Virus record (IMG/VR): IMGVR_UViG_2537561689_000013 | Length of the DNA stretch: 18,965 nucleotides | Direction: 5' to 3' (one strand) | From: a virus | Lineage: Duplodnaviria; Heunggongvirae; Uroviricota; Caudoviricetes | Shown: in pieces, positions 1-18,965 of the stretch | Layout: every line of letters starts with the position of its first letter | Numbering within the stretch: the stretch's first letter is position 1 | The notes under the pieces: generated by a model | What the model was told of the DNA's origin: nothing | The model's database searches: none | Seen by the model: the letters and a program-made list of their open reading frames with translations, nothing else | Translations under genes and position numbers: made by a program

Positions 1-870
<870 letters not shown>

Positions 871-928
871 TTGCTACTCTGTGAGAGGTAGTACCTTCTA
901 TCCAGTGCGGATTTAATTAATGGAATAA

Positions 929-2932
929 ATGATTATGAGTGAAAATGATACAACCCCAAAGAAGTCTACAAGCCAGGTTAACAAAGCGGTATTCTTTACA
1001 TCTGCTTTGCTAATTTTCCTTCTTGTCGCCTTTGCCGCCGTATTCCCGGATGTCGCCGACAAAAATTTTAAACTACTTCAGCAACAAATCTTCACGAATG
1101 CCAGCTGGTTCTACATACTTGCTGTGGCCCTGATTTTACTGAGCGTCACGTTCCTTGGACTCTCACGTTACGGTGATATAAAGCTGGGCCCAGACCATGC
1201 GCAGCCTGATTTCAGCTACCACTCCTGGTTCGCGATGCTTTTTTCGGCAGGGATGGGGATCGGCCTGATGTTCTTTGGCGTTGCCGAACCTGTGATGCAT
1301 TATCTTTCGCCACCTGTCGGCACTCCAGAGACCGTTGCGGCAGCGAAGGAAGCCATGCGCCTGACGTTCTTCCACTGGGGTCTGCACGCATGGGCAATTT
1401 ATGCCATCGTGGCGCTGATTCTGGCCTTTTTCAGTTACCGTCACGGTCTGCCTTTAACGCTGCGTTCTGCGCTCTATCCCATTATCGGCGATCGCATTTA
1501 CGGGCCTATAGGCCACGCGGTTGATATCTTCGCCGTGATAGGCACTGTCTTTGGCGTTGCAACATCGCTGGGTTACGGTGTATTGCAGGTGAATGCCGGT
1601 TTGAACCATCTTTTCGGCGTGCCCATCAATGAAACGGTACAGGTCATTTTGATCGTGGTCATCACGGGGTTAGCGACGATTTCGGTGGTGTCCGGCCTGG
1701 ACAAGGGAATACGCATCCTGTCTGAGCTTAATCTGGGCCTGGCGGTGTTGCTCCTGGCGCTGGTCTTGTGCCTGGGTCCCACTGTGCTTCTGCTGAAGTC
1801 ATTTGTGGAAAATACGGGTGGTTATCTGTCGGAACTGGTGAGTAAAACGTTCAACCTTTACGCGTATGAACCCAAGTCGAGCAACTGGCTGGGGGGCTGG
1901 ACATTATTATACTGGGGATGGTGGCTTTCATGGTCGCCGTTTGTAGGTATGTTCATTGCACGCGTTTCCCGCGGCAGGACAATTCGTGAGTTCGTGACTG
2001 GCGTGTTGTTTGTTCCCGCCGGCTTTACGCTCATGTGGATGACGGTGTTTGGAAACAGCGCCATCTATCTCATCATGAACCAGGGCGCCACTGACCTCGC
2101 CAATACCGTTCAGCAGGATGTTGCGCTTGCCCTGTTTAATTTCCTGGAGCATTTCCCGTTCTCTTCCGTGCTGTCATTCATTGCAATGGCGATGGTCATC
2201 GTCTTCTTTGTAACGTCTGCTGATTCGGGGGCAATGGTTGTGGATACTCTGGCATCAGGTGGGGTGGCAAACACGCCCGTCTGGCAGCGAATTTTCTGGG
2301 CATTGCTCATGGGCGTTGTTGCTATTGCCCTGCTGATCGCAGGGGGGCTGAGTGCGTTGCAAACCGTAACGATAGCGAGTGCATTGCCCTTCTCAGTTAT
2401 CTTATTAATATCCATATACGGACTGTTAAAAGCCCTGCGTCGGGATTTGACCAAGCGTGAAAGCCTTAGCATGGCGACTATTGCTCCTACGGCTGCACGT
2501 AACCCAATTCCCTGGCAGAGAAGGTTACGCAATATCGCGTATTTGCCGAAGCGCTCTCTTGTGAAACGTTTTATGGACGACATTATCCAACCCGCCATGA
2601 CGCTGGTTCAGGAGGAACTTAACAAGCAGGGAACGATAAGCCACATCAGTGACGCCGCCGAGGATCGTATTCGCCTTGAAGTCGATTTGGGCAACGAGCT
2701 GAATTATATATATGAAGTGAGGCTTCGCGGGTATAACTCACCGACCTTCGCGCTCGCTGCGCTGGATAATGATGAGCAGCAGAGTGAACAACATCGATAT
2801 TATCGCGCTGAAGTCTATCTCAAAGAGGGCGGCCAAAATTATGATGTAATGGGCTGGAATCAGGAACAGCTGATTAATGACATACTGGACCAGTACGAAA
2901 AACACCTGCACTTCCTGCATCTGGTTCGTTAA
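929..2932 (+). CDS. BCCT-family transporter, BetT-like (choline/glycine betaine/carnitine type) with long C-terminal cytoplasmic extension
   Basis: 667-aa ORF with about 12 predicted TM segments and the BCCT signature region GWTLLYWGWWLSWSPFVGMFIARVSRGRTIREF. Clearly related to, but not identical to, E. coli BetT as I recall it, so no gene symbol is given. Confidence 0.9.
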   Translation: MIMSENDTTPKKSTSQVNKAVFFTSALLIFLLVAFAAVFPDVADKNFKLLQQQIFTNASWFYILAVALILLSVTFLGLSRYGDIKLGPDHAQPDFSYHSWFAMLFSAGMGIGLMFFGVAEPVMHYLSPPVGTPETVAAAKEAMRLTFFHWGLHAWAIYAIVALILAFFSYRHGLPLTLRSALYPIIGDRIYGPIGHAVDIFAVIGTVFGVATSLGYGVLQVNAGLNHLFGVPINETVQVILIVVITGLATISVVSGLDKGIRILSELNLGLAVLLLALVLCLGPTVLLLKSFVENTGGYLSELVSKTFNLYAYEPKSSNWLGGWTLLYWGWWLSWSPFVGMFIARVSRGRTIREFVTGVLFVPAGFTLMWMTVFGNSAIYLIMNQGATDLANTVQQDVALALFNFLEHFPFSSVLSFIAMAMVIVFFVTSADSGAMVVDTLASGGVANTPVWQRIFWALLMGVVAIALLIAGGLSALQTVTIASALPFSVILLISIYGLLKALRRDLTKRESLSMATIAPTAARNPIPWQRRLRNIAYLPKRSLVKRFMDDIIQPAMTLVQEELNKQGTISHISDAAEDRIRLEVDLGNELNYIYEVRLRGYNSPTFALAALDNDEQQSEQHRYYRAEVYLKEGGQNYDVMGWNQEQLINDILDQYEKHLHFLHLVR

Positions 2933-2939
2933 CAGCAAC

Positions 2940-2968
2940 ATGCCGCCACAGAGGCGGCATTTATTTAT
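2940..2968 (+). terminator. Rho-independent terminator downstream of the BCCT gene
   Basis: Hairpin ATGCCGCC-acaga-GGCGGCAT followed by TTATTTAT, starting 8 nt after the stop codon. Confidence 0.6.
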
Positions 2969-2995
2969 CCCGGCTGCAATATGAGGGAATGCAGA

Positions 2996-4273
2996 ATGAT
3001 TTCACGCTGGAAATGGATGCTGAAGCAGACATTTAAAAAACTATGGTTCAGGGCAACGTTATTCGCAATTGTCGCAATAATAACGGCCCTTTTATCAATT
3101 CTTTTTAAATCAATGATACCTGAGTCGGTTTCCGTGAAGGTTGGTGCGGAAGCAGTCGATAACATTCTGAACATACTGGCATCGAGTATGCTGGCAGTGA
3201 CCACATTTTCGCTGAGCATCATGGTCACAGCCTACGGTTCAGCCACTACTAATGTGACTCCCAGAGCTACTCGTTTAGTTGTTGAAGACGTCACCACACA
3301 AAATGTACTGGCCACCTTCATCGGTTCTTTTCTCTTCAGTCTGGTAGGGATTATTGCCCTCAATATGGGAGCTTATGGAGAAAGGGGGAGAGTCATTTTA
3401 TTCATTGTAACACTGGTTGTCATTGCCTTAATCCTCATCACATTGCTTCGCTGGATACAGCATTTGACCTCTCTGGGGAGGGTTGGTGAGACAACGGCAA
3501 AAGTAGAACAGGCGGCCATCGAAACATTTATTGCGAGAGCAAGAAATCCCTGTCTCGGCGGATATCCATGGCTTGAGAACAATGAACAGCCGAAAGGAAC
3601 GGTTGCAGTTTATCCGAAAAAGATTGGCTATGTTGAATATGTTGATATGGTGAAACTCAGCAAGCTGCTGACCAATGATCCCCGTCATGTATACCTCGTG
3701 GCGCAGCCGGGCAGTTTCATACATCCGTCCACGCCAGTTTTGTACCTGAGTCAGGGCCAGGAGTCATCAATCAGCACCGATTTACTTGAGACGATTATTG
3801 TCTCGGATGTACGTTCATTTGCTCAGGACCCCCGATTTTGTCTTAGCGTCATGGCCGAAATAGCCTGCCGAGCCCTTTCCCCCGCAGTGAACGATCCTGG
3901 AACCGCCATTGATGTCATTGGCAGAGGTGTACGTATACTTTCCGCTTACGCGCAGAATAAATCTGATGAAATAGAAGTGAAATATCCTTCTGTACATGTT
4001 GCACCACTTCAGAATAACGATCTACTTGAAGACTTTTTCTCACCTGTTGCGCGCGATGGTGCCAGTATGAGGGAAATTCAGATAAGGGTCCTTAAAGGAC
4101 TGTCGATGCTGAGTAAGGGTTGGCCTGGAATTTTTGCTGAAGCCGCACAAACCCTAGCATTTGAAACATTAGAGCATGCTACTCGTGCTGACCATATAGA
4201 TTCTGACAGATATCTAATAAAATCAATTTATTATAATTTATTTAGTGGCGAAGATTCTAATAAAAAACCATAG
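2996..4273 (+). CDS. DUF2254-like membrane protein (4 N-terminal TM helices plus soluble C-terminal domain)
   Basis: ORF 2981..4273. The preferred start is ATG 2996, because GAGGGA at 2983-2988 is a good SD for it. Hydrophobic N-terminal third; the SPAVNDPGTAID motif resembles the conserved motif I recall for DUF2254 proteins. Family assignment is tentative. Confidence 0.7.
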   Translation: MISRWKWMLKQTFKKLWFRATLFAIVAIITALLSILFKSMIPESVSVKVGAEAVDNILNILASSMLAVTTFSLSIMVTAYGSATTNVTPRATRLVVEDVTTQNVLATFIGSFLFSLVGIIALNMGAYGERGRVILFIVTLVVIALILITLLRWIQHLTSLGRVGETTAKVEQAAIETFIARARNPCLGGYPWLENNEQPKGTVAVYPKKIGYVEYVDMVKLSKLLTNDPRHVYLVAQPGSFIHPSTPVLYLSQGQESSISTDLLETIIVSDVRSFAQDPRFCLSVMAEIACRALSPAVNDPGTAIDVIGRGVRILSAYAQNKSDEIEVKYPSVHVAPLQNNDLLEDFFSPVARDGASMREIQIRVLKGLSMLSKGWPGIFAEAAQTLAFETLEHATRADHIDSDRYLIKSIYYNLFSGEDSNKKP

Positions 4274-4512
4274 TTGCGGAGCAAGCGATACGGTTGTTGG
4301 CAAGTCAAGGGCAAAGCATTCGCGTGAGAGTGGGCGTCTGCTTTGTGCCAGAAGCGGACATTGCGGCGTTACGGCACGTTAGGTCAGATATTTAAATGCA
4401 CATGGTCCGCTTGTGGCGGAAGGATACTTACAAGAGTTGGTGAGAGATAGTAAAATCAATATGAAAATTAAAATTCGGCAATAATTCCTGATATAGTCAT
4501 CTTAATGAACAT

Positions 4513-4539
4513 AAAAACTATCACAATAGGATAGTTTTT
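4513..4539. terminator. Perfect 10-bp inverted repeat (AAAAACTATC-acaatag-GATAGTTTTT) between convergent genes; possible bidirectional terminator
   Basis: Palindrome seen directly; sits 17 bp downstream of the minus-strand 231-aa gene. The stem is AT-rich, so terminator strength is uncertain. Confidence 0.4.
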
Positions 4540-4555
4540 ATGTCATACTTGTTAG

Positions 4556-5251
4556 TTAATCACTTAAGGAATGAAGTGAGGCTCGTTGTGCAGAGGTTAA
4601 GCTAAGGAGGATTTTTTCTCGATACTCAGGTGCAAAGGAAAAGAAAACATCAGGAAAAATTCTTATGATAGTTGATATCATAGTCTTAACCACCTTATCA
4701 ATCACCTTCGAAATATTATCTATTTTAACCAAGTCTATTTCGGGAAAAACATTTAAAGCTTTTATGTGAGCCATTTCTTTTACAGTAGCTGTATGTACGT
4801 GACTGCATAACGAAGAGTATTCAGCTTTTAAAGTTTCATGTAGTAGAGGATTTTTTTTGAAGACAGGATGTTCCCCAGTTTGTTCAATTACCTTAAACAA
4901 TGATTTTTCTTCAAGTATTGAAGGATCTAGTAAGCAACCGATTGATTTTAAAGAATTTTCAATATAACTTCGCATCATTAGATTTGCTGGTTTGTATGCA
5001 CCATTTATAACCATAAACATAGCTGTACCAAGGTCAGATGAAGCTTCTTGCAATCGCTCCAATGAGTTGGCGTCTATTTTCTCCTTGGAGAAATGATACA
5101 AACAGTAAACAAGGCACATAAAAGAATAATATCTCTTATGTATCATGCTTATTTTCCCTCTTGAGTTAATATTCTCGAAAACATTTTTTAATTTATATTC
5201 AGAGAAATAAGTAACTAACTCAGTGAAATCGCTGTTTACTTCTCTCGACAT
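4556..5251 (-). CDS. Hypothetical protein (231 aa), third gene of the AT-rich operon; no recognisable family
   Basis: Long ORF in a region of about 30% GC; start lies 2 nt after the stop of the upstream gene. No catalytic motif recognised by eye. Confidence 0.65.
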   Translation of the reverse strand: MSREVNSDFTELVTYFSEYKLKNVFENINSRGKISMIHKRYYSFMCLVYCLYHFSKEKIDANSLERLQEASSDLGTAMFMVINGAYKPANLMMRSYIENSLKSIGCLLDPSILEEKSLFKVIEQTGEHPVFKKNPLLHETLKAEYSSLCSHVHTATVKEMAHIKALNVFPEIDLVKIDNISKVIDKVVKTMISTIIRIFPDVFFSFAPEYREKILLSLTSAQRASLHSLSD

Positions 5252-5253
5252 TG

Positions 5254-5760
5254 TTAGTCCTTATTGAATATATCTTTTATAACTTCATTCCAGTCATATA
5301 TCTCATTTTGAGCGCTAGAAAGGTTCTTCCTCTCTTTTATTCTACTCAAAACTAGAGGGTTATTTGACATTGAATTGATAATATTATAAGCCTTACCTAA
5401 ATCGGATGAGTTTTTCTCGTGAACGTCACACACGATTATGCCGATCATTTCCTCTCTAGATCTTTTTTCAGGCCTGCTGATTTCGATACCTAACATGCGT
5501 GCAAAATCATCTATATCTTTATTTTTTTGGAAGAGATCTTTGTCTAATAAAATCCTCGGAAGATACCCAACAAGGAAACCTTTAATATCATTTTTTTTGG
5601 ACTTTGAATTTCTTTCGTTAACTTCTAAATTATCAGTATAACTATCTTGAAGTAATTCAATAAAGTTGATTCTTGATAATTTTTTTGAAATAAAGGAAAA
5701 CTCCTCTAAAAAGTTTAACAGTTGCTTAATTTCTTTTGAGTTATTTTTTTTGTCAGTCAT
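5254..5760 (-). CDS. Hypothetical protein (168 aa), Lys/Asn-rich, second gene of the AT-rich operon; no recognisable family
   Basis: ORF whose ATG overlaps the stop of the upstream ParA-like gene (ATGA overlap at 5757-5760), implying translational coupling. Confidence 0.65.
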   Translation of the reverse strand: MTDKKNNSKEIKQLLNFLEEFSFISKKLSRINFIELLQDSYTDNLEVNERNSKSKKNDIKGFLVGYLPRILLDKDLFQKNKDIDDFARMLGIEISRPEKRSREEMIGIIVCDVHEKNSSDLGKAYNIINSMSNNPLVLSRIKERKNLSSAQNEIYDWNEVIKDIFNKD

Positions 5761-6587
5761 AAGTCACCTACTCTAGAGAGAAGTTCGTCAGTAATTTTAG
5801 ACAGCGAAAACTTCATATCCTCATCCGTTAAATTGTTAATAAATAAGCCTCTTGTTTGATTTCTTGCCAACTCAGTACGTTTGCTCAAATATGATTTAAA
5901 GATCTTATTACGCCAACGTTTTTGATTATTGAAGTAACGAAGACTTTCCTCATATAAATTACTATTACCTTCAACCATATTAAAAACTATGCCCGCACAT
6001 TCAATCTTAAGATCGAAATTTTCTCTCTTCTCATTTATAATGCTATCTAATAGATCGATACCAGTGATCGAAAGAGGATCGGGTTTGGCTGGAATGAGGT
6101 AATAATCAGATGCAATTAATGCGCTGGACATCCAAACTGATGGGGTTGGTGGGGTATCAATTATGACATAATCATAGTCATTTTCATGGATTTTAAGAAA
6201 GCGTCTAAGCTTGTTTTCTATCCCTTCTCCTGGTTTCATTTCAATTTTATATAGCCCAAGGCTTCCGGGAACAATGTGAAAATTATCATTTAATTGAATT
6301 GGTGTTATATCGGCTAATTCTTTAGGTGTGTTAACTAAAGGACCAGTCATTGTAGATAGTCGAATTTTTGAACTATAAAAAATATCACATATGCTATCGC
6401 CTCCGCTTTTCATATGTGCAACATATTTGCTTGTATCCATTACACATTGCGTTGCGTTAAATTGTGGGTCGATATCTATTAATAATATTTTTTGCCCAAG
6501 TTTATCTGAAAGATGATTAGCAATATTGGTAGCCAATGTTGACTTACCAACGCCACCTTTCATATTGATTAAGCTAATAACTTTCAA
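5757..6587 (-). CDS. ParA/MinD-superfamily P-loop ATPase (deviant Walker A), first gene of the AT-rich operon
   Basis: N-terminal MKVISLINMKGGVGKSTLATNIA (KGGxGKST deviant Walker A), DIDPQ motif, Walker B-like YVIIDTPP. No N-terminal HTH extension, so it resembles small type Ib ParA/MinD-like ATPases. Confidence 0.8.
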   Translation of the reverse strand: MKVISLINMKGGVGKSTLATNIANHLSDKLGQKILLIDIDPQFNATQCVMDTSKYVAHMKSGGDSICDIFYSSKIRLSTMTGPLVNTPKELADITPIQLNDNFHIVPGSLGLYKIEMKPGEGIENKLRRFLKIHENDYDYVIIDTPPTPSVWMSSALIASDYYLIPAKPDPLSITGIDLLDSIINEKRENFDLKIECAGIVFNMVEGNSNLYEESLRYFNNQKRWRNKIFKSYLSKRTELARNQTRGLFINNLTDEDMKFSLSKITDELLSRVGDL

Positions 6588-6827
6588 TCTTCTTGCTCCT
6601 GTTTTGATTAACGCTAAGCTTTTTCATCAGCATTGAAATTTAACATGTGTTTTACAAACTTATGTCTTATCACTACCTTATCATTTTTTACATACACCAT
6701 AAATATTTTTAACTAAAAATTTTTGGTTTTCAACCTGAAATCTTTATCTTTAAAAACAAAACATTACAATATTTTTAGTAAGATACCTTACCTAATGTAA
6801 TGTGAATGGCTCAATTTTGATTAACAC
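6588..6827 (-). promoter_or_regulatory. Very AT-rich leader, presumed promoter region of the ParA-like operon
   Basis: About 240 bp of >75% AT immediately upstream of the operon start. No specific -35/-10 assignment made. Confidence 0.3.
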
Positions 6828-7094
6828 TTAAGCTATGTTAATAATGGTTTTGTAAGTGTGATGAGGGTTCCATATGAAGAAGTGATTTCCCGAACAATAC
6901 AACATGAATATCATCCTCGTAGTCGGTGTTTCTTCACATGAACTCTGTCGCAAATACGCTATATGAAACGTGGCAAGATGAATGTACCTGAGGTTATCAA
7001 TCTTAAACCGCTTGAGAGTACGCCCTGATCCTGCCCGTTGATAAACTAACTGCATTGTTTGTAATGCTTCATCGGTGGTGAGAACAAGTTTCAT
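6828..7094 (-). CDS. Hypothetical 88-aa ORF, possibly a remnant of a disrupted gene at the island/prophage junction
   Basis: ORF track only. The N-terminal half looks protein-like, but the C-terminal part runs into AT-rich sequence; no family recognised. Confidence 0.25.
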   Translation of the reverse strand: MKLVLTTDEALQTMQLVYQRAGSGRTLKRFKIDNLRYIHLATFHIAYLRQSSCEETPTTRMIFMLYCSGNHFFIWNPHHTYKTIINIA

Positions 7095-7299
7095 ACTTCC
7101 GCTTCTCGCTCAAAGCGGACTAGAAGGTTAGCTTGCGTCGGACTTGGCGTATTTAAAGAAGTACTGGTGGTGACTGGTTGTTGTGTTCCATTTCTACAGA
7201 ACAAAATCACAGAAACTATACCCAATAGTTGTATCTCATCAATGATGAGACAGCCTCATATTTATCAGGACTGGTGTACGTCCAATACAGGAGGTTGTC

Positions 7300-7389
7300 G
7301 TGCTGGTTCTCAAATGTGCGCTGGCTATTGCAGCTGTAATGGCAATTTATTGTCTTGCTGTTGTTCTTATGGATCGCCTTTCTGATTGA
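7300..7389 (+). CDS. Small hydrophobic peptide (29 aa, VLVLKCALAIAAVMAIYCLAVVLMDRLSD), candidate small membrane protein or type I toxin-like peptide
   Basis: GTG start preceded by a consensus AGGAGG SD with 5-nt spacing; single predicted TM helix. Too short to appear in the ORF track. Confidence 0.3.
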   Translation: MLVLKCALAIAAVMAIYCLAVVLMDRLSD

Positions 7390-7600
7390 TTTTATATTGG
7401 CGAGGTAACGGGAGTTAAGTAGAATGGCTGCGGGTGCTTGAGGCTATCTGTCTCAGGCATGAACACCAAAGGCAGATAGAGAAAAGCCCCAGTTAACATT
7501 ACGCGTCCTGCAAGACGCTTAACATTAATCTGAGGCTCAATCTATGAACGGCAAATCTAGGTTAGCCTCTTACGTGCCGAAAGGCAAGGAGAAGCAGGCT

Positions 7601-7756
7601 ATGAAGCAGCAAAAGGCGATGTTAATCGCCCTGATCGTCATCTGTTTAACCGTCATAGTGACGGCACTGGTAACGAGGAAAGACCTCTGCGAGGTACGAA
7701 TCCGAACCGGCCAGACGGAGGTCGCTGTCTTCACAGCTTACGAACCTGAGGAGTAA
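7601..7756 (+). CDS. hokD: Hok/Gef-family type I toxin (HokD/RelF-like)
   Basis: MKQQKAMLIALIVICLTVIVTALVTRKDLCEVRIRTGQTEVAVFTAYEPEE matches the Hok family and, from memory, is closest to HokD. The ORF-track ORF 7544..7756 is the same frame with an upstream extension. Confidence 0.8.
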   Translation: MKQQKAMLIALIVICLTVIVTALVTRKDLCEVRIRTGQTEVAVFTAYEPEE

Positions 7757-7823
7757 GAGACCAGGCGGGGGAGAATCCCTCGCCACCTCTGATGTGTCAG
7801 GCATCCTCAACGCACCCGCACTT

Positions 7824-7850
7824 AACCCGCTTCGGCGGGTTTTGTTTTTT
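7824..7850 (+). terminator. Rho-independent terminator at the 3' end of the hok transcript
   Basis: AACCCGC-ttcg-GCGGGTT followed by TTGTTTTTT. Confidence 0.6.
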
Positions 7851-7922
7851 CCTAGCATTCTGGTTTACAATTCGCACGCCAGCCTGAACAACTGGCACCT
7901 GCTGCGCCAGCAGAGACAACCG

Positions 7923-8201
7923 ATGGCGCACGATACCAAATTACACAATTCTGATGATTCTGCCGTCTTTGCCAGCAGGCACGGGCGGCGTTCCCGCACT
8001 TTCAAATCTGACTGGTTCCAGCATCCCCCATGCACTGAAGAACAGGCCGAGTGGCTAATTCAGTGCTACCGCAGACACGGATACGAGATTAAGAAAGCCC
8101 TCAGCCTCGATTATCGTCACTGGATAATCTCCGTCAGGCTTCCTTACTCCGAACGCCCACCGCGTCCGTCCCGCACATTCCAGCAACGCATCTGGAGGTA
8201 A
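7923..8201 (+). CDS. Hypothetical prophage protein (92 aa), positional equivalent of rem in Qin-type prophages
   Basis: Internal ATG of ORF 7794..8201, chosen because the upstream part overlaps the hok terminator. Its stop is followed 1 nt later by the next gene's start. Product assignment is by position only. Confidence 0.45.
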   Translation: MAHDTKLHNSDDSAVFASRHGRRSRTFKSDWFQHPPCTEEQAEWLIQCYRRHGYEIKKALSLDYRHWIISVRLPYSERPPRPSRTFQQRIWR

Positions 8202-8202
8202 C

Positions 8203-9249
8203 GTGCGGGTATTACTTCGACCTGTTCTGGTACCGGAACTCGGGCTGGTGATCGTTAAGCCGGGCCGGGAATCCATGCCGGTATTCCACAATACCCGGGT
8301 ACTGGTGGAGCCGGAACCGAAAAGCATGCGTAATCTGCCGTCCGGGGTCGTTCCTGCCGTTCGCCAGCCGCTAGTGGAAGACAAAACATTGCTGCCGTTT
8401 TTCAGTAACGCACGGGTGATTCGTGCTGCTGGTGGTGCTGGTGCATTGTCTGACTGGCTGTTGCGCCATATTAAATCCTGCCAGTGGCCTCATGGTGATT
8501 ACCATCACAGCGAAACCGTCATACATCGTTACGGTGCTGGCGCGATGGTGTTGTGCTGGCACTGTGACAACCAGTTGCGTGACCAGTCCTCCGAATCACT
8601 TGAGCAACTTGCTCACCAAAACCTGTCAGCATGGATGATTGATGTCATGCGCCATGCAATGAATGGCACACAGGAGCGGGAATTATCGCTGGCTGAATTA
8701 TCCTGGTGGGCTGTCTGCAATCAGGTGGCGGACGCACTACCGGAGGTAGTATTACGTCGTTCTCTGGGGTTACGTGCGGAAAAAATTCGCTCGGTGTACC
8801 GCGAAAGCGACATCGTACCGGGAGAGCAGACCGCCACCAGCATACTGAAGCAGCGCACAAAAAATCTTGCGCCGCTGCCTCACGCCCACCAGCAAAATCC
8901 ACCACAGGAAAAGACGGTGGTCAGCATTGCTGTTGATCCGGAGTCTCCGGAATCTTTCATGAAGCGACCTAAACGTCGCCGTTGGGTAAATGAGAAATAT
9001 ACGCGCTGGGTAAAGACACAGCCGTGTGCGTGTTGTGATAAGCCAGCCGACGATCCCCATCACCTGATTGGTCATGGTCAGGGCGGAATAGGGACAAAAT
9101 CCCACGATATTTTCACGCTACCGCTGTGTCGGGAGCATCACAACGAGCTTCATGCGGATCCGCTGGCGTTCGAAGAAAAGCATGGTTCCCAGATTGATTT
9201 AATTTTTCGTTTTCTTGATCGCGCCTTTGCAACCGGCGTGCTCGGGTAA
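8203..9249 (+). CDS. Lambdoid nin-region protein, YdfU/DUF968-like, with C-terminal Cys/His-rich HNH-like motif
   Basis: GTG start with GGAGG SD 4 nt upstream. C-terminus carries CACCDK...PHHLIGHGQGG...CREHHNELH. Length (348 aa) and position before rusA/Q fit the YdfU/DUF968 proteins as I recall them. Confidence 0.7.
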   Translation: MRVLLRPVLVPELGLVIVKPGRESMPVFHNTRVLVEPEPKSMRNLPSGVVPAVRQPLVEDKTLLPFFSNARVIRAAGGAGALSDWLLRHIKSCQWPHGDYHHSETVIHRYGAGAMVLCWHCDNQLRDQSSESLEQLAHQNLSAWMIDVMRHAMNGTQERELSLAELSWWAVCNQVADALPEVVLRRSLGLRAEKIRSVYRESDIVPGEQTATSILKQRTKNLAPLPHAHQQNPPQEKTVVSIAVDPESPESFMKRPKRRRWVNEKYTRWVKTQPCACCDKPADDPHHLIGHGQGGIGTKSHDIFTLPLCREHHNELHADPLAFEEKHGSQIDLIFRFLDRAFATGVLG

Positions 9250-9261
9250 AAGAGGTTACTG

Positions 9262-9633
9262 ATGCGTATAGAGTTTGTTTTGCCTTACCCGCCGACGGTG
9301 AACACCTACTGGCGTCGTCGTGGCAGCACATATTTTGTATCAAAAGCCGGTGAGCGTTATCGCCGGGATGTGGCACTTATTGTCCGCCAGCAGCGGCTGA
9401 AATTAAACCTGTCCGGAAGGCTGGCAATAAAAATTACTGCAGAGCCGCCGGATAAGCGCCGTCGGGACCTGGACAATATCCTGAAAGCACCGCTGGATGC
9501 ACTGACGCATGCGGGGCTTCTCATAGACGACGAGCAGTTTGATGAAATCAATATTGTGCGCGGTAAGCTCGTTCCTGGTGGTCGGCTGGGCGTGAAGATT
9601 TGCGAAATTAGAGGTGATAGTAATGGGGCGTGA
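9262..9633 (+). CDS. rusA: Crossover junction endodeoxyribonuclease RusA (Holliday junction resolvase)
   Basis: 123-aa protein with LPYPPTVNTYWRRRG and RRRDLDNILKAPLDAL motifs typical of RusA; AGAGG SD upstream. Confidence 0.85.
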   Translation: MRIEFVLPYPPTVNTYWRRRGSTYFVSKAGERYRRDVALIVRQQRLKLNLSGRLAIKITAEPPDKRRRDLDNILKAPLDALTHAGLLIDDEQFDEINIVRGKLVPGGRLGVKICEIRGDSNGA

Positions 9634-9976
9634 TATGTATGAGGTTTTAGACCGCTGGGGGGCATGGGCTGCAGCAGAAAATAGTGGTGTCGATTGGCAA
9701 CCGATAGCAGCGGGCTTCAAGGGGCTTTTACCTCATGGTAAAAAGTCACGGATTCAGTGTGATGATGACGAAGGCATTATGATAGACAGTTGTGTGGCTC
9801 GGTTGAGAAGGTATAAACCAGAGGAATATGAGCTCATCATAGCCCACTTTGTTATTGGTATCTCATTACGCACTATTGCCAAAAAGAGAAGGTGTTCAGA
9901 TGGCACGATTAGAAAGGAATTACAAACTGCAATTGGTTTTGTAGAGGGTATTACGAGCGTTATTGCATGTAAATAA
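9623..9976 (+). CDS. Q: Late-gene antitermination protein Q (933W/Stx-phage-type Q family)
   Basis: LDRWGAWAA...IAAGFKGLL...KSRIQCDDDEGIMIDSCVARLRR...CSDGTIRKELQTAIGFVEG resembles Stx-phage Q from memory. Start chosen at ATG 9623 (GAGGTGA SD) rather than the track's 9614. Confidence 0.75.
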   Translation: MGRDMYEVLDRWGAWAAAENSGVDWQPIAAGFKGLLPHGKKSRIQCDDDEGIMIDSCVARLRRYKPEEYELIIAHFVIGISLRTIAKKRRCSDGTIRKELQTAIGFVEGITSVIACK

Positions 9977-9981
9977 AAGCT

Positions 9982-10010
9982 AAAAGCCACCGTAGTGGCT
10001 TTTAGCATTT
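9982..10010. terminator. Hairpin with flanking A- and T-runs immediately after Q; candidate bidirectional terminator
   Basis: AAAAGCCAC-cgta-GTGGCTTTT, then AGCATTTT. Confidence 0.55.
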
Positions 10011-10182
10011 TAGGATTGTGCAGGTAATGTTTTGTTCAATTTAGTAAAGAAGTTAGATTGGCTTGTTACAGTACGTCGACTCTTTCCAGAAGTACTCAAC
10101 TGAAAGAAATCATTGATGCTTTTGGGTTGAGTTCTTTCATAGGCTTGCTTAAGTGACATGTGTTCCCCTTGTCTATTTGTTG

Positions 10183-11466
10183 CTATGACCGTGAAAAGTA
10201 GTGATGGTTCAGTTCTTTTGCAAAATAGTGCTTACGTTTAACCCAGATAAAACCATCAGCTTTAGAAATGATTGCAACATCTATGGGGCCTCCCACTGTT
10301 TCAGTATCATCGGAGACCTTGCGCTTGAAAGCGGTTAAATTTACTAATGATTCAGCCATATAAGCTAAATCTTGCTTGGGTAAAAACTCGATCATATTTA
10401 CGACTTTGTCAACATAGTTTTCTCGGACAAAGCTATCAATACGCCCCTTGCAATCGGAAACAGTTCTGCGCACTACATCAACTATAGCATCCTTGGCTCC
10501 TTCGATATCTGAAGTGGGCACCAAATCTGTGATTACTGAATCAATACCATCAAGTAAATCGCCGATAGAACGTTGATACTCAGCATGAAGATTTTGGATA
10601 AGATGTGAACTAGCTCCTTGCATGAAAGCAGAAACTTCATCCTCTTGCGCAAAGGGAGTCACGCCGCAATTAGGAGTGATGCAGCACTTGTCAGCATCTG
10701 TGGTTTTCCTTATTTTATCATTAAAGAAGCCACAAACTTCATATGATAATACTTTAGGGTAATAGTCTTTATCGCCATAACCTGCAATCACAATCCCAGA
10801 GACGGAACCAATATCACTTTGCTTGCATATCATAGCTGCCAATACATCACTAACTGCTTTTGTCAACTGTGGAGTTATGGATATTGAATCAAAGTCACTA
10901 AACTTTTGAGCAATGATGCGTTGGGTAATTGATGAAGCATAGGTTTGGGCTGCTTGTTCATCATCCGGAGTAAAACCATCAAAGTAATTAATATCAGATA
11001 ATTTTGTAAGGAGATCGTTGCAATAATTCGTGAGGTCTGTAACAAATTGATTCTTATCGAAGTTAACGAGATATGTTGGTTCGAGACCTTCAGAAAAAGC
11101 ATCAACAAGCATGCTGAATACAATCTCGCTCAGGAAGTGATAAAGATGAGCCTCACGCATACCTGGTGTGATGATTGATTTAGCTGACTGTAGATAATTG
11201 AAGAAATCCTCAGCATATTCCTCCAAAGAGTCAAAACATTTAGAGCCTAAATCCTTTCTATAAGCCTTAATGATAAGCTCCCATGGAGCTGTGCAGAGAT
11301 CACCAGTTCCATATACCATCAAACCTACAGGATGATGTTTAGTGAGAGCGAAAAGCTTTTCAGCGCCATTATAGATTTTATGTTTGCCGCCTCCAGAAAT
11401 CGTTACAGCTGAATCTGCGGCTAAAGCTACTGCGGTCTTGTTAAATACGGCTATTTCTGCTGTCAT
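10183..11466 (-). CDS. Moron protein (427 aa) with HslV/proteasome-beta-like (Ntn-hydrolase, peptidase T1-like) N-terminal domain and uncharacterised C-terminal domain
   Basis: Starts MTAEIAVFNKTAVALAADSAVT: Thr directly after Met, Asp at mature position 17, then GTGD and GYGD glycine-rich segments. Compared by eye with HslV/proteasome-beta sequences recalled from memory. Opposite strand to the late genes. Confidence 0.8.
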   Translation of the reverse strand: MTAEIAVFNKTAVALAADSAVTISGGGKHKIYNGAEKLFALTKHHPVGLMVYGTGDLCTAPWELIIKAYRKDLGSKCFDSLEEYAEDFFNYLQSAKSIITPGMREAHLYHFLSEIVFSMLVDAFSEGLEPTYLVNFDKNQFVTDLTNYCNDLLTKLSDINYFDGFTPDDEQAAQTYASSITQRIIAQKFSDFDSISITPQLTKAVSDVLAAMICKQSDIGSVSGIVIAGYGDKDYYPKVLSYEVCGFFNDKIRKTTDADKCCITPNCGVTPFAQEDEVSAFMQGASSHLIQNLHAEYQRSIGDLLDGIDSVITDLVPTSDIEGAKDAIVDVVRRTVSDCKGRIDSFVRENYVDKVVNMIEFLPKQDLAYMAESLVNLTAFKRKVSDDTETVGGPIDVAIISKADGFIWVKRKHYFAKELNHHYFSRS

Positions 11467-11574
11467 TTTTTACATAGGGTTTATATGTTGTGTAATGAGA
11501 AAAATACAAAAAAATTAACGCGTACGCAAAAATTCTTGTAATCTGTTAAGAGTGGTTACTTCGCCACACAGCTT

Positions 11575-11601
11575 AAACCCGCCGTCGAGCGGGTTTTTTT
11601 G
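11575..11601 (+). terminator. Rho-independent terminator on the plus strand inside the divergent intergenic region
   Basis: AAACCCGC-cgtcga-GCGGGTTT followed by TTTTT. Confidence 0.6.
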
Positions 11602-11698
11602 TACCTGTAAACTTGGTGCAGTACGGTAAACACGCTGGTGGTAGTGAATACTGACTTTTTATCTTGCTGGCTTTTTAGACAAGAGTTATTGGTATGTC

Positions 11699-11917
11699 AT
11701 GTTAACCAGAAGGGAAAAAGACATGCTAAAACAGCAAGATATGACAGAAACGGCGAAAGTTGTTTTTAATGAATTAAGCATCGAACCGGCAACAGTCGGG
11801 GAGATTGCACAAAACACATACCTTTCACGCGAACGCTGTCAGTTAATACTGACCCAGTTGGTTATGGCGGGGCTGGCAGATTACCAGTTCGGCTGTTACA
11901 GACGTCTTCAGCAATGA
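11699..11917 (+). CDS. Hypothetical small protein (72 aa), possible DNA-binding/controller-like protein upstream of the methyltransferase
   Basis: ORF track only; weak SD; the true start may be an internal Met. No family recognised. Confidence 0.4.
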   Translation: MLTRREKDMLKQQDMTETAKVVFNELSIEPATVGEIAQNTYLSRERCQLILTQLVMAGLADYQFGCYRRLQQ

Positions 11918-12066
11918 AGGGCTTTTAATTTGTGAAAATGGGCGGCTGGTGGGTGTTGGTAGCACCTGCCAGCCATTCGCTCATGCTTACTGGTCACAAG
12001 CGAACCACGGCCCACTGCTTTAGCGCAAAAGCAGAGTGAGCCTACCAGAGTTACGCTTACTGATCC

Positions 12067-13113
12067 ATGAAAAATACTGTAAAAATAAACAGTGTTGATT
12101 TAATCAACGCTGATTGCCTGCATTTTATTCAGTCCCTGCCTGATGATTCCATTGACCTGATTGTTACCGATCCGCCTTACTTCAAGGTGAAACCCAACGG
12201 TTGGGACAATCAGTGGAAAGGGGACGAAGATTACCTTAAGTGGCTGGACCACTGTCTGGCCCAGTTCTGGCGGGTGTTGAAACCTGCCGGAAGCCTTTAC
12301 CTGTTCTGTGGGCATCGCCTGGCATCTGATATCGAAATCATGATGCGTGAACGCTTTAATGTGCTGAACCACATTATCTGGGCGAAGCCGTCCGGACGCT
12401 GGAACGGATGCAACAAGGAAAGCCTGCGGGCGTATTTCCCGGCAACAGAGCGCATTCTGTTTGCTGAACATTATCAGGGGCCATACCAGCCCAAAAATGA
12501 CGGCTATGCGGCAAAGGGGCGCGAGCTTAAACAGTGCGTCATGGCCCCGCTGATTTCTTACTTTCGTGATGCGCGAGAATCTCTGGGAATAACATCAAAA
12601 CAGATAGCGGAAGCCACCGGAAAGAAAAACATGGCGTCACACTGGTTTGGTGCCAGTCAGTGGCAGTTGCCGAACGAGGCTGATTACAAAAAACTTCAGG
12701 CGCTGTTCGCGCGTGTTGCAGCAGAAAAACACCAGCGCGGGGAGCTGGAAAAGCCGCACCACCAGCTGGTCAGCACATACAGTGAACTGAACCGGCAATA
12801 TGCCAGCCTGCAGGAGGAGTATAAATCCCTGCGGCGTTATTTTTCCGTATCAGCTGCTGTTCCGTATACGGATGTCTGGACGCACAAGCCTGTGCAGTAT
12901 TATCCAGGCAAACATCCCTGTGAAAAACCGGCAGATATGTTGCGTCAGATAATTACTGCCAGCAGTCGCCCCGGTGATTTGGTCGCTGATTTTTTTATGG
13001 GGTCTGGCTCAACAATAAAAGCAGCACTTTCACTGGGACGTCGCGCAATTGGCGTGGAACTGGAAGAAGAGAGATTTAATCAGACTGTAACTGAAATAAA
13101 AAATAATCGTTAA
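12067..13113 (+). CDS. DNA methyltransferase, DPPY-motif class (N6-adenine or N4-cytosine), phage-type
   Basis: DLIVTDPPY (motif IV) near the N-terminus and DFFMGSGST (motif I) near the C-terminus, i.e. a beta-class amino-MTase arrangement. Comparable MTase genes sit downstream of Q in Stx-type lambdoid phages. Confidence 0.9.
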   Translation: MKNTVKINSVDLINADCLHFIQSLPDDSIDLIVTDPPYFKVKPNGWDNQWKGDEDYLKWLDHCLAQFWRVLKPAGSLYLFCGHRLASDIEIMMRERFNVLNHIIWAKPSGRWNGCNKESLRAYFPATERILFAEHYQGPYQPKNDGYAAKGRELKQCVMAPLISYFRDARESLGITSKQIAEATGKKNMASHWFGASQWQLPNEADYKKLQALFARVAAEKHQRGELEKPHHQLVSTYSELNRQYASLQEEYKSLRRYFSVSAAVPYTDVWTHKPVQYYPGKHPCEKPADMLRQIITASSRPGDLVADFFMGSGSTIKAALSLGRRAIGVELEEERFNQTVTEIKNNR

Positions 13114-13281
13114 ATATGCATTTAATAATTTCTTTATTTCATAAAAAATAAAAATATATACGTATATTTACAAATCTTGATATGATTTTCCATTGAAAAG
13201 AGAGCTGGCATTATTAATATCGGTACCCGGTTCCGAAGGGGATGTAAGCGCGGTCATTTTTATTTCTCTTGAGGAACCTGT

Positions 13282-13357
<76 letters not shown>

Positions 13358-13360
13358 TAT

Positions 13361-13435
<75 letters not shown>

Positions 13436-13793
13436 GAGAAACAAGCCTTATTGTATCGTTGCACTGGCGTATTTTTTATTGCGTGGGAGCAGGTTGTTTT
13501 TAAAAGGCATTCTGTTTTCTGGCTGTGATTTGAGGTCGGTTATAGCCACAGTGCTGTTTTTTACACCACTGGAATGGTGCATTATCGGTGGAAATTGAGC
13601 ATTTCCTGACAGGGGCCGATGATGCACTATCCCGGTGTTGTAAATAACACTACAGAGGTGTTCCTCAGTGCGAGGGTGGTTTATGTAACTGTTTAGCGGG
13701 AAACCACAGTATTCATGGAGAGATGGATACTTCGGGGGGCACCCGACACCTCTGTTTTTCTACTACAAAAATGATTCATCTCTGGCATTTTTC

Positions 13794-13821
13794 AACCGCC
13801 GTTCCGGGCGGTTTTTTTTAT
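13794..13821 (+). terminator. Rho-independent terminator in the tRNA-to-lysis intergenic region
   Basis: ACCGCC-gttccg-GGCGGT followed by TTTTTTTT. Confidence 0.6.
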
Positions 13822-14142
13822 TCTGAACTCAGAAAAGAATACACGGGCATTGATATTACCCGTGTGGCAAGGCCATGAAAGCCAATAATGAACTGAGCGC
13901 AAAAAAAGCGCGGCTGTCGGATTAACGCCGCGGGACAAAGTCCGTGAAGAAGAATAAGCATCAGTCTCCTCCAGGAGACGATTTGATATTACTAAGCTTT
14001 AAAAATGGTTTAAACCCCCGGATTAACCTTAATTTCAGATAAGCTTTATTTCATTTTCTCCGAGCCACGTCAGGCGCATATCACATCAGATAACACCACA
14101 TAAAAGGTATCTGCGGGTGCCTTTCACGGGGTGTTTTTTTAC

Positions 14143-14166
14143 GGGCCGCTGGTGGCCCTTTTTTAT
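14143..14166 (+). terminator. Rho-independent terminator-like hairpin about 17 bp upstream of the first lysis gene
   Basis: GGGCC-gctggt-GGCCC followed by TTTTTTATTT. Confidence 0.5.
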
Positions 14167-14182
14167 TTACAGGAGAAAAAGT

Positions 14183-14575
14183 ATGTCTGAACCCTTATCC
14201 GGTTCCGGCACGGCTGCAGCGCTCGGCGGGGCGACGGTGTACGGGCTGTTTACCGGAACGGATTTCGGGATTGTGTTTGGTGCCTTTGCCGGGGCGTTAT
14301 TTGTGGCAACGATGCCGCAGGCGCTTTCAGCCTGGCGTGTGGCGGCACATTTTCTGGTGTCGTTCATTGTTGGTGTGCTGGGGGCAGAAGTTCTGGCATC
14401 CTGGCTGGTAAAGCATACAGAGTTTGACGGTGCACCTGTCGACGCATTGTGTGCAGTACTGGTGTCAGTGGTGTCGGTGAAGATTCTCTCGTTCATCCAC
14501 CAGCAGGATATTGCATCACTGGTGTCCGGTCTGTTCTCCCGTCTGCGGGGCGGAGGAGGCGGCAATGTTAAGTAA
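14183..14575 (+). CDS. Putative holin (130 aa, multi-pass membrane protein)
   Basis: ATG 14183 preceded by AGGAGA SD. Gly/Ala-rich hydrophobic helices, charged C-terminus, first gene of the lysis cassette directly upstream of the endolysin. The ORF track's upstream extension from 14117 is rejected. Confidence 0.6.
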   Translation: MSEPLSGSGTAAALGGATVYGLFTGTDFGIVFGAFAGALFVATMPQALSAWRVAAHFLVSFIVGVLGAEVLASWLVKHTEFDGAPVDALCAVLVSVVSVKILSFIHQQDIASLVSGLFSRLRGGGGGNVK

Positions 14576-14843
14576 CCTTCCCGGATTGCTGAATGTGGCG
14601 TTATGCACGGTTATCGTGCTGACGCTCTTTTTTTATCGTCGTCGTGATTCCAGACATAAACCGTTGATGTCATGGCTGGCCTGGCTGCTGATGCTGCTTT
14701 ATGCCTTTGCACCACTCAGTTATCTGTGCGGTCGCCCGTTAGCGGCGAACTGGCTGGCGGTGGGGCTTAATCTGCTGTTCTGCGTGTTGGTTATTCGCGC
14801 ACGCGGGAACGTTTCAAAAATCTTTGTATTACGAAGACGCTGA
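14565..14843 (+). CDS. Putative second holin-like/lysis-associated membrane protein (92 aa, 3 predicted TM)
   Basis: ATG 14565 with GGAGGAGG SD, overlapping the end of the preceding gene. Hydrophobic with Arg-rich C-terminus. Confidence 0.5.
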   Translation: MLSNLPGLLNVALCTVIVLTLFFYRRRDSRHKPLMSWLAWLLMLLYAFAPLSYLCGRPLAANWLAVGLNLLFCVLVIRARGNVSKIFVLRRR

Positions 14844-14844
14844 T

Positions 14845-15390
14845 ATGAAGTCGAAAGATGAAATTTTTGACGAAGTTCTGGGAAAAGAGGGCGGTTACGT
14901 CAATCACCCGGATGATAAAGGCGGACCGACAAAATGGGGTATTACGGAAAAAGTCGCCCGCGCTCACGGATATCAGGGCGATATGCGTGACCTGACACGC
15001 GAACAGGCACTGGAAATCCTTGAGGCGGATTACTGGTTCGGACCACGCTTTGATCAGGTGGCCGCATTATCCTCTGATATTGCTGCAGAGTTGTGTGATA
15101 CCGGTGTGAATATGGGGCCGTCCGTAGCATCGAAAATGCTCCAACGCTGGCTGAACGTTTTCAACCTGCAAGGCAAATTGTTCCCGGATATGGACGCAGA
15201 CGGGCGTATCGGCCCCCGCACGATTAATGCACTACGGACTTATCTGCAAAAACGCGGCAAAGACGGCGAACTGGTGATGCTGAAGGCGCTGAATTGCACG
15301 CAGGGCGACCGCTATCTGGAGCTGGCAGAAAAACGCGAGGCCAACGAGTCGTTTGTCTACGGCTGGATGAAAGAGCGCGTAGCAGTTTAA
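14845..15390 (+). CDS. Endolysin, GH108-type muramidase with C-terminal peptidoglycan-binding domain
   Basis: N-terminal EIFDEVLGKEGGYVNHPDDKGGPTKWGIT motif characteristic of the GH108 family. Start chosen at ATG 14845, right after the previous stop; the track ORF begins at 14824. Confidence 0.85.
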   Translation: MKSKDEIFDEVLGKEGGYVNHPDDKGGPTKWGITEKVARAHGYQGDMRDLTREQALEILEADYWFGPRFDQVAALSSDIAAELCDTGVNMGPSVASKMLQRWLNVFNLQGKLFPDMDADGRIGPRTINALRTYLQKRGKDGELVMLKALNCTQGDRYLELAEKREANESFVYGWMKERVAV

Positions 15391-15483
15391 AAACTGACGC
15401 TGAAGTGCTGAACACCCTCAACTCACGCAGGCTCTTTTCTGGGGTTACGATGAGCGAAAGTAAGGGGTACCGCATCAGATAGC

Positions 15484-15524
15484 AAAAACCCCGGCTGCTG
15501 GAACAGTCCGGGGTTTTTAGTTTT
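15484..15524 (+). terminator. Rho-independent terminator after the endolysin gene
   Basis: AAAAACCCCGG-ctgctggaacagt-CCGGGGTTTTT followed by AGTTTT. Confidence 0.65.
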
Positions 15525-15609
15525 CACGTCAAAGAGGAAATTGTGAGTAGTGAGTACGGAGAAAATCCTCGTGGGAAAGTATAAAAGATTCTTTTTGAGG
15601 TTGTCCATT

Positions 15610-15723
15610 ATGAAAGGTATTGAAGTGGAAACTCCCGCGAGCCTTGATTTGACAAGGGCTGCGGCCTTTGCAATTCGCCTTGTGGCGGTCGCTGTTCTGA
15701 TTTGGGCTGTGCGTTGGTGGTGA
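15610..15723 (+). CDS. Small protein (37 aa) with C-terminal TM helix
   Basis: ATG with GAGG 9 nt upstream; MKGIEVETPASLDLTRAAAFAIRLVAVAVLIWAVRWW. Stop is 1 nt before the next ATG. Short, so uncertain. Confidence 0.3.
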   Translation: MKGIEVETPASLDLTRAAAFAIRLVAVAVLIWAVRWW

Positions 15724-15724
15724 T

Positions 15725-15907
15725 ATGACGCGAAAACACTGGACACACAGAATGCCGCGAACGGCGGCGAAATGGGCACTGGTAGCGATACTGGTGCCTT
15801 TTTTCTTGGTGGGATGCGTCAGCCTGGATAAAGCGCGCCAGCTTTTCGATACGGCTTCTCAGGTCTGTGAAATTGTCGACGGTGTTCGGCAGTGTATGCA
15901 GAACTGA
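15725..15907 (+). CDS. Small putative lipoprotein (60 aa; lipobox LVGC)
   Basis: Signal-peptide-like AKWALVAILVPFFLVGC followed by a 29-residue mature part with two Cys. Position (after endolysin, before bor) is where Rz/Rz1 spanins lie in lambda, but there is no sequence similarity to them. Confidence 0.4.
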   Translation: MTRKHWTHRMPRTAAKWALVAILVPFFLVGCVSLDKARQLFDTASQVCEIVDGVRQCMQN

Positions 15908-16047
15908 TCGCCTGTAAGAGCAGAATATTTTGCTGAAAAATGAAGGGGTCACTTGCGTCCGGAAAGCATGAAATTCTATGTTTGTGATCATTCGATGACA
16001 TAATTTCTTACTTCCGCCGTTTCCGGGGGGGAGGAACAAAGTAGAAA

Positions 16048-16072
16048 GAGTTGCCCGTTTGATGGGCAACTC
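16048..16072. terminator. Hairpin between the convergent lipoprotein gene and bor
   Basis: GAGTTGCCC-gtttgat-GGGCAACTC. Confidence 0.5.
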
Positions 16073-16078
16073 ATGCAG

Positions 16079-16372
16079 TTATTGTGAGCAATACACACGC
16101 GCTTCCAGCGGAGTATAAATGCCTAAAGTAATAAAACCGAGAAATCCATTTACGAATGTTTGCTGGGTTTCTGTTTTAACAACATTTTCTGCGCCGCCAC
16201 AAATTTTGGCTGCATCAACAGTTTTCTCCTGTCCAATTCCCGAAACGAAGAAATGATGGGTGATGGTTTCCTTTGGTGTTACTGCTGTCGGTTTGTTTCC
16301 AACAGTAAACGTCTGTTGAGCACATCCTGTAATAAGCATTGCCAGAGCGGCAGAAAACAACATTTTTTTCAT
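16079..16372 (-). CDS. bor: Bor lipoprotein (lambda-type serum-resistance protein)
   Basis: MKKMLFSAALAMLITGCAQQTFTV...GGAENVVKTETQQTFVNGFLGFITLGIYTPLEARVYCSQ is near-identical to lambda Bor as I recall it. Start set at the MKKM Met rather than the longer track ORF. Confidence 0.9.
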   Translation of the reverse strand: MKKMLFSAALAMLITGCAQQTFTVGNKPTAVTPKETITHHFFVSGIGQEKTVDAAKICGGAENVVKTETQQTFVNGFLGFITLGIYTPLEARVYCSQ

Positions 16373-16732
16373 CTTATTATCCTGCATTGTTAAAAACGGC
16401 AGAATCCTATGTGACAACAATTAAACGATAGTTAAATGGATTGATGAAAATTAAAACTATATAGGTGGATGCTCAGCCTATTGGAGGAGGGGGGGCACTC
16501 AGAATCCTGTGGAATGAAATAAACCGCTCTATCTGTCCATTACCCTTTTAGCTGCGCTGTATCGTCGCCGTATTCCCGCATTAACCATGACCGTAGCCCG
16601 ACGGGGAATTCCTTCTGCGTGAGTGTGCGGGAATAATCAAAAACGATGCACACCGGGTTTTACTGTGCTGACAGACGCAGGGTTACCCTCATAGTCGCTT
16701 TTCCGGTGCGATGGTGGAAGAAACCGGGATGT

Positions 16733-16927
16733 TTATTCATCATCACTTTGGATTGATGTATATGCTCTCTTTTCTGACGTTAGTCTCCGACGGCAGGCTT
16801 CAATGACCCAGGCTGAGAAATTCCCAGACCCTTTTTGCTCAAGAGCGATGTTAATTTGTTCAATCATTTGGTTAGGAAAGCGGATGTTGCGGGTTGTTGT
16901 TCTGCGGGTTCTGTTCTTCGTTGACAT
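16733..16927 (-). CDS. Small ribbon-helix-helix (CopG/Arc/MetJ-like) DNA-binding protein (64 aa)
   Basis: Basic N-terminus (NRTRRTTTRNIRFP), then a beta-strand plus two helices pattern (NQMIEQINIALEQ / GNFSAWVIEACRRRL). Fold assignment is by eye only. Confidence 0.45.
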   Translation of the reverse strand: MSTKNRTRRTTTRNIRFPNQMIEQINIALEQKGSGNFSAWVIEACRRRLTSEKRAYTSIQSDDE

Positions 16928-17099
16928 GAGGTTGCCCCGTATTCAGTGTCGCTGATTTGTATTGTCTGAAGTTGTTTTTACGTTAAGTTGATGCAGATCA
17001 ATTAATACGATACCTGCGTCATAATTGATTATTTGACGTGGTTTGATGGCGTAGATGCACGTTGTGACATGTAGATGATAATTATTATCATTTTGCGGG

Positions 17100-17315
17100 T
17101 CCTTTCCGGCGATCCGACAGGTTACGGGGCGGCGACCTCTCGGGTTTTCGCTATTTATGAAAATTTTCCGGTTTAAGGCGTTTCCGTTCTTCTTCGTCGT
17201 AACTTAATGTTTTTATTTAAAACACCCCCTGAAAAGAAAGGAAACGACAGGTGCTGAAAACGGGCTTTTTGGCCTCTGTCGTTTCCTTTCTCTGTTTTTG
17301 TCCGTGGAATGAACA
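17100..17315 (+). other. Phage cos region: cosN cohesive-end 12-mer GGGCGGCGACCT at 17127..17138, followed by the cosB/leader up to nu1
   Basis: CGACAGGTTACG|GGGCGGCGACCTC...GGGTTTTCGCTATTTATGAAAATTTTCCGGTTTAAGGCG matches the lambda right-end/left-end junction from memory, with very few differences. Confidence 0.85.
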
Positions 17316-17861
17316 ATGGAAGTCAACAAAAAGCAGCTGGCTGACATTTTCGGCGCGAGTATCCGTACCATTCAGAACTGGCAGGAACAGGGAATGCCCG
17401 TTCTGCGAGGCGGTGGCAAGGGTAATGAGGTGCTTTATGACTCTGCCGCCGTCATAAAATGGTATGCCGAAAGGGATGCTGAAATTGAGAACGAAAAGCT
17501 GCGCCGGGAGGTTGAAGAACTGCGGCAGGCCAGCGAGGCAGATCTCCAGCCAGGGACTATTGAGTACGAACGCCATCGACTTACGCGTGCGCAGGCCGAC
17601 GCACAGGAACTGAAGAATGCCAGAGACTCCGCTGAAGTGGTGGAAACCGCATTCTGTACTTTCGTGTTGTCGCGGATCGCAGGTGAAATTGCCAGTATTC
17701 TCGACGGGATCCCCCTGTCGGTGCAGCGGCGTTTTCCGGAACTGGAAAACCGACATGTTGATTTCCTGAAACGGGATATCATCAAAGCCATGAACAAAGC
17801 AGCCGCGCTGGATGAACTGATACCGGGGTTGCTGAGTGAATATATCGAACAGTCAGGTTAA
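17316..17861 (+). CDS. nu1: Terminase small subunit Nu1 (lambda-type)
   Basis: MEVNKKQLADIFGASIRTIQNWQEQGMPVLRGGGKGNEVLYDSAAVIKWYAERD... is essentially identical to lambda gpNu1 as I recall it (181 aa). Confidence 0.95.
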   Translation: MEVNKKQLADIFGASIRTIQNWQEQGMPVLRGGGKGNEVLYDSAAVIKWYAERDAEIENEKLRREVEELRQASEADLQPGTIEYERHRLTRAQADAQELKNARDSAEVVETAFCTFVLSRIAGEIASILDGIPLSVQRRFPELENRHVDFLKRDIIKAMNKAAALDELIPGLLSEYIEQSG

Positions 17862-18963
17862 CAGGCTGCGGCATTTTGTCCGCGCCGGGCTTCGCTCACT
17901 GTTCCGGCCGGAGCCACAGACCGCCGTTGAATGGGCGGATGCCAATTACTATCTCCCGAAAGAATCCGCATACCAGGAAGGGCGCTGGGAAACACTGCCC
18001 TTTCAGCGGGCCATCATGAATGCGATGGGCAGTGACTACGTCCGCGAGGTGAATGTGGTGAAGTCTGCCCGTGTTGGTTATTCCAAAATGCTGCTGGGTG
18101 TTTATGCCTACTTCATAGAGCATAAGCAGCGCAACACCCTTATCTGGTTGCCGACGGATGGTGATGCCGAGAACTTTATGAAAACCCACGTTGAGCCGAC
18201 CATCCGCGATATTCCGTCGCTGCTGGCGCTGGCTCCGTGGTATGGCAAAAAGCACCGGGATAACACGCTCACCATGAAGCGTTTTTCCAATGGTCGTGGC
18301 TTCTGGTGCCTGGGCGGTAAAGCGGCAAAAAACTACCGTGAAAAGTCGGTGGATGTGGCGGGTTATGATGAACTTGCTGCCTTTGATGAGGATATTGAAC
18401 AGGAAGGCTCTCCGACGTTCCTGGGCGATAAGCGTATTGAAGGCTCGGTCTGGCCAAAGTCCATCCGTGGCTCCACGCCCAAAGTGAGAGGCACATGCCA
18501 GATTGAGCGTGCAGCCAGTGAATCCCCGCATTTTATGCGTTTTCATGTTGCCTGCCCGCACTGCGGGGAGGAGCAGTACCTTAAATTTGGCGATAAAGAG
18601 ACGCCGTTTGGCCTCAAATGGACGCCGGATGACCCCTCCAGCGTGTTTTATCTCTGCGAGCATAATGCCTGCGTCATCCGCCAGCAGGAGCTGGACTTTA
18701 CTGATGCCCGTTATATCTGCGAAAAGACCGGGATCTGGACCCGTGATGGCATTCTCTGGTTTTCGTCATCCGGTGAAGAGATTGAACCGCCTGACAGTGT
18801 GACCTTTCACATCTGGACAGCGTACAGCCCGTTCACCACCTGGGTGCAGATTGTCAAAGACTGGATGAAGACGAAAGGGGATACGGGAAAACGTAAAACC
18901 TTCGTGAACACCACGCTCGGTGAGACGTGGGAAGCGGAAAATCGGCGAACGTCCGGATGCTGA
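17836..18963 (+). CDS. A: Terminase large subunit A (lambda-type), N-terminal 375 codons; reading frame breaks at about 18934 (apparent +1 frameshift) and the gene continues beyond the window in another frame
   Basis: MNISNSQVNRLRHFVRAGLRSLFRPEPQTAVEWADANYYLPKESAYQEGRWETLPFQRAIMNAMG... matches lambda gpA. The frame ends ...TLGETWEAENRRTSGC*, whereas the +1 frame after GAAGCGG reads KIGERPDAE, which is the lambda continuation. Confidence 0.85.
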   Translation: MNISNSQVNRLRHFVRAGLRSLFRPEPQTAVEWADANYYLPKESAYQEGRWETLPFQRAIMNAMGSDYVREVNVVKSARVGYSKMLLGVYAYFIEHKQRNTLIWLPTDGDAENFMKTHVEPTIRDIPSLLALAPWYGKKHRDNTLTMKRFSNGRGFWCLGGKAAKNYREKSVDVAGYDELAAFDEDIEQEGSPTFLGDKRIEGSVWPKSIRGSTPKVRGTCQIERAASESPHFMRFHVACPHCGEEQYLKFGDKETPFGLKWTPDDPSSVFYLCEHNACVIRQQELDFTDARYICEKTGIWTRDGILWFSSSGEEIEPPDSVTFHIWTAYSPFTTWVQIVKDWMKTKGDTGKRKTFVNTTLGETWEAENRRTSGC

Positions 18964-18965
18964 AG

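Follow-up and report, generated by a model that had tools for sequence, protein, structure and literature searches.

Three consecutive genes are encoded on the minus strand of the analysed window, a stretch of 18,965 nucleotides: gene A (5757..6587), encoding a ParA/Soj-class deviant Walker-A ATPase of 276 aa; gene B (5254..5760), an ORF encoding an all-helical protein of 168 aa that is proposed as an adaptor; and gene C (4556..5251), encoding a 231-aa protein of HEPN-superfamily fold that is proposed as the effector. The A stop and the B start share 4 nt (ATGA), only 2 nt lie between the B stop and the C start, and the three genes are translationally coupled; gene A starts with TTG and carries an AGGAG 8 nt upstream. 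The ORFs lie exactly where the initial annotation had placed three tightly coupled genes, and RefSeq holds the same three CDSs, with B and C annotated only as hypothetical proteins. The span 4556–6827 that was given to the operon holds for the three genes, while its 6588–6827 portion is a non-coding, AT-rich upstream region (GC 0.26).

The described sharp GC drop was evident, with 0.29–0.35 from ∼4400 to ∼7000 versus 0.44–0.56 in the flanks (400-nt windows), and with 0.341, 0.300, 0.330 and 0.258 for A, B, C and the upstream spacer, respectively, i.e. 0.26–0.34 at the operon compared with 0.463 for the whole window. The operon promoter is presumed to lie on the minus strand within 6588..6827; a promoter scan returned sigma-70-like hexamer matches on this strand at 6841–6814 and 6733–6705, and such matches upstream of A were not enriched over shuffled sequence. 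Alignment of the upstream regions of four loci displayed no conserved operator, and the E. coli upstream region was not conserved in the Enterobacter, Pectobacterium or L002 homologues. Starting 13 nt past the C stop, a perfect hairpin (4509..4543, minus strand; inverted repeat I2, 14-bp stem of 100% complementarity, 7-nt loop) is followed on the minus strand by a T-rich stretch and is probably the operon terminator, although the terminator-like call of the scan tool is for the plus strand. Searching 4300–7200 for a centromere or iterons yielded short two-copy matches only and no repeat array. A 14-mer occurs twice near the operon (6602–6615 and 6815–6828), possibly by chance.

The islet had been delimited at ∼4440–6830, which is AT-rich as claimed but smaller than the mobile unit. 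The limits of the mobile cassette, 4333..7120 (2,788 bp), were set by a second E. coli copy in another setting (L099, positions 8933–11719, in a CP4-like island of another strain), to which it is 99.6% identical. Homology to cassette-free prophages ends at ∼4362 on the left and restarts at ∼7095–7106 on the right. A left-end hairpin with the 17-mer GTGCCAGAAGCGGACAT lies at the left junction (4336..4361, plus strand; 17-mer at 4345–4361), and this 17-mer coincides with the homology breakpoint in L097; in L099 it is found at 8946–8962, and a second copy in the same orientation with 2 mismatches is found at 11747–11763, 28 nt beyond the cassette right end. The junction sequences define a related hairpin at the right end, TTCCGCTT-N8-AAGCGGAC (7097..7120, plus strand), and the right end, once reverse-complemented, agrees with the left end at 21 of 30 positions. 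The junction 17-mer was also considered as a genome-wide repeat and was rejected as such, with about one occurrence per genome. Upstream of gene A, the cassette additionally holds an 88-aa ORF (6828..7094, minus strand) that appears in the ORF listing and not in the RefSeq annotation; it is confined to the E. coli copies of the cassette and had no family match in Pfam, NCBIfam, PHROGs or PADLOC.

Among 5426 complete E. coli genomes, 133 (2.5%) were found to carry the cassette, and all 134 E. coli records covered 100% of the cassette query at an identity of at least 99%. At 99.6% identity it occurs in two unrelated E. coli contexts, namely the Rac-like prophage of this window and the CP4-like island, and the same prophage slot in another strain holds metabolic cargo instead; together with its presence in only these 133 genomes, this supports the horizontal acquisition that had been proposed for the islet. 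About 120 of the 133 carriers have the CP4-like island, in which the cassette adjoins a type I restriction-modification (R-M) system with embedded darTG, in the gene order hsdM-hsdS-darT-darG-hsdR, so that the suspected defence-island setting was verified as well. Other copies of the triad adjoin Eco29kI R-M, or Mrr with CcdAB; a Blautia prophage copy lies in a lysogeny module between an ImmA-repressor pair and integrases, and one copy is placed between replication and Q/nin genes. The two closest ORFs on each side of 50 loci included short pAgo/SIR2-APAZ, DRT reverse transcriptase, EcoRII, BglII, SoFic, PD-Lambda-2, AbiTii, Schlafen, PDC-S01/S52/S70, integrases and transposases, in mixed neighbourhoods with many housekeeping genes; the defence-gene association is a qualitative one.

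Beyond E. coli, related genome loci were gathered with the alignment of the gene A product. Of the 74 loci with enough room downstream to be assessed, which represent about ten phyla, 69 kept the A-B-C order (61 A-B-C, and 8 with a B-sized ORF between A and C), and the triad was found in 56 of 80 viral contigs and in all the contexts checked by hand, i.e. P. aeruginosa, Elizabethkingia, Bacteroides, Calidifontibacillus, Blautia, Enterobacter and Pectobacterium. The C family comprises 390 clusters at 50% identity. A search of the GenBank phage collection at the DNA level and by tblastn of C gave no match. The divergences of A, B and C are correlated (Mantel r 0.76–0.80, p 0.001), and the median pairwise identities (A 0.49, B 0.32 and C 0.26) form a conservation gradient A > B > C that is typical of an engine plus effector. 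Because homologues occur in the same order across phyla and with invariant residues, A, B and C are judged to be real genes and not chance ORFs, and by the same sequence comparisons the triad appears as a widespread module of multiple phyla and viral contigs, not an E. coli oddity. A few loci lack C or hold fragments; swapping of the effector was considered for these and rejected, since the neighbours of the C-less A or A-B loci are unrelated (MCP, PD-(D/E)XK, SusD) and resemble decay.

The product of gene A proved to be the deviant-Walker-A ATPase that it had been taken for. Its matches to Pfam AAA_31 (1.4e-37; 129.7 bits, cut-off 27) and CbiA (1.4e-18; 67.5 bits, cut-off 25.4) were above the gathering scores, and it matched the ParA-like phrog_164 as well (5.7e-60). 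Its deviant Walker A motif, NMKGGVGKST with the signature lysine, occupies residues 8–17; among the triad-linked homologues, KGGVGKS (with K10, G11, G12, V13 and K15) and the Walker B motif IIDTPP are invariant, and so are the Walker A′/B aspartates D38, D40 and D144. The closest solved structures are the pSM19035 delta protein, Soj and ParF, with the delta protein as the best PDB match in a single-sequence search (3.3e-21), and the alignments of A to Soj and to the delta protein span the full length. By these comparisons, A is a catalytically intact ParA/Soj-type ATPase. The position aligned with the Soj R189-type DNA-binding arginine is not conserved in A, and the adjacent R237 is invariant. 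Against the NCBIfam model ParA_partition (NF041546), A scored 90.1 bits with a cut-off of 180, and against all other NCBIfam equivalogs it fell far under their cut-offs.

Both partner proteins had been described as unassignable, which remains so for B, a protein without any family assignment, and no longer for C, which has a HEPN-superfamily fold. Searches of B and C against Pfam, NCBIfam and PADLOC gave no assignment and their PHROGs matches were function-unknown only; in the same profile collections, no match of the distant B and C homologues reached threshold. B has a short, basic, Lys-rich N-terminal tail and no HTH, RHH or ParB features. In C, the four-helix up-and-down core of the HEPN fold was found, and its structural matches include HepT (5yep_B), with the sacsin HEPN domain among the top ones; Foldseek of C against viral structures (BFVD) gave nothing below E 0.07. 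C itself had no Pfam match, while among 127 C-family members, irrespective of gathering scores, DUF5677 was matched by 40 (best 3.5e-5), PF05168 by 3 (best 9.5e-5) and DUF4145 by 2; the C-family profile had no match to PDB sequences even at E 10. The family has an invariant polar set, R94, E98, Y145 and H153, and keeps E69, S72, D73 and K87 in at least 90% of its members. Catalytic HEPN RNases are defined by the motif Rx4-6H, and this motif is absent from C, i.e. no conserved R lies 4–6 residues before a conserved H in 127–150 sequences; R94 and H153 are 59 residues apart and on different predicted helices. Non-catalytic HEPN domains exist, e.g. that of sacsin, so C, lacking Rx4-6H, could be a non-catalytic binder of this kind. 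A transmembrane effector was also considered for C and rejected, because its maximum 19-residue hydropathy is only 1.28. A DUF5677 ORF alone gave no phage protection in Enterococcus (PMC12632615).

No system model of PADLOC-DB v2.0.0 (2023) was matched by A, B or C, the sole PADLOC match being that of the A P-loop to PDC-M28B (3.8e-5, 37 residues), and the B and C homologues of P. aeruginosa and Elizabethkingia had no PADLOC-DB match. The triad is named by no PADLOC, Pfam or NCBIfam model and by no paper found in the literature searched; specifically, it is not named in Rousset 2022, Hochhauser 2023, the metagenomic-selection paper or the available part of the DefensePredictor supplements. The initial statement that no named system has this composition therefore stands for PADLOC-DB v2 and has to be qualified by a prediction from 2013, when dyads of a ParA/Soj ATPase and a MAE_18760-family HEPN protein were predicted as toxin-antitoxin systems by Anantharaman, Makarova, Burroughs, Koonin and Aravind (PMC3710099). 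These dyads are the closest precedent for the triad. Both combine a ParA/Soj-class ATPase and a HEPN gene in an operon on mobile or conflict-associated DNA, and the same logic has been proposed for both, with HEPN as the predicted toxin and the ATPase as its predicted nucleotide-dependent controller. The MAE_18760 dyad has two genes, whereas three are present here, with the middle protein B in the 69 loci; compared by description, the MAE_18760 HEPN retains Rx4-6H, with frequent fusions to other domains, whereas C lacks the motif.

Taken together, the triad is most likely toxin-antitoxin-like or anti-phage in nature and is less likely to serve DNA partition. We regard as an evenly balanced proposition the more specific arrangement of a toxin-antitoxin or abortive-infection-type conflict module, in which the HEPN effector C is placed under an ATP switch formed by the ParA and its adaptor (A-B). 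C would be the effector, most likely an RNA-directed nuclease by analogy with other HEPN toxins, A an ATP-dependent dimer switch and B the bridge from A to C, with the Lys-rich N-terminal tail of B stimulating the A ATPase as the tails of ParB, ParG and MinE do on ParA/MinD. In the resting cell, the A-B pair would hold C inactive; on infection by a phage, or once the element is lost, the nucleotide- or DNA-bound state of A would shift and C would be freed and arrest growth, so that the infection is aborted or element-free cells are killed. In favour of this arrangement are the intact ATPase motifs of A, the conserved and co-evolving unit, the R-M, darTG and other defence-gene surroundings, the absent partition features and the 2013 precedent; against it count the missing Rx4-6H of C, the lack of a PADLOC model match, the mixed neighbourhoods, the metabolic cargo of the prophage slot in another strain and the unprotective DUF5677 ORF of Enterococcus. 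The adaptor role of B and the contacts among A, B and C we purely infer, and a defence function is likewise what we infer for the triad.

Similar logic is found in other systems. In MntA-HepT (MNT-HEPN, type VII toxin-antitoxin), as is proposed for the triad, a small HEPN-fold effector is neutralised by a nucleotide-using partner whose gene lies just upstream; MntA-HepT is controlled by a minimal nucleotidyltransferase, by which the toxin is AMPylated, whereas the proposed controller of the triad is a ParA ATPase plus an extra adaptor, and HepT has Rx4-6H whereas C does not. In the PrrC/RloC anticodon nucleases, which are often found beside type I R-M, an NTPase switch gates a HEPN-class RNase in phage infection. 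There, nuclease and NTPase are fused and the NTPase domain is of ABC/SMC type, whereas A is a separate SIMIBI-class ParA with a proposed adaptor, and PADLOC searches gave no sequence relationship of the triad to PrrC/RloC.

The established role of ParA/MinD ATPases is that of motors that position DNA and protein cargo, and a non-canonical segregation or positioning system is the best-surviving alternative, which we consider unlikely. A would then be a nucleoid ParA motor, B a ParB/ParG/McdB-like adaptor that stimulates A via its basic N-terminus and C a DNA- or cargo-binding accessory or the cargo, by which an excised or episomal element is stabilised or positioned. A is a bona fide ParA whose closest solved relatives are partition ATPases, and the short basic tail of B is typical of ParA partners. 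As in type Ib partition (ParF-ParG of TP228, delta-omega of pSM19035), the gene of a short ParA that has no N-terminal HTH is followed by the gene of a small partner with such a tail; unlike in type Ib, an RHH/HTH centromere-binding protein and centromere repeats are absent, a third, HEPN-fold gene is present and nearly all copies lack an autonomous replicon. McdA-McdB and relatives likewise pair a ParA ATPase with a small, fast-evolving adaptor without recognisable domain, but these pairs adjoin cargo genes (carboxysomes, chemoreceptor arrays), whereas the triad resides on mobile elements and in defence islands and its third protein looks enzyme-like. The carriers point both ways: prophages and integrative elements with an episomal stage do carry the triad, and on the 5.8-kb Plesiomonas plasmid p11184 it lies directly behind rep, but almost every copy resides in a chromosome or an integrated prophage without a replicon of its own, C was found in just 1 of 72,556 plasmid records (a mislabelled chromosome aside), and the p11184 ParA gene carries a frameshift, with B and C intact. 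Furthermore, the surroundings of the operon are free of iterated or centromere-like repeats, the DNA upstream of it shows no conservation, the score of A is only half the ParA_partition cut-off, and the enzyme-like polar constellation on the HEPN fold of C would be needless for any partition system. The initial view that this is not a canonical parAB module holds: neither a partner of the ParB, HTH or RHH kind nor a centromere-like repeat array is present. For the conflict module, the location directly behind rep on p11184 means that a role in maintenance or addiction fits as well as defence.

As a quite improbable alternative, the triad could be a toxin-free regulatory module, in which C is a non-catalytic, HEPN-type nucleotide or RNA binder working with the A-B ATP switch on lysogeny, excision, replication or superinfection exclusion of the carrier element. 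The missing Rx4-6H and the sacsin match of C, the copy in the lysogeny module beside a repressor-ImmA pair and integrases, and that between replication and Q/nin genes conform to this; but the invariant R/E/Y/H set of C looks catalytic, the cassette is self-contained and moves as such from one element to another, unrelated one, and it is found outside any phage as well (the CP4-like island, bare chromosomal sites, the plasmid), which makes a carrier-specific regulatory role unlikely. That the three ORFs are remains in decay, or neighbours by chance, with no joint function, as the hypothetical-only annotation of B and C and the few loci with C missing or fragmented might suggest, has practically no probability left and is refuted by the conservation data, namely the full-length triad across phyla, the invariant residues, the tight coupling, the correlated divergence and the complete, at least 99% identical cassette in every E. 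coli record.

Returning to the preferred conflict module, its boldest form, that the triad is the first case of an immune system with a ParA/MinD-class ATPase at its core and represents a widespread defence family of many phyla absent from current catalogues, is possible but rather doubtful. A would in this case be an ATP switch, bound to the nucleoid or to DNA, that signals the state of the cellular DNA or a phage protein disturbing DNA, and the adaptor would mediate release of a HEPN-fold effector with a non-canonical R/E/Y/H active site. No experimentally defined immune or toxin-antitoxin system switched by a ParA/MinD ATPase was found in PADLOC-DB v2 or the literature searched. The triad is common, in about ten phyla and dozens of viral contigs, it is compact, as a 2.8-kb cassette beside R-M and DarTG, and its E. 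coli copy lends itself to direct testing with the usual host and phage panels. Should the triad prove to be a defence or addiction module, it would bear on the twelve-year-old prediction that ParA/Soj ATPases are antitoxins of HEPN toxins, provide a function for two protein families without Pfam or NCBIfam models, and represent a new sensor-switch principle for bacterial immunity.

The GC content falls to 0.29-0.35 between about 4400 and 7000 of the window against 0.44-0.56 in both flanks, as the initial annotation had described, and three minus-strand ORFs were found there exactly where it had placed them: gene A (5757-6587; 276 aa), with a TTG start preceded by AGGAG, gene B (5254-5760; 168 aa) and gene C (4556-5251; 231 aa). 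RefSeq calls the same three genes, as a "ParA family protein" and two "hypothetical proteins". A and B share an ATGA overlap, B and C are separated by 2 nt, and the three genes are translationally coupled; a hairpin with a perfect 14-bp stem (4509-4543) lies 3′ of C. The span earlier assigned to the operon, 4556-6827, is coding over 4556-6587, while the remaining 6588-6827 is non-coding DNA upstream of A. GC contents of A, B, C and this spacer were 0.341, 0.300, 0.330 and 0.258, respectively, versus 0.463 for the window. A two-copy 14-mer, TTTTGATTAAC(G/A)CT (6602-6615 and 6815-6828), flanks the AT-rich region upstream of A; no conservation of the pair was detected in homologous loci, and the two copies may mark an operator or match by chance.

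Protein A matched Pfam AAA_31 (1.4e-37), CbiA (1.4e-18) and phrog_164 (5.7e-60), and triad-linked homologues vary neither in the deviant Walker A motif, KGGVGKS, nor in the Walker A′ and B aspartates, so that the earlier reading of A as a deviant-Walker-A ATPase stands. The pSM19035 delta protein and Thermus thermophilus Soj were the nearest solved structures in a single-sequence search, and a profile search yielded one more ParA structure, 8ray. At E ≤1e-20, A had 2337 cluster hits, many about 50% identical in other phyla, and it scored under the cut-off of every NCBIfam equivalog (ParA_partition, 90 versus 180 bits). Judged by its sequence, A is an intact ParA/Soj-class ATPase. For B, nothing was found in Pfam, NCBIfam or PADLOC, and the sole match was the function-unknown phrog_12497. 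The B model consists of helices throughout (pLDDT 74.5), its C-terminal bundle being better defined; homologues in other phyla are 27-47% identical with twelve invariant residues, and a Lys-rich peptide opens every one of them.

Of the two partners initially called unassignable, B is thus without a family, whereas C is modelled as a HEPN fold with an enzyme-like set of invariant residues, to which sequence matches lend weak support. The C model is confident (pLDDT 84, pTM 0.80), and its sole PHROG match was phrog_12265, also function-unknown. Among 127 members of the C family, DUF5677 was matched by 40 (best 3.5e-5), PF05168 HEPN by three and DUF4145 by two. G84, R94, E98, Y145 and H153 are invariant across the family, and E69, S72, D73, Y86, K87, L148, C149 and P170 reach at least 90% conservation. 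No conserved Rx4-6H was present in the family, R94 and H153 lying on different predicted helices. A membrane protein was considered for C and ruled out. Word-indexed searching returned 12 clusters for B and only 18 for C, while running the C profile as a full HMM scan recovered 390 clusters (50% identity), almost all with lengths of 225-245 aa.

In every context opened, A (~276 aa), B (153-180 aa) and C (230-245 aa) occurred in the same order. The triad was found in a lambdoid prophage between the P gene and RusA/Q, in Enterobacter beside an Eco29kI restriction-modification (R-M) system, in a Pectobacterium integrase island with Mrr and CcdAB, in P. aeruginosa, Elizabethkingia and Bacteroides, in Calidifontibacillus beside serine recombinases and a toxin-antitoxin pair, and in a Blautia prophage between an ImmA-repressor pair and integrases. 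A ParA-signature scan of one genome per species yielded 80 loci, of which the 74 with room downstream were scored with three HMMs, one per gene product. A-B-C was identified in 61 of the 74, and A followed by C with B undetected in nine, eight of which hold a B-sized ORF (166-197 aa) in between; the ninth (L070) is fragmentary and has none. Three loci had A-B without C and one had A alone, and no alternative effector was seen in these exceptional loci. Hosts were Bacillota, Bacteroidota, Pseudomonadota, Planctomycetota, Verrucomicrobiota, Acidobacteriota, Desulfobacterota, Melainabacteria, Hydrogenedentota and one Nanoarchaeota MAG. The conservation of the triad excludes chance association or decay, to which we give almost no credence.

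Among 64 non-redundant triads, median pairwise identity decreased from A (0.49) through B (0.32) to C (0.26), and the three distance matrices were correlated (Mantel r 0.76-0.80, p 0.001). Thus the three genes are inherited and diverge together, with A the most and C the least constrained. A relative of A is encoded on 136 IMG/VR viral contigs, and in 56 of the best 80 a C-family gene lies directly downstream. Among them is a divergent clade (L113-L178), common in viral contigs, whose A is ~36-40% identical to the window protein and whose C-family gene is detectable only at E 1e-5 to 1e-10, which suggests from sequence that ParA-linked triads on phages form a broader superfamily. A Flavobacterium MAG (OZ260109.1) holds two triads (L026 and L061, at ~1.93 and 1.97 Mb), ~32 kb apart with equal HMM scores. 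Locus L013 (8001-9925) shares the upstream region and an identical ParA protein with the Bacteroides triad L012 and has in place of B and C two genes unrelated to them, one for 227 aa and one for 509 aa with Big_2, being either a deletion/replacement variant or an assembly artefact.

The window is E. coli chromosome within a Rac-like lambdoid prophage, ordered int, xis, exo; cI/cro, ydaT, replication genes; IS3, IS100 (copy end at 1-681); a BCCT transporter (929-2932) and a DUF2254 membrane protein (2981-4273); C-B-A; sok/hokD, DUF968, RusA, Q; and methyltransferase, tRNAs and lysis genes. The DUF2254 gene, whose homology ends at about 4360, is a separate cargo piece, since it was found in 1357 E. 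coli genomes on chromosomes and plasmids. The operon itself occurs at ≥99% identity in 133 of 5426 complete E. coli genomes, the right-hand junction of the window being common to only eight records; in ~120 genomes its location is a CP4-like island, where a YeeP-like GTPase gene flanks it on one side and hsdM-hsdS-darT-darG-hsdR on the other. Prophage and island contexts share a 2,788-bp stretch (4333-7120; 99.6% identity), and copies at ≥90% identity also occur in Klebsiella and Enterobacter. The operon is therefore carried by a compact, horizontally moving cassette, in line with the acquisition initially proposed.

The cassette ends bear related hairpins (4336-4361 and 7097-7120), and no recombinase was found within it. 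A 17-mer, GTGCCAGAAGCGGACAT, is located at its left end in the window; in the island copy (L099) it forms a direct repeat (8946-8962 and 11747-11763), the second just beyond the right end, and it recurs at the breakpoint of strain 90-1 (L097, 8365-8381), where LysR, GGCT, MFS and IS911 fill the same prophage slot instead. The site may serve for cassette exchange; a genome-wide repeat was ruled out. The cassette also holds, upstream of A, an 88-aa minus-strand ORF (6828-7094) of higher GC than the operon, restricted to E. coli cassette copies, with no family match or RefSeq annotation. Directly right of the cassette lie, on the plus strand, the sok antisense RNA (7432-7606; Rfam RF01794, 110 bits) and hokD (7601-7756), a type I toxin-antitoxin pair. 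A second low-GC patch (9800-11800; 0.37-0.40) holds a 427-aa hypothetical protein, WP_000123148.1 (10183-11466, minus strand), between the Q antiterminator and DNA methyltransferase (12067-13113) genes, which may be further prophage cargo or a defence candidate; RefSeq tRNA genes for Thr (13282-13354) and Gly (13361-13432) lie between the methyltransferase and lysis genes.

In a set of 50 loci, the two nearest ORFs per side (193 proteins) included, as signs of mobile elements, serine recombinases, integrases, DDE transposases, lambda P, VapE and a capsid protein; as defence proteins, short pAgo with SIR2-APAZ, DRT UG13b reverse transcriptase, EcoRII, BglII, methyltransferases, SoFic, PD-Lambda-2 A and B, CapP, AbiTii, Schlafen, PDC-S01/S52/S70, DUF4942 and DUF6988; and many housekeeping genes. 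Because of these defence neighbours and the E. coli R-M/DarTG neighbourhood, the surroundings have the defence-island flavour that was initially suspected, as read from raw neighbour lists without background correction. The triad also occurs on the 5.8-kb mobilizable MOBP Plesiomonas plasmid p11184 (L098, 3664-5734), directly after rep, whose stop the A start overlaps; a frameshift leaves A as two ORFs of 182 and 76 aa, followed by intact B (180 aa) and C (233 aa) genes, and a RelBE pair is also present.

We give about an even chance to a conflict module composed of a HEPN effector (C), a ParA switch (A) and a linker (B). A would act as an ATP-dependent dimer switch, and B would join A to C, its basic N-terminal tail stimulating A; ParB, ParG and MinE stimulate ParA/MinD proteins via such tails. 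Infection or element loss would alter the state of A and free C, probably RNA-directed as other HEPN toxins, leading to growth arrest. The missing Rx4-6H of C was counted against this model. A non-canonical partition or positioning system, to which the ParA ancestry of A, the basic tail of B and the p11184 copy would conform, is unlikely in view of the chromosomal locations, the lack of a centromere, a B without a DNA-binding fold and the presence of a HEPN protein. A module that regulates the carrier element without any toxin is slightly less likely still, since the cassette is at home in unrelated carriers.

The triad falls outside the partition equivalogs of NCBIfam and the named defence systems of PADLOC-DB v2 (2023), whose models did not match its proteins; no curated family covers B or C, which every source labels hypothetical, and no name was found in the searchable literature, some supplements of which are only partly searchable. 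This agrees with the initial view that no named system known to the annotator has this composition. The nearest precedent comes from Anantharaman and co-authors (2013; PMC3710099), who reported a "less common gene dyad" in which a ParA/Soj-like ATPase accompanies a MAE_18760-family HEPN gene, and predicted that the two form a toxin-antitoxin system whose antitoxin is the ATPase. The logic is common to both, but here there are three genes and the HEPN protein has no Rx4-6H. We propose that the triad may work like MNT-HEPN and other NTPase-gated HEPN systems. HEPN-effector conflict modules are known; what would be new is the proposed ParA switch with a dedicated adaptor, in a triad that is widespread and, in these sources, without a name.

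Follow-up and report, generated by a model that had tools for sequence, protein, structure and literature searches.

Comparative analysis strongly supports the view that a small open reading frame (ORF) next to a prophage hok locus is a genuine protein-coding gene, because its frame, start codon and Shine-Dalgarno sequence (SD) are kept among homologues, an excess of synonymous changes falls in that same frame and deep lineages have a dN/dS of 0.18-0.3. The ORF lies in a stretch of 18,965 nucleotides from IMG/VR virus record IMGVR_UViG_2537561689_000013 (Caudoviricetes), which was analysed as a whole and which we call the window. We think it reasonably probable, and the best explanation of the data, that this is a real gene for a 29-residue inner-membrane peptide, carried with hok in a prophage moron cassette, and that the peptide has a non-toxin role on a membrane partner. 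What is new here is a widespread, conserved small-protein gene that has neither a family nor a name and that databases call "hypothetical". Small membrane proteins are systematically under-annotated and several of them have proved to be potent regulators or toxins; the gene is also a concrete case for better annotation of genes of fewer than 30 codons. Its fixed place between a variable defence/cargo slot and hok/sok makes it a candidate for a part in prophage-host or phage-phage conflict.

The ORF and the adjoining hok locus have the following features.

7289-7294, plus strand: Shine-Dalgarno sequence AGGAGG, followed by the spacer TTGTC (7295-7299) and the GTG start codon (7300-7302)
7300-7389, plus strand: small ORF of 29 sense codons and a stop codon (TGA, 7387-7389), read from the sequence
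7397-7425, plus strand: hok promoter, -35 TTGGCG (7397-7402), 17-nt spacer and -10 TAGAAT (7420-7425), conserved in all alleles
7432-7841, plus strand: hokD-type locus (Rfam RF01794 at 110 bits over 7432-7606; RefSeq hokD annotation)
7432-7606, plus strand: hok mRNA leader with the sok target, starting at about 7432
7544, plus strand: mok ATG, from the ORF list
7602-7756, plus strand: hok, from the ORF list
7824-7841, plus strand: intrinsic terminator of hok, the only good terminator downstream of the small ORF

The product of the small ORF (7300-7389) is fMet-LVLKCALAIAAVMAIYCLAVVLMDRLSD; with the GTG initiator read as fMet, the full product is MLVLKCALAIAAVMAIYCLAVVLMDRLSD. The GRAVY of these 29 aa is 1.81 and the Kyte-Doolittle mean is 2.4-2.7 in 19-residue windows spanning residues 1-25, a profile compatible with one transmembrane (TM) helix and a short charged tail (D, R, D). 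A preliminary description of this DNA had placed a GTG at 7300 behind an AGGAGG at 5-nt spacing and had read the product as a single TM helix with a short polar tail. The coordinates and the sequence are exact, and the hydropathy values fit such a helix.

Three other readings of the ORF were rejected. A longer start (MWEVIV... in some alleles; database calls of 37-51 aa) has no SD and the extensions are not conserved, the conserved start being a GTG or ATG after GGAG. A lipoprotein is discounted since neither Cys has an acceptable lipobox as read from the sequence. A degenerate duplicate of hok is discounted since 7095-7411 has no nucleotide similarity to the rest of the window.

Neither the motif nor the length singles out this ORF. 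The window contains two instances of the SD-start motif AGGAGG-N4-9-RTG, where 1.06 are expected, and the 4-kb neighbourhood of the small ORF contains 66 ORFs of at least 20 aa. Taken alone, the SD-start motif and the ORF length are at chance level; it is the conservation across homologues that raises the small ORF above chance.

We compiled a set of homologues to which a nucleotide pattern scan added 120 IMG/VR loci and five genome contigs, including those of E. albertii and E. ruysiae. Of 74 unique homologous flanks, 70 have an intact small ORF, and it exists as 28 nucleotide haplotypes when the copy on the Shigella virulence plasmid (pINV) is counted. Across divergent alleles the start column is always GTG or ATG with its position unchanged, and all of them retain the GGAG core of the SD (AGGAGG, GGGAGG, AGGAGA or CTGGAG). 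Frame, start codon and GGAG are retained in every intact homologue, with alleles ranging down to about 78 % nucleotide identity, and the indels keep the frame (a 3-nt deletion in locus L004, a 3-nt insertion in locus L139). An alignment of eight diverged copies indicates that the sequence to the left of about 7256 may be unrelated while the ORF region persists. Conservation of the frame in related sequences, which the preliminary description had proposed as a test of its reading, is thus what we found.

The substitution pattern points in the same direction. Substitutions were placed by parsimony on a neighbour-joining tree, using only codons 2-21, which are outside the search pattern. Leaving aside the pINV copy, which was found by tblastn, there are 25 synonymous and 21 non-synonymous changes where neutrality predicts 14.1±3.1 synonymous changes; the observed 25 are matched by 4 of 10,000 permutations (pattern-found set, codons 2-21). 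With pINV included the synonymous changes number 32 against 17.3±3.5 expected, a value that none of 4000 permutations reaches, and the changes fall mostly on third codon positions (29, compared to 19 on first and 10 on second positions). The same permutation test including pINV finds no synonymous excess in the other five frames. A 72-aa Cys-rich plus-strand ORF (7167-7385) and the minus-strand ORFs of phage HannyBb were rejected as alternative frames for this lack of synonymous excess, and coding upstream of the small ORF is ruled out by a 14-nt indel in 7155-7168.

A profile search recovered deeper relatives, namely MLAALKGFVAILAVVAIYCLVVVLMDRLSD (locus L139), MLIIKGVLAIVIVVAIYCLVVTLWERLSD and a clade of 34 aa, MSDDISLAMEGALAVVAVVGVYCLVVFLMDRLGN, that we call clade 2. 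Pairs of deep lineages have a dN/dS of 0.18-0.30 where dS is about 0.5-1.5, a range that for the profile-found relatives (L139, L140) is biased downward by searching with a protein profile. Among close alleles dN/dS is near 0.85, a value derived from very few changes, and the L004 allele has an Arg in mid-helix (VVRVIY). The tightest constraint on the peptide is on (I/V)YCL and on the C-terminal L(M/W)(D/E)R(L/F)S(D). Taken together, these comparisons suggest that purifying selection on the peptide is moderate, not strong. The hok leader is nearly identical between the deep-lineage loci whose peptide genes have diverged, and the peptide gene therefore evolves independently and is not merely frozen with hok.

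To describe the distribution we refer to the alleles of the window type as clade 1. The clade 1 ORF is present in 1896 of 5426 complete E. coli genomes (35 %), with at most three copies in each, and clade 2 (WP_001278454.1) adds 672-1093 genomes, STEC O26 and O103 among them. Counting both clades, between about a third and a half of the E. coli genomes sequenced have the gene. E. albertii and E. ruysiae also have homologues. The peptide appears to form an unnamed family limited to Escherichia and Shigella. The block 7095-7411, whole or partial, occurs in about 2500 E. coli genomes and is unannotated in all sampled records. The window itself matches the chromosome of E. coli strain 120899 (NZ_CP025916.1) at 100 %. 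That chromosome contains three copies of the peptide ORF, one of which (9170-9273) is 100 % identical to window 7286-7389; the three copies indicate several related prophages on one chromosome.

RefSeq annotates no feature at the small ORF in NZ_CP025916.1. PGAP calls WP_000960667.1 in some strains, Prokka calls the small ORF on pWR100, and the GenBank records of REL606 and BL21 list an allele. The statement in the preliminary description that standard annotation would miss the gene is thus correct for NZ_CP025916.1 and the sampled records and does not hold in general. Database entries (GCZ25347.1, ACT39199.1 from REL606, WP_000960667.1, WP_001278454.1 and UniRef A0A0M1UIT1) are labelled hypothetical, uncharacterised or "membrane protein". 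The same description had recognised no known family in the peptide, and our searches agree: Pfam (E<=10) and NCBIfam give no match, the sole PHROG match is insignificant (E=0.74), and BLASTP of the peptide against HokD yields no alignment at E<=100. None of the papers searched contains the peptide sequences or the accessions, and among them a search for hokD together with small proteins returned nothing relevant.

The surroundings of the gene belong to a lambdoid prophage, namely to its early-right (nin) part. Low-GC minus-strand cargo flanks the ORF on the left and consists of a ParA-like AAA_31 ATPase and two proteins without a family; on the right follow the hokD-type locus, which is complete, a hypothetical gene of 92 aa, and DUF968, RusA and Q. 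The ORF sits downstream of replication or DUF977 genes and of a variable slot, and before DUF968/RusA/Q. Elsewhere this slot is occupied by DUF262, DUF5677, ABC-three-component proteins, NUDIX plus HAD, DUF4145 or a P-loop ATPase; the three cargo proteins of the window match no PADLOC system. The conserved block that carries the ORF begins at one further feature.

7099-7123, no strand assigned: hairpin-like left border of the conserved block, GTCCGCTTT-TCGCTC-AAAGCGGAC

The right arm of this hairpin, AAAGCGGAC, is invariant and the left arm is variable. The hairpin marks the junction with the variable slot, a cargo/defence hotspot with a defined right border whose cargo here spans about 4556-7094. 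Between the upstream region of the ParA-like gene and the conserved block we also observed an 88-aa ATG ORF on the minus strand (6828-7094), which has no RefSeq annotation and no Pfam or PADLOC match.

We examined the small gene for two characteristics of a moron. It is variably present between conserved phage genes (35 % of E. coli genomes; absent at the hok locus of 933W). It has no terminator of its own: the hok terminator at 7824-7841 is the only good one downstream, and the ORF and hok therefore look like one cassette.

Alignment and promoter scans revealed the following putative expression signals upstream of the ORF.

7234-7262, plus strand: predicted sigma-70 promoter P_orf, with a conserved -10 CATATT at 7257-7262 and the -35 position at 7234-7239
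7234-7250, no strand assigned: perfect palindrome TCTCATC-AAT-GATGAGA, allele-specific, replacing the -35 hexamer
7242 to 7215, minus strand: promoter-like site TTGATG-16-TATAGT, back to back with P_orf and directed away from the ORF

P_orf is found in 9 of 12 representative alleles as TTGAAT, TTGAAG or TTGAGT, then 17 nt, then CATATT ending at 7262. Its predicted start at about 7269 would give a leader of about 30 nt. Among 128 copies the -35 reads TTGAAT in 89 and TTGAAG in 14 (103 of 128 for the two) and TCTCAT in 11, the last being the sequence of the window's allele. No site resembling TTGAAT-17-CATATT was found in clade 2 loci. The TCTCAT hexamer belongs to the palindrome, which is present in 11 of 128 copies; most other copies read TTGAATCAATGATGAGA at this site, from which the palindrome differs by a three-base change that abolishes the -35 hexamer of P_orf. 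This change looks like a multi-base mutation templated by a quasi-palindrome. Since the palindrome overwrites the -35, the own promoter of the window's allele is probably weak, and expression of this allele may rely mainly on upstream transcription.

The minus-strand site at 7242-7215 is conserved in 6 of 12 representatives, which comprise the A-type alleles (those sharing block 7098-7228 with the window) and pINV. Transcription from this site would run leftwards through the conserved non-coding block 7098-7208, and the Shigella data show no transcription start site (TSS) for it.

In 135 Shigella/EIEC pINV records we found a copy of window 7200-7484, 77.7 % identical and about 290 bp upstream of icsP. 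The ORF in this copy is intact, reading MLVLKGTLAIAAVMTIYCLIVVLMERFSD, and has an ATG, an AGGAGG and the promoter hexamers; hok is cut off about 50 nt into its leader. H-NS silences icsP. With the plasmid region H-NS-silenced, we regard a missing TSS there as weak negative evidence. The only TSS map covering a homologue is the dRNA-seq table of Shigella M90T, and on pWR100 it lists no start at the equivalent of P_orf, the nearest starts on the same strand being 90709 and 90726 (icsP) and 91318 (PMC7132871, supplement 4). On pWR100 (S. flexneri M90T, locus L134 2902-3187) the upstream region of icsP is made of a prophage remnant followed by the AT-rich icsP promoter. Within the remnant are the peptide gene and the hok promoter, together with roughly 50 nt from the beginning of the hok leader, and the icsP starts 90709 and 90726 fall just downstream of it (PMC7132871).

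We hypothesize that the gene is the upstream member of a hok moron cassette in the nin region, at the right edge of a variable cargo/defence slot. Most alleles would be transcribed from their own sigma-70 promoter, TTGAAT-17-CATATT, and all alleles by read-through of phage early transcription, and the transcript probably extends into hok, no terminator standing before it. The consensus SD, the GTG and the short unstructured leader would allow translation at a constitutive, moderate level, in keeping with a product that is not lethal. A single TM helix would anchor the peptide, likely in the inner membrane, and the peptide may act through helix-helix contact with a larger membrane protein or through self-association; it would not be an RNA-repressed killer. 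This membrane-partner mode of action is proposed by analogy with other small membrane proteins.

Alternatively, the peptide may be a new type I or orphan membrane toxin that depolarises or permeabilises the inner membrane and is checked by an RNA or another antitoxin that our scans do not see. We consider this unlikely. Size and hydrophobicity (29 aa, GRAVY 1.81) are like those of short type I toxins, and the gene is a neighbour of hok/sok, itself a bona fide type I system. On the minus strand, the promoter-like sequence TTAACT-18-TAAAAT (7418 to 7389) would drive antisense transcription through the ORF in the window's allele, and the site at 7242 to 7215 is divergent and back to back with P_orf; such a divergent layout is seen in tisB/istR, zorO/orzO and dinQ/agrB. 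However, the antisense -10 TAAAAT is present in only 3 of 12 representative alleles, the others having TGAAAT, which lacks the key A at position 2. The divergent transcript pairs with the ORF mRNA no better than shuffled sequences do, 82 % of shuffles folding at least as well. The leader of about 30 nt exposes its consensus SD, whereas known type I toxin mRNAs have leaders that are long and folded, and the 135 pINV records keep the ORF with ATG and AGGAGG and have no obvious partner.

RNA folding is equally uneventful. The plus-strand fold of 7268-7431 shows no excess structure over shuffles (z=0.04), the minus-strand fold (z=-1.45) is driven by the allele-specific palindrome and is not beyond shuffles, and 7100-7431 has no Rfam match; a structured non-coding RNA was rejected on these grounds. 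An antisense or divergent antitoxin RNA was rejected on the negative results of the promoter conservation scan and the duplex-versus-shuffle test, a conclusion that covers conventional promoters, the scans being crude. Among the type I characteristics that can be tested here, the small hydrophobic peptide is present, and the antisense RNA and the long SD-hiding leader, two of the three, are absent. The type I toxin option of the preliminary description thus finds no support, given the lack of a conserved antisense promoter and of a complementary divergent RNA and the unstructured 5' UTR of about 30 nt; the search for an antisense sRNA promoter on the opposite strand, which it had recommended, turned up a sole candidate that is intact in 3 of 12 alleles. 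These sequence features lead us to rank a benign small membrane protein above a toxin, because a consensus SD on a short open leader without a detectable repressor RNA is the opposite of what known type I toxin genes have.

Another explanation is that the peptide is a partner of Hok, being made from a 5'-extended co-transcript and modulating Hok at the membrane, or that transcription or translation of the ORF tunes the hok promoter or mRNA. The preliminary description had placed the ORF directly upstream of hok, and indeed in clade 1 a gap of 7 nt separates its stop codon from the hok -35. All homologues examined have the ORF in the same orientation immediately upstream of the hok promoter, a synteny that is invariant in every clade even at dS of about 1. 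There is no terminator between the ORF and hok, and the ORF transcript therefore probably reads through into hok.

The evidence on the other side leads us to consider such a partnership quite improbable. Hok works without the ORF: the hokW locus of 933W has no such small ORF, and in five loci (L024/L055, L072/L111 and L138) the cargo junction lies inside the ORF. In these five, cargo exchange has removed the N-terminal two thirds of the ORF, leaving its last 8-10 codons and an intact hok promoter, and hok has been kept; the gene is therefore dispensable. Conversely, pINV retains the ORF with hok gone. Nearly all loci examined encode the same HokD (WP_000813254.1) but not the same peptide, with no sign of co-variation. 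The spacing is not fixed either, as 34 extra nucleotides are inserted in clade 2 after the peptide stop codon and before the hok -35, and gene order in lambdoid phages may be conserved without a functional reason. In this same interval of clade 2 loci (L143, 3143-3164) we observed an insertion that is a perfect palindrome of 22 nt, CGATATGGGAATTCCCATATCG; with no T-run on either flank, it is no obvious terminator.

A bolder version, to which we give only a slim chance, would give the hok/sok cassettes of prophages a dedicated third member: the peptide would gate, buffer or potentiate Hok, or serve as a second effector on the same trigger. If true, the hok loci of the nin region would be two-peptide membrane weapons under protein-plus-RNA control, with abortive infection as one example of their use, and what Shigella keeps on pINV ahead of icsP would be a domesticated remnant.

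That there is no gene at all, the frame being open by chance in DNA that hitch-hikes with the hok promoter module or extends it in cis, is very improbable: a 29-codon open frame with a single SD-start motif is within chance for the window, the region is the border of a recombination module, the pWR100 TSS map shows no start at the predicted promoter and most RefSeq genomes leave the ORF unannotated, but the synonymous excess is confined to the ORF frame, the indels keep that frame, GTG and ATG are exchanged with start position and SD retained, and the peptide is kept in deep lineages where synonymous sites are saturated and the hok leader is nearly identical.

The favored reading of a benign membrane peptide can be set against known systems. 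Hok/Gef proteins (PF01848) resemble the peptide in being small, in being encoded by prophages or plasmids and in having a charged segment after a single N-terminal TM helix, and here they share the same cassette and orientation. However, the peptide has no sequence similarity to them, is about 20 residues shorter and lacks the periplasmic C-terminal domain of Hok, and at the small ORF a mok-like overlapping leader frame, a Sok-like antisense RNA and a long folded mRNA are all missing. IbsC, ShoB, LdrD, TisB, DinQ and ZorO resemble the peptide in their range of 19-35 aa, their extreme hydrophobicity and their predicted single TM helix, and the tisB/istR, zorO/orzO and dinQ/agrB loci resemble the small ORF in having a divergent promoter-like site upstream. 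In contrast to those six, with which the peptide has no homology, the small ORF has a short leader with an exposed SD instead of a long structured 5' UTR, and neither a conserved antisense promoter nor a complementary divergent RNA.

AcrZ, MgrB, MgtS, PmrR, SgrT, KdpF and CydX likewise have fewer than 50 aa and a single TM helix, and annotation routinely overlooks them. Where their mode of action is known they bind a larger membrane protein, and we propose the same mode for the peptide. There is no sequence relationship, and those regulators belong to the core genome and have known partners and regulators whereas the peptide gene is a prophage accessory gene. Membrane proteins encoded by morons (HK97 gp15 in superinfection exclusion, Cor, SieB) are also accessory genes between conserved phage modules, with their own promoter and an inner-membrane location, both of which are predictions in the case of the peptide. 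The small ORF also adjoins a variable slot with defence-like cargo. Compared to HK97 gp15, Cor and SieB the peptide is much smaller, and its gene has no terminator of its own and only shares that of hok. The peptide is most like the single-helix small membrane proteins and the prophage morons and is not a member of Hok/Gef.

Finally, some of these prophage loci contain a second, unrelated family of small hydrophobic ORFs, M[TNS]WPEAF...VY.ICRWG, of 25-27 aa. It is absent from the window. One member is at L143 2911-2988, where it is preceded by AGGAGG, and others are in L005, L016, L139, L140 and L142 (933W), with alleles that differ conservatively. In clade 2 loci and in C-type loci (the L005-like group of alleles) the family directly precedes the peptide gene; in 933W it lies near hokW.

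Follow-up and report, generated by a model that had tools for sequence, protein, structure and literature searches.

The 18,965-nucleotide window analysed here (IMG/VR record IMGVR_UViG_2537561689_000013; Caudoviricetes) raises the question of what is encoded by a long gene lying antisense between Q and the late/lysis region. The RefSeq table places Q at 9614-9976 and lists, at 10183..11466 on the minus strand, a CDS for a hypothetical protein (WP_000123148.1) that coincides with a 427-aa open reading frame whose product has the N terminus MTAEIAVFNKTAVALAADSAVT. An original prediction, made from the letters alone, had called both this protein and its antisense slot between Q and the late genes, and both calls agree with the annotation; the GC content of the island is 0.38-0.41, compared with ~0.52 in its flanks. 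The same prediction saw an unusual one-off, but the protein belongs to a family that spans bacteria and archaea and forms ~6,000 clusters at 50% identity, with loci in Proteobacteria, Firmicutes, Actinobacteria, Bacteroidota, PVC, Cyanobacteria, Chloroflexota, Nitrospirota, Methanosaeta, ANME-1, and others, as well as in phages. The full-length protein has no match in Pfam, NCBIfam, or PADLOC, its only match in PHROGs is the function-unknown family phrog_5990, and a literature search found no paper mentioning WP_000123148 or phrog_5990. We refer to this large gene together with a small gene directly downstream as the cassette, and to the products as the large and small proteins.

A proteasome-family fold split by two helical insertions

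Two helical insertions interrupt the single Ntn domain of the large protein, which is a true relative of the proteasome family. The gene and its segments are organized as follows:

10183..11466, minus strand: large gene, proteasome-family Ntn (Thr1) hydrolase homologue, 427 aa, with two helical insertions (WP_000123148.1, phrog_5990)
11176..11466, minus strand: core segment 1, residues 1-97, with S1-S4, H1-H2, Thr2, Asp18, Lys37, and Gly48/Gly53
10822..11175, minus strand: helical insertion 1, residues ~98-215, at the H2/S5 'pore loop' site
10609..10821, minus strand: core segment 2, residues 216-286, with S5-S8 and H3; 'VIAGYGD' is S5
10387..10608, minus strand: helical insertion 2, residues ~287-360, a long helical hairpin between H3 and H4
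10186..10386, minus strand: core segment 3, residues 361-427, with H4, S9-S10 'TVGGPIDVAIISKADGFIWV', and a basic 'KRKHYF' tail

An AF2 model of the large protein (pLDDT 84) has the alpha-beta-beta-alpha Ntn sandwich, with S1-S10 and H1-H4 in proteasome order, and the fold is built from residues 1-97, 216-286, and 361-427. A Foldseek search with this model returns 20S subunits as all of the top 50 PDB matches, in alignments that extend across the whole query, and the best match in BFVD is a phage 'proteasome beta' protein; the sandwich fold anticipated in the original prediction is thus recovered. In the first core segment, S3 (residues 38-40) and S4 (47-54) are adjacent and are followed by H1 and H2 (62-73 and 81-94), and the second contains strands at 223-229, 238-248, 251-256, and 268-271 and a helix at 275-283. 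The model also revises the original description of the C-terminal ~180 residues as an extension, in that residues 361-427 form the final helix and strand pair and the extra mass is contributed by the two internal insertions. No other block of the family is as conserved as these 67 residues (mean column identity ~81-83%), and residues 390-409 are placed on residues 168-187 of the Thermoplasma acidophilum beta subunit by HMMER and hhalign (P 3e-5). Only the C-terminal 20 columns align with T. acidophilum beta when hhalign is run at full length, alignment of the whole core requiring that the inserts be spliced out, and the family profile against PDB sequences scores an insignificant E of 1.4 with the register correct.

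The catalytic residues are strongly conserved. In an alignment of 125 homologues from more than 15 phyla, T2, D18, and K37 are each at least 95% conserved, and hhalign of the spliced core places them on T1, E17, and K33 of T. acidophilum beta, respectively ('GAEKLF' aligned with 'NGKKLF'), which bears out the Thr1/Asp17 spacing that was first noted by eye. At least 95% conservation extends in core segment 1 to M1, T2, A3, E4, N9, D18, S19, K30, K37, G48, W62, E63, K67, and R70, and in core segment 2 to G224, V226, G229, G231, P237, A273, and Q274. Thr directly follows the start codon in all 92 of the 92 loci examined, and nearly all of the best 150 family representatives align from profile position 1, indicating that there is no propeptide. 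This residue pattern suggests that removal of the initiator Met exposes Thr1 and that the large protein is catalytically active.

G48 (at least 95% conserved) and G53 (86%) flank S4, and the alignment gap falls at proteasome Gly47, making Gly48 and Gly53 candidates for the equivalent of that oxyanion residue. Ser129, Asp166, and Ser169 are the support residues of the proteasome catalytic 'pentad' (PMC11947121), and no evident conservation of these was found in the large protein by alignment and secondary structure, with the loop register being uncertain; the chemistry may therefore differ from that of the classical proteasome. The position of the Gly-Ser-Gly loop is occupied by F272-A273-Q274, of which A273-Q274 is invariant, and Ser169 aligns with V391; the IAGYGD segment initially proposed for this loop instead aligns with strand S5 ('LLVGGID').

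The insertions differ from the core in how they evolve. Insertion 1 has helices at 101-126, 130-134, 138-156, 167-188, and 199-214 in the model and is variable in sequence with its length conserved (column identity 0.26-0.36, with hardly any gaps), and insertion 2 has two helices, 287-315 and 318-360 (column identity 0.24-0.36). In comparison with an Enterobacter homologue, insertion 1 has 71% identity and a pN/pS of 0.21 and insertion 2 has a pN/pS of 0.17, whereas the core has 96% identity and a pN/pS of 0.04, such that nonsynonymous change in both inserts proceeds at ~4-5 times the core rate. These ratios are below 1, as in net purifying selection, and so are not proof of diversifying selection.

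Of the proteasome/HslV-like assignment made originally, the proteasome-family fold and triad stand, but HslV is not the closest structural relative, and the large protein lies closer to proteasome beta and Anbu. The PF00227 (Proteasome) profile, suggested at the outset as a check, has no match to the full-length protein at E values up to 10; with the inserts spliced out it is the top match for 2 of 10 cores, at 16.8 and 12.1 bits, both below the gathering cut-off of 22.4 bits. As in 20S proteasome beta subunits (MEROPS T1, PF00227), there are equivalents of Thr1, Asp/Glu17, and Lys33, an S5 '(G/A)G(Y/I)D' motif, and a C-terminal 'GGxIDVAxIxKDG' motif. Unlike these subunits, the large protein carries ~190 extra residues in the two insertions, lacks a propeptide as well as any alpha-subunit or ATPase partner, and does not conserve the Ser129/Asp166/Ser169 equivalents. 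Like HslV, it is a bacterial proteasome-family protease homologue with Thr directly after the initiator Met, but HslV is ~175 aa long, lacks insertions, and is partnered by the AAA+ protein HslU, whereas no HslU-like AAA+ unfoldase is present in the window and no large neighbour is conserved in 90 related loci. Connectase (the archaeal MJ0548/MM family) is likewise a proteasome homologue needing no ATPase and shows that such an enzyme can act sequence-specifically on a single partner, but it lacks H1/H2 and has a helical insertion between S3 and S4, whereas the large protein has H1/H2 and is interrupted elsewhere. We know of no co-operonic small partner for connectase.

Matched by published description rather than by sequence, the large protein probably belongs to the PMI-4 or PMI-3 group of 'Proteasome homologs with Multiple Insertions', which were catalogued by Fuchs, Alva, and Lupas in 2021 with no function known and no informative genomic context reported (PMC8665760). 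The published representatives are HDY66466.1 and OGZ26396.1. It shares with these a proteasome-like core, long insertions at the H1/H2 (pore-loop) and H3/H4 sites, and the lack of a propeptide, and the phyletic spread of its loci agrees with that published for PMI-4, which includes Proteobacteria, Firmicutes, Actinobacteria, Bacteroidetes, PVC, Cyanobacteria, other bacteria, Euryarchaeota, and phages (PMC8665760). The published account differs from ours in the conserved small partner ORF and the defined prophage and satellite slots described below. Fuchs et al. argue that a closed, proteasome-like barrel could not accommodate insertions at pore-loop and ring-ring interface sites (PMC8665760), which makes ring assembly of the large protein doubtful.

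The small partner gene and the operon

The large gene was at first thought to stand alone, and this holds insofar as there is no HslU-like partner, but a conserved small ORF lies directly downstream. The two genes form an operon, with the following elements in addition to the large gene:

10010..10159, minus strand: small partner gene, 49 aa, MSLKQAYERTQPKSINDFFQLSTSGKSRRTVTSQSNFFTKLNKTLPAQS; missing from the RefSeq table
10164..10170, minus strand: Shine-Dalgarno-like AAGGGGA, ending 4 nt before the ATG of the small gene
9979..10006, minus strand: intrinsic terminator with a 12-bp stem, 6 G-C pairs, and a T-run, from a terminator scan
11480..11509, minus strand: possible cassette promoter, TTGTAT, 18 nt, TATAAA, read by eye

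The terminator begins 4 nt after the small gene stop codon and 3 nt past the convergent Q gene, closing the two-gene operon, and relatives have equivalent terminator hairpins as well as equivalent ribosome binding sites (GGGGGAG, GAGGAGAAAGG, and AAGGAGA); across loci, the large-gene stop and small-gene start often overlap. The promoter is a weak candidate, matching the consensus at 8 of 12 positions where the scan threshold was 9 of 12, and the scan reported none here.

The small ORF as a conserved companion of the large gene is newly described here. An equivalent ORF is found in 72 of 76 genome loci, as compared with 31 in antisense controls and ~23 in shuffled controls, and in essentially all of the viral loci. 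These ORFs code for charged, fast-evolving proteins of 34-80 aa that are very variable in sequence; annotated equivalents exist in Javan103 and in a Providencia phage. The small gene of the window is conserved in Enterobacter, Cronobacter, and Pectobacterium relatives and is under purifying selection (pN/pS ~0.17). When 11,855 ORFs were searched with a partner HMM, only ORFs in the downstream position were matched, with held-out loci recovered at 1e-14 and 8e-6, although the HMM, built from other phyla, missed the copy in the window. Homology of the small proteins across clades is weak by sequence (hhalign P 0.006), but a short motif, aromatic...F-x-P-[KR], recurs near their N termini across clades. 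None has a Pfam match except for one of 10 variants with a sub-threshold UPF0150-like match (E 0.019), and a PHROG, of unknown function, was found for one variant only. An apparent large-small fusion in Latescibacterota was rejected, as the small-protein HMM matches insertion 1 (~101-138) rather than the C terminus, reflecting generic helix similarity. The small protein is most likely a dedicated partner of the large protein, acting as its cognate regulator, pseudo-substrate, or substrate, and the two are predicted to interact physically.

Genomic positions and mobility of the cassette

The cassette is horizontally mobile cargo. It is present in only 9 of 5,426 Escherichia coli genomes and 10 of 72,556 plasmids, and the slot between Q and holin holds it in prophages that differ in their lysis and terminase modules. 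Among 50,697 records, 13 phage records carry it, all of which are temperate phages or satellites, judged from names and gene content, and none obviously virulent. There are 17 viral loci, including the window, in which the cassette is convergent with Q; in a further arrangement, seen in 13-14 viral loci, the cassette and a CI-type repressor gene run in the same direction 108-272 nt apart, and the cassette is therefore probably expressed in lysogens. A Klebsiella Rac-like prophage has the cassette directly after cI, the pair sits at the accessory end of Streptococcus satellite phages, and in Alteromonas it is cargo of a P4-like island, with a type I restriction-modification (R-M) neighbour in Vibrio. 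In Providencia phage PSTRCR_117lys the cassette is on the late-gene strand, showing that the cassette need not be antisense.

The majority of the family is encoded on bacterial and archaeal chromosomes outside a phage context, and for many loci of environmental genomes neither a phage nor a defence context is obvious. Neighbourhoods outside the Enterobacterales and phages are heterogeneous and include metabolic and regulatory genes. Neither a Pfam/PADLOC census of neighbours nor unbiased clustering of 1,166 flanking ORFs identified a third conserved gene, and R-M and recombinase genes are each present in only ~6-7 of 90 loci. The neighbour signal for methyltransferases comes partly from related prophages, and PADLOC 'mad2' matches among the neighbours were set aside as DNA methyltransferases rather than MADS, the methyltransferase of the window itself also matching mad2.

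Candidate functions of the cassette

We give about an even chance to the reading that the cassette is a module, expressed in lysogens, that uses a protease for phage exclusion or abortive infection and that may also serve in addiction. The locus is a self-contained two-gene operon of large gene, small gene, and terminator, and loss of the initiator Met from the large protein would leave Thr as its first residue, with the Asp17 and Lys33 equivalents completing the triad. The conserved catalytic core would be the effector, and the variable insertions and small partner would set its specificity or restrain the protease until infection; since the insertions appear incompatible with a closed barrel, the enzyme would be controlled by specificity and not by compartmentalization. 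Somewhat more tentatively, the family as a whole may constitute a two-gene immune (or immune/addiction) module of bacteria, archaea, and temperate phages, with a Thr1 effector whose inserts and co-translated partner set specificity or trigger.

A defence role is suggested by analogy. Like lambda rexAB and other lysogen-expressed exclusion cassettes, the cassette can lie behind cI and co-directional with it, comprises two genes of low GC content, and is patchily distributed, and its use of the Q-lysis moron slot and of satellite accessory ends resembles that of the defence cargo in PICI and P4 accessory regions. There is, however, no sequence or fold relationship with RexA/RexB or any PADLOC system, and no defence-protein HMM in PADLOC-DB v2.0.0 matches the large protein at E values up to 10. 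A literature search found no paper connecting a member of this family, or any other Ntn/proteasome homologue, with phage defence.

The best-surviving alternative, although an unlikely one, is a dedicated processing or ligation function outside defence, in which the Thr1 enzyme would cleave, mature, or transpeptidate the small protein at the aromatic...F-x-P-[KR] motif and the processed peptide would be the functional product, analogous to connectase or a peptide-maturation protease. The strict pairing with a small ORF and no other conserved gene, the recurrence of the motif near the small protein N terminus across clades, and the many environmental loci lacking an obvious phage or defence context are all in keeping with such an enzyme. 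Small proteins that vary so greatly (34-80 aa) would nonetheless be unusual as the product of a conserved activity, the patchy mobile-element distribution and lysogeny slots fit conflict systems better, and the connectase signatures are absent, with H1/H2 being present and S3-S4 lacking an insertion (PMC8665760).

Next in order, and unlikely too, is a toxin-antitoxin (TA)-like addiction module, with a protease toxin and a labile small antitoxin that stabilize their carrier without a direct anti-phage role. The two-gene, often overlapping layout with a small second gene is what would be expected, as is the patchy distribution over prophages, satellites, integrative islands, and some plasmids, and one small-protein variant has a weak HicB/UPF0150-like match (E 0.019). 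However, that match is sub-threshold and confined to 1 of 10 variants, no known TA family is matched, and plasmid carriage is rare (10/72,556). Many prophage TA modules turn out to act in defence, and an addiction function therefore overlaps with the preferred reading of an exclusion or abortive-infection module.

It is improbable that the cassette codes for an offensive or counter-defence protease that cleaves host or host-immune proteins during lytic growth. Carriage by phages in the Q-lysis region and co-orientation with the late genes in Providencia phage PSTRCR_117lys would suit this role, but in 17 viral loci, that of the window among them, the cassette runs towards Q and ends in a terminator of its own, the position co-directional with the CI repressor in 13-14 viral loci implies probable expression in lysogens, none of the 13 sequenced phage records is obviously virulent, and most family members are chromosomal in bacteria or archaea without phage context. 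More improbable still is a catalytically dead proteasome-fold scaffold that functions only in binding, like alpha subunits; the lack of conserved Ser129, Asp166, and Ser169 equivalents and of a threshold match to the Pfam Proteasome model is compatible with this, but Thr follows the start codon in all loci examined, and D18 and K37 at 95% conservation or more complete the signature of an active Ntn nucleophile. Inactive alpha-type subunits, by comparison, carry N-terminal extensions. Fusion of a ~175-aa HslV-type protease domain with an unrelated ~180-aa domain at the C terminus, as the N-terminal resemblance to HslV and the proteasome might suggest, can be rejected given that the Ntn fold uses residues 1-97, 216-286, and 361-427, that the C-terminal block lies on proteasome beta 168-187, and that neither the window nor the 90 related loci have an HslU-like ATPase close by.

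The catalogue of 2021 assigned no function to the proteasome homologues that fall outside the 20S, HslV, Anbu, BPH, and connectase groups. For one large group of these, there are now three handles: a small, obligatory partner that automated annotation usually overlooks, well-defined slots for the cargo on temperate phages and on satellites that point to a lysogen-expressed conflict function, and a catalytic core that is conserved while the insertions evolve faster. With these, the function can be put to a direct test in E. coli. Should the large protein instead prove to be a specific processing or ligation enzyme, it may be of biotechnological interest, as with connectase. If the defence or addiction reading is correct, the PMI group would gain its first function, antiviral defence its first proteasome-family enzyme, and prokaryotic immunity a new enzymatic class, the threonine N-terminal nucleophile.

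Organization of the cassette and its prophage

The large gene codes for a proteasome-family Ntn hydrolase, and the functional unit is a mobile two-gene cassette, arranged in the window with its neighbors as follows.

10183..11466, minus strand: large gene, 427 aa, start MTAEIAVFNKTAVALAADSAVT
10010..10159, minus strand: small partner ORF, 49 aa, immediately downstream of the large gene
10006..9979, minus strand: strong intrinsic terminator, 4 nt after the small ORF stop and 3 nt past the stop of convergent Q (9614-9976)
12067-13113, plus strand: type II N6/N4 DNA methyltransferase (PADLOC MTase_II, 2.5e-151)
13282-13435, plus strand: tRNA-Thr(TGT) and tRNA-Gly(TCC), after the methyltransferase

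The 427-aa minus-strand ORF of the original prediction is present in RefSeq as an identical CDS (WP_000123148.1, "hypothetical protein," E. coli strain 120899). The host element is a degraded, DLP12-like lambdoid prophage in which hokD, a DUF968 gene, rusA, and Q precede the large gene, which is next and on the opposite strand; past it are a small ORF, the methyltransferase, tRNA-Thr, tRNA-Gly, holins, endolysin, iss, nohD, and terminase. GC content is 0.38 to 0.41 in the large-gene island and ∼0.52 in both flanks. Nine of 5,426 complete E. coli genomes carry the large gene, and none of 50,697 phage records has a close DNA match to it. The cassette was apparently inserted between Q and its usual next region, because Q of other lambdoid phages directly adjoins DNA corresponding to the window from ∼11500 onward; that region may comprise the late promoter with its terminator. 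Between the cassette and a 72-aa ORF (11699-11917) is a strong plus-strand intrinsic terminator (11575-11596; AAACCCGCCGTCGAGCGGGTTT, then a T-run). The methyltransferase and two tRNA genes occupy the stretch from the cassette to the holin genes, and a DNA adenine methylase also adjoins the homologous cassette in a Providencia phage.

The prophage is a degraded remnant, and several other features accompany it. A second low-GC island (window 4556-6587, minus strand, GC 0.29 to 0.35), located between the DUF2254 gene and hokD, has co-oriented genes for a ParA-family protein (276 aa) and hypothetical proteins of 168 and 231 aa; its sole PADLOC match is a weak P-loop match to PDC-M28B (3.8e-5), and the island may represent a further cargo cassette of foreign origin. 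The left part of the window (1-4273; positions 1-5091 of genome locus L001) is not phage DNA and codes for a BCCT transporter (929-2932) and the DUF2254 protein (2981-4273). IS100 is located just upstream in the RefSeq record, where an IS66-family element also breaks the terminase gene.

Fold, active site, and rates of change

The large protein has no match in Pfam, NCBIfam, or PADLOC, and its only PHROGs match is phrog_5990, which has no assigned function. Its relationship to proteasomes, proposed in the original prediction together with its role as prophage cargo, is borne out by structure. An AlphaFold2 model from a 47-sequence alignment (mean pLDDT 84.3, pTM 0.80) predicts the Ntn sandwich, and the best 50 Foldseek matches in the PDB are all 20S subunits, with alignments covering the full query; among models of viral proteins, a phage "proteasome beta" protein scores best. 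The suggested affinity to HslV does not hold: the protein is nearer to proteasome beta and, ranking next, to Anbu (14.5), proteasome alpha (14.1), and BPH (11.5), with HslV and connectase (10.8) lower and further Ntn hydrolases such as acid ceramidase and penicillin V acylase at about 9 to 10.5. The secondary structure of the model is organized as follows.

Residues 4-94: S1-S4 and H1-H2
Residues ∼98-215: helical insertion 1
Residues 223-283: S5-S8 and H3
Residues 287-360: helical insertion 2, a long hairpin
Residues 364-384: H4
Residues 395-411: S9-S10

As these elements are spread over residues 4-411, the Ntn fold covers the whole protein, and there is no long C-terminal extension of the kind first proposed; the last elements of the fold are H4 and S9-S10, and the C-terminal block TVGGPIDVAIISKADGFIWV aligns to Thermoplasma acidophilum beta 168-187, ASGGMIDVAVITRKDGYVQL (P 3e-5). 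Across 125 homologues from many phyla, mean column identity is 81 to 84% at residues 1-20 and 361-420 and 24 to 36% in the insertions, although insertion length is conserved, since the alignment columns there are almost gap-free. The insertion sites correspond to the substrate-channel lining and ring interface of proteasomes. Model confidence is low (pLDDT <50) only at residues 23-34, which include the invariant K30 and may form a mobile loop close to the active site.

Once both insertions are removed, the family profile can be aligned over its full length to T. acidophilum beta (180 columns, P 4.7e-5; all 203 residues of the reference agree with PDB 3c91_H). T2 falls on Thr1, D18 on Glu17, and K37 on Lys33, in agreement with the predicted Thr1/Asp17 spacing; residue 17 is Asp in most proteasomes. 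VIAGYGD, which had been likened to the Gly-Ser-Gly loop, aligns with strand S5 (LLVGGID). Ser129 and Ser169 have no conserved counterparts; A273/Q274 and V391 occupy these positions, in loops whose register is uncertain. A search for the Pfam Proteasome family (PF00227) found no match at full length, but it becomes the best match, correctly registered, for two of 10 spliced cores (16.8 and 12.1 bits). These scores are below the 22.4-bit cutoff, so the protein is a remote homologue by sequence that Pfam misses.

The Thr1/Asp17/Lys33 triad is conserved in the family. Thr directly follows the start codon in all 92 loci examined, the internal M-T is kept even in database proteins with longer predicted N termini, and the profile match begins at position 1 in nearly all of the best 150 family representatives. 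There is thus no propeptide, and Thr1 would have to be exposed by methionine aminopeptidase, an enzyme that tolerates Thr as the second residue.

The insertions change faster than the core, yet are under net purifying selection. Between the window and its Enterobacter homologue, identity is 96% in the core (pN/pS 0.04), 71% in insertion 1 (0.21), and 80% in insertion 2 (0.17); in the closest pair, with locus L114 (98% identity overall), the core is 100% identical (0.00) and insertion 1 is 94% identical (0.62). The pattern is consistent with, but does not prove, a catalytic core that is conserved and bears a specificity module. Between bacteria and archaea, the core is strongly conserved, including a basic W.KRKHYF...LN tail, and the inserts and partner protein diverge freely.

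The small partner gene and cargo positions

The large gene is not stand-alone as first proposed but has a conserved small partner directly downstream. This ORF is absent from the RefSeq annotation and is preceded by AAGGGGA; the hairpin at 9979-10006 may terminate both the cassette and Q, bidirectionally. Closer relatives (Enterobacter, Cronobacter, and Pectobacterium) code for a small protein with the pattern MSLKQAYERTQPKS[IV]NDFF...NFFT.L, with a ribosome-binding site and terminator at each, and equivalent ORFs are present in Alteromonas, Klebsiella, and Vibrio. A small ORF is found at 72 of 76 diverse genome loci, compared with 31 in an antisense control and ∼23 expected from shuffles, and in essentially every viral locus; those that seem to lack it have a 34-aa version. 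It often overlaps the large gene and is annotated in two phage records, Javan103 (55 aa) and Providencia phage PSTRCR_117lys (58 aa). Between the window and Enterobacter, synonymous sites are saturated, with pN 0.13 and pN/pS ∼0.17.

An HMM built from non-gammaproteobacterial copies and searched against the 11,855 ORFs of all loci matches essentially the downstream-position ORF alone (held-out loci, 1e-14 and 8e-6); its consensus is a basic tail followed in order by F-R-S-I-E-E-F-E-R-E-Y-F-P-K and an amphipathic helix. It does not detect the small protein of the window, and gammaproteobacterial copies are weakly linked to the others (hhalign P 0.006, shared L.eW..kF.P element), so the case for the window clade rests on position, operon structure, and continuity via intermediates. 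No Pfam family is matched, and one variant alone has a PHROG, which is without known function. In a Clostridium MAG variant (locus L024, 9283-9483) there is a subthreshold UPF0150-like match of the HicB-antitoxin type (E 0.019, 15.3 bits), absent from the other nine variants tested.

Neither a survey of 148 adjacent genes with Pfam and PADLOC nor unbiased clustering of the 1,166 ORFs that flank 90 loci reveals a recurrent partner or a third conserved gene. The neighbors seen most often are rve-type transposases or integrases, tyrosine integrases, and Q, the last all enterobacterial (seven loci each), type I restriction-modification HsdM/S (six), FtsK (four), and P2/P4-type GPA replication proteins (three). 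Relatives of the large gene are on 155 IMG/VR contigs. Among 53 de-duplicated viral loci, the cassette is convergent on Q with holins on the other side in 17, as in the window, and in 13 to 14 it lies 108 to 272 nt downstream of a CI-type repressor, codirectional with it and with a cro-like gene divergent, which is the position of rexAB in lambda. The cI-adjacent arrangement is also present in a Klebsiella Rac-like prophage, and the Q-holin slot also holds 86%- and 66%-identical homologues in prophages that differ in their lysis and terminase modules. The family is in 13 of 50,697 sequenced phage records, none obviously virulent; among these, seven Streptococcus satellite phages carry both genes at the accessory end, following terS and a regulator, and two Streptococcus prophages carry them at the end of the genome. 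Antisense orientation is not essential, because the Providencia cassette is on the late-gene strand. Cassettes are rare on plasmids (10/72,556). In Pectobacterium prophages (L101, and L102 at 7301-13287), the cassette and a 53-aa partner ORF lie within the tail-gene region, directly followed by a giant ORF (>2,500 aa) of the polyvalent-protein type with MuF_C and LPD domains.

Family membership and candidate functions

A search of 1.84 billion proteins gives 6,025 family representatives at 50% identity (E ≤1e-3; 3,336 at E ≤1e-30), all ∼420 to 450 aa. Members are in Gammaproteobacteria, Firmicutes, Actinobacteria, Bacteroidota, Planctomycetota, Verrucomicrobiota, Cyanobacteria, Chloroflexota, Nitrospirota, Methanosaeta, ANME-1, and others, and matches across these phyla are all full length, with 32 to 45% identity to the window protein. 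In 2021, Fuchs, Alva and Lupas (PMC8665760) reported 22 novel groups of proteasome homologues, of which PMI-3 and PMI-4 have insertions after H1/H2 and between H3 and H4, exactly the two sites in the window protein. The distribution of PMI-4 includes phages, and its phyletic spread is the same as that of the family found here (PMC8665760); by insertion sites and spread, the window protein probably belongs to PMI-4. The family is a large and probably already catalogued group of proteasome homologues without assigned function, for which no informative genomic context was reported and whose insertions, it was argued, should hinder ring and double-ring assembly (PMC8665760).

The reading we favor, to which we give roughly an even chance, is that the cassette is a conflict system that serves the prophage in lysogens. 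Met removal would yield an active enzyme controlled by its specificity or by the small partner and not by a closed chamber; the small protein could be a regulator, pseudo-substrate, or substrate. Most plausibly, superinfecting phages would be blocked (exclusion or abortive infection), or the pair would act as an addiction module. Against a defense role are the lack of a PADLOC match for the large protein, the lack of supporting literature found, heterogeneous gene contexts in environmental genomes, and several proteasome support residues that are not conserved. Dedicated processing or ligation of the small protein by the large enzyme is unlikely, and a pure addiction module slightly less likely again; a phage offensive protease and an inactive scaffold carry smaller weight still. 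The new observations are that the large gene has a conserved small partner and that phages and satellites keep the pair at defined cargo positions; together, they make an orphan family a testable two-gene system.

Follow-up and report, generated by a model that had tools for sequence, protein, structure and literature searches.

An extra G close to the end of a draft contig, probably a consensus error, shortens the terminase gene A of a lambdoid prophage in Escherichia coli p0305293.1

We found that the terminase large-subunit gene A at the right end of the window, the stretch of 18,965 nucleotides analyzed here, is cut short by one extra G. As far as can be judged from assembled sequences, this base probably reflects a consensus or assembly error near a contig end and not a biological feature. 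The window corresponds to the whole WGS contig AQEK01000046.1 of the draft assembly GCA_000356605.2 of E. coli p0305293.1. The extra G is located only 29 nt from the end of this draft contig, within its terminal tens of bases, and finished assemblies obtained independently for the clone or the prophage lack it: it is missing from all eight closed genomes in which the prophage spans 80% or more of the window, and two of these are otherwise identical to the window.

The shortened open reading frame extends from position 17836 to 18963 on the plus strand, starts with GTG, encodes 375 amino acids and was deposited as EMZ79105.1. Its translation ends with ...TLGETWEAENRRTSGC and is followed by the TGA at 18961–18963, a premature stop read in the shifted frame of the plus strand, 2 nt short of the contig end. 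This agrees with the first-pass annotation of this DNA, in which the gpA frame stopped there after 375 codons in a family of about 640 residues, and in which the +1 frame was seen to read KIGERPDAE. The latter frame is open from 18938 to the end of the window, and its KIGERPDAE (18938–18964, plus strand) is the authentic continuation of gpA, matching the intact gene of strains TW10722 and 602354; intact relatives encode 641 amino acids. A Pfam search of the window ORF detected the GpA_ATPase domain (PF05876) at residues 47–285 (E = 3.3e-51), followed by positions 2–55 of the 294 positions of the GpA_nuclease profile, the window stopping before the remainder becomes visible. In the intact 641-aa relative both domains are complete and positions 2–286 of the nuclease profile are covered, whereas the window ORF has no complete in-frame C-terminal GpA_nuclease domain.

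The small subunit gene Nu1 (17316–17861, plus strand, 181 aa; Pfam Phage_Nu1) is intact and, like Nu1 of lambda, overlaps the beginning of A; its counterpart in the identical genomes is annotated as nohD or as a DNA-packaging protein. The lambda-type order is completed by W, the portal gene B and the protease gene C, which follow A in the otherwise identical genomes. Its domains and its synteny mark the gene as an ordinary terminase large-subunit gene A of the lambda type, as the first-pass annotation had proposed. The Nu1 gene and the 5′ part of A share about 98% DNA identity with phage 434. The resemblance to gene A of lambda and 434 (gpA of 641 aa, GpA_ATPase and GpA_nuclease) includes the Nu1-A overlap, the order of the domains and, as seen in the relatives, the downstream order A-W-B-C. 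The copy of the window differs in that it encodes the ATPase domain and only the first 50 or so residues of the nuclease domain. Just upstream of cos and Nu1, at the usual lambdoid moron position, is a Bor/Iss lipoprotein gene (16079–16372, minus strand), annotated as increased serum survival lipoprotein Iss in the identical genomes.

The lesion itself was defined to the base. At positions 18936–18937 of the plus strand the window has GG in place of the single G of every relative, as seen by alignment, by BLAST trace and by exact comparison; the local sequence is GCGGAAAA in the window and GCGAAAA in the relatives. The extra G follows codon 367 of the window gene, and the site reads GCGGAAAATC with it and GCGAAAATC in the clone-mates. 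The first-pass annotation had called for an alignment to gene A of lambda; an alignment of this kind, with an Stx1a phage and phage 434, gave a single-base gap at GCG[G]AAAA. The lambda string given there was essentially right, the closest relatives reading GAAGCGAAAATC and phage 434 GAGGCGAAAATT. The two closed chromosomes ETEC-2265 (NZ_CP023346.1) and L5_E1779_ETEC (NZ_LR883006.1) match the whole window across 18,964 record bases, with 18,936 leading and 29 trailing bases identical. Because these add up to 18,965, exactly one inserted G (18936 or 18937) is the sole difference of the window, and the other 18,964 positions are those of ETEC-2265 and E1779 exactly. The BLAST trace against the closed ETEC chromosomes, '18935 G- 29', gave the same result. 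The full-length matches in 95 phage records were likewise all one base shorter than the query (1665 versus 1666), and the best E. coli matches, from 3,346 matching complete-genome records, covered 265 record bases for 266 query bases. These comparisons bear out the earlier attribution of the frameshift to one additional G, the exact base included.

The extra-G allele was then sought outside the clone. It had no gapless match in any of the 3,346 matching E. coli complete-genome records and was not found in the 95 phage records; the string ACGTGGGARGCGGAAAATYGGCGAACGTCC, which contains it, had no exact match in the GTDB representatives, IMG/VR or the JGI metagenomes. The same string without the extra G was readily found, in at least 120 viral contigs of IMG/VR and in 27 genome contigs of the GTDB representatives, which makes these negative results meaningful. 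Among about 15 billion proteins, the exact 375-aa product EMZ79105.1 came from one contig only, AQEK01000046.1, where its gene occupies 17836–18963 of 18,965 nt. The lesion was not seen in independent sequences, in which a genuine frameshift pseudogene would be expected to recur, and its absence elsewhere gives no suggestion of a conserved or selected feature. This absence fits an error, and it also fits a genuine and very recent one-base insertion private to p0305293.1, an explanation that we consider unlikely. A private mutation would account for the presence of the G in GenBank, both in the contig and in the CDS deposited with it; the genome, phage and metagenome records searched contain no second example of this G. 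An alteration of the window relative to the public record was ruled out, since EMZ79105.1 carries exactly the same truncated sequence.

As a separate observation, a wild-type 29-mer of gene A occurred in short, often low-coverage contigs of GTDB representatives from unrelated taxa (Chromatium weissei, Kitasatospora papulosa, Prevotella pallens, Veillonella, Bradyrhizobium, Paenibacillus and others). The pattern suggests that these draft assemblies were contaminated with lambda DNA.

Gene A is also interrupted in most of the closest relatives, at another place. In six of the eight closed genomes (ETEC-2265, E1779, 120899, 103605, 204446 and 504237), it consists of two pseudogene pieces split by the IS66-family element ISCro1 with its tnpA, tnpB and transposase genes. 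The two others, TW10722 and 602354, have an intact A of 641 codons (WP_001027321.1) followed by the W, portal and protease genes. ISCro1 begins with GTAAGCG about 180 bp past the end of the window, at about codon 436 of A, and occupies positions 25143–27841 of the compared ETEC-2265 stretch; the same arrangement was found in a second compared relative. On both sides of the element stands the 8-bp direct duplication CGATGAAC, and the A frame picks up again behind it with QTLLRVDEAINKTYTRR; the junction of the element with the C-terminal part of gpA reads …CCGGTTAC|CGATGAACAGACGCTG. The start motif, the gene order and the 8-bp duplication are those of ISCro1 of the IS66 family, and the sequence signatures at these ends identify a bona fide transposition. 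The element lies outside the window. Its presence in A of p0305293.1 itself is inferred from the identity of the window to IS-bearing genomes and from position 15471, the one SNP by which the two groups differ, which is C in the window and in the two IS-bearing genomes compared and A in both genomes with an intact A.

These data bear on several of the earlier proposals. The full-length C-terminus that the first-pass annotation proposed to look for is present in the two relatives with 641 residues, and the frame is split in the other six. A disruption of the downstream frame, named there as a sign of general decay that would refute a single indel, does exist in the closest relatives: ISCro1 splits A in six of the eight, and the ETEC-2265 prophage has further IS and tail lesions. 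The window itself contains one additional G only. In ETEC-2265, IS3 and IS100 follow the replication genes in the early region; in the tail region (18043–19322 of a second compared stretch of this genome), frameshifts are annotated in the gpI-like tail assembly gene and the gpK-like C40 peptidase gene, and the tail-fibre gene is cut short. These tail frameshifts may be real decay or indel errors of that assembly. For the idea of a private mutation, the ISCro1 insertion is a favorable context, since a gene that is already a pseudogene in six of the eight closed relatives would be under relaxed constraint; the C at 15471 shared with the IS-bearing genomes and the further decay of the ETEC-2265 copy point in the same direction. 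If real, the insertion would probably be neutral, a second hit on a gene that ISCro1 had inactivated before in this sublineage; were ISCro1 missing from p0305293.1, the extra G would instead be the primary cause of a packaging-defective prophage.

Both ends of the contig were then considered. The left end consists of a fragment of IS100 (IS21 family; 1–766, minus strand) and lies inside a multicopy repeat: the first base of the window corresponds to base 6001 of the compared ETEC-2265 stretch, inside istA (5659–6681), strain 602354 matches the window only from 767 onward, and positions 1–759 are 100% identical to an IS100 copy elsewhere in a compared closed genome record. The right end falls about 180 bp short of the place where ISCro1 is inserted in the identical relatives, and so not at an IS boundary; ISCro1 is itself multicopy, with 8 to 11 places per genome record. 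The association of both ends with multicopy IS elements is as expected of a short-read draft. Strain p0305293.1 is listed in a table among the ETEC isolates sequenced at GSCID (PMC4309559); elsewhere in the literature searched, its name occurs only in one unrelated preprint. The same sequencing programme is described in PMC4462620 as having used Illumina HiSeq2000 paired-end reads and the Celera Assembler, with coverage above 200x and, on average, 212 contigs per genome; the method is assigned to p0305293.1 by project association, as that main text does not name the strain.

The position of the G bears on the choice between the two explanations. A real mutation would fall within the last 30 bases with a chance of about 30/18965, or 0.16% per mutation, and this improbability weighs against a private mutation that would be the sole difference in 18,965 bases and lie 29 nt from the contig end. 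The absence of any difference in the 18,935 interior bases indicates that real divergence from the clone-mates is essentially nil, and the location of the extra G 29 nt from the end strongly favors a sequencing or assembly error. In draft assemblies generally, the consensus is weakest at contig termini, where it depends on few reads and on their ends, and the error rate is raised there. The window shares with draft contig-end errors a singleton indel within 30 nt of the terminus, which the clone's closed genomes lack, and ends associated with multicopy IS elements; it differs from such errors in general in that the case is deduced from the assembled sequence, and in that an indel is less usual than a substitution for Illumina data. 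Indeed, the Illumina chemistry rarely produces indels and more usually substitutions. This, together with the change of G to GG, a homopolymer of minimal length, and the contig break some 180 bp away from the IS boundary, speaks against an error, which we nevertheless hold to be the likely explanation.

A contig-end error would operate as follows. An insertion miscalled in the last 30 bases of the contig would shift the frame of gene A; the shifted frame would then run into a TGA with only 2 nt of the contig left, and an apparently complete CDS of 375 amino acids would be recorded. The real gene of p0305293.1 would most probably read GCGAAAATC, as in the clone-mates, and, to judge from these, would run into ISCro1 about 180 bp further on. 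It would then be ISCro1, and not the G, that inactivates the terminase in this lineage. The two possibilities raised by the first-pass annotation, a cryptic prophage or a sequencing error, were both apt, and the error is favored. Should the prophage be packaging-defective, the extra G would probably not be what makes it so.

A third explanation, that a programmed or tolerated +1 ribosomal frameshift still allows full-length gpA to be made, is scarcely credible. Its support is circumstantial: the shifted frame contains the adjacent arginine codons CGG CGA, and no stop interrupts the authentic frame between the insertion and the end of the contig. The codons CGG and CGA are rare in E. coli. The allele is, however, a singleton, and gpA occupies a single frame in thousands of relatives; by inspection, the sequence GCG GAA AAT CGG CGA has no recognizable +1 or −1 slippery motif at which a P-site tRNA could re-pair; and A is also interrupted by an IS further downstream in most of the closest relatives. 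A programmed frameshift was rejected on these grounds, as the two-frame architecture is not conserved, all homologues are single-frame and inspection shows no slippery motif. We attach an equally negligible weight to the idea that the G is real and that a stable gpA reduced to its ATPase part (375 aa), or full-length gpA restored by a low-level +1 shift at CGG-CGA, has some effect on packaging or interferes with superinfecting lambdoid phages.

The prophage occupies the Qin site, with a truncated ydfJ on one side and rspB on the other, and contains int, xis, an exonuclease gene, dicB and cI/cro-like genes. Qin of K-12, a defective lambdoid prophage, has hokD, dicB and the Nu1 homologue nohA. 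With such Qin-site prophages the ETEC element shares the site, hokD, dicB, ydfB/ydfC and ylcI/ynfO-type genes, as well as erosion by IS elements. Unlike Qin, the ETEC prophage keeps nearly all its head and tail genes together with int and xis, and the terminase lesion of the ETEC relatives is a discrete ISCro1 insertion and not a large deletion. Several other genes of the window are of separate interest. Between IS100 and hokD, the prophage carries a cargo block (929–6587) that encodes a BCCT transporter (929–2932), a DUF2254 protein (2981–4273) and a minus-strand cassette of three genes, namely a ParA-like ATPase (5757–6587) and proteins of 168 and 231 amino acids that lack a convincing family match. 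An ORF of 427 codons (10183–11466, minus strand) between the Q antiterminator and a DNA methyltransferase gene has no Pfam or PADLOC match and is a prophage moron. The methyltransferase (12067–13113, plus strand) is a type II-like N6/N4 enzyme (PADLOC MTase_II, E = 2.5e-151), and the window's annotated genes include no restriction partner for it. Behind it come genes for tRNA-Thr(TGT) and tRNA-Gly(TCC) at 13282–13435 on the plus strand.

The lesion belongs to a familiar class in either case, as a spurious frameshift at a contig end or, failing that, as a prophage pseudogene, and nothing about it is novel. It carries little biological weight, and its practical lesson concerns data quality: the 'complete' terminase CDS EMZ79105.1 in GenBank is most likely an artefact, produced by a miscall at the contig end, and frameshifts this near the edge of a window or contig, within a few tens of bases, are unsafe for calling a prophage cryptic. 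What remains for the biology of these strains is a Qin-site lambdoid prophage common to eight closed ETEC genomes, in which the terminase is knocked out in six and intact in two.
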